From Mantamonas sphyraenae STR306 (Eukaryota > Protista > CRuMs), in the NCBI GenBank assembly GCA_026936335.1, contig JAPMXV010000070.1:239351-303350 (forward strand): a stretch of DNA of 64,000 nucleotides, given 5' to 3'. The notes under the pieces are model-generated. The model saw nothing but the letters and a program-made list of their open reading frames with translations. It had not been told where the DNA came from and ran no database searches. Both the position numbers and the translations under genes were made by a program. Below are positions 1 through 64,000 of this stretch, piece by piece (positions within the stretch are counted from its first letter, which is position 1; the number at the start of each line of letters is the position of its first letter).

Positions 1-3000
1 CACCTGCAACTCGGGGATGGGGCCTGGAGACGACACGCGCTCTGAGCTGGCATCACCAGCATCGTCGCCGGTGTTGGTGCTGCTGCTCTCGGTCTGCTGA
101 TGCTGCTGCTCGTTCGCGAGGGCCTGCTGCAGGGCCTGGCTGTCCACAGCTTCGTGCGAACCGCGCTGCTCCTGTAGGTCGTGTGTACGCCAGCGTGCCA
201 GGCGACCGCTGATTGCCTCGTTGTCTGACTCGCTCACACTCACGTCAAGAGCGCTGACAGCCGGCTCGAAGCCAGTCTCGCGCTGCTGCACAAAGCGTGC
301 ACGAGGGTCGGTCCACGACAGCGTTTGTGCCTCACTGCGGTGACGCGAACCAAAGCGCATGCCTCCAAGACCAGAGTCATCCGACGTCGGTTTGGCTTCC
401 ACGGAGGTCATGCCCCACCCGCCCATACCGTTGATCTCTTCCACAATCACAGATGCTTCGATAAACACGTCGGTGTCGATGGGTGCCAGACGGGTGGCAA
501 ACCAGGCGTCATGTGACTGGTTCAGCACTTCCGGCAGTTCACTCAGTGCTGTGGTAAGCTCTGCACGTGTGATTCCGCGAGGCATCACACGAGCAAACAG
601 CTCAAGCACAAGCCGCAGGTTGTGGTCGTTCGGAGAGTGCTTTGTCCAGTACTTGGTGCTGCTGTTCACCCTGTTGAAGATGTTGGTCAGAGCAAGCACA
701 AGCATGCGAGTTGCGTTGCCGTGTTCTCGCAGAATCTCTTCCCTCTTGTGCTGCAGCAAGCGGATGAGCAATGCCATCAACGAGGACATGCTCAACACCG
801 AGCGCTGCACCACGGCCGCCATGTTCCCATCGTTGTTGGCCTCACTGGGTGGCATTCCCAGCGGCTGCACAATCGCCTTGTGCACAAAGTCCACCACGAG
901 GCCAAACACACGCGTGTGCATGCGATCCTTCTCTTCCAGATTGCACTCGAGCAGCGTTTCTACAAGCCACGCGCCGTATGCAATCGATTTGGGCTCCAGC
1001 ATGCGCTTCCACAAGCCCTTCTTGACCAGCGCCGTGTTCAGCCACTGCTGCGGTGTCAACAACAGCTCCAGAAGCTGCACGTTGAGCGGTGCTTTGACCA
1101 AACCCCTGGTATTTGCCGCGTGCGCCTCTGCGGACCCCTGCAGGATGATCGAACGCACACGCTCCTGCAACTGGTTCAGGTAGCGCTCATCGTCCGTCTC
1201 CAGCTCGTACAGCGACAGTTCGCGTGCACTCTCATCGTCGTTGTCGGTCACAGCCGTATGGTCCTGCACTGCGACGCGCAAGAACACATTCAGGTGGCTG
1301 GCGTTGTCTGCAAATGCGCGTGTGATCTTGTCCCCTGCCGTGTCGAGCAGCGCCAGCATGGCCTGCTGTGCGCTACGGTCCACCTGCGCTTTGTACATCA
1401 GCTGCAGGTAGCCCTGCGTCTCAGCGTAGCTCTGCTGCGTGTACCAAATGTCGCATTCCGGTTTCACGGCCACCGTGCTCAGATCCTCATTTGGCTTGCG
1501 GTGGCGCACCTGTGCCAGGTTGTAGCGTGAGTTGACCACTGCAAAGCCGTCGCGGTCCGCCAAAGCCACACCCGTGCCCAGCAGCCACTTTTTGGTGTCA
1601 AGGAACGGGTACAGAAGCTCGTAGCAGACGTTGTTGTCAATGTGCCTGCCTTCGCCCTGTGTCAGCGTAACCGTCTCCCTCGATGCCCTGCTGATGCGTA
1701 CAAGGTCCATCAGCTCACGGTGCACACCTGTCGTGGCCACCGAGTCATCTGCCGCGTCTTCGGTCTCCACGGTTGCGCTCGTGGCATCCTCGTTGCCACT
1801 CTTGGCAATTGTGGAGCTGGTGCTGTCACTGGAGCTCTTTGACGTGCTAACCGATGTGCTGCTCGACGTGTTTGTGGCATCGTTGTCAGAGCCAACGTCT
1901 TTGCCGCTGTCGTCACCGGAGGCCGAGGTGCTGCTGCTGCTGCTGCTCTTGCTCTCACTCCCGCCCTCCACACCATCGCTGGCCAGTTCATCGCGCACGC
2001 GCTTCTCATAGGCGTACTTGGTCACAGCTTGGCCAAAGTTGCACAAAAAGTCGAGCATGGGGCCACGCACGACGAGCGGAAACAGACGAGCGCCGGGCAT
2101 GCACGAGAGGTCCATGCGCGACGCCGCATCCTCCACCAGGTTGCCGTCGTGTGTGAAAAACATGTCTCCGGTGCGTGTACTGATACCCGTGCCATACACG
2201 CCGTCGCGAGGCCGTGTGGTGCACTCCTTCTCAAGCACATCTTCGCTCGCGGGCTTCCAATCCAACAGAGCCGCCACCGACTCGTCCAGCGTCACGTCGA
2301 TGGCATCCACCGACGCATTTGCTGCGGCTGCAATCGTGCTGGACGGCTTTGAACCCGAGCTCTTGCCTGCGCTATAGCTGAGCTTGGACGTGCGTGCCAT
2401 GGGCGACGTCGATCTCGGCGCAAGGCGCAAGATCGAACGTGGCTCTGACGACGTCGAGTTGGGCGTGCCTTCGGTCGACGAGGGCGTGCTAAAGTTAAAC
2501 ACGTGGGACTGCGTCGTCGAAGCCTCGGCCGCCTGCTGCTGTGCATGCAGGTCGCGTGCAGGGATGCGGTCGCCTCCGTCGCGTCCATTGTCAAACAGAC
2601 GGTCGAAATCGTCGTCCGCTTCACCGTCCGAGATAACCCCGGACACGTCCTCTTCGTCATCGAAGCCTGCTTGGTTGCTCGTGTTGCGAGTCCTGTCAAA
2701 GTACGAGCGCAACGCGCGTTCGCTTCGTCGTTGCTCCTGGATGCTGACCATGCCACCATTCATCGCGGGCTCGCTGCTGTTGGCTGCGCTGTCTGCCGGT
2801 TCAGATGTTTCTGCACCCGCCCTTTCTTCCATCGTCGTGCTCCTGCTGCTCGTGTGGCGTGTGCGTCCGCCAAAGCGCCGTCCGCCAAAGCGCCCGCCCG
2901 ACGTACTTCCCGACGGCGCCGAACTCGTCGAGTTGGGCGTGTCCTGGTCATCCGCAGCCGAAGTGGTGCTCGTGGTGGATGACGGTGTCGCAACCTCCTC

Positions 3001-6000
3001 GGCATCCTCGGCCTTTCTCGCCCGCCCAAATCGCCGGGACCTGGCTTTGGTCTTGGGCGTGGTGCTGCTGTTGTCGTTGCTGTTGCTGCTCTCGCTGCTC
3101 GCCTTGGTGGGCGTCTTTTTGCCAAAGCGAGAGCCCTTCGGGGGACGCGACGACGTGGAGCTTTCGGGCGCAGATGCGGTCGAGTTGGGTGTGTCCGACT
3201 GCTGTTCGCGAAGGCCGAACCGATTGGATTTGGACGGGCTCGGGGTGCTGTTCTCGTTCAACGGTCTGCTTGCACTCTTCCTTGTCTCCGTACCAGTGCT
3301 GGTCGATGCCTTGGCGTGCGTGGTCCTTCGTTGGGTCCTGACAACGGATTCGGAAATGACCACATCCTCGCCGAGGCCAACAATGCTCTCTTCCTCCCGG
3401 AAATCTTCCTGGCTGTCTTTTGCGCTTGTCTTGCGGCCTCGGCGGAAGTTGGTGGCGGTCGGGAAATCTGAAGGGGCGTGCGTCGCGCGCAAATGCTCGC
3501 GCGGGATGTCTGCACTCAGGTTCTCGTCCTCATCGTCATTGTTACCATCTGCTGATTGGATGTTCTTGTTCAACTTGCGGTTCCTGTTTGCGCGTCGTCG
3601 TTCCTTCTCGCGTTCCTCGCTGCTCTTGATGCGACGTCCGCCGAAACGAGCCCTCGCGCCACCGCTGCTTCTCGTCGTGGGTGACGTTGTGGATTCCGTG
3701 GTCGTCTCACTGTTGGTCGATTCCGAGCTTGTTGTACTCGTTGTGCTTGTGGTGCTCGTGGTGCTCGTGGTGCTCGTGGTCTCGGCCGCGGTTTCGGCTT
3801 CTGCCTCGGCTTCGGCCTCGGCTTCGGCCTTCACATCCGTCTTGGCCTTGATCACAGACGGTTTCTTCTCCACCGTACCACTCCTGCTGCTGCGCCAACC
3901 AGAGCTACGCTCCTGCCTCCTCGGGCTGGTGCGTCCGCGCGAGCCGATGCGCGGCGTACTCTCGCCACTCGGGCTTTCGCCACCCGAGAGGGAGTTGGAC
4001 GACGAGCTACGACCCGAGCTGCGTCCAGAGCTGCGTCGTCGGTGGCTACGCGGATGACGCTGCAGCAGGCTTCGTGCGTTTGCGCTGCCCGACGTGTCGT
4101 CGCTGCTCCAGGCTTCGTCTTCCGATTCGCTGCTGTTCAGACTTTCCACCTTGCCCTCCAGCTCGTCCACATCCGCCTCGGGTACGTCCGACGACTGATC
4201 CTTCGCTGGAGATGCACTCGAGTCGCCCAACTTGGCCCCGTCTTGGCCTGACGAGCGTTTTGGCGCAAGGAATCCGCGTGTGGCACGCTTCTCTAGGCTG
4301 GTGCCGTTGTTGCGCCTCTCGCTGCGGTTGCCGCCACCATGCAGGCTGCGCAGGTTCTGGCCAATGGAGCTTCGTTGCTTGCTGTTTCCTCCGCTGTGGT
4401 GCTTGATGATGGGACGGATCTGCTCGGGCTCCAGCACCGATTCAAACAGGTGGTCGGCTTGGTCGGTGGTGGCAGTGAACGCACGGCCATTAAAATCGTA
4501 GCATACCATGTGCATGTGCTTACCATCTTCGTCGAGAAGGGCGTAGCCAAGCATGAGCTGCGAGACAATCACCGTGTCATGCGTGCGGATGGGACGCGCC
4601 TTAGTCGCCACCTCGTAGTAGAAACTAGGCACTTGCGGGTGGTCGAGCGGCACAGAGGTGTTGGCTCGCAGCACCACAGAGCCTTCGTTGATGTTCTGGT
4701 ACTTGTTGACCGAGCAACGCCAGCTGTCGACCCAGGCGCCGGTCTGCAGGTGGGTAAAATCCAGGTACGTGGGCAGATGCGTGTCCAGGCATCTGTATGG
4801 CGATGCAGGCACGACGTTGCTGTACGGAGACGGGGCCAGCCGCATGATGTGTCGCTCCGACGCTGCAGTGACCTGACTGAGCTTGCGGTTGAGCTCGGGC
4901 AGGTTGTTCTGATGCTCGGCAATGGCAAAGAGGTTGGACAACAGGCCGTTCTGCATGAGCCAGTCGACAGCACGTGGATTGCTCATCAGCTTGCTGAGAG
5001 CGCCCATGGCATGTGTGCGCAGCTGCAGGAACTGGGTCTGCGCAAGCGTGGGCACCTGGGGCACGGGCAGGTCCAGCGAAAGCAGCACGTTGCGGAACAC
5101 ATCCAGGCACTCGGGTTCGTCGAGTTCCAGTTTGTTCATGTCCACGGTGACCTCCGGGAGCACCGCAAGGTCCACGGGGTGTTTGTATGCCACGACTTTG
5201 AGATCGTTGCAGTCGGAAATGCGCACCGGGCGAGCTGTGAAGCGCACATCCTGCGAGACATACGCAGTGGCGTGGTCGCCCTTGACGACAGATACACGTG
5301 CGCCCACGCGCAGGTCGTCATGGTGGTTGCCGAGGACGACAAACGCACTGAGGGCCATGGCCGCCACCATGCGTGCGTCGGCTCCGTCCTGCTTCAGCGT
5401 GAGCAGCTGTGCAGGAGACACGTTGTCCTCATTGCTGTTGTGGAATAGTGCCTGTACGTTGACCATCGCCTTTGTCAGCTGGCGCTCTACGATAGGCCTC
5501 CACTCGGTGTCGTTGAGGAGTGTGCGAAGCAGCATGATCAGCTCGCTGGCCATGTCGTGCATGGCCTCGGGATCTTTGGTGTAGCCCTGCTTGCCTTGCC
5601 ACACGTTCAGAGCCTGCCAAATGTTGCGATCAAAGCTGCTTGCGTACGGCACCGGCAGCATATTGATGTCCACGCGGCCCGGCGGCGTGCTGCTCGAATC
5701 GTCATTCTTGGACACGGCGCTTGTACTCCTCGTCGAGTGGCCAAATAGAGAGGATGACCCTTCGTTGTTGGGTGCTTGGCCGAAGCGGCCTGCGTTGCGG
5801 TTGCCAAAGCCACCGCTGCGTTGGCCAAAGCCGCCACTTCCCATTCCAGGTCCCATCGCACCTCCACCTCCACCGCCAAAGCCGCTGCCGAAGCCTCCGC
5901 CTCCGCCGCCACTGCCACCAAAGCCGCCGCTTCTTCCTCCGCCGAATCCTCCACCGCCGCCAAAGCCACCGCCGCCACCACCGCCGAATCCACCACCGCC

Positions 6001-9000
6001 GCCAAACGTGCTGTTTGTGGTGTTGTTGCTGTTGCTTGGTGCTCCAAAGATGCTCCTGCCCGAATTGTTGCTGCTGTTGTCATCTGAACTGCGCTGCTGG
6101 AACAGCGATCCGCCCGATCCGCTTGGGCGGTTGGTGCTGTTGGAGTTGGCATTGGAGCTTCCACCCAACCGCAAGCCGCCACCTCCACCTCCACCAAAGC
6201 CACCTCCTCCTCCGGCGCCGCCTCCAAAGCCTCCAAAAATGCCACCGCCGCCGAGGAGGATTTCTACGGCCTGTTCGCTGTTGTTTTGTGTACGTCGAAG
6301 GGCTGCAATGCTCTGGTCGCGATCAAAGCCCATTTCCAGAAGCGATGAGAGTTGTTCCGGGTCGACCTGGATCTCTTCGCGGAACGAACTGGACTCGGGT
6401 GCACGCAGGGTAGGGGCGCTGGTTGTGTCCGCTGCCCGGGCGGTGCTCCCCTCTGCAACGGCGGAAGACCACGCACTGTTGCTCCTGCTTTCCTCTTGAC
6501 TGGCACTGGAATCTGTGCTGGTGTTTGCGGCATCGTCGGCCTGATCGTCATCTCCACCATCGTCTTCCTCCTCGTCGTTGCTGCTACTTGCTCGGCCAAA
6601 GCGGGCGGAGCGTCGGCGGCTGCCGCGTGTGCGTCGTCCTCCACGCCCGCCTTTGCCATGAGCGTCGTCTTTGGTAGACGACGGATCGACCACTGGGCGC
6701 ACGTTTGCCAGGAGATCTGCCTCCTCCACGACAGTGGTGGAAGTAAGATGAGAGCGAAGAGACAGCAGGGAGCCCGAGTGCATCACCATGGCTTGGATGA
6801 GGTTGTCTCCGTCGCGGATGGGATGCGAAAGTTCCTCATCCTGGTGTGTGGCAGTCCAAACAAAGTCGAGGGAGTTTGCCACGGCAGTGGGGCCTGCGTG
6901 GATGAGGATGGTGCGCGCAAGTCGACAGAACGTGCGCTGGATGACAGTGGCCTCGGAAGTCATGAGACTGAGCAGAATGTTCATGCTGGAAGCCGAGGCG
7001 AGATACCTGCAGGCTGGCGGGGACAGGTCGCAAATGAGCTGCAGGAGTTGGAGGCGCCACACGACATGCTCGATCAGCATGCAGACCACGCGCAGATTTG
7101 TGGTGTCGCACGTGAGCGGGTAAGTCTCACGGATGTCGTCGAGGAGCACTCGGATGACGTATGCCTGCAAAGTCGTGAGGTCGTTTGCGTTGCGTGCACC
7201 AGACACGAGAGCCGAGTCGTCGCTTGCGTGTGCGTCGTCACGAGGTGACTCGAAGCACTGCAGGGCAAAGAGACGTGTTTGATCCATGGCTTGGATGTAT
7301 GCAAAGGTAGGTTGGCTCATGCTTGCACGCACAGTGGCTTCGAGCTCCTGCGTGACGAGCGATCGCGATCGGTTGACGAGAACTTCCATGATGGCAGTGT
7401 CGACGAGCGAATCGTGGTCGGCACGGTAGACACGCATGTTGAGGAGCTCCATGGCGTTGTGGGAGATGCGTGTGGAGACCAGATAGAGGCGTGTATCCGA
7501 TGATTCAAGGGGTGCCAAGTCGACGTGCACGAGCGAGCAGATGGTCTTGATCAGGCGGATGAAACTGGCCAAAAGGGACTTGAGCTGCATGGCGCCCGCT
7601 GCGTTGACACACAGCATGTAGTCGTACGGGGCAGTGAGTTTCGCGCCGGTGCCCTCCCTCATCAGCTGGGCGAGCGTGAAACGCACGATGTCCAGGACGT
7701 GACCTGCACTGTAGTGTGAGCGAAGGAGGACAATCAGATCGTCAAACATGCGAATGGCGTGCGCGCGGTTGATGGCGAGCTCGCGATGTTGCATCAGCTG
7801 CAGCTTGAGTGTTGAGACGTCGACCTCCTCGGCGTACACAAAGTCAAAGATGGCTTGGACGGCCGGGTTAGGGTTGTGTGTGCCTGTCGAGGCGCGGTTC
7901 TCAATCATCTGCAGTTGCTCGAGGCTGTCTGCGTCAAAGTCGATTTCCCCTTCGCCGAGTGAGCTTTGCTTGTGCAGCTGCTTGCTGTCGGTCTCTCGCA
8001 CGGTCTTCCACATGCTCAGAATGTTCTTTGATTGGATGAGCGTGGCTGAGGAGCTACGAAGCATCGGTGGAGGCTTGGGTGCGTCGCTGTCAGACAACTC
8101 GAGCTCGGAGCTGCTCTCTGCCTTCATGGAAACCGTGCGGTTGAGTTTGTTCAGAGGTTGCACCATGGCCGGCGACGGGGTCGAAGGCGTGGATGGAGAC
8201 GGAGTCGAGGCGGGGGCGGAGGGAGACACGGTCAGAGCGGGCTTCACGCCAAGGAGAAGCTGGATCTTCGCCGCCAGCTCCTTGCAGATGGACTCGTACT
8301 TGTCAGCCGGTGCAGAGACAGAGGTTGTGACTGCGGACGATGAAGAGGAGGAGGAGGAGGAGGAGAAGAAGAAGGTGTGTCTTCCTTGGGTTCGTTCGTT
8401 TGCTCGGCCGATTGAGAGGGTGCTGCATCGGCCTCCGGGGCTGCCGGCGCTGAAGGTGCTGGTTCAACGGCCTCACTGGCCTCTGTGGCGCCGGCTTCGG
8501 CCATGGAGATGGAGAAGCCACCACCAGCGAGGGGCTGAGAGGTGGGCGTGTTTTCCCCAAGGACGGCCGACGAGGAACTGGTGTCGCTGTCCTCGTTGCT
8601 GCTGCTGCTGCTGCTGCTGTTGCTGCTGCTGTTGCGAGCGGCTTCGGTGTTGGGAGAGGATGAAGACGACGACGAAGATGCCAAGGCGATGGCAGACTCG
8701 TCACGTGTGAAGCTACGCTCGTTGTGGAGCTGGCGCACGTGGAAGCGGATCTTGATGGCGCGTGCCCAGATATAGACAAGGTTGTCAGGGGGTGTGGGAG
8801 GCGCTGTAGCTGCGCTGTCGGCTTCGTTTTGCGTGTCGACGAGCAGCTGTGCAAACTGAAAGGCCTCGTCGATGCAGCCGAGATGTTTGAGGATGACTGC
8901 GACAAGCTGACGCTCGAGGCGCGAAACGCTCGGTGTCGCCTTGACGGTGCGTGCGAGCTTGTTGTTTGCAAGCGATACCTTCATGAGGGTTTTGTCGAGG

Positions 9001-12000
9001 AGGACGGCTTGTGTGGTGCGCTGGTGCACAAAGTCGGCCAGGAAGTCCTCGTGTGCGGGTGGGGCCGTGTCGAGGCCGCCTGCAAAGAGAGCCTTGCTTG
9101 TCCACGGACTCTGGTTGCTGCGTGCGTCGTCATCGGGCTGCGCGAGACGGCTGGCAAACATGGCCACGAGGTTGGCAAGGGTGATGACGAGGTTGTCGAT
9201 GCAGCGATCGAGCTGCAGCGAGGCGCTGTTGTCCTGCAGCGGCACCAGGACGCGAAGCAGGCTCAGAAGGTGCGGGGACACTGCATGCACAAAGACCGCG
9301 TCGTCTGCAAACAGACCAATGTCCATGAGGAGTCGAGGCAAAATGGCCGCAAAGAGAGGCGAGTCGAGGGCGTCGTCGGAATCATGCGAAGCCTGCTCAG
9401 CTGCGTAGTCTGTGATCATGGCCACGCGGTCAATGGTCTGTTCGCTGACAGCAGTGCACTCTTGGTTGATCATTGCCGTGAGAAGGGCCGTGGCGCTGCG
9501 CTGTGTGTGGCTGTTGGTGGTGGGTGCAGACACTCGTGCCAGCAAATGTTTGTACATCTCTTCCAACTCGTCGCCGAGGTCTTGGATGAGGCGGCGAGTG
9601 GCCGCAGGCGTGCTGAACGACGTGACCAAGCCGTCCAGGATGGGCAGCTTGACAGCTTCGTCGTAGTTGCTTGCCGATGTATCAGCTGAGGAAGTTTCGG
9701 GAGACGTGCGCTCGTACATCAACGTTTGGAACATATCCAGTTTCTCCTGTTGGGAAAACATGACGGTGAGTTGGTGGCGCAGGATGTTCTGTGAGGCAAT
9801 GCTGAGCGCCTTTGCGTTGAATCGCGAGCGCAACGAAGGCTGCCCCGAGGGGACCACGTGCTTCTTGAGATAGGGTACGAAGCTGGGGAAGCAATCGACC
9901 TTGGGAGAGATGTCATTGCGGATGAGGTCGTCGACATTGGTCTGGAAAATGCGAAAGACGGCCGCGAGGATGTAGGGACGGAACGGGCCGTCCAGAGGCA
10001 TGTGTGCCTTTGCAATCTCGCCATCGTTGTCCTCAGTGTCCTGAGAGGGGATTTCTGCGTCAAAGCATCGCAGGACGTCGAGGAGGAACTGGAAGAGCGG
10101 TTGGTTGCGAGACAGGGCCATGGGCAGCATGCGTCGTCCGCCTCCGTCGACGTAGCGCAGCAGGGTGCGGTCAAAGTTGATGAGGACGCGGAGAAAGATG
10201 TGAAAGGGAGTGTGGAACGTCGGTGGCGTGGAGGACGCCGTACAGATCGGGGAGCTGAATGTCGAGCGGAGAGTAGGGCTCCGGGGGTGGTCCGACAAAG
10301 GTGGTGCGCGGGGTGGCGACGGCATCGTCTTGGTCAAGGGAGAACAGCTGGTAGAGATGTGTGCGCTTGACGTGTTCGTTGCGAGAGGATTGGACAGGGA
10401 GAGAGGCGAGGAGGTTGTTGTCGACCAGGGCAAAAGCCCCCTGGACAAAGAATCGCGCGCTGATGGGCAAGCTGGAGCCACCTTCCTTCTCGGTACAGTA
10501 GAACTTGAGGCGAAGCTGCTCATGAGTGAGACCCTCGTACTTGGGCTGGCAGGCGACGCTCTGCAAAAGGTAGTCCTGGTTGCGTGGCGGACTCATGCGG
10601 GTGGGTTGCCACTCTGTCTCGAAGCGAGACTGGACATCGACGGCGCTCACACTGTTGCCATCTTCAACGCCGAGGCGGACAATGCGCTGGCTAGGCACCT
10701 GTGAGTCTGGCGAGGTTGCGAGCTCAATGTCCGAGGCGTCAAAGAGGGTGACCTGACAGAGGGCGTTGGATGCCGGAGAAGCCAAGTTGGAGGCATAGAG
10801 GGCGACGATGGCGAGGGTTGCGTGATCCTGGTCGACAGCAAGAGCAGTGGGCACGAGCGGGGTGCGTTTGTCGTCGAGCGTGATACTTGCGGCAATGTTG
10901 ACCACATCGATGTCTGGGTTGTGGGCGAGGGTGTCGCAACTGTGCCGATACAGAGTGTTGGTGTCGTAGCCGCGGCGGATGTAGAGTGAGTCGCCGAGGT
11001 GGACGAGGTCGGTGATGGGACGGTCCTCGATTTCCGGAACAGCGAGGGTTGCGAGCGGAGTTTCGCTGGGTTGGCCGTCGGAAAGGATGGTATGCTTGGT
11101 GATGGTTGTCTCTGTGGCTTGGTAGATGTAGTTTGAGTCTGACACGAGGAGGGACTCTGTGGTGCGCCGGGGCTCTGGCGCAGGACAGTGAAGGGAGCAC
11201 GCAGGGTGGCCTGGTAGACGGTCTTGCGGTCGTGTGCAACCAACTGTGTGTCCCACGCTGCCAAAAGCTTGTGGTTGTCCTCAAGAGCGGTTTGGGGCTC
11301 GAGGAGGCTTGTGTAGGGAGCGTCGAGGTCGAGGAGGAGATGGACGGCAGCAAGGTAGCTCTTGATGTTGGAAGAGACGAGGGCAAGGGCGACCTTTGTG
11401 CTGATGACAAGGTTGCGTTTGGGCATGTCCTCTTGTGGGAGCTGGAGGAGGGCGTCGACCCAGGCGTGGATGGAGTCGAGGTTGTCGCCTCTGCGTGTGC
11501 CGGGCTCAATGTCGCGGATTACAGCATGGAGGGTGTCGATGCATGCATCACGTGCCGTGGGGTCACGCATGGAGACGGCGTGGATGATGGGCATGTAAAG
11601 GGATTCGCAGACCTGGATGATGAGTTCGGGGTCGACGGAATTTGGCTGGCCAAGCTTGTAGGCGAGGAGGAGACCTGTGCCCTGGGCGAGGAGGGCGGTG
11701 ACGTTTTGGGCACGGACGGTGGGACTCATGTCGTGGATGGAGGACTGGCAAAGGGCGAGCCAGTCACGGAGGGAGGCGATCCAGGCGGAAGTCGGGGTCG
11801 GTTGTTCAGAGGGCCCAGCGAGAGGAGCAAAGGAAGGAAGCTGCTCGGTGAGCGTGTTCATGCATGCGTCAAGGTTTGCAACAAAGGTGTCGACGACGTC
11901 TGCATCTGTGAGTTCGGGACTCTGGACGAGGGGCATGAGGATGCGCGTGCAGAGGTCGAGGAGGGCGGGAGAGGGCGGAAGAGGTGAGTGATCCGCATCG

Positions 12001-12611
12001 TCGTCGGTCGTGTTTGCGTCGTCTGCGTCGTCTGTGGCAGGTGCCACGGGAGCAGCAAGGCGCTTTGAGCTTTGAGCGTGCCAGGCGCACCGGATGGCGT
12101 TGTGGAGAACGAGGCGACGCTGAAAGGTGGAGAGGAAGGGCCTCGGGGGCCGGCTGTTGTCGCAAATGCGCGTATGGAGGAGTGGCACGAGCTCCTGCAG
12201 AATGGTCTCTGAGTCATGGATGGCAATTTGGCGTTCGATTTGTTCGATGTCGTCGGAGGACGGAAGCGTATGGATGTCTTCCTGGTCGGGGTTGGAGGCG
12301 ATGGCTTCGTCGCAATGCTCCTTGGAAAGCAGGCGGTAGTTTGCACGGAGGGAAGGGTTTGCTTCTGCGCGCGTATTTATGTAGTTCCAGGCTGCCTTGG
12401 CAATGGCTGGGGAGGTGTTGACGAGGACGGCGCTGGGGCAGTTGAGCCAGAGGTTGTCGAGAGCGTCGTTTGCGGCAGCGCGGAAATCGGCGTCCGCCTC
12501 TGCGTAGTTTGTGAGCTGGGTGGCCTCCTTGATCAGATTGCGGAAACGATCCTCTGAATCTGGAGGCGGGGTGTACGCGAGCTTTAACAGTCTCGAGTCG
12601 TAGGATTCCAT
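1..12611 (-). CDS. Giant (>4200 aa, 3'-incomplete) protein with Nup98-type GLEBS-like motif, G/FG-rich tracts and a split SPRY domain; probable HECTD4/HERC-like large E3 ligase
   Basis: Starts MESYDSRLL at 12611. ORF pieces 10647..12695, 10171..11256 and 8244..10523 are joined by single-base frameshifts (~11163, ~10215, ~8365). One frame then appears open to the window edge: the antisense ORFs at 359, 1631, 2384, 5591 and 7748 share its register. SPRY motifs FYYEV (~4620) and YGTGI..GDMFFT.DG...LFP...NFG (~2200-2030). E3 identity is inferred; the C-terminus is outside the window. Confidence 0.7.
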
Positions 12612-12691
12612 GGTGAGATGGAAATTTGGGTGGGAGTGCGGGCGCGGGGGCGGGGACGGCGGGGAGGACTTTGTGTGTGGCAATGTGGCAT

Positions 12692-14902
12692 TCATGCATT
12701 GACATTGAACCGAATGGCGTCCGTGCCGGTGGTGAGAAGGACGGAGATGTAGTTGAGGACAAAGTAGATGACGACGGCAAAGTAGAGAAAGTTCTTGCGG
12801 AAGTGCTCCCAGATGATCTTCTTGCGAGAGAAGGTGATGCCAAAGACGTCCTGGCCGCGGATGACACGGAGGCGGTCCTCGAGCTTCTTGAGGCGGCTGC
12901 GCATGAGTTTGAAGCCGATAAAGTGGCAGATCATCTTGAAGGCCCAGACGACGGCAAAGGAGGTGTAAACGCGGCCGAGGAGGGTTGGGTCGACGCGGCA
13001 GCTGACGTAGCAGGACTCTGCGGCGCCAAGGCTCTGGCGGAGGTTGTAATCGACGCTGATCATGATGGGGATGGCAATCATGAGGTTGTTTGCGACAAAG
13101 TCCTGGAAGGAGAGGAGAATGCGTGCCTGGAGGGCTTCGTCGGAGAGGTCGTCGGACATGTTGGGAGTGTGGAGGCGGAGACAGCGGCGGATGAGGGGAG
13201 AGACGTTTGAGCCAAGGTCACCCGAGAGGCCAGAGTCCTTGACGACGATCTCGGCGCCCTGGATGGCCAGGAGGGTCCAGCCGACCCAGCCGTTCTGGCC
13301 AAAGAGGGTGTCTGGCTGGAGGAAGAAGAGGTTGAGGAGGCAGGTGGTGACACACTGGCCAATAAAGACAAACTTGGGAAAGACGCGCTCGGAGCTCATC
13401 CACTTGGCACACTTTTCGTGGACGTAGAGCACGAGGGCGAGGAAGATGATGAAGCCGATGTTTGCCATGAACTTGTCAAACTGGGAGCTTGCGGTGAGGA
13501 TGTACTTGCCCAGGGGCACGAGGGCGAGGAAGCTCTCGAGGAAAAACGCGTAGAGGAGGAGGTGAGGGAAGGAGTTTTCGAGGCGCTTCTGCATGAGGGA
13601 GTCGATGAAAAAGATGATGAGGATAAAGGGAATGAGGCCGACAAAGAAGTAGACGTTGGTCTGGAAGTCGAAGATGGAGGAGAGGATGTGTGCGCCAACA
13701 AAGAGGTAGTAAGCGATGAAGGTGACGATGGACTTGAGGTCGTCCCAGAACGGGGTATCGTCGTCGTCGTTGTCGACGTAGATGGGCAGGCCGCGAGAGT
13801 CGCGGAGCTGCTTGGAGTCTGAGGAGGAGCCAACTGGGTCGTCGTCGTCGTCGTCGAGGTTGCCCTTGAGGGCGGCGCCCTTTTTGCGGGACATGAGGGC
13901 GTGGCTCTCGCTGAAGGGAGAGTCGTACTCGAGGTCGTCGTCGTCTGCGTCGAGGAGACGTGCACTGTGTGCGCTGGGCACCATGGCGGCGCGAGAGGCG
14001 CTGAAGGGAGAGTCAAACTCGAGGTCGGCCTCTTCGTTGTCGACGAGGCGTGCGGCGCGCTCGCCAGCAAAGGGGTCTTCGTCGCGGCCGTCTGAGCCAC
14101 GGACAGTGAGACCGACAGTGGCTGGGGTGTTCCAGTTTTCGGATTCGAGTTCGAGATCGTCTGTGGTGGGGGACGGGTGAGGGGAGGGGAAGCGGGGGGC
14201 GGTCGGCGGTGTGAGCCCTCTCTCGGGTCGTGTGGGTGCAGGGGGGAGGCTGAGACGGAGGAGGCCGGCGGGAATAGGTGGAATGGGCGTATGGAAAGGG
14301 AATGGGGCCGGGGGAATGGGAGTGTCGTGTGCGGGAATGGGTGTGCCGGGAGGTAGGAGAACGGGTCACAAAAAACCCGGAGTGAAAAATGAGGGGCGCG
14401 CAGGTGAGGCGGAAAAGGCAGGGCCAAAGGGGACGGTGGAGGAAAGGGAGAGGCAAAGTCACTGACCTTGGTCGTCTTGTTCGTCGACGTCGTCACCTTC
14501 GCGCATGCGAGAGCGGCGGCGGTAGAACCAGTAGGGCATGATAACGCCGCGGTTGACGAGGACAATGACGCCTCCAACAAAGGCGCTGACTGCAGTGCGC
14601 TGCATGAGGCCGAGCTCCTGGAAACTGTTCCAAAAGGCAAAGAGGAGGGAGGCGCCGAGGAGGTAGAGGAAAAGGAGGACGTTCTGGAAGTAGAAGTAGG
14701 CGGAGCCGTGGATGGACCAGAACGGGTAGATGCGAAGGATCTCAAAGGTGATGATGAAGAGGGCGGCGACAAGGCCGAGGGAGTGGTAGCGGAAGAGGAT
14801 GACTGGGATGAGACCAAGGACAACGGCGACCACAAAGGTGGTGACAAAGGCAGTCACATAGAGTGTGAGGGCCTTTGTTTTGATGGACTCCCAGTCAACC
14901 AT
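12692..14902 (-). CDS. Multi-pass membrane protein, 2 exons (14902-14467, 14160-12692)
   Basis: Hydrophobic exon 1 (MVDWESIKTKALTLYV...), GTCAGT...CACAG intron 14466-14161, then an acidic linker and a ~7-TM C-terminal region (ORF 12692..13984). Confidence 0.75.
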
Positions 14903-14972
14903 TTGGATCTGCGCGCTAGGTTTGGTTGGGAGGGCAAGGGGGGGGGCATTGAATTGGTGTACATTGTGGAAG

Positions 14973-16774
14973 CTACCCTTTGATGACGGCAACGGGCCGC
15001 ATGCGTGCAACCTTTGAGGAGATGCCAGCAGCGTCGCAGGTGTCGACGACGGCGGTGACATCCTTGTAGCTCTCGTCGGCCTCTTCGACGACGAGCTTGG
15101 GGCTGGCGACACGGATGGAAATGCCCTTTGCGGCGAGTTTGTCGAGGACTTCTTTGTAGTTGAGCTCACGACGGCTCTTTGCGCGAGACTGGGCACGCCC
15201 TGCACCGTGGCAAGTGGAGCCAAAGGTGTCGCGCATGCCGACTTCTGTGCCTGTAAGGACGTAGGAATTGGTGCCCATGGTGCCGCCAATGAGGATGGGC
15301 TGACCGCAGAGCTGGTAGTCGACGGGAATGAGCGGATGGTGGGGACCAAAGGCGCGGGTGGCACCCTTGCGGTGGACGAGGAGACGACGGATCTTGCCAT
15401 CGACAAGATGCTCCTCAACCTTGGCAATGTTGTGGGAGACGTCGTAGATGACGTGCATGTCAAGGTCGTCCGGAGTGGAGTTGAAGGCCTTGGCAAAGGC
15501 CTGGCGTGTGAGGAAGGTCATGCTCTGGCGGTTGACCCATGCATAGTTGCTTGCAGCAGCCATGGCGTCGAGGTAGTCCTGTCCCTCTTGGCTGTGGATG
15601 CGGGCGCAGGAGAGCTGGCGGTCGTTGACGGTGATGCCGTCTCGGGCCATGGCCTTTTCCATGCTCTGGAGTGCGTCTGTGGCAACTTGGTGGCCGAGGC
15701 CACGGCTGCCACTGTGAATCATGACGCAAACCTGGCCCTCCTCCTCGAGGCCCATTTTGCTTGCGGCGCTGCGGTTGAAGAGCTTGTCGACGATTTGGAT
15801 TTCGGCGTAGTGGTTGCCTGCGCCGAGGGTGCCGAGCTGGGGCAGTCCACGCTTCTTTGCACGTGTGCCGACCTTGCTGGGGTCTGCATTGAGCATGCGG
15901 CCGTATTCTTCGCAGTGCTCCTTGTCCTCAGCCCAGGCGTAGCCCTCGCGGATGCTCCAGTCGAGGCCCATCTCGAGGGCCTCCTCGAGGGCATTGGAGG
16001 AGGTGGGGATGACGCCCTTGGAGCCGACGCCGACGGGGATATGGTTAAAGAGGGATTGGGTGAGGTCTTCCTTGATGTCTTTGAGGTCGCTTTCAAAGAG
16101 GTTTGTGCGGAGGAGGCGGACGCCGCAGTTGATGTCAAAGCCGACGCCACCTGGGGAGACGACGGCATCTGAGGAGTCCATGTCGAAGGCAGCGACGTTT
16201 CCTGTTGGAGAGGTTGGTGGAGGGAGGGGGGGGGAGGATTCGAGGATGAGTGGAAGGGAGTGTGTGGGGGGGAAGAGCATTGATCAGCATACCGATGGCA
16301 AAGCCGTAGCCAGAGTGGACGTCGGGGAGGCCGATGGAATACTGTGGGTGGTGGGAATGGAGTGGATTGTTGGAAGGGTTGGGGTGAGGAAGTGGGCGGG
16401 GGGAGCAGGGGGACCGTGCTTGGGTGGTCAGAGGCGGAGTGGCATTTTCTTGGATTTGGGTCCCAGAGGCCAGAGGCGGCGGCCACAGGATAGAGGGTGA
16501 GCGGGTAGGGACATACCTTGACAATGCCGGGGAGGGCGGCGACGTTTGCAATTTGTTTCATGGCCGGAAGGAAGCCAGACATGCGGTTGGTGCCGGAAAA
16601 GGCCTCGAGCTCGCCAAACATGAGCTTTTCGAGTTTGGAGTTGACGTAGAACTTGCCCGGGACGTTCATGTTTTCCACAAAGCCCTCGGAGATGGAGAAC
16701 TGGGTGTTGTCCACGCGCTGGACAAACTCGCACTCTTCCTCGTAGGTTCGGGAGGGGGTGGAAGACGAGGACAT
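14973..16774 (-). CDS. RTCB: RNA-splicing ligase RtcB (tRNA ligase), 3 exons (16774-16517, 16341-16293, 16201-14973)
   Basis: Motifs [50 protein letters not shown] and C-terminal AVIKG; GTATG...CAG introns. Confidence 0.97.
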
Positions 16775-16954
16775 GTCCTTGGTTGAGTTGGGAGGGAGGG
16801 CGGGTGGATGGGAGAGAAGGAGATGGACCGGGGGAGGGGAGGGGAGGGGGAGGGGGGAGGGATGCATGGGTGGTGTGGGTGGGTGGGTGGGGTGCAGTGT
16901 TCAGGGTGGGAGAAGTGGGTGCGAGCTTGCCAGCAAACAAATCCAGAAATCGAC

Positions 16955-19287
16955 ATGAAGTTCATCGTGTTTGCTGCAATCATTGCATTTGCAGCGTTTG
17001 CTGCGATGCCTGTGGATGCTGCGAGCGAGATGGAATGCACCATGTGCCAGTTCCTGGCGCAGGAGGTGCGTTTTGAGAGTGGGGGGCCAAATCCACGCGC
17101 GAGGGCAGCGGACCGTTTTGTTTGCGAAGCTGACACAAGTCGGGTGGGTACACGGGGTGTGTGTACGTGCGTGCGTGCGTGTGTGTGTGTGTACGTCTGC
17201 GTGGTGGCGAACGTGGCGCAGGTGGAGACGTACATCACCAACAACAACACTGAGCACGGTGAGTTTTTTGAGCAAAAGCAAGAGACGGTCGAGAACCACG
17301 ATGCGGCGAAGGAAGGAAAAGAGAGGCAGCGTACGCTGACATCCATGCGCGTATACGATCGGCATCCGCAGAAATCGTCACCAAGATGGATGACCTGTGC
17401 AACAAGCTGAGCACAAAGTTCTCGGGCACGGTAAGTAGGGCGCAAAGGAGGAGCAAAGGGACACACATGCTTGGCAAGGCTCCTTTTTTTGCAGGAAGCA
17501 GGTTGGCCAAGGCAGGCGAAGGGGCCCAGGGGAGAGGTGGACACTGACGCAAGGGGCATGTGCTGTTGTGTGTGTGCGTGCGCAGTGCAAGGACATCGTG
17601 GACAACTACCTGGTGACCATCATCGAGGCCGTTGTGGCACGCGAGACGCCCGAGTAAGTTCTGCGTGGATTTTCGCTCAATGGGACGGTTGGGCCACAGG
17701 AGCTGACATGGGAGGGTGGGACCCAACAGCGTGATCTGCCAGCAGATCAAGATCTGCCCGGCTCCGTCGAGCAGCAAGGCAGCCACGATCCCTGTGGCCA
17801 AGGTGGAGGGTGGCGAATACTGCGCCATCTGCGAGTTTGTGATGAGCAAGCTTGAGGACCTGATCAGCAGCCAGAGCACGCAGCAGGAGATCATTGCTGC
17901 CCTGGACAAGGTGTGCGACCTGCTGCCCAAGTCTGTGTCGGGCGAGTGCGAGTCGCTGGTCAACACGTACGGCCCACAGATCCTGCAGCTGCTGCTGCAG
18001 AAGGAGCCGCCCAAGACGGTGTGCACCCAGCTGGGTCTGTGCAAGAACAGCAGCTCACTGCGTGTGGAGCCCGCTCGCGTGCAGGGCGGTGCATACTGCG
18101 CGATCTGCGAGTTTGTGATGAGCAAGCTTGAGGAGGTGCTGAGCAACAACAGCACGGAGCAGGAGATCATTGCTGCGGTGGAGAAGGTGTGTGGATTCCT
18201 GCCCAAGACTGTGGCAAGCGAGTGCGACTCTCTGGTGTCGACGTACGGCCCGGAAATCATCCAGCTGCTGCTGCAGAAGGAGCCGCCCCAAACAGTGTGC
18301 ACCCAGCTGGGTCTGTGCCACAGCAAGGCACGCACGCTGCCCATCGGCCCCGAGAAGAAGCAGCACAAGCGCACCGAGCCGGTGGGCCCCGAGAAGGTCA
18401 TGGGTGGTGCCGAGTGCGCCCTGTGCGAGTTTGTGATGAGCAAGCTTGAGGATCTGGTGGGCGAGAACTCGACCCAGCAGGAGATCATCGCTGCCCTGGA
18501 CAAGGTGTGCGGCTACCTGCCCAAGACCATCCAGAAGGACTGCCAGGAGCTGATCAACACGTACGGCCCGCAGATCCTGCAGCTGCTGCTGCAGAAGGAG
18601 CCGCCCCAAACGATCTGCTCGCAGATCGGCCTGTGCAAGAACAGCAGCGAGGTTGTGGTGCGCGGCATGGCCGGCCCCAAGATCGTGAGCAAGAAGGAGT
18701 CGCTGAAAGGCGGTGCATACTGCGCGATCTGCGAGTTTGTGATGAGCAAGCTTGAGGAGGTGCTGAGCAACAACAGCACGGAGCAGGAGATCATTGCTGC
18801 GGTGGAGAAGGTGTGCGGATTCCTGCCCAAGACTGTGGCCAGCGAGTGCGACTCTCTGGTGTCGACGTACGGCCCGCAGATCATCCAGCTGCTGCTGCAG
18901 AAGGAGCCGCCCCAAACGGTGTGCACCCAGCTGGGTCTGTGCAAGAGCAGCCAGACGGCGCGTGTGGGCGCCAGCGTGAGCGCTGGTGGCGAGTGTGCGC
19001 TGTGCGAGTTTGTGATGAGCAAGCTGGAGGACCTGCTGACGGAGAACTCGACAGAGACGGCGATCCTGAACGCACTGGAGAAGGTGTGCGGGTTCCTGCC
19101 GAGCTCGCTGTCGGGTGAGTGCGATGCACTGATCCAGCAGTACGGCCCGCAGATGTTCCAGCTGTTTGTGCAGAAGGAGCCGCCCAAGGTGATCTGCACG
19201 CAGCTGGGCATTTGCAAGAGCAACGTGGTGAAGAGCGTTCCGCTGCGCGGCTCTCGCAAGCCTACCCACACGCACCACTACTTTTGA
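16955..19287 (+). CDS. Prosaposin-like multi-saposin precursor, paralog 1 (signal peptide + 6 SapB domains), 5 exons
   Basis: Signal peptide MKFIVFAAII; repeated CxxC...C...C...C...C SapB pattern; four short introns within the first SapB domain (~17066-17729). Confidence 0.93.
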
Positions 19288-19373
19288 AGTGCTTGTGGAG
19301 AGATGGTAGGGAAGGAAACGAGTCAATGGACAGTGTGATTTTCCTGCTCGTGAATGAGTGTTGATGATGTTGT

Positions 19374-21287
19374 TTATCTCTTGAAAACGTACGGGGCCGG
19401 CTCCGATGGTGTGCTGTCATTGGCAAGGTGGTAAGTGCCACCGAGGTGGCCGAGGATGCGATCAAACACTTCGTCCGGGAGGGTGGTCCACAGCCCCGTT
19501 GGCTCGTAGTCCTCCATGGTTCCTGCCTCAAAGAGGAGATCTCGCTCTGTTTCGTTGAGGAGGATGGCGAGTTCGATTTCCATGTCCATCTGGGGCGAGA
19601 CGAGCCAGTGAAGATTGTCCGTCCAGAAGAGCGGGGTCGCCAGCAGGGCTTCGTCGGACAGGGCGATCACCTCGCGGTCGTGCTTCCAGAACGTTTTTGC
19701 TGCCCTTTCGCTCTCATAGTGTGCAAAGCTGTAGTTTCCTCCAGGGACGCCGTGGGAGAGGAGGAGAAGGACGATGGGGAGAGAGCCGCGCGAACGTGCA
19801 TAATACATGGGCGTCACGCCGTCGGCATTGGTAACAGAGGCGTCTGCACCGCCTTCGAGGAGAGCGACGGCCGAGTCAAGGTGGTCTTTGAAGCAGGCGA
19901 GGAGGAGCGGGGTCACCTTGTCCGGTCGTGTGGCGTGGATGTCGGGGAAGGCCTTGTTGGCCAGGAGGAGCTTGACACATGCGTGTTGGCCCTTGTTGAC
20001 GGCGTAGTGGAGGGCTGAGAAGCCATGCTGGTCGATGGAGTTGACGTCGGTGTCGGTGAGGCGAAGGATGGCATCCAAACACCGGTAGCGGCCGCTCTGG
20101 GCAGCATACATGAGCGCATGAGCGTTTGCATCCTTGCCACCGGCCTTGCAGAGCAGGCTGAGGATGTGTGGGTTGTTGTTACGCACAGCCACAAGCAGCG
20201 CAGAGGAGTCCTTGTGCTGGACATTGGGCGAGGCGCCCGCGTCGAGGAGGACCTTGACGACGGTGGCCAGGTCGAGATGGACGGCCATCCAAAGGGGAGT
20301 GAGACCATCGGCACGTTGGATGCCTGGGTCAATGCCCAGGTCGAGGAGACAGCGGACAACCTTGGGGCCGGACTGGACGGCTGCGTGGAGGACGGTGCTG
20401 CCACTGGGAGTGGTGTCCTGCATCGTGGACGAGTCAGCTTTGGCAAGAGCGAGGATGCACTCTGTGCGATGGACACGGATGGCGTGGAGCATGGCGGTGA
20501 GGCCATCGCCAGCCCGAGCAAAGCTCGCTGGGGCTCCAGCTTGGATGAGGAGAGGGATGGCTGCGGTGAGCTGGCGGTCCACAAGAGTCATGAGCAGTGT
20601 GTACTCCAGCTGGGATTGGTGGAAAAAGTCGATGGCATGGCCGTCCGGGTTGGCAACAGCGCCGTGGAGGAGAGCCACGGCGAATTCTTCTGCCTGGGCA
20701 TCGTCGTCAAAGGTGCCCAAAACTTTCCACATGGCAGCGTTGAGAGGGACGCAGGTGGAAATGTCTGTGACGAGGTCGAGGTTGCGCCTGTCCAAGGCGT
20801 GTGCGAGGGTGTGCTCAGAGGGCTGTGCACCGTGTTTCCGAAGGATGGCGGCGGCGGCGTCCTTTCCATCCTTGATGGCAATGTCCAAGGGCGTGAGGCC
20901 ATCCGAGTGGACGAGACCCGTGGTGCTGTCGCCGCTGACCGACGTGGACAGGACGAGCGGGAGTGTGTCTGCGTTGAGGGTGGCAAAGGTGTCGAGGATG
21001 AGATCGAGCTCGTCGTTCAGGTCGGCGAGGACGAGCTCGTGGAGGATGGACATTTCCAGGGTGTCGTTGTGATGGTAGGTGAGGTCGGCGTCGTGTGTGA
21101 GGAGCAGGTTGATCATGTCTGGCTGGTGGGTGATGGCGGCTTCGAGGAGAGGCGGCTTGCGACCGAGTTCGCTGGGGGAATGGTTGAGCTTGGCACCGTC
21201 GTCGATGGCTGTGGCGGCAAGGGCGAGGTTGCCTTCTTGGATGGCCTCAAAGAGGTGTGTGGTGGCCTTGGAGACGCTGTTGCCCAT
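19374..21287 (-). CDS. Ankyrin-repeat protein with N-myristoylation-like start (MGNSVS) and C-terminal F-box-like module
   Basis: Multiple G.TPL..A ankyrin motifs; C-terminal WTTLPDEVFDRILGHL. Confidence 0.9.
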   Translation of the reverse strand: MGNSVSKATTHLFEAIQEGNLALAATAIDDGAKLNHSPSELGRKPPLLEAAITHQPDMINLLLTHDADLTYHHNDTLEMSILHELVLADLNDELDLILDTFATLNADTLPLVLSTSVSGDSTTGLVHSDGLTPLDIAIKDGKDAAAAILRKHGAQPSEHTLAHALDRRNLDLVTDISTCVPLNAAMWKVLGTFDDDAQAEEFAVALLHGAVANPDGHAIDFFHQSQLEYTLLMTLVDRQLTAAIPLLIQAGAPASFARAGDGLTAMLHAIRVHRTECILALAKADSSTMQDTTPSGSTVLHAAVQSGPKVVRCLLDLGIDPGIQRADGLTPLWMAVHLDLATVVKVLLDAGASPNVQHKDSSALLVAVRNNNPHILSLLCKAGGKDANAHALMYAAQSGRYRCLDAILRLTDTDVNSIDQHGFSALHYAVNKGQHACVKLLLANKAFPDIHATRPDKVTPLLLACFKDHLDSAVALLEGGADASVTNADGVTPMYYARSRGSLPIVLLLLSHGVPGGNYSFAHYESERAAKTFWKHDREVIALSDEALLATPLFWTDNLHWLVSPQMDMEIELAILLNETERDLLFEAGTMEDYEPTGLWTTLPDEVFDRILGHLGGTYHLANDSTPSEPAPYVFKR

Positions 21288-21344
21288 GGTAGGAATGTGT
21301 TGGGAGCCCGCGCGGACGCATTTCTTTTTCTTTCTCTTGCCAGG

Positions 21345-22286
21345 ATGTCATCGACTGCAACCGACTGTGCAGTGTGCCATCCGTTTTGGAAGTTGTCGCA
21401 GGCGTGTGGGCTGGCGGAAAAGAGCACGTGTGCAAGTGTGATTGGACTGCAACTGGCGCTGTGTGCGGTTGTGTTTCTGCCCGCGGCGGCACGCTCGGTC
21501 AAGGTGATTCTGTCGTGCAAAGGAGGCCGCATTGCAAAGTCGCACACGGTGGTGTTTGGGCTGGGGGCGTTGTGTAAGTTATGGGCGCAGGAATTGGGCG
21601 GCGAGAGGGCCGCAGGAGGCGAGCCGGGGGTTTGTTCACTGACACGAAAAGGGGGGTGTTGCTTTCCGGGTGCGGTGCCAGTCAACGTTGTGCTGGCTGT
21701 GGTGGGACTGGTGGTGTCTGGAGACGACCAAGGCCTGCAGGCGGTGTTTGTGGTGGGCAAGTACGTGGCTGTGATTGCCAGTGCATGGATTGTGGCGCAG
21801 AGGCACTTTGGCGGGCGCAGCGACGGGATGGGACACCCTCTGCCGTTTGCAGTGCTGCTTCTGCTGTGCCTGATCATGAGCGTGTTGGGAGTGTTTGCCA
21901 TGGGCGACAACTATGCGTTTGTGAGTGTGGCGGGTGCGTTGGTGGTTGCTGCATGGTGCTTTGTGCAGGCACGGCGCTACGTGCGAGGGGCGAGCAAGAA
22001 GCACCTGCTGGAGGCGGAGGACGCACGCAGGCTTGTGACGTGGTATGTGCTGATGGTGATTGGTCATGTGCTGATGGGAGTGTCGTGGATTGCTCATGCT
22101 GTGGTCGTGTTGACCGGGGCGGCTGGCACGACGCTGCTGGCGGTGTTTCTTGTCGAGGCTGCTTTTTGGCTGGGCTTCGTGGTCGTGGCCTTGCCGCACT
22201 GTGTGCTCAACGTGCCTCGCCTGCTGATGTTGGAGGAGGGATTGATGGATGAAGGGGGGGAGACGGATGAGGAAGGAGGGAAGTGA
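21345..22286 (+). CDS. Multi-pass membrane protein of unknown function (probable in-frame intron 21574-21681)
   Basis: About 7 hydrophobic segments; GTAAGT donor, CTGAC branch point and CAG acceptor define a 108-nt intron; divergent from the ankyrin gene with a 57-bp gap. Confidence 0.7.
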   Translation: MSSTATDCAVCHPFWKLSQACGLAEKSTCASVIGLQLALCAVVFLPAAARSVKVILSCKGGRIAKSHTVVFGLGALCKLWAQELGGERAAGGEPGVCSLTRKGGCCFPGAVPVNVVLAVVGLVVSGDDQGLQAVFVVGKYVAVIASAWIVAQRHFGGRSDGMGHPLPFAVLLLLCLIMSVLGVFAMGDNYAFVSVAGALVVAAWCFVQARRYVRGASKKHLLEAEDARRLVTWYVLMVIGHVLMGVSWIAHAVVVLTGAAGTTLLAVFLVEAAFWLGFVVVALPHCVLNVPRLLMLEEGLMDEGGETDEEGGK

Positions 22287-22322
22287 GAGGCGCGAGCGGG
22301 CACAACGAAACAAATCACGAAA

Positions 22323-24467
22323 ATGATGAACAAGGCCATTCTTGTGACTGCCATCATTGCTGTCGTGGCTTTTGCCGCCGTGCCAGTGCAGGCGGGAGAG
22401 ATGGACTGCACCATGTGCCAGTTCCTGGCGCAGGAGGTGAGTGCAAAGGGAGAATTGCGGACGCAAAGGCGACGGGCGCCGAGGGAGAACAGCAGGGAGG
22501 GGTGGCTGACATGGGCGTGCACAGGTGGAGAGCTATGTGACCAACAACAACACGGAGCATGGTGAGTTTGGATGCCGGGCAGCAGGGAGGGCGAGCGAGG
22601 TTGCGGAAGGGGAAGCAAACGGCTGACGGAAAACGCGAGATGCGCAGAAATCGTGACGAAGCTGGACGACCTGTGCAGCAAGCTGAGCGACAAGTTCTCT
22701 GGTCAGGTGAGTGGCAAGCGGGAGACGGAAGGGGGCTGGAAGGCTCGCGAGAGGCGAAGACGTGCGAGAGGAGGCAATGGGAGGAGCAGGAGAAGGAAGT
22801 GTGTGTGGGGGGGGGGAAGCATGCCGCGCGACATGGAACGGACGGGAGGTTGGCCCCTTTTTTTTTCCGAGGGCTGGACAGGCGAGGCTGACACAGGGTG
22901 CGTGCGGGATGGACAGTGCAAGGACATTGTGGACAACTACTTTGTGGCCATCCTGGAGGCTGTTGTGGCCAAGGAGACGCCCGAGTAAGTGTGGGGGCAG
23001 AGAGGGAGAAAAGTGGACGGTGGAAAAATGGCCGGGGCGTGGAATGAGGCTGACACACGTGCGTACAGTGTGATCTGCCAGCAGATCAAGGTGTGCCCGG
23101 CCCCGTCGAGCGGACGCACGACACCCATCGGCCCTGAGAAGAGCGAGATGAAGGCGACGCCGCTGGAGTGCGCATCGTGCGAGTGGCTGTTTACGGAGGC
23201 CGAGAACGTGCTGCAGAGCAACGCCACCGAGCAGGACATTGAGCACGAGCTGTCCAACATCTGCAACAAGCTGCCCGGAGGCATCGGCGAGACCTGCGCC
23301 GGCCTTGTGCAGACGTACCTGCCGGAGATTGTGAAGATTGTGGTGCAGAAGTACCCGCCCAAGACGCTGTGCCAGCTGCTCAAGGTGTGCGAGACGCAGC
23401 GTGTGGGTCCCCTGGGCCCCGAGTCGCACCCGCGTGTGGGTCCCCTGGGCCCTGAGAAGAAGCACCACCAGCGTGTGGGTCCCCTGGGCCCCGAGAGGAA
23501 GCACCACCAGCGTGTGGGTCCCCTTGGCCCCGAGAGGAAGCACCACCAGCGTGTGGGTCCCCTTGGCCCCGAGAAGGTCATGGGTGGTGCCGAGTGCGCC
23601 CTGTGCGAGTTTGTGATGAGCAAGCTTGAGGATCTGGTGGGCGAGAACTCGACCCAGCAGGAGATCATCGCTGCCCTGGACAAGGTGTGCGGCTACCTGC
23701 CCAAGACCATCCAGAAGGACTGCCAGGAGCTGATCAACACGTACGGCCCGCAGATCCTGCAGCTGCTGCTGCAGAAGGAGCCGCCCCAAACGATCTGCTC
23801 GCAGATCGGCCTGTGCAAGAACAGCAGCGAGGTTGTGGTGCGCGGCATGGCCGGCCCCAAGATCGTGAGCAAGAAGGAGTCGCTGAAGGGCGGTGCATAC
23901 TGCGCGATCTGCGAGTTTGTGATGAGCAAGCTTGAGGAGGTGCTGAGCAACAACAGCACGGAGCAGGAGATCATTGCTGCGGTGGAGAAGGTGTGCGGAT
24001 TCCTGCCCAAGACTGTGGCCAGCGAGTGCGACTCTCTGGTGTCGACGTACGGCCCGCAGATCATCCAGCTGCTGCTGCAGAAGGAGCCGCCCCAAACGGT
24101 GTGCACCCAGCTGGGTCTGTGCAAGAGCAGCCAGACGGCGCGTGTGGGCGCCAGCGTGAGCGCTGGTGGCGAGTGTGCGCTGTGCGAGTTTGTGATGAGC
24201 AAGCTGGAGGACCTGCTGACGGAGAACTCGACAGAGACGGCGATCCTGAACGCACTGGAGAAGGTGTGCGGGTTCCTGCCGAGCTCGCTGTCGGGTGAGT
24301 GCGATGCACTGATCCAGCAGTACGGCCCGCAGATGTTCCAGCTGTTTGTGCAGAAGGAGCCGCCCAAGGTGATCTGCACGCAGCTGGGCATTTGCAAGAG
24401 CAACGTGGTGAAGAGCGTTCCGCTGCGCGGCTCTCGCAAGCCTGCCCACACGCACCACTACTTTTGA
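22323..24467 (+). CDS. Prosaposin-like multi-saposin precursor, paralog 2 (signal peptide + 5 SapB domains), 5 exons
   Basis: Same intron positions as paralog 1; SapB cysteine pattern; RVGPLGPE(R/K)KHHQ linker repeats. Confidence 0.93.
23398..23575 (+). repeat. 39-bp coding tandem repeat (RVGPLGPE.KHHQ, ~4.5 copies)
   Basis: Directly visible cgtgtgggtcccct(g/t)ggccccgag units. Confidence 0.9.
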
Positions 24468-24626
24468 AGTGCTTGTGGAGAGATGGTAGGGAAGGAAACG
24501 AGTCAATGGACAGTGTGATTTTCCTGCTCGTGAATGAGTGTTGAGTGTCTTTGTTGTTTGCGCTGGCGGACGCACGGCAGGTTGCGCGCAGAGAGAAGTG
24601 GAAGAAGGAAGAAGAAAATTTCGGAG

Positions 24627-26147
24627 ATGAGGAGCATGTGGACTCGCGTGGTTTGCGTGTGCGTGCTGGTGAGCTGGGTGAGCGCTCAAGCACTGAACTG
24701 TACGATGGGGGCAAACGAGGAGGTGACGTGCAGCAATGGCAAGACGTATGCATCCAAATCTGCGGAGATGGACAAGAAGGGCACGGAAAGGTTCTGGCTG
24801 GACCTCGGGGCGAGCGTGGCGCTGGTGCTGATGGCAGGCATGATGTCCGGGCTGACGATGGGACTGATGTCGATGTCGCTGATCGATTTGCAGCTGCTGG
24901 CGAATGCCGGGTCAAGCGAGGACCGGAGGCGCGCGAAAGCCATCATCCCTCTTGTGGAACGACACCACCTGCTGCTCGTGACGCTGCTGCTGGCCAACGC
25001 GCTGTGTGCAGAGGCGCTGCCGTTGTCACTGAACCGGCTTGTGTCGGAGGCGCTGGCTATTGTGATCAGTGTGACGGCGGTGCTGTTCTTTGGAGAGATC
25101 ATCCCCCAGGCAGTGTGCACGCGGTACGGCCTGTCGATTGGCGCGTCGCTGGTGTGGCCGGTGCGATTGCTGATTCTGATCTTTCTTCCGGTGAGCTGGC
25201 CGATTGCCAAGCTGCTGGACCTGCTGCTTGGGGACGACCACACGACGTTCCACAGGCGAGCCGAGTTGAAGGAGCTGGTCAAGATTTACCAGGTGCACAA
25301 CAAGCTGCTGAACGACGAAATGCTGATTATCCAGGGGGCACTGGATCTGAATCGCAAGGTGGCACGAGAGGCAATGACGCCGCTGGAAAAGGTGGCCATG
25401 CTTTCGATCCACGACAAGCTGGACCGTGAGACGATGGACGCAGTGGTGGCGTTTGGCCACTCGCGGCTGCCTGTGTACAGTGGATCGCGACAGAACATCA
25501 TTGGGATTGTGCTTGTGAAGAACCTGATTGCGCTGAAGCCCGAGGATGCAGTGAATGTGGCGACGCTGAAGCTGCACCCTGTGCCGCGTGTGGAGGCAGA
25601 CATGTCGCTTGTCGACCTGCTGAATCTGATGCAGGCGAAGCGTGTGCACATGGCAACTGTGGGTGGGGACGGCGTGGTGGAAGGAGTGATCACTCTGGAG
25701 GACGTGTTTGAACAGCTGATCCAGGAGGAGATCTACGACGAGACGGACGCCATGAACGGGCCCGAGGCGGCGCGGGCTAAGCGAATGGTGAAGATGGCAC
25801 ATGCGTTTGTGGACACGGTGAAGAAGCGGAGTGAGGCAAGGAAACAGCTGATGGACGAGACAAAGCTGTCGCCAGGTAGCACGCTGGCACGCACGCTGAC
25901 GCACGGCCACCCGCACACGTCGGGGATCGTGCGGTCGGGCAGCGAGGGGCAGATCCTGAGGGGCAGCAGCAGCAGCGGGTCAAGCAAGGCGGTGTTGACG
26001 GGAGCGATGAGCGAGTACGGGGCGCTGGACAGCGTTGTGGTCGGCGTCGGCGGCGTCATGGTGGACGAGGAAGAGGAGGAGGAGTTGGACTTTGGAAAGG
26101 TGCCTCTGTTGGGAGGAAAGGGATCGAAGAAGGGTGGGATCCAGTGA
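24627..26147 (+). CDS. CNNM/DUF21-CBS metal transporter (Mam3-like)
   Basis: SGLTMGLMS, LLVTLLLAN, FGEIIPQA, GHSRLPVY and GVITLEDVFEQLIQEEIYDETD motifs. Confidence 0.93.
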   Translation: MRSMWTRVVCVCVLVSWVSAQALNCTMGANEEVTCSNGKTYASKSAEMDKKGTERFWLDLGASVALVLMAGMMSGLTMGLMSMSLIDLQLLANAGSSEDRRRAKAIIPLVERHHLLLVTLLLANALCAEALPLSLNRLVSEALAIVISVTAVLFFGEIIPQAVCTRYGLSIGASLVWPVRLLILIFLPVSWPIAKLLDLLLGDDHTTFHRRAELKELVKIYQVHNKLLNDEMLIIQGALDLNRKVAREAMTPLEKVAMLSIHDKLDRETMDAVVAFGHSRLPVYSGSRQNIIGIVLVKNLIALKPEDAVNVATLKLHPVPRVEADMSLVDLLNLMQAKRVHMATVGGDGVVEGVITLEDVFEQLIQEEIYDETDAMNGPEAARAKRMVKMAHAFVDTVKKRSEARKQLMDETKLSPGSTLARTLTHGHPHTSGIVRSGSEGQILRGSSSSGSSKAVLTGAMSEYGALDSVVVGVGGVMVDEEEEEELDFGKVPLLGGKGSKKGGIQ

Positions 26148-26191
26148 GTGGCGGGGGTTGCAAAGGCGATGGTGGGGCCAATACGGCGTCG

Positions 26192-27258
26192 ATGAATTTG
26201 TTCTTTCTCAGTTGGGACCCAAAGAAGTTGGCAGAGTTTCACTGCGACAAACATCTGGTCAAGATGATTCTAGAGACGGCGCAGATGATGTACTCGTGCC
26301 ACCACGTGCTGAACGACGCAGTGTCGCTCAAGAGCGCGCCGGACGGCGGCTACAAGAAGACACACACGAACCACCCGACAAGCGTGTGGATGCGGTCATG
26401 TCCGGGCAACTATGAGTTTGCAGGGCAGGTGGGACTTGCTCTGTGCGAGGAGTATGTGATGCGTTATGAGAAAAAGACACAACACAAGTGCAGGGAGCAC
26501 TTGGAGTGGCTGGCTGAAAATCCGCCGGCGTTTGAACAACGGGCGCAGGTGGCGCAGAAGTTTGACTTGTTTGCAGAGAGCATGGAGGCATTTGAGAACG
26601 GGGACCAGAAGAGCCGGATCAAGCGGGACAAGGAGGTGTACTTTGCAGCAAAGAATGTGCCAGAGGGAATGACACCGGTGCCGTTGGCGATGCCGGAGGT
26701 TTTCTACGACGAAGACGCTGTGGTCGCATACCGGCAGTATTATGTCGGAGGAAAGATCGGGATTGCACAGTGGAAGCATGGGCCGACCCCAGAGTGGTGG
26801 TTTCCGATGAAAAAGGCGTGGGAGGCAGAGCACCCCGTGGACGCTGCCGCGGAGACGCAGGAAGACGATCGGAAGGGTGCCAAGGGTGCAAGGGTGCCAA
26901 GGGTGCCAAGGGTGCAAAAGAGGGCGTGGTGGGTACGTTGAAGAAGGAGGAGGTTGTGGTGGCGGTGGTGATGGAGGATGGGGAGGGAAAGGTTGTGAGG
27001 AGAGGCAGAAGAGCAAAGAAAGTGGTTGCCAAGGTGGAAGAGGAGGTGGAGATGGAGGAGAGGGAGGAGAGGGAGGAACAGAAAGGGAAGGAGAGCAAAA
27101 CGAGTGCAGGGGCCACAAAGGGGATCAAGGGGAAGAAGAGCAGGAGGGGTGGGAAACAGGTTGTGCGGGTCAAGGTGAAGCGGGAGGAGGTGGTGGAGGA
27201 GATGAGTGCAGAGTATGTGGAGAGTAGTATGCAGGATGTAAAGAGGAGCAGGAAATGA
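26192..27258 (+). CDS. Pyrimidine-dimer DNA glycosylase/endonuclease V-like protein (phage/giant-virus type) with Lys/Glu-rich tail; frameshift at ~26889
   Basis: N-terminus MNLFFL..DP...A..HCDKHLVKMILETAQM, plus YKKTH.NHP.S.W, P.AMP and AYRQYY..K motifs. The KGAKGA repeat continues in the shifted frame to 27258. Confidence 0.75.
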
Positions 27259-27654
27259 ATGAAATGAAGAGTGGGGCAAAAACAAGAAAAGAAAAAGAGA
27301 GGAGGAGACAAAGGCAACCCGCACGGCCATATGGAATGATCGCCGACACGCGTATTGTCCGAGGGTGGGATTACCGCAGGTCGCTGCCTTTGTTAGACAG
27401 TGACCTGCAGCACCGGCAGCCTGCTGAATGCAGGCCGCCGGAAGCGATCAAGTAGTCAGAGTTGCGTGGCGCGACGACGGCAATCTTGGATAGAAGGCGT
27501 GTGCATTTCGATTCGCAGTTGATCTCCAACTTTGGTTGCGGGGGACTTTGTCTCCACAGGTGTTCGGGGCAAGAAGAGAGGCTTTTGAGGGCCATGGGAA
27601 GGGTCGCTGGGCTTCGGGATCGCAACACGGAGAATTCGCGATTTGTTTGTGGCA

Positions 27655-28921
27655 TCAGAATTTTGGGCGATCGTCGTCGTCGTCGATGTCCTCGGCGCCG
27701 CTGGCATCGACCTGGACAACTTCGCCTCCAGAGGCAGCAAGGATGATGCGGCCGTCGGGGAGCCAGGCTAGGGAGTTGACATGGCCGCGGACAGATGGGA
27801 GAAGAAGAACTTGAGACCAGGAGTGGAGAGAGGGACAAGGGAATATGTAAAGAGGGCGAGAGGCATTCTGGCAGACGGCAAGGTGTGTACAGTGTGGGGA
27901 AAAGGCGATGGCGGCGATGGGGCCGGAGAGAGGAGGGGTTGTGGCGAAGCAGGTGGCCTGGCCACGTGTGGGGAGCTCGGCAAGGTGGATGCGATGTTCC
28001 GGGGCGTTGTGTGGGCCGAGGGAGAGGGAGGCAAATGCGAACCAGGGCCTGTCACGAGCAAAGGCGAGTGCACCGTGGGCGTGGACGGTGGCGCTCTTGA
28101 GCTGGAGGGCGGGCTGCTGGTCGATGACGAGACGGTTGGGAGAACATCGAAGGAGGGAGAGGGAGTGTGTGGTGAGCATGAGGCGCTGGATTTGGCGCTG
28201 AAAGAGGGAGCGGGAGGAGGGTGGGGATCGGGAGGAGTCGTCAGCGGAGTCGTCGGGCCAAGGGTGGTTGCACCAGTCTCGTAGCCTGTGGTGTTCCCAC
28301 ACATAGCCCTGTGGGTTCTCGCGAGCGAGGGCGAGCCATCCTGGGGCATGCCAATGGGCAGCGAGGACGCGGAGACTGCCGAGGCGCTGGGCGCGGGCAA
28401 GGACGGGTGTGCGGAGATGTGGGTTGGGATAGAGGTGCATGTTCATGTAGTCCCAAAGCTGGAGGGCGCCTTGGATGCGTGCGAGGAGCACGGCGTGGCC
28501 AGAGAGACAAAAGGTGGCGCCGACACACGGGGAATCGAGCTGGAGGACGGCAAGGCGGCCGGGGGAGGCGGAAAGGCGCCAGATGGAGAGACGCCATGAA
28601 AGGTCGAGGGTGAGGAGGATGCGAGGGTGGTGTGGGTGAAAGGCAAGGACCCAGGTGGTGCGTTTTGTTTGCGGGAGTGCGACAGGAGGCGGGTCGGAGG
28701 AGGAGGAGGAGGAGGCGAGAGGGCGAATGTACACAACGTGGTCGACGCAGGAGAGGGCGAGGAGGGTGGCGTCGCAGTTTGGGGCGATGGCGATGATGCT
28801 GCGCGGGAGAGGCGGGAGCGGATGTGGATGAAGCAGACGAGTGTTTGGCACGCTCGACATACTGGCGTGTGAGGAGGGGGGTGGAACCGTCGATTTCGCG
28901 CTGGCGGAGGGCCAGGAGCAT
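27655..28921 (-). CDS. WD40 protein, AMBRA1-like; frameshift near 28845
   Basis: RTTWVLAFHP (cf. AMBRA1 RTPWCVTFHP) and IAFSP/LAWLPDG WD blades; N-terminus MLLALRQREIDG lies in the adjacent frame. Confidence 0.6.
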
Positions 28922-29015
28922 GGAGACGGGGACGGGGAGTTGGATTGGGGCGGATTGGGGGATGCCGGCGAGGGCCGTGCCAACGAAAAACGAAGCGCAA
29001 AGGAAGAGACGAGAG

Positions 29016-29409
29016 ATGAGCAAGGCAGAAGATAGCAGCAGCGATGACGGGTGGAGTGATGAGGATGCTTTGGAGGTGAGGAGGGGGATGGGGCGACGGG
29101 GATGGGGAGGAGAGGAAAGGAGAGAGAGGGGAAGGCGGAGAGATGATGATGTTGGCGAGAGGGCTGACGTGTGGTGTTTTTCTTTTGGTTGCGGGCTAAG
29201 GACAGGCACCGAAGTATGCAACGGGAGAGATTCTGCGTGATTATATCCCAGAGACAAACGAGCATCTGACGCTGATCAAGGGGGATATTATCTACGTTTT
29301 CGAGCGTTTGGAGGGAGGGTTTATGCGTGGAGAGACCAAGGGGGTCACGGGCAAGTTTCCTGGCGGGTATGTGAAGATTAATGAGGGAGAGGATAACATC
29401 GTGGGGTAG
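29016..29409 (+). CDS. Small SH3-domain protein, exons 29016-29075 and 29206-29409 (3' end uncertain)
   Basis: Spliced translation ...ILRDYIPETNEHLTLIKGDIIYVFERLEGGFMRGETKGVTGKFPGGYVKI fits SH3; GTGAGG...CTGAC...ACAG intron. Absent from the ORF track. Confidence 0.8.
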
Positions 29410-29803
29410 GTGGGGACGGAGGAATGAAGGAGTGTGGTTTGGTTGAGTGGATGGTTGTTGGGAGGCGGAGGGGGGGGGGGGGGTCTCCGCCCAGCTCTCG
29501 AGATGGTGGATGAGACCAAGGCAGGACTGGGCGACACGTCCACGTGATTCGACCACGTGGGAGCAAGTCACGACGGTGCTGGAAACCATTTGTCAAGCGG
29601 CAAGAGCAAGTGGACGAGGTGATCGACTCGACTGGGGCAGCGTTTTCCATCGACGACGACGCTGCGGCGTGCAAAGACAACAAAGACGAAGTGTGGCATC
29701 AGTCCATGCAACCCAGGATGTGCTGTACAAAGGGCCTTCTGCATTCCCTGCGCCGTTCCGCGCGCCGACCGTTTGCCACATGGCATCCTTCCCCGCCATT
29801 CCC

Positions 29804-30061
29804 CTACTCTTCATCATCCGAAAGAAACACAGCCAACACGGCCGCGTGCACAGAGGCAAGCATGCCATTCCAGCCACGTCCCACGGTTGCATTCCTGTCA
29901 TAGTCGAGGATTTCCGCCTGTGTTGGCGCCAGGGCCTGCTCCAGCCATTGGAGCTGGTCAAACTGCGCCCTGTACATATCCCTCACGGGTCCATACAGCT
30001 GCCAGGTGGTCGCACCGCCCACCAGTGCCCCTGCAGCACCCAATCGCACACGGAGCGACAT
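29804..30061 (-). CDS. Small single-TM protein (85 aa), possibly mitochondrial (Mic12-like)
   Basis: MSLRVRLGAAGALVGGATTW N-terminal Gly-rich TM segment and a C-terminal GWNG amphipathic segment; family assignment is weak. Confidence 0.45.
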   Translation of the reverse strand: MSLRVRLGAAGALVGGATTWQLYGPVRDMYRAQFDQLQWLEQALAPTQAEILDYDRNATVGRGWNGMLASVHAAVLAVFLSDDEE

Positions 30062-30140
30062 GATGAGGATGTTCTGTGGGGGCAAGCGCAGGAACCAACA
30101 ACCCCCTTCCCCCCCCATCGCCCCCACCGGAAACCCAACC

Positions 30141-31606
30141 ATGCTCAAGCGCATCAGGAGCCTTGGAACAGCCACAGCCGTCGCCGTCGCCGTCGTTGGT
30201 GTGACGTCGCTTGCGTACGAAGCGCGCGAAACGACCCCCGGGCGTGGGTAGGAATCCTCCCCCCCCCCAAAGCATGCACTTGCAGCCGCCCGCTGACACG
30301 GACCTCCCACACACGCCGCAGAGCCGCGCATTGTCTTTGCCACTGGCCGCAACACGCATGGCCAGCTGGGGCTGGGCAATGAAAAGACGCAGATGAAGCC
30401 GCAGCGCGTCAAGGCGCTCGACGGAGAACCCATGTCCCTCGGCGCAGTCGCCGCCGGTGGCTATCTTTCGGCCGCCGTCAGCGCCACAGACGGTGTCCTC
30501 ACTTGGGGATCTGGCCGCGAATTTGCCCTGGGCCATGACGACGATATCAACGAGTCGCAGCCTCGCGTGGTCATGGATGACACGTTTGCGGACGCCACCG
30601 AGTCGGATCCTGTGTACGTCGGGAGATCAGTCGTTGTCCTTGCCACCCCTTCCCTCCTGCTCCCATGATGTCATCACACTGACACTCACTCTTCACCTCT
30701 TCCCCCCCCGCGCCCTCCCCTCCAATCCGCAGCACGCAAGTGGCTGTTGGCGGCGCACACATGCTGGCTGTGACGCGTGCCGGTGTGGTGTGGTCGTGGG
30801 GCAGCGGCTGGGGCGGACGCCTTGGCCACGGCGACGACAACAACCAAAAGACGCCGAAGCGGGTGGAAACGCTGAAGGATGAGGTGGTGGTTGCAGTGGC
30901 AGCGTCACGTGACCACTCGCTGGCTCTGACGGAGTCGTCCAAGGTGTACATGTGGGGCAACAAACGTACTGGCAGGCTGGGGCTGGGAGTGGGCCAGGAC
31001 TCGTACGGTGTCAAGGAGAACGCAGACACGGCGCCTGTGGAGGTGGACGTGGGCCGCGTGCGTGGGGCAGTGGTGCGCATTGCCACGGGAGCCAGTGGAC
31101 AGCACGCGCTGGTCACCGACTCGGGCTCCCTGTACATGTTTGGCGACAACGGGTACGGCCAACTGGGCAGCGGACGCATCGACGTGGAGGCTGAAGCGGT
31201 GCCTCGCATGGTGCGTGCCCTTCGTGGCCACCGCGTCGTCGCCGTCGCCCTGGGTGCCTTTCACACCGTGGCCCTCACCGACGAGGGACGTGTCTTTACC
31301 TGGGGCGTGGGTCGCCAGGGCCAGCTGGGCCATGGCGACTCTTCCGATTGCCTGACCCCAAAGATTGTCGAAGCCCTGAAGGACGTGCGTGTGATCAAGG
31401 TGGCCGCCGGCGCCTCCCACACCGTCGTCCTCGCCAAGGACGGCAAGGTGTATGCCTTTGGCAAAAACTCCGAGGGCCAGTTGGGTCTCGATGACATTGG
31501 GTACAGGATGGCCCCCGAACGTGTGGTCAGCCTGCGTGGCGTGCGTATCCGCGACGTGGTGTGCGGCGCCGAACACACCCTGTTTGTGGCCAACGAAGAA
31601 AAGTGA
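30141..31606 (+). CDS. RCC1-repeat protein (introns in the 5' part), possible mitochondrial targeting
   Basis: Repeated ..G..H...LT..G.V..WG...GQLG motifs. Confidence 0.9.
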
Positions 31607-31630
31607 CCGGTGCTGGTTTTTGACTCTGTT

Positions 31631-32790
31631 TCATTCCTCGTTGCTCTCTGTCTCCTCTTGCTTCTCGCTTGCAAATTCCAGATCGCCAATGGACAGATGC
31701 TGGCCGTCCCAGCCCAGTTCGACGGTGATTCCTTCCAATTCGGGCAAGTTTGCGCACACCTCCTTCAGCATTGCGTTGTCGCGTGTGTGTTCCCAACTGT
31801 GATTCCTGTGGTGGTTGTGTGAGGGTGGGGTGTGTGAGTTGCAATCATGCCATCGATCCCCGAATCCCCGCTTCCCAGAACGTACATCCCAACCAGGACC
31901 ACGCGCTGGGGCTTTGCATCGAGACTGCACACAAAGTCCAGAGCCTGGGGCAAGCAAAAGTGACTGTTGTGGGATCCGTTGAGCAAGAGGGCATCCAAAA
32001 CGAGGGTTGAACAGCCCTCAATGAGCGCCTTTGTCCGGTCGGGGATCTCGACGCAGTCGCTCAGGTAGGCGAGATCGCCAATGCGGAAGCCCAGGCAGAC
32101 CATGTCTGTGCCGTGGGCAACCGGGAGCGGAGTGACACACAGGCCACGACAGGAGGGGACAACAAAGGGCTTGCAGTCGTACTCGTCGTCCAGGGCCTCG
32201 TCGATGATGTTGTAGGCGATGCTGGGCACCTGCCCCGACCCTGTGCTGGCCTCGACAGAGACCAGATAGGGATAGGCACGGCCAATGGTGTCGAGGACAC
32301 GCTGGCGGCAATGGACTTGGACACAGTCCTGGAGGCCATGGAGGGTCCAGTCGCGCAGGTTGTCCATGCCTCCGATGGCGTCAAAGTGCTCGTGCGTCAA
32401 CAAGAGGGCATCGATGGCCCCAAGCCCCACCGATGGCCACACAGTCAGGGCCTGGTCATAAAAGAACTTGCCACAGTCGATGAGGAGGGTGCGTTCGGGG
32501 TCGCCGTCCTGGGTGGCTGGCAGACGCAGGACCGCCGACGTGTTGCGCCTGCGATTGCGCGAGCTGCGGTCTGTGTGTGCAGACCAGCAGCTGACACAAT
32601 GTTGGGAGGCATTGTCTGCAATGAGACACGACACAATGGGCACTCCCTCGCTGGTGCCTGTCCCCAGGAGCATGAATTGCGGCTCCTCCAGCGGCTCGCG
32701 TTTGGTGCTCCAAAAGGCCTTTTCGTCACCGCGCTTCTGGGGCAGCAGCTCACGGATACGGGATTCACGCTCAGAGAGAGGCGTGGACAT
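31631..32790 (-). CDS. Metallo-beta-lactamase-fold hydrolase, PhnP family; one 3' intron
   Basis: LGTGTSEGVP, NRRRNTS, LIDCGK, LTHEHFDAIGG, AYLSD, LDAL, SH motifs; last exon MNHSWEH...ELGWDG. Confidence 0.92.
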
Positions 32791-32868
32791 AAGGGAAGGG
32801 ACGGGGGGGAGGAGGAGGGGGGAGTTGGGTGCGGAGGGGCAGGCAACCCAGACACACACACATCAGCC

Positions 32869-35800
32869 ATGTCGAGCAGCGCATACGCAGCCATCGAGGC
32901 AGAGAACGCGGCGCTGCAACGGGCCATGGCGCATTTGGACAGCGTGTTTGGGACGGCGGAGCAGTCGCTGGGACGCGTGAAGCGAGACGGGTTGACTCAT
33001 CACCCGTTTGACTTTCTGCTGGAGATCAGAAACGGGCGCAAGGAGCTGCTTGCGCTGATGCGAGGGGCCATGACGCTGTCTGTGCAATGGGTTGAACTCA
33101 TGCAAGCGGGCGACACGGACATTCACCTGCTGGGAGGACAGCCCGAGGCGCCGCCAGCGCAAGACGAGTTGACGTCTGTGGAGGCGCTGCAGCAGCACCG
33201 CGAACAGCTGATGCAGCTGGTGCGCAAGGTCCACACTGTGGTGGACGAGTGGCACGACCACTTTGCCAAACGCAGCTACCAAGGCACGTCGCGGGAGCTG
33301 CTCGAGGCCCTGGTGAACGTGCGCAAGAGCTGGCGGGACGAGGAGCGTGTTGTTTCACCGCGCAAGCAGCAGCAGCAGCAGTCACAGAGCGACGGACAAG
33401 GGGCAAGTGAGAACGGAGGTGTGCGTGTGCGCAGGTACACAGAGGAGGACTACGAGGCTGTGGTGGGACTGGTGCAGGACGGCATTGCAAGGACAATGCG
33501 CAACCAGTCGAAAGCGCAGGCGTACGTGGAGAGTGTCCTGGCCACAGACATGGGCCACTTGGACGCATCGTACCTTCAGGCGGCGGATTCGACCTTTTTG
33601 GTGGCTGTGGACACGGCATCGGGCCAGGTCTGTGGCTGTGTGGGTGTGCAACCGCAGTTTCTTGCCTCGGAACAGGACTATGCACGACGCAAGGGTGAGT
33701 TTGTCGATCGCCGAGAGGCCAAGCAGCGCCATGCAGCGTACAGCAGCAGTAGCAGCAGTGGAAGCAGTGGAAGCAGTGGGGTGGCCGAGATCCGACGGCT
33801 GTCTGTGGCACGGGCGCAGCTGAGACGGGGCATCGGGGCAGCGCTGATGGGCGCAGCCGAGGCGTTTGCCAAACAAGCTGGATACAACGAGATCCAACTG
33901 TCGACGACGAGGGACATGGCGCCTGCGGTGGCGCTGTACACAAAGCTTGGGTACGCGCGAGTGAAAGAGGCCAAGGGCGGCTTTCTGATCTACTTTGCCA
34001 AGCGACTGACGAGCAAGAACGGACGGGATGGAGAGGAGGTGGTGGGAGAGGTGATGGAGGTGGAAAAGCGGCAACGTGTGGCACGCACATACGTGGCCGA
34101 GTTTCACGAGCTGGAGGACGCGGCGGTGGTGCAGCATTTTGGAGACGGATGGCAACGGGTCAGCCTGGCACAAGCAGCTCAGACAGGGCATGTGGATGTG
34201 GCCATGGGCGACAACCGCTTTCAGTGGGACAAGCGCCTGTACGGGCTGAAGTGCGGCCTGCGCAGCCGGGTGGACGCAAGCGTGCTGAGCAACAAGGTCG
34301 AACTGCACCGTGTGCTGTTGCAAAAGGCGCCAGAAACCATTCCCACATCGATGATTGTGGACGGACGCACAGTGCCGCAGGAGCTGGACCTGAGCGACGG
34401 CAGCCGGTGGATTTACCGCCCGGAAGGCGGATACAGCGGACAGGGGATCCACGTGGTGGCCAATGCGCAGGAGTTGGAAGAAGTGCTTGCGCAGCGGCCC
34501 ACGTTTGGGCGTGCAGACAAGGGACGAGGCGTGGTGACGCGGTACATCGACCCGCCGATGCTGTTCAACGGGCGCAAGTTCCACTTGCGGCTGTATGTGC
34601 TTGTGTACGCGTCGCAGAGTGGAGAGCGGCGGATGGCACTGTACCGACACGGAGAGATTGCGGTGGCACACGCGGCGTACGTGGACGGAGCGTGGGAGGA
34701 CAAGGCGGTGCACGACACGCACATGAAACACGGCGGGGGTGGCATCTTTCCGGAGGACTTTGAGGGGATCGGGGCGGGTCTGAGCGCAGAGGACGTGCTG
34801 GAGCAGGCGCAGGACATTGTGGTGCAGGTTGCACAGGCGTGCTTGGACGAGGTGAAGCCGTTTGCCGAGAGCGAGGCAGGGTTTGAGGTGATGGGATGCG
34901 ACTTTATGCTGGACGCCGACGGACGGCTGTGGCTGATTGAGATCAACACAAAGACAGGGTACACAGTGGAGGTGGAGGACGGGGATCGGCAGGCACGGAT
35001 GAGCTGGGTGTCCGAGTTTGTGCACGGCGGGGTGCTCGAGTTTGCGGTGGAGGGCAAGAGCGGCGCCGAGCTGGCGTGGGTGGTGGAGTGCTACCCAGGA
35101 GTGGGACGTGTGAGCGACGTCAGCAACCGGCCGGCGCGCTGGTGTGCAGGATGGAACGCGCAGGAGGAAGGGTTGCCAGAGAGCGTGCTGGTGCTGCTGG
35201 ACCAACTGGATGTGGAGGTGGTGCGCAAGCGTCTGGGTCGCGTGCGACGATGGATGGAACGAGTGGAAGAGGCCGAGGCGTGGTGTGCAGCAGGACGCAC
35301 CGTGGATCTGGTCATGGTGGATGGCATGCAAAACTTTGAGAAGCGTGCGTGGCGTCTGCGACGTGGCATGTACTCGCGGCTGGCGTGGGAGGCCGTCACA
35401 AACAAGGTGCGCCTGCACGAGTCGCTGATGGAGGCGCACGTGGACGGTGTGGTGTGTGAGACGCAGGTGGTGGACGCCAGGGCGTGGGCAAGGCAGGGGC
35501 AGAGGCGTATGCGCAGGAAGCCCTGGTGGAGCCGAGTGAAGAGGAGCCCTGGATCTGGAGACCCGAAAATGGCCGCAGCGGACAAGGAGTGAGTGTGCTG
35601 ACGTCGCGAGAAGCGCTGGTGGAGGAAATGGTGAACCTGGAGGCACGTGCAGGGCGCGGACGAGGGCGCAAGGCCAGGGCGATTGTGTCGGCGTACATTC
35701 GTGAGCCGGCATTGCTGGACGGGCGCAAGTTTCACCTGCGGATGTACCTGGTGGGAGTGAAGGACTTGGACGGGCGGCGTGCGGGGCTGGTGCGCGAGGG

Positions 35801-36266
35801 CAAGCTTGTGGTGGCAGACAAGGCATGGGAGGGGGGAGACAGGGCGTACACAGACAAAGGGGTGCACGACACGCACACACGAAAGGGCATGGACCTGCGT
35901 TTCCCACGAGACTACACGGGCGATGGAGACGCGGACGCCGACGGGGTGCTTGAGCAGTGTGTCGAGTCGCTGCGCAAGGTGTGCGAGACAGACGGTCTGC
36001 TGGAGCAGATGGAAACGTTTGACGGCGACGCACGCGGCTTTGAGGTGATGGGGTGCGACTTTATGGTGGATGCGGCGGGCAAGGTGTGGCTGATTGAAAT
36101 CAACCAGACGCCGCGGTTCTGCTATGAAGGCGTGCAAGGCACGGAGCTGAGAGGCTGGATTACAAGTTTGGTCGTTGGGGCGCTGGACGAGTTTGTGTGG
36201 CGCTGGCCCGGTGGGCATGGCAGCCAGGAGAATGTGGTGTGGGTTGCGGGGGCCGAGGCAGGGTGA
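32869..36266 (+). CDS. GNAT acetyltransferase fused to two tubulin-tyrosine-ligase-like (TTL/ATP-grasp) domains; frameshift at ~35489
   Basis: GNAT motifs RRLSV....RRGIG..LM and A..LY.KLG. Two copies of WI.RP....G.G / YI..P.L..GRKFHLR.Y / FEVMGCDFM.D..G..WLIEIN. Confidence 0.85.
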
Positions 36267-36267
36267 C

Positions 36268-36912
36268 ATGACGGACGATGAAGGAATCAACACCAGGTTC
36301 ATTGAAGAGTCGCTCGTCAACAATGCACACGCTGTGAGAATGATGTTGGAGTCGAAGGAAGACTTGGCACAGTGGGCGTTGGATGCGGCGTTGCTGACGG
36401 CGGTCGAAGGCGGACATACAACCGTTGTGGAGATGTTGCTGGAGGCGGGCGCCGATCCAAACACACATACGGACAGTGGACCTGCAAAGGTGAGGCCTCC
36501 GCTGTGTGCAGCCATGTTGAACGACCGTGTGGAGATTGCAGAGCGCCTGCTGGACTACGGAGCCGAGGCAGACACAAAGACGGCCAGCGGGTATCACTTT
36601 CTTGTGGTTTGTGTACTGCATAGTGCCCCAGGGGTGGCTGAGGTGTTGCTGGAGGCGTGCAAGGACAAGGAGGCGTGTCACAGGGAGCCCATGATGCCTC
36701 ACCCACTGCAGGTGGCCGTTGTGATGGAAAAGATGGAGATGGTGGAGTTGTTGTTGCGAGAAGAGTATCGGTCGATTGTGCAACCGTGGGATTGTTCGAG
36801 CACTGTGGTGACGACGGCGGGGACGCGAAAGAAGCGCGAGCTGCTCGAGAAGTTGGTCGAGGCCGGGGTGGACTTGAACGCAGCAAAGTCCATCGTGTTG
36901 AGGTGGTGGTGA
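36268..36912 (+). CDS. Short ankyrin-repeat protein (3' end uncertain)
   Basis: LL.AVEGGH..VVEMLLEAGADPN-type repeats. Confidence 0.75.
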   Translation: MTDDEGINTRFIEESLVNNAHAVRMMLESKEDLAQWALDAALLTAVEGGHTTVVEMLLEAGADPNTHTDSGPAKVRPPLCAAMLNDRVEIAERLLDYGAEADTKTASGYHFLVVCVLHSAPGVAEVLLEACKDKEACHREPMMPHPLQVAVVMEKMEMVELLLREEYRSIVQPWDCSSTVVTTAGTRKKRELLEKLVEAGVDLNAAKSIVLRWW

Positions 36913-37285
36913 GCGAAAGAGAGGTGTGCGGGCAGGGGAGAGTGAAGGGGGGGTGGTTGGATGAAGAAGGGGAGAAACGAGGGAAAATGAAAACGCAGTT
37001 GACTTGAGTTGCGCAGTGTGAAGCTGGAAGAGATGGGGTTCGTGGTGAGGGAGAGATGTCGGTGGGTGAGGGGAGGTGAAGGTTGTGTCGGGTGAGGAGA
37101 GAAGGGTGGGAAGAAGTTGAAAAAAGTTGTTGTGGAAGATGGAACGGAGGGGACGGAGGGAACACGGGGGGGAACGGGGAAGGGGGGGAAGGAAGGGTGG
37201 GATTGGGGGATTGGGAGGGGTGGGGGTTTGCAGGAGGGATGGGCATTGGTGGGTGTGCGGGGAAAAGAAAAAAAAAAAAGAAAGA

Positions 37286-37359
37286 AGACCGCGACGGGAC
37301 TTGAACCCGCAATCTCGAGTGCCGTAAACTCGCGCCTTATCCAATTTGGCCACGCGGTC
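37286..37359 (-). tRNA. tRNA-Arg(ACG), copy 1
   Basis: Full cloverleaf: GACCGCG/CGCGGTC acceptor, CGAGT-TTACGGC-ACTCG anticodon arm, GGTTCAAGTCC T-arm, oligo-T terminator. Confidence 0.97.
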
Positions 37360-37579
37360 GGTGCTTCTTCGGGTATCATTGTGGTTCCCACGTTTACAGA
37401 GGCAGGGATGTTGCAAGCACAAACGAGTCTGCGACCACGGAGAGGTTTGGGTGTGACATCCTGTACAGGCAGATGGAACACATCATACATCAAACTCACA
37501 ACAAGGCAACACTCACATCCTACATTCACACAGCTGTGGGCGGACGCGCCGTAGGGTGCACAAGAAGTCGGAGTCGGAG

Positions 37580-38161
37580 ATGCCACGAAACGTCGAAATC
37601 AAGGCACGCATCGAGGACCCGCAGGCGCTGATTGAACTGGCTCTGAAGCACAGTGAGAGTGACGGGAGCAAGACGACGCTGCGGCAGCGAGATACATTCT
37701 TTGTGGCCGCGCAGGGGCGGCTGAAGCTGAGGGAGATTGTGGACGACCACGCGGAACTGATTGCGTACAGCAGGCCCGACCAGTCTGGCCCCAAGCTGTC
37801 TACGTACAGTATTGCGATTGTGAGTGAGCCTGAGGCTCTGCGCAACACGCTGGCGGCAGCACTGGGCGTTGTTGGGGAGGTGATCAAAACGCGCACCCTG
37901 GTAATGGTGGGCCAGACGCGCGTACACGTCGACGAAGTGCAGGGTCTGGGCAACTACATGGAGCTGGAGGTAGTGTTGACTGATGAGCAGAGTGTGGAGG
38001 ACGGTCAGGCCATTGCCGATGCGCTGAAGGAATACCTCGGCGTGCAGGACGGGGACCTGGAAACGCACGCATACATGGATCTGCTTGCGGCAAAGAAGGA
38101 AAGCAAGGACGAGGCCGTGGCCAAGGAGACCGGCGACGAAACGGTCGAGGTCTTGGAGTGA
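37580..38161 (+). CDS. CYTH-domain protein (class IV adenylate cyclase/triphosphatase fold)
   Basis: NVEIKAR, QRDTFF, RLKLR, KTR, HVD.V.GLG.YMELE motifs. Confidence 0.93.
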   Translation: MPRNVEIKARIEDPQALIELALKHSESDGSKTTLRQRDTFFVAAQGRLKLREIVDDHAELIAYSRPDQSGPKLSTYSIAIVSEPEALRNTLAAALGVVGEVIKTRTLVMVGQTRVHVDEVQGLGNYMELEVVLTDEQSVEDGQAIADALKEYLGVQDGDLETHAYMDLLAAKKESKDEAVAKETGDETVEVLE

Positions 38162-38230
38162 ACGTGCATGGCGCAAGGAACGCGTGCGCTCGGTTCCGCA
38201 AGCCTTCGGACCACACGTGCCTTCCCTGTA

Positions 38231-39070
38231 ATGAACACTCGCCCGATTGCCGTCTCGCTGGCCACCGTGATGCTGCTCGCAGTGTGCGGCGCATGCATGT
38301 CGCCTGTCCCCCACTCGAGCGACAACTCGTGGGACTACCTGCTTTTTGTGGTGCAGTGGCCTCAAACAGGCTGTGCAGACACGGACCGCCGCTGCTACAT
38401 TCCGCAAGACGTGAACTACTTTACGATGCATGGGCTTTGGGTAAGTGTGCCGCATGCTGAGGAGACGGGCGGGCGCAGAGAGGGCGCCGTTCACGCAATT
38501 TCCTTCCAGAACTTCCCTCGCTCACGCTGCCGCTCCACACAGCCAAACAGGAACGACGGCTCCTACCCCTCCGACTGTGACCCGAGCAACCCGTTTGATG
38601 CGAACAAGATCTCGGATCTCATGGACGACATGCACAAGTACTGGCCCGATCTGTACGACCCGACGGGCACGGACTTTTACGCCCACGAGTGGAACAAGCA
38701 CGGCACGTGCGCCGAGAGCGACTCGGTGATTTCGGGCCAACACGCCTACTTTTCGCAGATCCTGCAGCTGCGCAAGAACACGCCCATCGACGAGTCGCTG
38801 GCGGCCGCGGGCATTGTGCCTTCCAACTCGACCAAGTACAATGCCTCGGACGTCGAGAGCGCCATCCGCAGCCGCTTGGGCGTCACCCCGCAGCTCGACT
38901 GCACCAGCACGGACCAGGGCATCCTCATCAAGGAGATCCATCTTTGCGTTGACAAGAGCCTGAGCTTCATGGAGTGCCCCTCGTCTGCAAGCGCTCTCCG
39001 CAGCAGCGACCAGTGCCAGGATGGCTTCCTCATTCCAGAGATCCACCACAGTGACGAGTATGCGCAGTAG
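38231..39070 (+). CDS. Ribonuclease T2 (secreted); intron 38441-38542
   Basis: Signal peptide; CAS I FTMHGLW|P and CAS II HEWNKHGTC. Confidence 0.95.
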   Translation: MNTRPIAVSLATVMLLAVCGACMSPVPHSSDNSWDYLLFVVQWPQTGCADTDRRCYIPQDVNYFTMHGLWVSVPHAEETGGRREGAVHAISFQNFPRSRCRSTQPNRNDGSYPSDCDPSNPFDANKISDLMDDMHKYWPDLYDPTGTDFYAHEWNKHGTCAESDSVISGQHAYFSQILQLRKNTPIDESLAAAGIVPSNSTKYNASDVESAIRSRLGVTPQLDCTSTDQGILIKEIHLCVDKSLSFMECPSSASALRSSDQCQDGFLIPEIHHSDEYAQ

Positions 39071-39176
39071 GTGCAGGAGGTGAGATGGGTGCGCTGATGG
39101 AAATGGATGTGACGTCGGCAACCGTTTTTTGTTTTCGCGTTTGCGTTTCTCAGGTTTGCGCATGGGAGAATTGCAT

Positions 39177-40275
39177 TGGTCGCAAGTGGTCAAAGGTTGG
39201 GTTGTGGTGGGTGGAAAAGTGCAGCGTGCGTGCGGTGAAGTGGTGCAACAGGCAATCAGCGAGCACAACCGATGGTGTGCTCCCCAACATGACACGCCCA
39301 CAACAGTGAGGCGACGCGGGGACCACTGCTGGCGCAAGACATGTGGACTCTACACCTTCCTCTTGTGACCATACGGCCCAATGCTGACTTTTTTTTTGTG
39401 CGCACATTCAGAGGAGGAGGCTGGTGGAATTTGTGGCACATCTGGTCGCAAGTGGTCAACGCGATCCCTGAGTTGCATATGAAGGGTTGTTGTCGGTGAA
39501 GAATGGATTGTTGACTTTGTTGACAGTGTGCACACCACATGTCCACACGTCTGAGGTGCTGGCCAAACCTGAAACGCTCGCAACTGCGTGGCGACGCTGG
39601 CAGTGCCGTTGCCCCGGACCCGTGACTCTAACGGGGGTCCCGGGAAGCAGCAGGACTCTATGTGGTGCATATGTTCTTTTTTTGGCTTCACTTTAGCTGG
39701 TGGTGCGTCCATGCCACGGAAGAGGGCCGGACATCGATTGTGTCTTGGTCGCAAGTTGTCCGGACCTCGTTGCAAGACGACGGAAAAGAGGAACATTGCC
39801 TCCACAGTGTGCACATGTTTGTTTGCAATCGCATGTCCACACGTCTGAGATGCTCGCCAAACTTGACACGCCCCGCAACTGCGTGGCGACGCAGGCAGCA
39901 TCGTTGTCCCAGCGCCCGAGACGGTATCGGGTGTGCTGGATTGCAGCAGGACTCTATGTGGTGCATATGTTTTCTTTTTTGGCTTCACCTTAGCTGGTGG
40001 TGCGTCCATGCCACGGAAGAGGGCCGGAATCGACAATGTCTGGGTCGCAAGTTGTCAACGCTGCGCAGGGAATTCGCCACGAAGAAATCGCTCTCCAACG
40101 CGGCTCATTGTCGTAGTCCGCAAATCACATGTCCACACGTCTGAGGTGTGTGCCCAACTTGAAACGCCCGCAACAGCGTGGCGACACAGGCAGCATCGTT
40201 GTCCCGGCTTCCGAGACGAAATCGGGTCGTCGGAGCGCAGCAGGATTCAATGTGGTGCGTACGTTTTCTTTTTTT
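39177..40275 (+). ncRNA. Tandem array (~270-300-bp period) of four candidate structured small RNAs (~39255-39397, 39536-39683, 39830-39980, 40126-40275)
   Basis: Conserved blocks, compensatory changes in hairpins, 5'/3' terminal pairing, an oligo-T run ending each unit, and an upstream (T)GGTCGCA motif. No known family recognised. Confidence 0.6.
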
Positions 40276-40294
40276 GTCTGCATGCATCACATCA

Positions 40295-43200
40295 TCAAAA
40301 CCACTCCTCCGCCTCAAATCCCTCCGCCCCCTGCGCCCAGAATTTGCCCATCTTGTCTTCCAACTTTGCCAGTCGCTGCTGCTGAGCGCGCGTGAGGACA
40401 TTGACGTCCGCGCCGTATGGCAGCAGCTCGCGAATCATCAGAACGGCGCTGTTGTCCACAGCATATGACAGCGGCGTTTGTGCTTGAAGCTCAAAGCCAC
40501 GGCGGACTCCCAACCCCCCCCAGTGTCGAGCCGGCTGAACATCTGCGTGGGGCAAACACACGTTCACGTTGGCACCAGCCTTGAGCAACAGAGCAGCAGA
40601 ACGCACTCTGTTGGCTGTCACAGCCACATAAAGCGGCGTCTGGCCACGGGTGTCTGTTGCATCCACCTTGGCTCCGTGATCCAACATCAACTTCGCCAGC
40701 GCAATGCTGCCGCACGTTGCGGCCGCGTGAAGCGGTGTACGCAATCCCGCCACGCCCCACATCTGGTTTCTGCCCTCCAAGCTGTCGCTGCACTCGTTGA
40801 CATCCACGCCAGCCTCCAGCAACGCCTCGCACGCAGACAGGGACCCGGCCGATGCAGCCAACAGCAGTGCAGTGTTCCCGTCGTAGTCCTTGGCATGTAC
40901 ATCGGCACCCAGCTCCACCAGCAGCGGCACCATGCCCGTGTGGCTTGCTGCCGCCAGCAGCAACGGTGTCCTTTGCATGGGCTCCACTCTCGCTTCCAAT
41001 GACGCTCCAGCTTCCACAAGCAGCTTCACCACGTCATATCTCTCTCTCATCACCGCCCCGTGCAACGCCGTGGCCCCCTTTGTGTCAGGAACGTCCACTT
41101 CTGCCCCAGCCGCGAGCAGAATCTGTACCAACTCCACCGAATCATGAAGAGCCGCCAGACGCAGGGGTAGCCATCTCACTGATTCGTATTCATCAGCGTT
41201 GAATGCAAACATGGCCCGCTGACGCTTTCCGTCCTGCGGATCCTGCTGTGGAACGCTACTCAGATTCACGTCGGCCCCAGCAGCAAGCAGAATCTTCACC
41301 TCCTGAACGGCGTTCAAGCGGCAGGCAGTGCTCAACGGCGTTGCTCCGTTCGAATTGAACCTGTCGACCTCTGCACCGCGACGCAGTAGCAGCTGCACAA
41401 GTTCGGGGTTCTTTGCTGACACCGCCATGTGCAGCGGCGTGGACTTCCGACGGTCGTGCTTGGTCTTGACCAGCCTTGTCCGTGCATTCGGGTCTGCTCC
41501 GTTGTCCAAAAGCCATTCGTAAAACGACAGCGGGTATGGTTCACAACACGCAGCCACCAGTGGCGAGAAAGCGTCCTCAGAGTCAGTGTTGGCCGGATCC
41601 GCTCCCGCCGCCACGAGCTTCTCTGCAAACTCGGGTAAATAGTAGCACGCATTTGCTAGCGTCACGCCGTCGTTTGGGTCCACACCTCGATCCAAGAGCA
41701 GCTCCAGCATGTCCATGTTCTTGACTCGCAACATGGTCTCCCAGTCGAACGGTTTCACCTTTGCTCCCGCATCCAGCAGCTTTTCAACCATATGCAGTGC
41801 TCCACTGTGCAAAGCAAGGAACAGCGGCGTGTTTCTGTGATTCCCGACATCCGGTGATGGGTCCGCTCCGGCATCAAGGAGAAGCGTGGCACAGCTGAGG
41901 TGACAGTTCTGCATTGCCAGCAACAGCGGCGTCACCTGATCACGGTTGAGCGGGTCCACAGGCGCGTCAGCCCCAATCAGGGTCTTTACACATGCTTCGT
42001 TGCCCGCATGCGATGCCACGTGCAACAGGGTGTCTCCGGCCGTGCTGTGTGCGCGTGCAGATCCTCCTGCTTCCAGGAGCAGCTTCAGGCATTCGTCGTC
42101 TGCGCCTGATTCGCACGCAAGGCGCAGGGACATGCCATCGACAGATGCGCCTGCGTCCAAAAGGATGCGCACCACAGAAGGCTGGTTGGTCGCACAGGCG
42201 ACATGAAGCGGAGTCGTTTCGTGTGACCAAGAGCCCTGGCTCGGCACGGCAATCTCGGGCGACACCCCGCACGTGTCCAACAACGCAGACACGACGTTTT
42301 CCATGTTGTGGAAAATGGCTGCGTGGATCAGTGTTTGCGTGCACTCGTCGCTGGTTGCAAGCGAAGGATCGTGTGCAATCAGTTCCAGCGCGACGTCGTC
42401 GTGTTTGTGTTCCACTGCAGTCACCAATGCGGTTGTGCCGTGCCTCTTTGCCGAAGCGTCCGCTCCGGCCTCCAGCAGTGTTTGCACACAAGTCAACCGG
42501 CCAATCTGCGCGGCTTGGACGATGGGGGAGCCCAGGTTTGGGTCTGCGCCACAGGCGATTAGTTGTGCCACAATCCCATCGTGTCCACCTTGCACGGCGA
42601 GATCGAGGACGCTGTGGTAGTGGTTGCTTCTCGTGTGCACGTCTGCTCCGTGTTCGATGAGCGGCAACACAAAGTCAAAGTGTCTGTTCTCAACCGCCAA
42701 CATCAACGCAGTCATGCCGTCTGCCTGGTTCACGGGGAAATCTACGGGGGCACCCGCCTCGATGAGAACGTGGAATAGCTCCTGATTGTTCTTTTCCACC
42801 GCCAGACTGATCGCAGACCAGCCCGAGCTTGCGTGCTGCTTCACGTCTGCTCCGGCATCCAGCAGCAGCTTGACAATCTCCACGTGTCCAGAAGAGCAGG
42901 CTGTGAGTAGTGGCGACGCGTGCACGTAAAAGTTGTTGTCGATGTTGGGATCGGCGCCTCGCTGCAGCAGAAGGGACACCACCTCGGTGTGCCCCTCTCT
43001 GGAGGCCATGGCCAGAGGTGTGTGCTCTCTGCGTTGCTCGCCATCCGGGTGACTGCCCTCATCCAGGCGTCGGCGCACCTCGTCTAGCAGACCACGCCCG
43101 GCCAGGACACCAAGTGACGGGCCGTCCTCTTCACCTTCACCGCCGTGTTTGCGCTCGTGCGCCCTTTTCCCAAACGCAGCCCTCTTGAACGATCGAGCAA

Positions 43201-44290
43201 CCGCTGTCTGTGACGCCTTGCCGGCCAGGCGTCGGCTATTGACCGTCTCGGCAAAGCGCATGTCGCGCTCATACGAGCTTCCGCGACGCACCTCACGATC
43301 GCTTGGGTCGATTCGGAACTTGGCCAGCAGCTCGTGCACGGGTGGCTGTCGATGCAGTGTTGGAAGAGCTGCGGTATCCTGCCAGGACAGCTCACCGTCG
43401 AGGAATTGATTGTCCTGCTCATGCTGCAGAAACTGGTTGAATTGGCCAAACTGTGCTCGGCTGTTGTCAAAGAACGGAGCGAAATTCTGCCTTTTGCTTC
43501 TGCGGCCAAACCGGGATCGTGCATCTTGTTCTGGTGCTTCTCCGTTGCTTGCTGTGGTGACGGTTGCCTTGTCAAAGATGCCCCGTCCAGATTTGGTGGT
43601 GATGTTGGGGTTTGAGCCGAACGGGTTGGAATTGGTGTTGGTGTTTGAGCCGAAGCGGCGGGTATTGTTGTGGGTTTTGTGCTTGCGAATGCCGAATCGA
43701 GAGGTACCTGTGTTGGTGGTGGGCTTGGGCTTTGAGCCGAAGCGGCTGGAGGTGTTGGTGTTGGTGTTGGTGTTGCGCTTGCCGAAGCCGCTGCGAGAGG
43801 TACCTGTGTTGGAGGTGGACTCGGAGTTGTTGGTGGTGGGCTTTGAGCCGAAGCGACTGGAGGTGTTGGTGTTGGTGTTGCGTTTGCCGAAACCGCTGCG
43901 AGAGGTACCTGTGTTGGAGGTGGACTCGGAGTTGTTGGTGGTGGGCTTTGAGCCGAAGGTGTTGGAGGTGTTGGTGTTGGTGTTGGGCTTGCCGAAGCCG
44001 CTGCGAGAGGTACCTGTGATGGAGGTGGACTCGGAGTCGGTGGTGGTGGGCTTTGAGCCGAAGCGACTGGAGGTGTTGGTGTTGGTGTTGGGCTTGCCGA
44101 AGCCGCTGCGAGAGGTACCTGTGTTGGAGGTGGACTCGGAGTCGGTGGTGGTGGGCTTTGAGCCGAAGGTGTTGGAGGTGTTGGTGTTGGTGTTGGGCTT
44201 GCCGAAGCCGCTGCGAGAGGTACCTGTGTTGGAGGTGGACTCGGACTCGTTCTTGGATTCGTCTGTGCAACGCATCGACGCATGTGCCAT
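40295..44290 (-). CDS. Large ankyrin-repeat protein (>20 repeats) with N-terminal S/T/N-rich FG repeats
   Basis: Intact 1331-aa ORF; many TPL..A ankyrin motifs. Confidence 0.92.
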   Translation of the reverse strand: MAHASMRCTDESKNESESTSNTGTSRSGFGKPNTNTNTSNTFGSKPTTTDSESTSNTGTSRSGFGKPNTNTNTSSRFGSKPTTTDSESTSITGTSRSGFGKPNTNTNTSNTFGSKPTTNNSESTSNTGTSRSGFGKRNTNTNTSSRFGSKPTTNNSESTSNTGTSRSGFGKRNTNTNTNTSSRFGSKPKPTTNTGTSRFGIRKHKTHNNTRRFGSNTNTNSNPFGSNPNITTKSGRGIFDKATVTTASNGEAPEQDARSRFGRRSKRQNFAPFFDNSRAQFGQFNQFLQHEQDNQFLDGELSWQDTAALPTLHRQPPVHELLAKFRIDPSDREVRRGSSYERDMRFAETVNSRRLAGKASQTAVARSFKRAAFGKRAHERKHGGEGEEDGPSLGVLAGRGLLDEVRRRLDEGSHPDGEQRREHTPLAMASREGHTEVVSLLLQRGADPNIDNNFYVHASPLLTACSSGHVEIVKLLLDAGADVKQHASSGWSAISLAVEKNNQELFHVLIEAGAPVDFPVNQADGMTALMLAVENRHFDFVLPLIEHGADVHTRSNHYHSVLDLAVQGGHDGIVAQLIACGADPNLGSPIVQAAQIGRLTCVQTLLEAGADASAKRHGTTALVTAVEHKHDDVALELIAHDPSLATSDECTQTLIHAAIFHNMENVVSALLDTCGVSPEIAVPSQGSWSHETTPLHVACATNQPSVVRILLDAGASVDGMSLRLACESGADDECLKLLLEAGGSARAHSTAGDTLLHVASHAGNEACVKTLIGADAPVDPLNRDQVTPLLLAMQNCHLSCATLLLDAGADPSPDVGNHRNTPLFLALHSGALHMVEKLLDAGAKVKPFDWETMLRVKNMDMLELLLDRGVDPNDGVTLANACYYLPEFAEKLVAAGADPANTDSEDAFSPLVAACCEPYPLSFYEWLLDNGADPNARTRLVKTKHDRRKSTPLHMAVSAKNPELVQLLLRRGAEVDRFNSNGATPLSTACRLNAVQEVKILLAAGADVNLSSVPQQDPQDGKRQRAMFAFNADEYESVRWLPLRLAALHDSVELVQILLAAGAEVDVPDTKGATALHGAVMRERYDVVKLLVEAGASLEARVEPMQRTPLLLAAASHTGMVPLLVELGADVHAKDYDGNTALLLAASAGSLSACEALLEAGVDVNECSDSLEGRNQMWGVAGLRTPLHAAATCGSIALAKLMLDHGAKVDATDTRGQTPLYVAVTANRVRSAALLLKAGANVNVCLPHADVQPARHWGGLGVRRGFELQAQTPLSYAVDNSAVLMIRELLPYGADVNVLTRAQQQRLAKLEDKMGKFWAQGAEGFEAEEWF
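43600..44245 (-). repeat. Coding tandem repeat, 105-bp (35-aa) unit SESTSNTGTSRSGFGKPNTNTNTS..FGSKPTT, about 5 copies plus degenerate ends
   Basis: Directly visible repeated gaggtacctgtgttggaggtggactcgga units. Confidence 0.9.
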
Positions 44291-44845
44291 CGCTGAGGGT
44301 TAGCAAAATTCTGAGCAAGATTGACTGTGTGACCAGAGGCACCCAACGTCGTGCGGTCTCGAGCAACTCCATTCCGTGCACTGCGCGGATCTGGGAGGGA
44401 CGCACTGCACAAAATTTCAGGTCGTCCTCGCTCTCCACTTGACCTGCTGAAACTACACCGCCAATACACAACTCACCCTCAGTACCAGTCAAAGCTCGAG
44501 ATTCCTTCGGTGCAGCGTTCGAAGCCACATGGCGTGCGTGAGTGGGTTGTGTGCGATGGACAAGCACTGAATACGCCCCCTCCGGCCATGCAAGACCACA
44601 TGACCAACCTACTCTTTCTCCTTGGGTTGCCTCCCTCTCGCGTTGACTATGGACGAATCTGCTTCTCATGATCTCTTTGTGAAGGAATTCGTGGATGTGC
44701 CGCCGCGAGCACGCTCAACTTCTCATCTTCCTGAGTGCAAGCACAGGCACGCTTCATCTCTTTGGAGGTGTTGATGTCAAGTTAATCTTCAATTGCAGAC
44801 GAGGTGTCTCTGCTTTGCCCCTCTGTAGCATACGGTGATTCTGTC

Positions 44846-44854
44846 TGGTCGCAG
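44846..44854 (+). promoter_or_regulatory. Candidate Pol III upstream element TGGTCGCAG (also 45169-45177 on +, 37429-37437 on -, and TGGTCGCA-like in each 39-40 kb unit)
   Basis: Identical 9-mer in sense orientation about 65-85 nt upstream of all three tRNA genes. Confidence 0.6.
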
Positions 44855-44929
44855 ATATGCTCTCTCATACATGCAAGCCATGTTTCTATATTCACAGATC
44901 GACCCTCTGTATCGAACAACAACACTCAT

Positions 44930-45051
44930 TGATTCCATGTTAGGGTCATGGAGGTCCCGGGTTCAATTCCCGGCGAACCCCTTCTTTCGAATCTCAGGAC
45001 GGCTCCGGTTGATCTGGGATGAGAGATTTCGGGTTCGTGGTCTAGGGGTAT
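44930..45051 (+). tRNA. Circularly permuted tRNA-Pro(AGG): 3' part 44930-44981, 49-nt spacer, 5' part 45031-45050
   Basis: 3' part: TGATT-CCATG-TTAGGGT-CATGG-AGGTC-CCGGG-TTCAATT-CCCGG-CGAACCC-C. Downstream 5' part: GGGTTCG-TG-GTCT-AGGGGTA. Perfect 7-bp acceptor pairing; leader GAACAACA pairs with trailer TGTTGTTC; oligo-T follows. Confidence 0.9.
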
Positions 45052-45060
45052 GACATGTTG

Positions 45061-45085
45061 TTCTTTCTTTTCTCTTTTTTTTTTT
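45061..45085 (+). terminator. Oligo-T Pol III terminator of the permuted tRNA
   Basis: T-rich run ending in T11 right after the trailer. Confidence 0.8.
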
Positions 45086-45241
45086 GCTGTGAATGAACGC
45101 TACTCCTCAGGCGTGCGTGATGCAGGTGGTGCTCCTGTTCCGCTTCTTTCTTTTCCCTCCTTGCCGTCTGGTCGCAGGGCGGAGTCTGCGAGACCTGATG
45201 GCAAGATCGTCTACTGGAAAATGTCTTGCAGTATCGAAAGC

Positions 45242-45315
45242 GACCGCGTGGCCAAATTGGATAAGGCGCGAGTTTACGGCACTCGAGATTGCGGGTTCAA
45301 GTCCCGTCGCGGTCT
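45242..45315 (+). tRNA. tRNA-Arg(ACG), copy 2
   Basis: Identical to 37286-37359, inverted; oligo-T downstream. Confidence 0.97.
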
Positions 45316-46003
45316 TTCTTTTTCATTTTTTTTGTGCGAGGTGGTGACGACACTGCCGACGTTCGGCTGAGGCAATGCGCTGCGTGCGCGCACCATTGGG
45401 TTGCAGACGAATGCTGGTCAACGCAGTCAACGCAGTCAACGCATTCGGTGCTTTGGGTGGCAGCAGCCTCCCTTGTCGATGCACGACAAACACAACTGAG
45501 AAAAGGAGATGGACCGACAAGGTGGGTTGATGACAAAGGTCGGGGTGTCGTTTTGTCAACGTTGGTGGTGGTGGGCAGCTGGGGCTGCGTTCAACCGCCT
45601 TCTTCCGTGTTGGCGGAAGGAGGGTGGTGGATGGCGCCGAAGAACAAAGTGGCAAAGGAACGTCGTGCTGCCCCCCACGCACCACAGAAGGCCAAGCCTC
45701 GGCAATCCATGCAGTGGTTGACTGCACGATGCGTAGGACGACGCATCGGGCAGTCAGGAAACAACGGGACGTCGGGGCTGGGTGGGGAGGGAGTTGGGTA
45801 TGCACAGGGTGCTTGGCAAGCACAGCAGCACAGCAGCATGCAACGCATCTAACAACCAGCACATGCTCACAGATTCTGAGGGTAGGTGAATTGGGTGTAT
45901 GGAGAACGTGTAGAGTGCCGCAGAAGGGAAAAGGGAAAGAGAGGGAAAGGGAGGTGCGCATTGGCTCACAACAGGCAAAGCAGACGTAACGGGCCCGCTG
46001 GAG

Positions 46004-48304
46004 ATGGTTGATTGGGTGGAACTGCTGGAGAGTGGAGATCATGAACGGATTTGCAGGGCACTGGAGGCAGAGGGAGAGGTGGGTTGGGACTGGGACGCAG
46101 AGTGACGTCGTGGGGCAACAACGGAGTGTGTGCTGACACGCGGGGCACAGGAAACGAATATTGATGACGATGTTGCGCTGGAAGACAATGATGTAGTAGC
46201 GCTGGCCAAGGCGCTAAGGAAGAACAGCACCTTGAAGACACTGCTGCTCGGGGGGAACAGCATCGGAACACAAGGAGCAGCAGCACTCGGGCAGGCACTG
46301 TGTGAGAACAGCAGCTTGCAGACCTTGGACCTCAGCTACAACTGCATCGGAGCAGAAGGAGCAGGAGCACTGGGGCAGGCACTGAGTGAGAACAACAGCT
46401 TGCAGACACTGAACCTCAACGGTAACAGGATCGGGGCAGAAGGCGTAGCAGCACTGGGGCAGGGACTGAGTAAGAACAGCAGCTTACAGGCATTGAGTCT
46501 TTGGGATACCAGCATCGGGGATGAAGGAGCCGCAGCACTGGCGCAGGCGCTGAGTGACAACAACAGCTTGCAGACACTGAACCTCAGGAGCAACAGCATC
46601 GCCGGCGAGGGAACAGCAGCACTGGTGAAGGGACTGTGTGAGAACCTCAGCTTGCAAGTACTGGACCTCTGGGACAACAGCATCGGTGTAGAAGGAGCAG
46701 CAGTGCTGGCGCAGGGACTGAGGGTGAACAGCAGCTTGCGGACACTAACCCTTGGTAGAAACAGTATCGGAGCAGAAGGAGCAGTTGCACTTGCTCGGGC
46801 ACTGAGTGAGAACAGCACCTTGCAGACACTGAATCTCTGGGACAACAGCGTCGGGGATGAAGGAGCCGCAGCGCTTGAGCAGGCACTCAGTGAGAACAAC
46901 AGCTTGCAGACACTGGTCCTTAGGAACAACAGCATTGCAGACGAGGGAGCAGCAGCACTAGCGAAGGGACTGTGCAAGAACAGCAGGTTGCAAACACTGG
47001 ACCTCGGGAGCAACAGCATCGGGGCAGAGGGAACAGCAGCGCTGGCGCATGCGCTGAATGAGAACAACTGCTTGCATCGACTGAATCTCAACAACAACAG
47101 CATCGAGGCAGAAGGAGCAGCAGCACTGGCACGGGGATTGCGGGTGAACAGCAGCTTGCAGACGCTGAATCTCTGGGACAACAGCATCGGGGATGAAGGA
47201 GCCGCAGCACTTGAGCAGGCACTCAGTGAGAACAACAGCTTGCAGACACTGAACCTCAGGAACAACAGCATCGCAGGCGAGGGAGCAGCGGCACTGGCGA
47301 AGGGATTGTGTGAGAACAGCAGCTTGCAAACACTGGACCTCGGGAACAACAGCATCGGGGCAGAAGGAGCAGCAGTGCTGGCGCATGCGCTGAATGAGAA
47401 CAACTGCCTGCAGACACTGGACCTCAACAACAACAGCGTTGAGGCAGAAGGAGCAGCATCACTGGCGCAGGCACTGAATGGGAGCAGCTTGCAGACACTG
47501 AGCCTCAGCTACAACAGCATCGAGGACGAAGGAGCCGCAGCACTGGCGCAGGCACTGAATGGGAGCAGCTTGCAGACACTGAACCTCAGGAACAACAGTA
47601 TCGGGGCAGAAGGGGCAGCAGCAATGGCACAGGCACTGAGCGAGAGCAGCTTGCAGACACTGGACCTCAACAACAACAGCATTGTGGACGAAGGAGCAGC
47701 GGCAATTGCACGGGGATTGCGGGTGAACCGCAGCTTGCAGACACTGAACCTCAGGAGCAACAACATCGGTGCAGAAGGAGCAGCAGCACTGACAGAGGCG
47801 ATGGAAGTCAATAGGTCGTGCTGCAGCATCGAGGACGTTCACGGTGACGCGTTGGAGTCACTGTTGGAGAGAAACAGGAATCAGCATGAAGAGTTTGTGG
47901 AATGTGGGGATGTGGAGAAGATGGCTGCGTTGAAGGAGTGGGGTGTGCCTGTGGACACCTTTGCAGGGGTTAGGGGGAGGAAAACTGCGCTGGAGAGGGC
48001 AGTGAAGCGTGGGGATGAGAGGATTGTGGATGTGCTGCGGGCTTGGGGTGCGAAGCCAAGGGTGAGAACGGTGGAGATGGTGAGGGAGGAAGGGTGGAGG
48101 AAGGCGTGGCATTGGATTGGATGGGTTGGACAGGTGGATGAAGCGATGGAGGTGGCGTTGGTGATGAATGGGGAGGAGAGGGAGGCGATGTTTGCGTGCG
48201 GTGGGATGGAGGAGTATGTGGAGGAGGGAGGGTGGGAAGGGTGGGTGACACTGCCAGATGAGGTGATGGAGAGGGTGATTGGGTGGGTAGGGAGGAAAGT
48301 GTGA
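46004..48304 (+). CDS. RI/NLR-type LRR protein copy 1 (19 LRRs + ankyrin-like element + C-terminal F-box-like module); intron 46079-46150
   Basis: 28-aa NxxLxxLxLxxNxIxxEGAxxLxxxL repeats; exon 1 MVDWVELLESGDHERICRALEAEGE. Confidence 0.92.
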
Positions 48305-48989
48305 GGTGGGAGGGGAATGAAACGGTGGTTTCGAGGTGGTGACGACACTGCCGACGTTCGGCTGGGGCAATGCTCTGCGTGCGCGCACCATTGGGTTGCA
48401 GACGAATGCTGGTCAACGCAGTCAACGCAGTCAACGCATTCGGTGCTTTGGGTGGCAGCAGCCTCCCTGGTCGATGCACGACAAACACAACTGAGAAAAG
48501 GAGATGGACCGACAAGGTGGGTTGATGACAAAGGTCGGGGTGTCGTTTTGTCAACGTTGGTGGTGGTGGGCAGCTGGGGCTGCGTTCAACCGGCTTCTTC
48601 CGTGTTGGCGGAAGGAGGGTGGATGGCGCCGAAGAACAAAGTGGCAAAGGAACGTCGTGCTGCCCCCCCACGCACCACAGAAGGCCAAGCCTCGGCAATA
48701 CATGCAGTGGTTGACTGCACGATGCGTAGGACGACGCATCGGGCAGTCAGGAAACAACAGGACGTCGGGGCTGGGTGGGGAGGGACTTGGATGTGCACAG
48801 GGTGCTTGGCAAGCACAGCAGCACAGCAGCATGCAACGCATCTAACAACCAGCACATGCTCACAGAATCTGAGGGTAGGTGAATTGGGTGGATGGAGAAC
48901 TTGTAGAGTGCCGCAGAAGGGGAGGAGAGAGAAAAGGAGGTGCGCACTGGCTCACAACAGGCAAAGCAGACGTAATGGGCCCGCTGGAG

Positions 48990-51129
48990 ATGGTTGATTG
49001 GGTGGAACTGCTGGAGAGTGGAGATCATGAACGGATTTGCAGGGCACTGGAGGCAGAGGGAGAGGTGGGTTGGGACTGGGACGCAGAGTGACGTCGGGGC
49101 AACAACGGAGTGTGTGCTGACACGCGGGGCACAGGAGACGAACATTGATGACGATGTTGCGCTGGAAGACAATGATGTGGTAGCGCTGGCCAAGGCGCTA
49201 AGGAAGAACAGCACCTTGAAGACACTGCTGCTCGGGGGGAAAAGCATCGGAGCACAAGGAGCAGCAGCACTCGGGCAGGCACTGTGTGAGAACAGCAGCT
49301 TGCAGACCTTGGACCTCAGCTACAACTGCATCGGAGCAGAAGGAGCAGGAGCACTGGGGCAGGCACTGAGTGAGAACAACAGCTTGCAGACACTGAATCT
49401 CTGGGGCAACAACATCGGTGATGAAGGAGCCGCAGCACTGGGGAAGGGACTGTGTGAGAACAGCAGCTTGCAGACGCTGAACATCGGGAGCAACAAAAGC
49501 ATCGGGGCACACGGAGCAGCAGCACTGGCGCAGGCGCTGAGTGGGAACAGCAGCTTGCAGACACTGAACCTCAACAGCAACAGCATCGAGGGAGAAGGAG
49601 CAGCAGCAATCGCACGCGGATTGCGGGTGAACAAAAGCTTGCAGACACTGAGGCTCGGGCACAACAGCATCGGGGACAAAGGAATAGAAGCACTGGGGCA
49701 GGCACTGTGTGAGAACAACAGCTTGCAGACCCTACAACTCGATTACAACGGCATCGGGACAGAAGGGACAGCAGCATTGGTGCAGGCTGTATGTGACAAC
49801 AGCAGCTTGCAGACACTTGACCTCAGGAACAACAGCATCGGGGACGAAGGAGCTGCAGCACTGGCGAAGGGACTGTGTGAGAACAGCAGCCTGTGTACAT
49901 TGGACCTTTGTAGCAACAACATCGGGGACAAAGGAGCAGCAGCACTTGCGCACGCACTGAGTGAGAACTCCAGCTTGCAGACTCTGGGCCTTAGCCACAA
50001 CAGCGTCGATGCAGAAGGAGCCGCAGCAATGGCACGCGGATTGAGGGTGAATAGCACCTTGCAGACACTAAACCTCGGCTACAACAGAATCGATGAAGAA
50101 GGAGCAGCAGCACTGGGGCAGGCACTGAGTGGGAGCAGCTTGCAGAGTCTGAGCCTCCACCACAACAACATCGGGGACAAAGGAGCAGCAGCACTGGCGC
50201 ACGCACTGAGTGAGAACAGCAGCCTCCAGATAATGGGCCTCAGCTACAGCAGCGTCGGTGCAGAAGGAGCCGCAGCCATTGGGCAGGCACTGAGTGGGAA
50301 CAGCAGCCTCCAGACCCTGGACCTCAGAAACAACAGCGTCGGTGCAGAAGGAGCAGCAGCACTGGCGCAGGGACTGAGTGAGAACAGCAGCTTGCAGACA
50401 CTGTACCTCACACACGCCAGCATTGGGGCAGAAGGAGCAGCTACACTAGCTCATGCACTGAGTGAGAACAGCAGCTTGCAGGCACTGGACCTCAACACTA
50501 ACAGAATCGGGGACGAAGGAGCAGCAGCACTGGCGCAGGCGCTGGGTGAGAACAACAGCTTGCAGACACTGCATCTCAGGAACAACAGAATCGGTCCAAA
50601 AGGAGCAGCCGCACTGACAAAGGCAATGGAAGTCAATAGGTCGTGCTGCAGCATCGATGACATTTACAGTCGGTCTTTGCAGTCGCTGTTGGAGAGAAAC
50701 TGGATTCAGCATGAAGAGTTTGTGGAAAGCAGGGATGTGGAGACAATGGCGGCGTTGAGGGAGTGGGGTGTGCCTGTGGACACATGTGCAGGGGATACAG
50801 GGACGATGACTGCCCTGGAGCGAGCAGTGGAGCGAGGGGATGAGAGGATTGTGGATGTGCTGCGGGCATGGGGTGCGAAGCCAAGGGTGAGAACGGTGGA
50901 GATGGTGAGGGAGGAAGGGTGGAGGAAGGCGTGGCATTGGATTGGATGGGTTGGACAGGTGGATGAAGCGATGGAGGTGGCGTTGGTGATGAATGGGGAG
51001 GAGAGGGAGGCGATGTTTGCGTGCGGTGGGATGGAGGAGTATGTGGAGGAGGGAGGGTGGGAAGGGTGGGTGACACTGCCAGATGAGGTGATGGAGAGGG
51101 TGATTGGGTGGGTAGGGAGGAAAGTGTGA
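48990..51129 (+). CDS. LRR protein copy 2 (17 LRRs); intron 49065-49134
   Basis: As copy 1; most divergent repeat set. Confidence 0.92.
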
Positions 51130-51821
51130 GGTGGGAGGGGAATGAAACGGTGGTTTCGAGGTGGTGACGACACTGCCGACGTTCGGCTGGGGCAATGCTC
51201 TGCGTGCGCGCACCATTGGGTTGCAGACGAATGCTGGTCAACGCAGTCAACGCAGTCAACGCATTCGGTGCTTTGGGTGGCAGCAGCCTCCCTGGTCGAT
51301 GCACGACAAACACAACTGAGAAAAGGAGATGGACCGACAAGGTGGGTTGATGACAAAGGTCGGGGTGTCGTTTTGTCAACGTTGGTGGTGGTGGGCAGCT
51401 GGGGCTGCGTTCAACCGGCTTCTTCCGTGTTGGCGGAAGGAGGGTGGATGGCGCCGAAGAACAAAGTGGCAAAGGAACGTCGTGCTGCCCCCCCACGCAC
51501 CACAGAAGGCCAAGCCTCGGCAATACATGCAGTGGTTGACTGCACGATGCGTAGGACGACGCATCGGGCAGTCAGGAAACAACAGGACGTCGGGGCTGGG
51601 TGGGGAGGGAGTTGGGTGTGCACAGGGTGCTTGGCAAGCACAGCAGCACAGCAGCATGCAACGCATCTAACAACCAGCACATGCTCACAGAATCTGAGGG
51701 TAGGTGAATTGGGTGGATGGAGAACGTGTAGAGTGCCGCAGAAGGGAAAGGGGAAAGAGAGGGAAAGGGAGGTGCGCATTGGCTCACAACAGGCAAAGCA
51801 GACGTAACGGGCCCGCTGGAG

Positions 51822-54545
51822 ATGGTTGATTGGGTGGAACTGCTGGAGAGTGGAGATCATGAACGGATTTGCAGGGCACTGGAGGCAGAGGGAGAGGTGG
51901 GTTGGGACTGGGACGCAGAGTGACGTCGTGGGGCAACAACGGAGTGTGTGCTGACACGCGGGGCACAGGAAACGAATATTGATGACGATGTTGCGCTGGA
52001 AGACAATGATGTAGTAGCGCTGGCCAAGGCGCTAAGGAAGAACAGCACCTTGAAGACACTGCTGCTCGGGGGGAAAAGCATCGGAGCACAAGGAGCAGCA
52101 GCACTCGGGCAGGCACTGTGTGAGAACAGCAGCTTGCAGACCTTGGACCTCAGCTACAACTGCATCGGAGCAGAAGGAGCAGGAGCACTGGGGCAGGCAC
52201 TGAGTGAGAACAACAGCTTGCAGACACTGAATCTCTGGGGCAACAACATCGGTGATGAAGGAGCCGCAGCACTGGGACAGGCACTGAGTGAGAACAACAG
52301 CTTGCAGACACTGAACCTCAACGGTAACAGGATCGGGGCAGAAGGCGTAGCAGCACTGGGGCAGGGACTGAGTAAGAACAGCAGCTTACAGGCATTGAGT
52401 CTTTGGGATACCAGCATCGGGGATGAAGGAGCCGCAGCACTGGCGCAGGCGCTGAGTGACAACAACAGCTTGCAGACACTGAACCTCAGGAGCAACAGCA
52501 TCGCCGGCGAGGGAGCAGCAGCACTAGCGAAGGGACTGTGCAAGAACAGCAGGTTGCAAACACTGGACCTCGGGAGCAACAGCATCGGGGCAGAGGGAAC
52601 AGCAGCGCTGGCGCATGCGCTGAATGAGAACAACTGCTTGCATCGACTGAATCTCAACAACAACAGCATCGAGGCAGAAGGAGCAGCAGCACTGGCACGG
52701 GGATTGCGGGTGAACAGCAGCTTGCAGACGCTGAATCTCTGGGACAACAGCATCGGGGATGAAGGAGCCGCAGCGCTTGAGCAGGCACTCAGTGAGAACA
52801 ACAGCTTGCAGACACTGGTCCTTAGGAACAACAGCATTGCAGACGAGGGAGCAGCAGCACTAGCGAAGGGACTGTGCAAGAACAGCAGGTTGCAAACACT
52901 GGACCTCGGGAGCAACAGCATCGGGGCAGAGGGAACAGCAGCGCTGGCGCATGCGCTGAATGAGAACAACTGCTTGCATCGACTGAATCTCAACAACAAC
53001 AGCATCGAGGCAGAAGGAGCAGCAGCACTGGCACGGGGATTGCGGGTGAACAGCAGCTTGCAGACGCTTAATCTCTGGGACAACAGCATCGGGGATGAAG
53101 GAGCCGCAGCACTTGAGCAGGCACTCAGTGAGAACAACAGCTTGCAGACACTGGTCCTTAGGAACAACAGCATTGCAGACGAGGGAGCAGCAGCACTAGC
53201 GAAGGGACTGTGCAAGAACAGCAGGTTGCAAACACTGGACCTCGGGAGCAACAGCATCGGGGCAGAGGGAACAGCAGCGCTGGCGCATGCGCTGAATGAG
53301 AACAACTGCTTGCATCGACTGAATCTCAACAACAACAGCATCGAGGCAGAAGGAGCAGCAGCACTGGCACGGGGATTGCGGGTGAACAGCAGCTTGCAGA
53401 CGCTGAATCTCTGGGACAACAGCATCGGGGATGAAGGAGCCGCAGCACTTGAGCAGGCACTCAGTGAGAACAACAGCTTGCAGACACTGAACCTCAGGAA
53501 CAACAGCATCGCAGGCGAGGGAGCAGCGGCACTGGCGAAGGGATTGTGTGAGAACAGCAGCTTGCAAACACTGGACCTCGGGAGCAACAGCATCGGGGCA
53601 GAAGGAGCAGCAGCACTGGCGCATGCGCTGAATGAGAACAACTGCCTGCAGACACTGGACCTCAACAACAACAGCATCGGGGCAGAAGGAGCAGCATCAC
53701 TGGCGCAGGCGCTGAGTGGGAGCAGCTTGCAGACACTGAGCCTCAGCTACAACAGCATCGAGGACGAAGGAGCCGCAGCACTGGCGCAGGCACTGAATGG
53801 GAGCAGCTTGCAGACACTGAACCTCAGGAACAACAGTATCGGGGCAGAAGGGGCAGCAGCAATGGCACAGGCACTGAGCGAGAGCAGCTTGCAGACACTG
53901 GACCTCAACAACAACAGCATTGTGGACGAAGGAGCAGCGGCAATTGCACGGGGATTGCGGGTGAACCGCAGCTTGCAGACACTGAACCTCAGGAGCAACA
54001 ACATCGGTGCAGAAGGAGCAGCAGCACTGACAGAGGCGATGGAAGTCAATAGGTCGTGCTGCAGCATCGAGGACGTTCACGGTGACGCGTTGGAGTCACT
54101 GTTGGAGAGAAACAGGAATCAGCATGAAGAGTTTGTGGAATGTGGGGATGTGGAGAAGATGGCTGCGTTGAAGGAGTGGGGTGTGCCTGTGGACACCTTT
54201 GCAGGGGTTAGGGGGAGGAAAACTGCACTGGAGAGAGCAGTGAAGCGAGGGGATGAGAGGATTGTGGATGTGCTGCGGGCTTGGGGTGCGAAGCCAAGGG
54301 TGAGAACGGTGGCGATGGTGATGGAGGAAGGGTGGAGGAAGGCGTGGCATTGGATTGGATGGGTTGGACAGGTAGATGAAGCGATGGAGGTGGCGTTGGT
54401 GATGAATGGGGAGGAGAGGGAGGCGATGTTTGCGTGTGGTGGGATGGAGGAGTATGTGGAGGAAGGAGGGTGGGAAGGGTGGGCGACACTGCCGGATGAG
54501 GTGATGGAGAGGGTGATTGGGTGGGTGGGGAGGGGAGGGTGGTGA
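51822..54545 (+). CDS. LRR protein copy 3 (24 LRRs); intron 51897-51968
   Basis: As copy 1; contains a 4-LRR (336-bp) block repeated about 3 times. Confidence 0.92.
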
Positions 54546-54831
54546 TGGTGTGGCGGAAGGAAAAACGACAGCGACTGGGAGTGTCTTTTCCGTTGTCATT
54601 GTCGCCGTCGTTGTGGTCGTCGTTGCACCTGGCGCGTCGCACGTCGGCGTGGCCTCCAGCTGCCTGCTGCTTCTACTGGTGTCCCCGCTCTCATCCTGCA
54701 ACGAAAGACTCCGTGTTGCGTCTGCTTCTGCTTGCACGGTGTTTTGCGAACACCGCGCTGTGTAGTTGAAAAGCAACACTCTCTCTTGCGCGCGCGGATG
54801 CACGAGAACCCGAGCCCCAGGCGGAATTGAC

Positions 54832-57800
54832 ATGGCCCCAGGACTGTTCAGATCGTTTCCATGCACAGGGGTGCTCTGCGTGCTTCTCGTTGTGTCGTAT
54901 GTGGCTGGAGCAGGGCACCTGAACGAGTTTGGGAAACCTGCGCTCTCGAGTCTGGACAGGTCTGCCCACTCGTACACACTGCGCCCAGGGCGCATTGTCG
55001 ACATTGAAACGCCTCTTGGAGACAACATGATCCGCGTGGAGCGAATGGGTGGCAACTGGTAGGTTGCGGGTTCCGTGCGGACACATTGGAGGCGCACTCC
55101 CACACTGCGGCAAACCCGTGCCCCTCCATGCTCAGAGGAGGAAGACGGCTGCGGCGGAGATACGCTGACCCGCAACATTTCGCAACAGTGGAAGCGCCCC
55201 GTTGGATTTGCTGTTCGCGTGCAGCCCAGGTGCAGGGGGGATTTCGGAGACAAAGTGGTCCGTTTTGGAAACCAAATTTGGCACGATTTCGTTCGGCGGC
55301 CTAAGCGCTGCTCTGCATCGGCAGGGCGGACACAGATGTGCGAAAGAGGCCCAACACTTTGCGTTGAGAGTGCTCGGAGAGTCTGAAAGCGGTGAGACAG
55401 CACAGTGTAGCGAAAGGGTGGTGGTGCGGCAGGAAGAGGGCAGCTCATCCTTCACGCAACACAGCTCGCGTGCAAACGCGATGAGGAGCAGCCCCACGCT
55501 GGTTTTAGACACTGTGATCAACATGACGCTGTGGGGCACTGTGAATGTGGATCGGCGCACGCCGGAAGGTCTGTATGACATTCGCGTGTCCGTCACACCA
55601 CAGCAGGCGTGTTCTGCTGGCTCCTTCGTATCGATGAGATACGGACTGGATTGCACGGGTGGCGCAAGTCTGTGCTTGCCGCAAGGTGACGCACAGTACG
55701 CCGACGTGGACCAGGATGGCAGGACGACCACAAAGACCTTTTCCTTTGTGAAATTCAACTACCAAACTCGCGGTGGCCTGTCCATCTCAAATTGTGGGTG
55801 CACAGGTGGTGCATCGGGCTTGGGGTCCGTCCCATGGCGCATTTCCGGGGACATCAACCACCGAGTCGCAATTACGCTCCTGGGAGCACAGGCATGTCTC
55901 GTACGCGTCCAAGCGTTCGTTACACCTTCATGCAAGTGTGTTCTGGGTGGGGAACAGTCCTGCAAAGCCGACAGCAGCTGTGCATGTCCGCTGGGGGTCA
56001 CCGGGGCGTACTGCAACACCCCATTGCCCAACCCTGTGCCAGAAGTGGTGAACAACGCATCGAGGGCAACGCTGACGTCCAACATGGGATCTATGGATGC
56101 GTTCTGGGTGCAAGTTTCACGGTCAAACACGCAGGTGCAAGTGCAAGCCATCAGTTTGCGCAACGAGTGGGGGGACAAGTCCGACAACGATAGAAACAAC
56201 GAAGGAACGGCTGTCATCCTGGCCAAGTGGGGCTCCATGCCCACCATCAACCAAACCACCTTGAGTGCCATCACGATTCCCATCGTGGCCGACTTTGAGT
56301 GCAGCGATTGCGACTTTCGGTTGCGCGGACCCTTCGTGGACGGCCTCAACCTCACCCTGAAAGGATCAGACATTCCGAATGGCAAGGAAAATGAGCGACT
56401 CTACGTGGCCATGGGGCTTGTGGGCGAGTTTATTCCGACCACCCGCAAGTACTTGCGCAAGGTGACCGTGGAAGATTCATTCGGGGGCATTGTGTCCACG
56501 GTGTACTTCATGCTGTTTGGCGTGTCCGTTGCGTTTGTGCTGTTCAGCTTGATTGCGAATCGCAACCCACAGGTGCCTCTCCTGAAGGCCGAAGAGCTCC
56601 TCGGCGGGCTAATCGCCCGCATGGAGCACAAACTGTTGTACAACATGAGAGTGTCAGGCGTCAATCGGCACATACACGCCCTTGAGCAGGAAGATCGTAC
56701 TGCGGCGCGCCATCGAAAGGCCGAGAGCGAGCGCAAGGCTGCAGCAAAAACAGCTGGCGTGGAGATGGGCAAAGTGGGAGCGGCCGAAGCGGCAGTTGAG
56801 GCAGGCGACTTGGATATTGAGCTGAAGGACGACACTGTGAGTGGTGGTGCTGGTGGTGGAAGCACGGTGGGCTTCTGGACGGGCCTGGTTGTTGTGATTT
56901 TCAACATGGTTTCTCTGCTGGCCGGGGTGGTGAAGACAGTGTTCAACATCTCGTTGATGGCATCTTCATTCAGCAAGGTGTTGCCGGGGTACCGTGTGGA
57001 CCTGGTGTACGCTCAGTTCTCCCTGGCGCTGGAGCTCGGACCTCTCGGCGATTTAGCGCAGCTTTTTCTGGACACACTGCGGTCCCTGGACTTTACCATC
57101 TGGGCCAACGAGTGGAACTGTGGTGGGCTGTCATCGTTGCTGTCTCCCCTGTTCCTGCTGCTGGGGATGCTCCTGTTGCGGGTGATGTTGAAGCGCGACG
57201 TGCTGCTGCTACTTTCGATGTTTTTCAAGAGCCTCAAGAAGCGACAAGGAGGGGCCATTGGCAAAGCAGCGTCGACGTTGGCCGGAAACCTGGTGGTCGG
57301 TGGCGTTTTCTACCTGACACAGATCATCATTGCAACAATTGGGGACATGAGTTTGTCGCTGGGGGGCGTTCGCAATTGTGGGGACGACGACCTGGCTGCA
57401 CGGCAGATGGGCTCTGTGTTGATGGTGATCATGCTGGTTGTGTTTTTCGTCACCAACTTTGACATGTTTTCGGGCACGGACTGGAAGTGGCAGAACAGGC
57501 GCTACATGGGGGAATATTCGCCATGCAAGAAGGACGTGAAGCAACAGCACTGGATTGTTGTGGCGCTGGCCAACCTGTTTCCTATGGTTCTGATTGCGCG
57601 TGTCGTACGCGGACTGGAACGCCTGCTGAAGCTGAGTGTGGGTGTGTGGACGACGGACCAGGTGCGTGCGTTCAAGGTGCTTCCACGCTCGAACAAGTTT
57701 GATGACGACAAGTGGGATGTGGACAGTCAGCAGGAGCCCGTGGTGGCCACGGTGGGGCGTGCGGCATCGTTGGTGTGGCTGATGTTTCCAGGCCCACTGG

Positions 57801-58112
57801 TGGTGATTGGCAAGTTCACCGAGGCGTTGAACAACCCGCCTGTGTTTGATGTGGCAAAAAAAAAGCAAGCTGACGGAGGAGGAGGTGGAAGCGGGCATGG
57901 GTGAGGATGAGGAGGACATTGGCGTCAGCGAACCTTTGCTGCGCTTGCACACTCCCAAGTGGAGTCGTGCGGTGAAGTACGTCGCAAACATGATCAACAT
58001 GGCTGCAACTGTGCTCTTTGTGGTTTCTTTGGACTCGACGGTGCTGCTGGTTGCTTTGGGGGCCCTGGTTCCCGGTGCGATCATGGCCACCCTCGACGAT
58101 TTGCGAGGATGA
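54832..58112 (+). CDS. Cell-surface protein: signal peptide, Cys-rich/EGF-like ectodomain, multi-TM C-terminal region; intron 55059-55188; frameshift in the A9 run at 57856-57864
   Basis: EGF-like CKADSSCACPLGVTGAYC; several hydrophobic segments; tail continues in ORF 57846..58112. Confidence 0.7.
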
Positions 58113-58149
58113 CAGCTGCTGGGGAGCCTGGGCAAGGAGATCATGAGCG

Positions 58150-59774
58150 AGAGAGAGCGGCAGCGCCAAGGAGTGGGGCGTGAGCTTCACGGTGAGCCCG
58201 ACTGGGTACACGAAGGAGGGCGTGTTGGAGGACCATGGAGAAATGAAGGGCGAGTTTGACGCGTTCCAGGAGCGCCACAGCGCGTTTGGCAAGACGGAGG
58301 ACCAGCAGCTGGTGGAAGTGGCGACGAAATTTGTGCGCAAGAGCAAGCCCGACGGTGACCCGAGCGACATCAAGGACGTGACGTCGATTGCACCGAGCAA
58401 GGAGGAGCTGCTTGGCAACCGCGCTCTGTCGGACATGGACACGTCGTTGCTGCAGGAGCGCCTTGTGGTGCTGCAGCACATCAACGGCTCGATGAACGTG
58501 TTCCTGCCTCTTGTGGACCTGACGCAGATCGACACGCGCTTCAGCTTGGCAAACGACTTTTCGCGTGCGCGCGGCCTTGTCGCGGCATCTGTGGTATGGT
58601 CGGCACGTACTGCAGCGACTATCGCCCGGACATCACGATCAACCGCCAGAAGACGGTGGATCTGTGGGACCAGAAGCCGAGCGAGGAGACGCTGACGGGC
58701 AGTGTGTTTGGCCAGATTGCGGCAGCTCTCAAGACGCACGTGAAGAACCTGCGCCAGAGGCCGAGCAGCCAGGCGTGGCACGTGGACTTAAACGGCTAGT
58801 CGTTGATCGATGCAGGCGGACCGTACCGTGAGACGTTCTCGCAGATGATCCGCGAGATCCAGTCGCCGCACATCGACCTGCTTGTGCATGTGGGCAACTT
58901 TAAGAGCGACAACGGTATGCACCGTGACACGTTTGTGCCGAACCCGAGCGGCAAGGGCCAGGTGTACAAGGACCACTACCAGTTCCTGGGCAAGCTGATG
59001 GGCGTGGGTCTGCGCCAGAACATGACGATGGAGCTTGCGATGTCGCCTGTGTTCTGGAAGAAGCTGGTGCAGTTCCCGGTGACGCGTGCCGATCTGGTGG
59101 CCATGGACACGATGTGCGTGCAGTGCAAAGACGCCATCGTGGACATTGACAAGAAGGGCGTGACGTCGGAGATGTTTGGCGACGTGATTGACGTGACGTT
59201 CACGACGCATCTGACGGACGGTACAGAGGTGGAGCTTGTGGAGGGTGGCAAGCACAAGAAGGTGACGTTTGAGAACCGCCACGAGTACGTGCGCCTTGTG
59301 GAGCAGGCTCGTCTGAACGAGTTTGACACGCAGGTGGGCTGGATCCGCGAGGGTCTGGCGTGCATGGTGTCGGTGCGCCTGTTTTCGCTGTTTACGTGGC
59401 AGGACATCCAGCTGCGCATGTGCGGTGTTGCCGACGTGCCGGTGGAGCTGCTGAAGAAGCACACGTACTACAGCGGGTACACGAAGGACAGCGAGACGGT
59501 GAAGATGTTCTGGGAGTGCATGGAGAACTACATGCCGGAGGAGAGGCAGCTGTTCCTGCGCTTTGTGTGGGGCCGATCGCGTCTGCCGTTGGGCGAGGAC
59601 GCGAGCTACACGTTTACGCTGAGCACGGCGTACCGCAACACCGAGACTGCTCTGCCCGAGTCGCACACGTGCTCGTTCCAGCTGGATCTGCCGAGCTCGT
59701 ACGGCACCACCGAGGTGATGTCGCAGCGTCTGGCGTACGCGTTTTACAACTGCGCGGATGTGGACAACGACTAA
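58150..59774 (+). pseudogene. 5'-truncated HECT E3 ligase fragment with a frameshift (~58595) and a nonsense codon (58797-58799)
   Basis: G*SLIDAGGPYRE, FLRFVWGRSRLP and LPESHTCSFQLDLP (catalytic Cys). No convincing start; begins about 40 bp after the previous stop. Confidence 0.75.
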
Positions 59775-60014
59775 AGCAGTCGTGTTGTCGAGTGACGTGG
59801 TGGCAATGGGTTCATAGTGCTTGTTTTGCGACTTGCATGCCGACATGCTGCGGGCGCGGGTTTGTGGGGAGCGAATGCCGGGTCGGGTGTGTTGGGTTTC
59901 GGTTTGCAAGGGAGCGGGTGCGTGAGGAAAGTGAATGGAAGGGCCATTTTGCCGACTAGGGATGGTTGGGGAGTTGGTGAGGAGGGGAGGAGTGGTTGAG
60001 TGGGGAGAAATGGT

Positions 60015-63000
60015 TCATTCGAGGCGTTGGCGTTTGGAGGAGGAGGAGGAAGAGGAGGAGGAAGGGTCTTTGCGCTTGGGCAGGGTGAAGGAGGAGATGG
60101 GGTAGGCGTTGACGAGAGCGGGAGTGGTGGGACGGGTCATAATGTGGGGGTTGATGCGGTCGATGAGGGTGTGGAGGAGGGTGTGCAGTGTGGCGTCGCT
60201 GGGTTGGGGGTTGTCGAGCCAGGTGATCTTGAGGGAGAGGGAGGTGACACCGCGGGTGAGGGTGTGGCTGATGGCACCTTGCACCTGCAGGCTGGTGAGG
60301 CGTGGTCTGAGGAGACGGACAAAGAAGGCCAGGTCGACAGGCGGCACGCCAACGTTGCCCAGCGCCAGGATGATGTGACGCACCAGGGACTTCAGGCTGC
60401 CGTTGTTGATCAGCTCACGCAGTGCCTGGTGCTCGTGTGTGTGCTGATGGCGAGGGTGCTTGGCTGCGCGTGCCTTCATGTGTGCCAGCAGCGTCTGGAA
60501 CTCCCGCGCCGTGCAGCTGCCACGCTCGCTGTTGTTGGCTTTGCACCAGCCACTGCGCACGGACTCGGGATGCCACTGTTCCACGTTGGTTGTGGTGAGG
60601 TGGTGGTCGTAGTCGCATTGTGTCCAATGTGGGTCGCTGTCGTTGTCAGCAGGGCGTCGTGCTTCCTGCAGCGACAGCTGGGTCTGCTTGTGCTCCTTCC
60701 AGGTGGTGGGATGGGGCTTGTCGCCGAAAGTGTCCATCTCTGCCATGAGCAGGTGGAGGAGGGCGTAGTTGGGCTCGCCGTGGTCGTGTGGCTCCTCCAG
60801 CCAGCACACCTTCAACCCAGCCTCTGTCACACCCATGGCCAGACCAGCGTCATTGATGCCACTGCTGCACGCATTCTGATCCATGTCACGGCCGAGAAGG
60901 GTGAGGCAGAAGGCCATGTCGCCCTGGGAGAGGGGAATGTTGCCCAGAGCGAGCTGAATCTGTCGAACCAGTGTCAACAGAGTGCCATGGCAGACCACAA
61001 CACGCGCCTGCAGGGTCACAAGGTCTGGAATATCGTCAATGGGATGCTCGTTGGCCAGGGTGTGCATGTGGTTCAGCAGTGCCGTGTGCTCCTTCTTGTT
61101 GCTGTGCATGCGCTCGCTCTTTCGCCAGCTTGTCCAACCACTGCGCACAACGCCATCTGGCAGTCCATCCTCCATGGCCATCTTCTCCTCCTCTGTGGGC
61201 TCGGGCAGAACAAGCTCGGTGATGCGGAGGGCGTTGACGGCGTCCGTAGTGGTGGGGCGTGTGGTGATGTGGGGTGTGATGCGGTCGATGAGGGTGTGGA
61301 GGAGGGTGTGCAGTGTGGCGTCGCTGGGTTGGGGGTTGTCGAGCCAGGCGATCTTGAGGGAGAGGGAGGTGACGCCGCGGGTGAGGGTGTGGTTGATGGC
61401 AGGTGCGACCTGCTTGTAGGTGAGTTGTGGCCTGAAGAGGCGGACAAAGAAGGCCAGATCGACAGGCGGCACGCCAACGTTGCCCAGCGCAAGGATGATG
61501 TGTCGCAAAAGGGACATCAGGCTGCCGTTGTTGATCAGCTCACGCAGTGCCTGGTGTTCGTGTGTGTGCTGATGACGAGGGTGCTTGGCTGCGCGTGCCT
61601 TCATGTGTCCCAGCAGCGTCTGGAACTCCCGTGCAGTGCAGCTGCCACGCTCGTCGTGGTTGGCTTTGTTCCAGCCACTGCGCACAGACTCGGGATGCCA
61701 CTTGTCCACCTTGGTGGTGGTGAGGTGGTGGTCGTAGTCGCATTGTGTCCAGTGTGGGTCGCTGTCGTTGTCAGCGGGGCGTCGTGCTTTCTGCAGCCAC
61801 AGCTGGGTCTCCTGGTGCTCCTTCCAGGTGATGGGATGGGGTCTGTCGTCGAGAGTGTCCATCTCTGTCATGAGCAGGTGGAGGAGGGCGTAGTTGGGGT
61901 CACCGTGGTTGTGTGACTCCTCCAGCCAGCACACCTTCAACCCAGTCTTTGTCACACCCATGGCCAGACCAGCGTCGTGGATGGCGAATCTGCACACCTG
62001 TTGATCCATATCACGGCCGAGGAGGGTGAGGCAGAGTGCCATGTCGCCCTGGGAGCGGGGAATGTTGCCCAGAGCGAGCTGAGTCTGTCGGACGAGCGTC
62101 AACAGAGTGCCATGGCAGACCACAACACGCGCCTGCAGGGTCATGATGTCGGGGATGTTGTCGATGGGATGCTCGTTGGCCAGGGTGTGCATGTGGTTCA
62201 GCAGAGCCGTGTGCTCCTTCTTGTTGCTGTGCATGCGCTCGCTCTTTCGCCAGTTCATCGACCACCCTATGCGCACAACCCCATCTGGCAACTTGTTCGT
62301 CTTGTCCACGCCTGCTTTCTTCCGTGCGCTGGTGTCTCCGTTCTTGGCCCTCCTTGCCCGTGTGCTCGACGTTCCTGTTTCTGTGCCACTGCAAGCCGTG
62401 ACCCTGAGCCTGCGCTGTCCGCTGCCTTTCATCTTTTGTGGAGCACTTCTCCGGCTGTTTTGGCTTCTGCGTCGTCGTGTGCGGCCTCTGCTTGTGAGTC
62501 TCGGCTGCAATTCGTCCGTGTCCTCCTGTTCCATGACGTCTGTGCCGTCGTCGCTGTCGTCTTGCGGCATGTACTCCTCATCCATGGCATCTCCAGTGTC
62601 TGCAAAGCTGAGTGGGCCCTGAGCTTCCACCTCGTCGTCCACGTGCTGCTGGGATGCGCCGTTTGCCTCGCCGTCTTCTTCGTACGCCTCCATCCATGAG
62701 CTGGGCATCCACTCTGAGTTGCTGGTGATTGGCCGTGGTTCACGGTGGCCAAAGTTCAGGGACATCAGATCCTCCACGTCGCCGGTGTCATGGGTGTGTG
62801 TGTCCTGGTCTGTGTCGTCGTCGTCGCTGTCTCCAGTCTGCCGTGTGGCCTGGTGGGTGGAGGACGACGATGTGGTGGTGGATGTGGTCCGTGTGATTCC
62901 AACAAAGGCAGGGCTGATGCGCTTTGGGACGCGGTTGTGGTTTACGGTGGGTTGAGCAGGCGGAGGGTACGACGGAGGCTGAGCGAAGTGCATCTGGGCG

Positions 63001-63197
63001 GTTTGTCGCTGCTGAGGAGGCGGCGGAGGAGGGTAGGCGTAGTATGGATGGCCCTGATGAGCATATGCGTGGTGCTGCTGGGGATGGGTGTTGACGGGAA
63101 CCCAGATGATGGGTGGTTGTGGGTGCTGGTACGGGTTTTGTACGCCTTGGACGGGCAGCATGTTCGGAAACGGCTGGGCAGCCATGGGAGGGACCAT
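60015..63197 (-). CDS. Telomere-adjacent hypothetical protein: P/Q-rich N-terminus, two ~375-aa tandem repeats, C-terminal NLS-like KRQRLE
   Basis: Long intact ORF; WRKSERMHSNKKEHTALL block recurs at ~62250 and ~61125. Start codon uncertain. Confidence 0.7.
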   Translation of the reverse strand: MVPPMAAQPFPNMLPVQGVQNPYQHPQPPIIWVPVNTHPQQHHAYAHQGHPYYAYPPPPPPQQRQTAQMHFAQPPSYPPPAQPTVNHNRVPKRISPAFVGITRTTSTTTSSSSTHQATRQTGDSDDDDTDQDTHTHDTGDVEDLMSLNFGHREPRPITSNSEWMPSSWMEAYEEDGEANGASQQHVDDEVEAQGPLSFADTGDAMDEEYMPQDDSDDGTDVMEQEDTDELQPRLTSRGRTRRRRSQNSRRSAPQKMKGSGQRRLRVTACSGTETGTSSTRARRAKNGDTSARKKAGVDKTNKLPDGVVRIGWSMNWRKSERMHSNKKEHTALLNHMHTLANEHPIDNIPDIMTLQARVVVCHGTLLTLVRQTQLALGNIPRSQGDMALCLTLLGRDMDQQVCRFAIHDAGLAMGVTKTGLKVCWLEESHNHGDPNYALLHLLMTEMDTLDDRPHPITWKEHQETQLWLQKARRPADNDSDPHWTQCDYDHHLTTTKVDKWHPESVRSGWNKANHDERGSCTAREFQTLLGHMKARAAKHPRHQHTHEHQALRELINNGSLMSLLRHIILALGNVGVPPVDLAFFVRLFRPQLTYKQVAPAINHTLTRGVTSLSLKIAWLDNPQPSDATLHTLLHTLIDRITPHITTRPTTTDAVNALRITELVLPEPTEEEKMAMEDGLPDGVVRSGWTSWRKSERMHSNKKEHTALLNHMHTLANEHPIDDIPDLVTLQARVVVCHGTLLTLVRQIQLALGNIPLSQGDMAFCLTLLGRDMDQNACSSGINDAGLAMGVTEAGLKVCWLEEPHDHGEPNYALLHLLMAEMDTFGDKPHPTTWKEHKQTQLSLQEARRPADNDSDPHWTQCDYDHHLTTTNVEQWHPESVRSGWCKANNSERGSCTAREFQTLLAHMKARAAKHPRHQHTHEHQALRELINNGSLKSLVRHIILALGNVGVPPVDLAFFVRLLRPRLTSLQVQGAISHTLTRGVTSLSLKITWLDNPQPSDATLHTLLHTLIDRINPHIMTRPTTPALVNAYPISSFTLPKRKDPSSSSSSSSSKRQRLE

Positions 63198-63860
63198 GTA
63201 CCCGTAGCTGTGGGGAAGACGGGGTGGGGCAAGGCGGGGTGGGAACGGTGAGCGTAAGGCGGAATGGACGCCGTCAGGGCAAAAGCGGGGGTGAAGGGAG
63301 GCTGGAACGAGCAAAGAGGGGAAAACGAAGGAGATTGGCAGACGGGGAAACTGGCAGCGGGGAGGGCAGTGACAGGGGAGAGGGGGTCGGAGAAGAGCGG
63401 AGGAGGCAGCAGCGGTGGTGATGGGGAAGTGGAGATGCAGGGGAGGAGTGCAGGGAAGCGACGGAGGCATGGAGGAGGCGAAGAAGCTGGAGAAGCGGGC
63501 AGTCAGAAAACGGAATGGAAGGCAGAACGCACGCTGGGTAGGTGTTGGGTGTGTGTTGTTGCTTCGGAGTGCTCGAGTAGTCTTTGTCCATGGTGGTGGC
63601 GGTGGTACAGGAGTGTATGTGGATTGTGTTGGACTGGTGGAGGGTGTTGTGGGTGTTGGTAATACTTTGGTTGAAGGCGGATGGGCAGTGCTGACTGCGC
63701 GGCGTTGCAGGACGACGGCCACTCACCAGCGACATTTCCACTCCCACCCATTGCCCACTGCCCCATGTCACCACCCAACTCAGCCACCCCTCCAGCGGGC
63801 AAAAGCACAACTCACATGACATAGACCGGACGCGACATATCAACGATACATCATCACAGG

Positions 63861-64000
63861 GCTAGGGTTAGGGTTAGGATCAGGGGTTAGGGTTAGGGTT
63901 AGGGTTAGGGTTAGGGTTAGGGTTAGGGTTAGGGTTAGGGTTAGGGTTAGGGTTAGGGTTAGGGTTAGGGTTAGGGTTAGGGTTAGGGGTTAGGGTTAGG
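63861..64000 (+). repeat. Telomere (TTAGGG)n
   Basis: Tandem TTAGGG to the window end, with degenerate units at the junction. Confidence 0.99.

Follow-up and report, generated by a model that had tools for sequence, protein, structure and literature searches.

In vertebrate genes of the U6, 7SK and tRNA-Sec type, through the proximal element, and in the class I genes of Dictyostelium, through the DUSE, the start of transcription is set by an upstream box placed at a fixed distance. The Dictyostelium class I RNAs are lineage-specific, multi-copy short RNAs with paired ends and a conserved internal motif, features in which the RNA described here, whose lineage specificity is putative, resembles them, being two to three times their length. 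Vault RNAs, in turn, are Pol III transcripts described with lengths of 84-190 nt (PMC9326685, PMC7058938). Their conservation in animals resides mainly in the A and B boxes (PMC7058938), and the trypanosome vault RNA, which reaches up to ~190 nt, was recognised by its bulged terminal helix, TEP1 being the sole TROVE protein (PMC9326685). Outside deuterostome animals a vault RNA has been identified only in trypanosomatids (PMC7058938, PMC9326685). Here we analyse an array of four units in a window of 64,000 nucleotides (the whole stretch of DNA that was analysed, to which all positions refer unless a contig is named) from Mantamonas sphyraenae STR306. With a probability that we put at roughly 0.7, these units would be four independently promoted, functional genes of an undescribed structured small RNA of ~150-170 nt, and the family is probably made by Pol III. 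The initial annotation of this DNA had noticed the array and interpreted it as a lineage-specific family of Pol III RNAs under structural selection; the observation is confirmed, and the interpretation is partly supported.

The four units are co-oriented and lie within the 1.2 kb that separate two genes converging with their 3' ends, one for RNase T2 (38168-39070, + strand; Pfam E 4e-54) and a large one for an ankyrin-repeat protein (40295-44290, - strand), inside a block with tRNA genes on both sides. Tandem Repeats Finder reports a period of ~296 with 2.5 copies and 80% matches over 39536-40274, and a fourth, much more divergent unit, hereafter copy 1, lies upstream of this span. All units follow the same plan, i.e. 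a box of the form (T)GGTCGCAAGT(G/T)GTC, ~53 non-alignable bases, a conserved stretch and a run of six to nine T residues (T6-T9), and the GGTCGCAAGT 10-mer is found exactly at 39178, 39444, 39747 and 40043 of the + strand, on which the boxes, predicted RNAs and central conserved blocks all lie. Copy 1 has its box (TGGTCGCAAGTGGTC, an exact match) at 39177..39191, and its predicted RNA, a divergent subtype whose start is taken as the box start +67, extends over 39245..39397 including a T9 at 39389-39397; this RNA has a fold of -48 kcal/mol and a covariance model score of 114 bits, and its central conserved block, formed by the hairpin P3 and its flanks, maps to 39283..39322. The 14-mer of the copy 1 box is found elsewhere in the genome before tRNA-Sec and the SRP RNA. 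In copy 2 the box (exact match) occupies 39443..39457, the predicted RNA 39511..39683 (T7 at 39677-39683; 166 bits; -66 kcal/mol) and the central block 39562..39602. Directly 3' of its T-run there is a 48-base block with no strand assigned (39684..39731), 47 of whose 48 bases are identical to those at 39981-40028. The box of copy 3, at 39746..39760, has the form TGGTCGCAAGTTGTC, which also stands before the U5 candidate and U6; it is followed by a predicted RNA at 39814..39980 (T6 at 39975-39980; 173.5 bits) with its central block at 39856..39897, and the second copy of the 48-base block (39981..40028, again with no strand assigned) comes directly 3' of the T-run. Finally, copy 4 has a box at 40042..40056 in which the leading T is replaced by G and the 10-mer is exact, a predicted RNA at 40110..40275 (T7 at 40269-40275; 166 bits) that ends 20 bases from the stop codon of the ankyrin gene, and a central block at 40152..40192.

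Calibration on known RNA genes gives the box a defined position. Counting from its first G, the RNA 5' end lies at +68 or +69 in the 5S rRNA genes (n=5), at +68 in tRNA-Sec, at +73 in the SRP RNA, at +75 in one tRNA elsewhere in the genome, at +67 in U1, at +66 in U3, at +71 in both U4 genes, and at +72 and +77 in the two tRNA-Arg genes of the window. The sequence TGGTCGCA is present upstream of both tRNA-Arg genes and of a permuted tRNA-Pro candidate in the window, and the box also precedes U6 and the U5 candidate. By itself the 10-mer shows no genome-wide enrichment, 37 sites being present in 25 Mb and 36 of its reversed control, and many of its sites lie at a fixed distance 5' of known RNA genes. 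The longer form GGTCGCAAGTNGTC, in which 13 of the 14 bases are fixed, is matched exactly at 11 places in 25 Mb, when simple arithmetic assuming uniform base composition predicts ~0.75. Four of these sites belong to the array, and the remainder precede the U5 candidate, tRNA-Sec, the SRP RNA, U1, U6 and two further, unassigned loci, so that five of the seven sites outside the array lie 5' of RNA genes (assigned by Rfam, and by eye for U5). All four units have what the box-driven small-RNA genes of this genome have, namely a GGTCGCAAGTNGTC whose first G stands 66-73 bases upstream of the 5' end (taken here from the inferred start) and a T-rich run right after the RNA (T9, T7, T6 and T7, respectively); such runs are also found at the 5S, tRNA-Sec, tRNA, U1, U3 and U5 candidate genes. 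The box is a genuine promoter element of small-RNA genes, general and not Pol III-specific. It had earlier been taken for a Pol III-type signal, a claim that does not hold for the box by itself: the same box and a T-rich tail flank U1, U3 and U5, and because the box precedes U4 as well as these three genes it does not identify the polymerase. The related statement that a (T)GGTCGCA-type motif stands 80-93 nt upstream of each unit, as it does before the tRNAs, is retained for the motif itself, and the distance is corrected to 76-93 before the conserved core. A search of the literature for the box gave nothing but primer or sequence matches that are, to judge by title, unrelated. The calibrated box is usable for listing every small-RNA gene of the genome. 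One external promoter element seems to serve 5S, tRNA, SRP, tRNA-Sec, U1, U3, U4, U5 candidate and U6 genes alike, a set that in most eukaryotes is divided between Pol II and Pol III.

The start positions of the array RNAs were inferred from this calibration at +67 from the box start, which places them near 39245, 39511, 39814 and 40110 and predicts transcripts of ~150, 170, 165 and 163 nt for copies 1 to 4, respectively, counted to the first few U residues. In the 53-base spacer between box and start the identity is at the shuffled level in six out of six copy pairs (z <= 1.5), and identity rises to 73-80% (z 11-16) among the predicted transcripts of copies 2-4, with recognisable similarity between copies setting in 5-15 bases past the predicted start and running to the T-run. 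Folds that begin at the predicted starts have longer terminal helices, which extend to the transcript ends. The inferred starts fit two independent observations, the contrast in identity between spacer and transcript and these terminal helices. The initial annotation had reported a four-copy array of units of about 145 nt between the RNase T2 and ankyrin genes. The array stands, on the evidence of Tandem Repeats Finder, the exact boxes and the T-runs; the length has to be revised to ~150-170 nt, because the known genes put the start ~67 bases after the box begins.

Copies 2-4 fold alike, into a three-way junction borne on a long terminal helix with bulges. The terminal helix is made of three segments, interrupted by a bulge on the 5' side and by a conserved one of three bases in the 3' strand; it comprises 17 bp and two bulges in copy 2, and in copy 4 the four bases preceding the U tail are paired to bases 3-6 of the predicted RNA. 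The fold further includes an invariant single strand of 11 bases, a helix P2 closing off an internal loop and hairpin P3, which is nearly invariant and has one bulged base and a loop of AACA or AACU, and a second arm, P4-P6, whose sequence is free to change while its pairing is kept. Among the 47 pairs proposed for copies 2-4, standard pairs make up 98.6% of the cells and only two cells are broken; two-sided changes occur in four pairs (one each in the outer terminal helix, P2, P5 and P6) and one-sided changes with pairing kept in ten, and a slid control in which the partners were moved by 1-3 columns left 28-45% of the cells paired. When all four copies are considered, 91.6% of the cells are paired, against 83.1 +- 1.6 in column shuffles, and two-sided changes are seen in 12 pairs, against 5.0 +- 1.6, with none of 500 shuffles equalling either value; these are counts on four paralogues, three of them close, with a structure derived from the same sequences, and they consequently lean towards the structure. 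The folding energies of copies 2-4 are no better than those of shuffled sequences (z -0.25 to -1.8); therefore, the case rests on the distribution of substitutions and not on stability. The helices quoted in the initial annotation were all found in the sequence, these include: a conserved hairpin with compensatory change in copies 1, 2 and 4, a second hairpin that has changed in sequence and stays paired, and paired unit ends in copies 2-4, with a separate pairing in copy 1. The alignment of homologues from the whole genome that had been proposed as a check is answered in part, as the searches of the genome retrieved no further copies to be aligned and two-sided changes exceed those of the shuffles within the four copies.

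Copy 1 has only the box, the 41-base central block and the T-run in common with copies 2-4. Its box is identical to that of copy 2 in 16 out of 16 bases and its central block is 73-78% identical to those of copies 2-4, the remainder being at 35-43%, which is the random level. Because copy 1 keeps the central block while its flanks are at the random level, no part of the family is more constrained than this block. Copy 1 still forms a long 3' hairpin as well as a terminal helix, both from unrelated sequence; its best fold has an extra 5' hairpin in place of P2, and imposing a helix of the P2 type costs 3.5 kcal/mol. The best energy z-score among the copies is that of the copy 1 core (-3.1). The family, as its sequences read, has two subtypes, one represented by copy 1 and the other by copies 2-4. 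Conservation of the 48-base block that follows copies 2 and 3 exceeds that of the RNA, although the next promoter spacer is randomised. No counterpart was found 3' of copies 1 and 4, nor any match or shared motif near the other box-driven genes that were fetched. The block could serve copies 3 and 4 as an upstream element or represent a patch of recent gene conversion. Its start loosely recalls the 5' end of a tRNA or vault RNA, with an A-box-like TTTAGCTGGTGG.

The mechanism that we propose for these genes starts with a factor that would bind the box and set the start ~67 bases downstream of its first G, as at 5S, tRNA-Sec, U1 and U3, after which the polymerase, most likely Pol III, would stop within the T6-T9 run and leave an oligo-U tail. 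The transcript would close upon itself via the long bulged terminal helix, its 5' part pairing with the bases before the U tail, and this helix would bear a three-way junction made of the near-invariant hairpin arm with its conserved flanks and of the arm that is paired and free in sequence. The invariant block is predicted to be a protein-binding platform, the terminal helix together with the U tail could provide end protection, and the variable arm might act as a spacer. Ends that pair and carry a U tail, one invariant block with a hairpin, and arms that stay paired while their sequence varies point to the design of a protein-bound scaffold RNA and not to that of a guide or a catalyst; we thus read the family as what would be a stable RNP scaffold of the Y or vault RNA type. 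If expressed, an unclassified structured RNA would be added to a genome in which the search for the other housekeeping small RNAs was mostly successful.

The leading specific guess for such an RNP is the vault, because MVP and TEP1 are encoded in the genome and no recognisable vault or Y RNA is. According to this explanation, which we consider doubtful, the array RNA would be the vault RNA of the organism, bound by the TROVE domain of TEP1 and transcribed from an external promoter, with no internal A and B boxes. The genome holds a clear TEP1 orthologue at C67:42500-52400, in a frame that is open for 2990 aa (2826 aa from the first start codon) and encodes an N-terminal TROVE domain (312 bits) and WD40 propellers of the TEP1 type (240 bits for the second TEP1 propeller), and MVP repeats are matched at four loci, two of them on C6 and one each on C22 and C58. 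This TEP1-like frame is the only TROVE match, with no Ro60-sized TROVE protein, and since the genome gives no Rfam match to Vault or Y RNA, the partner RNA of TEP1 is missing from the inventory. The predicted RNAs have a length within 84-190 nt, a bulged terminal helix and a U tail, and these, along with the several diverged and clustered copies, fit the vault RNAs described so far. However, neither box A nor box B is found within two mismatches in any unit, when both are matched by a tRNA-Arg control; RF00006 has no match at E<=10 in the units, nor any in the genome; and what is constant in all copies is the central hairpin rather than the terminal helix, the opposite of what vault and Y RNAs show. 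The presence of other orphan small-RNA genes in the genome furthermore makes the array one candidate among several. It is only tentatively that the family can be regarded as the partner RNA that TEP1 and the vault lack in this protist lineage, which is outside animals and kinetoplastids, with an external promoter and a constant central hairpin; if not that, it would be the RNA of a wholly undescribed RNP. No GGTCGCA box is present in the 3-kb loci around the two MVP genes of C6.

A different explanation is that the array is a tandem duplication that is inactive at the RNA level, consisting either of decaying pseudogenes or of a DNA boundary loaded with polymerase factors between convergent genes. 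The family is confined to one locus, in a block bracketed by tRNA genes, its folding energies are unremarkable and the expression of the units is predicted only, all of which would suit this explanation. We nonetheless judge it improbable: the spacer has drifted to the shuffled level of identity, yet the box is intact in four out of four units and the transcribed part has been kept, and the changes in the helices overwhelmingly preserve pairing, which a purely DNA-level role does not predict. The same pattern, i.e. conservation limited to the box and the predicted transcript together with helix changes that keep pairing, upholds the earlier view that the array is not a neutral satellite. A SINE or satellite was likewise rejected on the grounds of only four copies in 25 Mb, as BLAST and the covariance model R1, which was built from these four copies, retrieved no further copy from the genome among the best candidates that each search scores, so that very divergent ones could have escaped. 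Homologues outside this genome were not found in pattern searches of metagenome and viral contigs; the central-block pattern had no match in viral contigs, and the two metagenome contigs that matched it are bacterial-looking coding sequence alike in only the 25 pattern bases and were dismissed as chance matches. The best relative on record of the neighbouring RNase T2 is a plant protein with 39% identity.

The functional genes that we favour have no counterpart in Rfam. At gathering thresholds no match falls in the units in a scan of the whole window, and the permissive scan of the array and of a single unit (E<=10) returned only noise (Ms_AS-1, Afu_203 and SL1; E>=0.76). The Rfam scan recommended in the initial annotation thus yields no family even in its permissive form, and the claim that the units match neither tRNA, 5S, spliceosomal snRNAs, SRP, Y nor vault RNA and contain no B-box is upheld. 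The database is weak in this lineage, where U1 (44 bits against a threshold of 69.5), U3 (33 bits) and U6 (36 bits, over a partial model span) all stay below their gathering scores and the U5 candidate was identified by eye, being missed by Rfam; Rfam-based annotation of this genome will consequently miss core snRNAs. Under the permissive setting U1, U3 and U6 are still detected with E values of 1e-5 to 1e-8, and therefore a comparably diverged relative of a known family would have shown. A very divergent housekeeping RNA beyond the reach of Rfam (snRNA, snoRNA, 7SK, telomerase RNA, MRP or RNase P), which the weakness of the database would favour, is accordingly the least probable of the alternatives and very improbable in itself, given the mere noise returned by the units, the presence elsewhere in the genome of U4, RNase MRP, RNase P, 5S, SRP and tRNA-Sec above their thresholds, the lack in the units of an Sm site, a C box, an ACAGAGA box or a telomere template, and the existence of four diverged copies with free-running stems, which is unlike a single-copy catalytic RNA.

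Individual classes were discarded on their defining features. An Sm-class spliceosomal snRNA was rejected for want of an Sm-like site and of any snRNA match at E<=10, a box C/D snoRNA for want of a C box in copies 2-4 and for a CTGA that lies near the 5' end and not the 3' end, and an H/ACA snoRNA for want of an ACA three bases from the end. Neither CCCTAA nor TAACCC, as the template of a telomerase RNA complementary to the telomere repeat, occurs in any copy. A Y RNA was ruled out, there being no RF00019 match in units or genome and no Ro60 partner, as was a tRNA, permuted or ordinary, since ARAGORN and Rfam detect none in the units and these have no A or B box. The overlapping open reading frames belong to no Pfam family, and the copies differ by indels and end in T-runs, which excludes a coding exon; by eye, the defining bases of the hammerhead and other ribozymes, the k-turn and the iron-responsive element are absent.

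Other candidate RNA genes were noticed along with the array. At L004 (C1:199711, +) an orphan box-driven candidate RNA of ~115 nt with a T6 end, at ~1568-1680 of the locus, presents a long 5' hairpin followed by a second hairpin with AUUUGUAUG in its loop, and has no Rfam match at E<=1. Another orphan box-driven candidate, of ~110 nt and with a T5 end (L014/L042; C20:75436-75449, -), has TATAAAG ~28 bases before the predicted start and no Rfam match; it may be a U11-like RNA, given an AAAGGA in its 5' part that could pair with a 5' splice site of the U12 type. At L028/L045 (C54:293648-293661, -) an exact 14-base box is followed ~50 bases on by an ATG and a protein-coding-like frame, and not by a small RNA. 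The permuted tRNA-Pro candidate of the window (44846-45090), with its box at 44846, looks genuine by eye, and its parts come in the order anticodon-arm 3' part, T-arm, acceptor 3' strand, a linker of ~50 bases, acceptor 5' strand, D-arm and a long T-run.

Among known systems, the array shares its gene signals with the 5S, SRP, tRNA-Sec, U1, U3, U4, U5 and U6 genes of the same genome, which have the box and the T-rich run as the array does, whereas its transcribed sequence is unrelated to those small RNAs. It differs from the externally promoted genes of vertebrates and Dictyostelium in that the same box here serves 5S and ordinary tRNAs too, and in that the units have no conserved TATA-like element at -30. 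With the Y RNAs (RF00019) the array shares a Pol III-type gene, a bulged terminal helix and the organisation in small clustered families of paralogues; it departs from them in the greater length of its RNAs (150-170 nt), in having no match to the model and in a genome that encodes no Ro60-like protein. The vault RNAs (RF00006) are set apart from it by their internal A and B boxes and their model, which the array RNA does not match, and by the central hairpin being its most conserved part, and the association with vaults is to be taken as a candidate one. If expressed, the array RNA offers a concrete candidate for the RNA with which TEP1 and the vault would associate. Like the vault RNAs, including the trypanosome vtRNA that is bound by TEP1, it has an oligo-U tail, a bulged terminal helix, a variable internal arm and clustered, diverged copies.

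Follow-up and report, generated by a model that had tools for sequence, protein, structure and literature searches.

Circularly permuted tRNA-Pro genes in the heterotrophic flagellate Mantamonas sphyraenae

Judged by its sequence, a locus in the nuclear genome of Mantamonas sphyraenae almost certainly holds a real and functional permuted gene for tRNA-Pro(AGG). The locus occupies 44847–45085 of the window, by which we mean the whole stretch of 64,000 nucleotides analysed here. Our full account of it, as a functional circularly permuted nuclear tRNA-Pro(AGG) gene that is one of four and belongs to what are apparently the only nuclear tRNA-Pro genes of the organism, is very probably correct. Permuted tRNA genes in CRuMs, a heterotrophic supergroup at the base of Amorphea and far from any alga, are the first extension of this architecture beyond algae and archaea, and bring it into a new eukaryotic supergroup.

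Permuted tRNA genes had previously been found in red and green algae, in a green-alga-derived nucleomorph and in one archaeon, a pattern that could mean a peculiarity of algae, an archaeal legacy or repeated invention. Those of Cyanidioschyzon merolae were reportedly described by Soma et al. 2007, and those of Ostreococcus and Micromonas are said to have been described by Maruyama et al. 2010. Mantamonas widens the phylogenetic distribution of the permuted architecture and connects the tolerance of permuted genes with a likely Pol III promoter element lying upstream. It is also a culturable organism in which the permuted-tRNA pathway appears essential, because no colinear tRNA-Pro gene was found that could serve as a backup. 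In standard annotation, proline tRNAs will be listed as missing from this genome and probably from those of other protists.

Anatomy of the AGG locus and its sister genes

The AGG locus has the layout of the permuted tRNA class, in which the 3′ portion of the tRNA lies 5′ of the 5′ portion on the same strand, with a short spacer in between (Table 1). The 3′ piece contains the 3′ strand of the D-stem, a CCATG/CATGG anticodon stem around TTAGGGT, an AGGTC variable loop, a CCGGG/CCCGG T-arm, the acceptor 3′ strand CGAACCC and the discriminator C, with CCA not encoded. The 5′ piece consists, in order, of the acceptor 5′ strand GGGTTCG, TG (including U8), the D-stem 5′ strand GTCT and the D-loop AGGGGTA; in a whole-genome search it is single copy. 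Swapping the pieces (45031–45050 followed by 44930–44981) gives a sequence of 72 nt that ARAGORN accepts as tRNA-Pro(agg), with 7/7 acceptor pairs and with all universal positions intact (U8, A14, G18G19, A21, U33, T54-T55-C56, A58 and C73). Left unswapped, the locus received no call from either ARAGORN or Rfam, and Rfam at a permissive threshold returned no partial tRNA there, just noise under the gathering scores. Near the locus, the two programs reported solely the neighbouring tRNA-Arg(ACG) genes at 37286–37359 and 45242–45315. The original prediction had proposed a circularly permuted tRNA-Pro(AGG) whose swapped form is a canonical tRNA-Pro with a fully paired acceptor stem, and had expected standard tRNA scans to miss it. 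The positions that it states all agree with the sequence, both expectations are borne out, and the reading as a whole is strengthened by the finding that the AGG gene, two CGG genes and a UGG gene are all permuted.

Table 1. Features of the permuted tRNA-Pro(AGG) locus and the RtcB reading frame, in window positions
Feature	Positions	Strand	Basis or remark
RtcB RNA ligase ORF	14973–16280	−	Pfam PF01139, E = 3.7e-148
GGTCGC upstream element, context CTGGTCGCAGAT	44847–44852	+	likely external Pol III promoter element
TATATT, AT-rich TATA-like box, ~22–27 nt 5′ of the leader helix	44887–44892	+	direct sequence reading
Leader strand of the outer leader–trailer helix, GAACAACA	44914–44921	+	8 Watson–Crick pairs with 45056–45063
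Leader ACTC, candidate strand of the central 4-bp helix; partner D-loop GGGT (45046–45049)	44924–44927	+	helix-bulge enumeration, cofold
Alternative central helix, TCAT with ATGA	44926–44929 with 45050–45053	+	helix-bulge enumeration, cofold
3′ piece of tRNA-Pro(AGG), tRNA positions 22–73	44930–44981	+	anticodon AGG at 44942–44944
Intervening spacer, 49 nt, with its own hairpin; loop closing the acceptor stem	44982–45030	+	
5′ piece of tRNA-Pro(AGG), tRNA positions 1–21	45031–45050	+	possible extension to 45053 (TGA in both pieces)
Trailer strand of the outer helix, TGTTGTTC	45056–45063	+	
T-rich run, final T11, likely Pol III terminator	45064–45085	+	sequence reading

The genome contains four permuted Pro genes, one for AGG, two for CGG and one for UGG. 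The two tRNA-Pro(CGG) genes are inverted copies at ~110.4 kb (+) and 118.3 kb (−) of C70, the contig that also carries the AGG gene, and lie 128.8 kb upstream of it; each has a 13-nt spacer and a 5′ piece that terminates at GTCTAGTG. The tRNA-Pro(UGG) gene, at C42:619382, has a 7-nt spacer and a 5′ piece terminating at GTCTA. A whole-genome search for an exact Pro-type T-arm located it in four places only, namely the AGG gene, the two CGG copies and the UGG gene. A BLAST-type search of the genome with the AGG 3′ piece returned nothing but the query itself, having missed the sister genes because their sequences are too diverged.

All three isoacceptors swap to sequences of 72 nt that ARAGORN types as Pro, and U8, A14, G18G19, A21, U33, TTC, A58 and C73 are common to the three. 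Eight stem pairs vary among them, and in 8/8 both sides have changed with pairing kept. Half of these compensatory pairs (4/8) belong to the acceptor stem, the strands of which are split between the two gene pieces, one on each side of the spacer. The three other permuted Pro genes, with their compensatory changes in the stems, exclude chance as the source of the AGG arrangement. The junctions, as inferred from the pieces, fall at 21/22–24/25 in AGG, 18/19 in CGG and 14/15 in UGG, all within the D-loop or D-arm. They are in the same tRNA arm as those of type I permuted genes, which are defined by a junction at exactly 20/21, but at other positions. The loci are distinct from split tRNA genes, their pieces being 7–49 nt apart with no space for a second promoter, and from pseudogenes or tRNA-derived repeats, as their stems are intact, they occur in single or two copies, and each anticodon that is needed has one gene set.

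Promoter element, leader–trailer helix and processing

Upstream of colinear tRNA genes, GGTCGC is present in 38/55 distinct 150-nt regions at a median position of −76, against a chance expectation of 3.6% per 150 nt (binomial P ~3e-42). The same element is present in 3/4 permuted genes, at −83 (AGG), −80 (UGG) and −103 (CGG copy b) relative to the 3′ piece; CGG copy a is without it. In the AGG and UGG genes the element stands ~66–67 nt from the leader helix; if the element-to-start distance equals that of colinear genes, the transcript would begin at roughly the first base of this helix. T-runs come directly after the trailer helix in all permuted Pro genes and also follow all colinear tRNA genes. 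With GGTCGC from 44847 and TATATT from 44887 as putative promoter elements upstream, and the T-run reaching 45085 downstream, the AGG locus has the outline of one transcription unit. TATATT may serve as a TATA-like box, as do those upstream of the permuted genes in C. merolae (PMC3978253). A start set by GGTCGC would make it immaterial that the internal A and B boxes stand in reverse order, so that an upstream promoter would explain why their inversion is tolerated; the equivalent argument has already been made for the permuted genes of C. merolae (PMC3978253).

Each permuted gene carries a leader matched to its own trailer. The AGG leader–trailer duplex has a calculated energy of −10.4 kcal/mol, versus −0.8 to −3.4 when the AGG leader is paired with the trailers of other genes, and 15/2000 shuffles of this leader did as well as the native duplex. 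Across the genes, cognate duplexes reach −10.4, −11.5 and −12.8 kcal/mol and non-cognate ones −0.8 to −4.4, with 0.55–2% of shuffled leaders matching the cognate energy. These outer helices, of 5–8 bp, are unrelated in sequence from gene to gene.

In all three isoacceptor genes the leader–trailer helix lies beyond a bulge from a central helix of 4–5 bp, which is GGGT/ACTC in AGG, TAGT(G)/(T)ACTA in CGG and GGTC(T)/(A)GACT in UGG. The cuts inferred by homology fall 3′ of the central helix on both strands in each gene, which is the geometry of a bulge-helix-bulge (BHB). Canonical spacing, with each cut 2 nt into the bulge, is found in UGG alone; the offsets from the central helix are 1 and 2 nt in AGG, and 0–1 and 3 nt in CGG. 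The AGG and CGG bulges are non-canonical (2–6 nt), and a strict hBHBh′ motif, sought in all three genes, was not found for AGG or CGG. In AGG the cut itself is ambiguous over 21/22 to 24/25 because TGA is repeated in both pieces. The minimum-free-energy fold of the AGG precursor includes both the leader–trailer helix and a spacer hairpin, GAATCTC/GAGATTT.

From these models a relaxed, BHB-like junction is plausible rather than demonstrated. The original prediction had described such a junction, along with leader–trailer pairing, a folded spacer and an ambiguous cut. The ambiguity of the cut is real, the leader–trailer pairing and the spacer hairpin are present in the predicted fold, and of the junction itself the 4-bp GGGT/ACTC helix and the 8-bp outer helix exist, but with bulges that depart from the canonical form.

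Disruption of the D-arm is also seen among the other tRNA genes of this genome. Two copies of tRNA-Met(CAU) (L046/L047) carry a 29-nt intron at 22/23, in the D-arm, with junction helices as relaxed as those of the permuted genes, and tRNA-Arg(UCU) (L152) has a D-loop intron in addition to a canonical one. The splicing machinery of this organism must, then, already operate on this arm of the tRNA. (ARAGORN labels L046/L047 ‘Arg-tcg’, which is an artefact.) Both kinds of processing enzyme, a splicing endonuclease and an RNA ligase, are encoded in the genome: the splicing-endonuclease catalytic domain PF01974 occurs in two genes, with matches of 74 and 53.5 bits, the loci being C55:27308 and C62:24354, and the window itself contains RtcB. 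The latter is 74–81% identical to eukaryotic RtcB across every supergroup; none of the proteins searched is closely related to it, and its homologues do not place the organism. An exact-sequence look-up of four proteins encoded in the window gave no match. RtcB belongs to the cellular end-joining toolkit without meaningful physical linkage to the AGG gene; lying ~29 kb away and being a broadly conserved eukaryotic enzyme, it shares the window by coincidence, as had been supposed from the outset.

We propose the following route to the mature tRNA. Pol III would start ~65–70 nt downstream of GGTCGC, a GGCGC-type element used at most tRNA genes, and would produce one RNA comprising leader, 3′ piece, spacer, 5′ piece and trailer before stopping at the T-run. 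The 8 bp of the leader–trailer helix and the 4-bp central D-loop helix, for which the pairing potential is evident, would fold in vivo into a relaxed BHB-like structure. The tRNA splicing endonuclease would then cut both strands, and RtcB would ligate the D-loop ends to give a circular intermediate. Finally, RNase P and tRNase Z would excise the 49-nt spacer from the acceptor loop, and CCA would be added.

A permuted and functional gene might instead be matured with no circular intermediate, if the first cuts were those of RNase P and tRNase Z in the acceptor loop. The resulting half-molecules would be held by the acceptor stem and the leader–trailer helix, and the D-loop would be joined afterwards by endonuclease and ligase, as in split tRNAs. 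The acceptor stem and a leader–trailer helix of 5–8 bp could indeed keep the halves together, and the short spacers of UGG (7 nt) and CGG (13 nt) fit this order of events. In red and green algae, however, circular intermediates were detected where tested and junction processing came first (PMC3978253), and we regard the acceptor-first order as unlikely in Mantamonas. Maturation through a circle is the route that we favour.

Search for colinear tRNA-Pro genes and support for the gene order

Four independent searches of the genome, with a tRNA model, the D-arm, the T-arm and a model of the 3′ portion, found no colinear tRNA-Pro, a result that bears on the question raised by the original prediction of whether a conventional gene exists elsewhere. 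The genome tRNA searches scored the best candidates only, so that their counts are lower bounds. The Rfam tRNA model identified at least 58 genes in the 25-Mb genome, all of them typed and together covering 19 amino acids; Pro was absent among the 58 matches listed. A contiguous Pro D-arm, the hallmark of a colinear gene, was not found in the genome at up to 3 mismatches, except for the AGG 5′ piece and two chance-level matches. The latter, both on C39 and each with 3 mismatches, were set aside because C39 has no Pro T-arm and a reversed-pattern control gave 1 match.

The 3′-portion search used a covariance model of positions 27–73 built from 19 colinear tRNAs of the M. sphyraenae genome, with Pro excluded. 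It recovered all four permuted 3′ pieces at 40–44 bits (AGG at 40.1), which provides an independent positive control. The remaining matches of at least 27 bits among the best candidates were all colinear tRNAs already typed, tRNAs with introns or dead fragments. Tyr, Leu(CAG/UAG), Ala(CGC) and Arg(CCG) were not accounted for among the genes recovered, and the 27–73 model is blind to some types of junction. In this assembly, the four permuted genes thus appear to be the sole nuclear tRNA-Pro genes of M. sphyraenae, a conclusion for which the searches give strong evidence rather than proof.

Several other candidates were considered along the way and rejected. Two Phe 3′ fragments (C34:613503 and C34:623873) and an Ile fragment (C34:419098) resemble the 3′ pieces of permuted genes, but each is a copy of the flank of a neighbouring gene with no 5′ piece downstream. 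ARAGORN calls of a ‘tRNA-Pro with a 247-nt intron’ and a ‘Val with a 267-nt intron’ at L002 are artefacts.

The AGG locus could in principle be a tRNA pseudogene, rearranged and left over from a tandem duplication, with functional tRNA-Pro coming from colinear genes that were missed by the searches or the assembly. Dead tRNA fragments do exist in the genome, as the Phe and Ile examples at C34:613503, C34:623873 and C34:419098 attest, and the genome searches are lower bounds. Those fragments differ from the permuted genes, however, in having no 5′ partner downstream, and four separate searches failed to find a colinear Pro gene. The four loci supply exactly the three Pro anticodons required in a eukaryote, compensatory changes have kept every stem intact, and each locus has a matched leader–trailer helix and a terminator, with the promoter element in 3/4. 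Zero variants between haplotypes fall within the gene, as detailed below. Against this evidence a pseudogene is very improbable, and we retain the interpretation of the locus as a functional permuted gene.

The published FALCON assembly of M. sphyraenae comprises 25.06 Mb in 78 contigs, with 59.19% GC and an N50 of 375,077 bp, and has TTAGGG repeats at most contig ends (PMC10492846). The window has a GC content of 59.6% and terminates in TTAGGG repeats. Read support was checked over 43001–47000 (4,000 nt), and the sequence occurs in DNA-type runs of one study only. Two short-read de Bruijn contigs, X1 (917 nt) and X2 (916 nt), each cross 44216–45131 collinearly. The gene order is therefore not an artefact of long-read assembly, and the concern over misassembly that accompanied the original prediction is settled in its favour.

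Relative to the window, X1 and X2 show 13 substitutions and 2 indels, with zero in 44876–45091 (chance P ~0.02–0.03). As M. sphyraenae is reported to be diploid (PMC10492846), these differences most likely represent the other haplotype of the same culture and not an independent strain. X1 and X2 probably derive from the culture used for the assembly, and so serve as a test of the assembly method and of the second haplotype. Two further runs, X3 and X4, are probably poly(A) RNA-seq; they show exon-only coverage, a GT..AG joint and zero depth at the tRNA locus, and are uninformative for a Pol III small RNA. Local misassembly as the origin of the permuted order has a negligible probability, given that both de Bruijn contigs span the whole locus collinearly and that identical architecture is found at three other loci on two contigs.

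Comparison with known permuted and split tRNA genes

By 2014, 34 permuted tRNA genes had been catalogued, from C. merolae, four prasinophytes, the Bigelowiella nucleomorph and Thermofilum pendens, with spacers of 1–74 bp and junctions at 20/21, 37/38, 50/51 or 59/60 (PMC3978253). A 2025 preprint added the trebouxiophyte Auxenochlorella, which has permuted tRNAs and TTAGGG telomeres (PMC12633428), and a 2026 review still presents permutation as a feature of certain algae and archaea (PMC13578239). The M. sphyraenae genome paper makes no mention of tRNA (PMC10492846), and a literature search that covered only a minority of subscription journals returned no paper that joins Mantamonas with permuted or nuclear tRNA genes. 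The original prediction had argued for a new lineage from the TTAGGG telomeres. The lineage is new, namely heterotrophic CRuMs, but the telomere argument fails, since Auxenochlorella combines TTAGGG with permuted tRNAs (PMC12633428).

We also scanned metagenome contigs for a Pro T-arm followed within 20–50 nt by the start of a Pro D-arm, and classified 81 matches in 80 loci from the 94 stretches obtained. Most matches belonged to a termite-gut repeat family with no acceptor pairing, and ~18 with a 6/7–7/7 acceptor match were closely spaced tandem colinear Pro genes, mostly soil Pro–Pro dimers ~7 nt apart. Two, L064 and L091 (67% GC), were truly permuted Pro genes, both with 37/38 junctions as in green algae; among the classified matches there was no environmental relative with a junction of the Mantamonas D-loop type. 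The soil Pro–Pro dimers are the kind of precursor needed by the tandem-duplication model for the origin of permuted genes.

A broader interpretation may be put forward tentatively. Disrupted tRNA genes, both permuted and with D-arm introns, might be no algal peculiarity but emerge, or survive from early eukaryotes, in any lineage that combines two features: reliance of Pol III on an upstream element (GGTCGC at ~−76) over the A and B boxes, and an endonuclease that retains a structure-guided BHB mode. Mantamonas would then be a case in which an essential isoacceptor family, proline, has become entirely fixed in permuted form, and the three different D-loop junction positions would imply repeated permutation or migration of the junction. 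Taken jointly, we regard these propositions as possible rather than probable.

Split tRNA genes, as in Nanoarchaeum and Caldivirga, resemble those of Mantamonas in that the mature tRNA is made from pieces joined at a BHB-like helix. Their pieces, however, lie at separate loci with separate promoters, whereas those of Mantamonas are 7–49 nt apart and share one promoter element and one terminator. Thermofilum pendens (Chan et al. 2011, PMC3218864) shares the permuted order and the dependence of maturation on BHB cleavage, but is an archaeon whose permuted genes have a 59/60 junction in the T-loop, encoded CCA and spacers of 1–7 nt (PMC3218864).

The green algae Ostreococcus, Micromonas and Auxenochlorella, together with the Bigelowiella nucleomorph, have nuclear permuted genes that are likewise invisible to standard scans, and Auxenochlorella further resembles Mantamonas in its TTAGGG telomeres and a genome of ~22 Mb (PMC12633428). 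In green algae most junctions fall within the anticodon loop, at 37/38, in contrast to the D-loop or D-arm junctions of Mantamonas. No chlorophyll a/b-binding proteins were found in the Mantamonas genome, which argues against a photosynthetic alga.

Among known cases, Mantamonas most resembles C. merolae, in which permuted genes, non-canonical introns and upstream promoters likewise occur together. In both organisms the 3′ portion precedes the 5′ portion on one strand, and the Mantamonas spacers fall within the known range of 1–74 bp. Leader and trailer can pair by the junction, a promoter (likely in Mantamonas) lies upstream and a T-stretch downstream, CCA is not encoded, and the genome also has tRNA genes whose introns lie at non-canonical positions. 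The differences are nonetheless substantial. Mantamonas is a heterotrophic CRuMs flagellate, and its permuted tRNA is that for proline, with the whole isoacceptor family affected. Its junctions all lie in the D-loop or D-arm (~14/15, 18/19 and 21–24), a placement with one example in C. merolae. Finally, its BHB-like junction is more relaxed, and its upstream signal adds a conserved GGTCGC to the TATA-like box.

Introns and flanking elements of tRNA genes

Two elongator tRNA-Met(CAU) copies in Mantamonas sphyraenae, L046 and L047, carry a 29-nt intron within the D-arm (22/23). These copies had been labelled Arg(tcg) by ARAGORN, a mis-call of tRNA-Met(CAU) with a D-arm intron. The tRNA-Arg(UCU) gene L152 contains two introns: the D-loop is interrupted after A14 by one of ~26 nt, and the second, ~13 nt long, occupies the canonical 37/38 site. 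GGTCGCAA lies ~74 nt 5′ of this gene. A canonical intron of ~46 nt is found in L153, which is tRNA-Ile(UAU) and was wrongly labelled Ala(tgc) by the same program.

Genome-wide, the motif GGTCGC(A/G) occurs ~76 nt 5′ of most tRNA genes, in 38 of 55 distinct upstream regions versus 3.6% expected, and two occurrences fall within the window. The motif has the appearance of an external, PSE-like promoter element for Pol III.

Most tRNA genes are arranged as identical, inverted pairs separated by 4-12 kb, a pattern seen on many contigs. Contig C34 also harbors tRNA-Phe and tRNA-Ile orphan 3′ fragments, whose downstream flanks are duplicated along with the fragment and for which no 5′ piece was found at the three loci. 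They are apparently defunct by-products of the inverted repeats in which the majority of tRNA genes reside.

Coordinates and loci of the features
Feature	Locus or position	Strand
GGTCGC(A/G) element	window 44847 and 45170	
RtcB ORF	window 14973-16280	-
LRR gene sites	window 46076-46149 and 46217-46618	
tRNA-Met(CAU), elongator, L046	G000:C54:420319-420420	
tRNA-Met(CAU), elongator, L047	G000:C54:426057-426158	
tRNA-Arg(UCU), L152	G000:C1:187261-187320 + ~60 nt upstream	-
tRNA-Ile(UAU), L153	G000:C1:190555-190675	
Inverted tRNA pairs (examples)	C52:268318/273877; C31:11192/16261; C70:276636/284592; C70:110476/118252	
Orphan tRNA 3′ fragments (Phe, Ile)	G000:C34:613503-613537; C34:623873-623907; C34:419098-419144	
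Metagenome tRNA-Pro dimers	L063, L069, L070, L089, L097, L098, L100, L102, L114, L115, L118, L119, L124, L131, L133, L134	
Termite-gut repeat family	L056, L058, L060 + ~45 other termite-gut metagenome contigs	

Protein-coding genes in the window

The RtcB ORF encodes 435 aa versus ~505 aa in homologs, with alignment beginning at residue 24 of the ORF; the N-terminal ~70 aa are probably located on an upstream exon. The beginning of the LRR gene has a 72-nt GT..AG joint in RNA-seq-like run X3, which provides evidence for an intron, and the LRR repeat units show 50-100-fold higher contig depth and several repeat-skipping joints.

tRNA-Pro arrangements in metagenomes

An abundant termite-gut repeat family resembles a tRNA-derived SINE and contains a tRNA-Pro-like T-arm, downstream of which come a conserved 33-nt hairpin and GTGACCATGGTCTA. 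Genuine permuted genes were found for tRNA-Pro(UGG) in L064 (LKMJ01004531.1) and tRNA-Pro(AGG) in L091 (Ga0302122_10002167, GC 67%), each with its junction in the anticodon loop at 37/38, and both are probably of green algal origin. A second orphan T-arm piece is situated directly 5′ of the permuted gene in L091.

Soil and rhizosphere contigs conserve a tandem dimer of colinear, intron-containing tRNA-Pro(AGG) and tRNA-Pro(CGG) genes, which are separated by only 6-9 nt and have a common acceptor stem. The dimer is a probable dicistronic unit of a soil eukaryote, and represents the type of arrangement that could give rise to a permuted gene.
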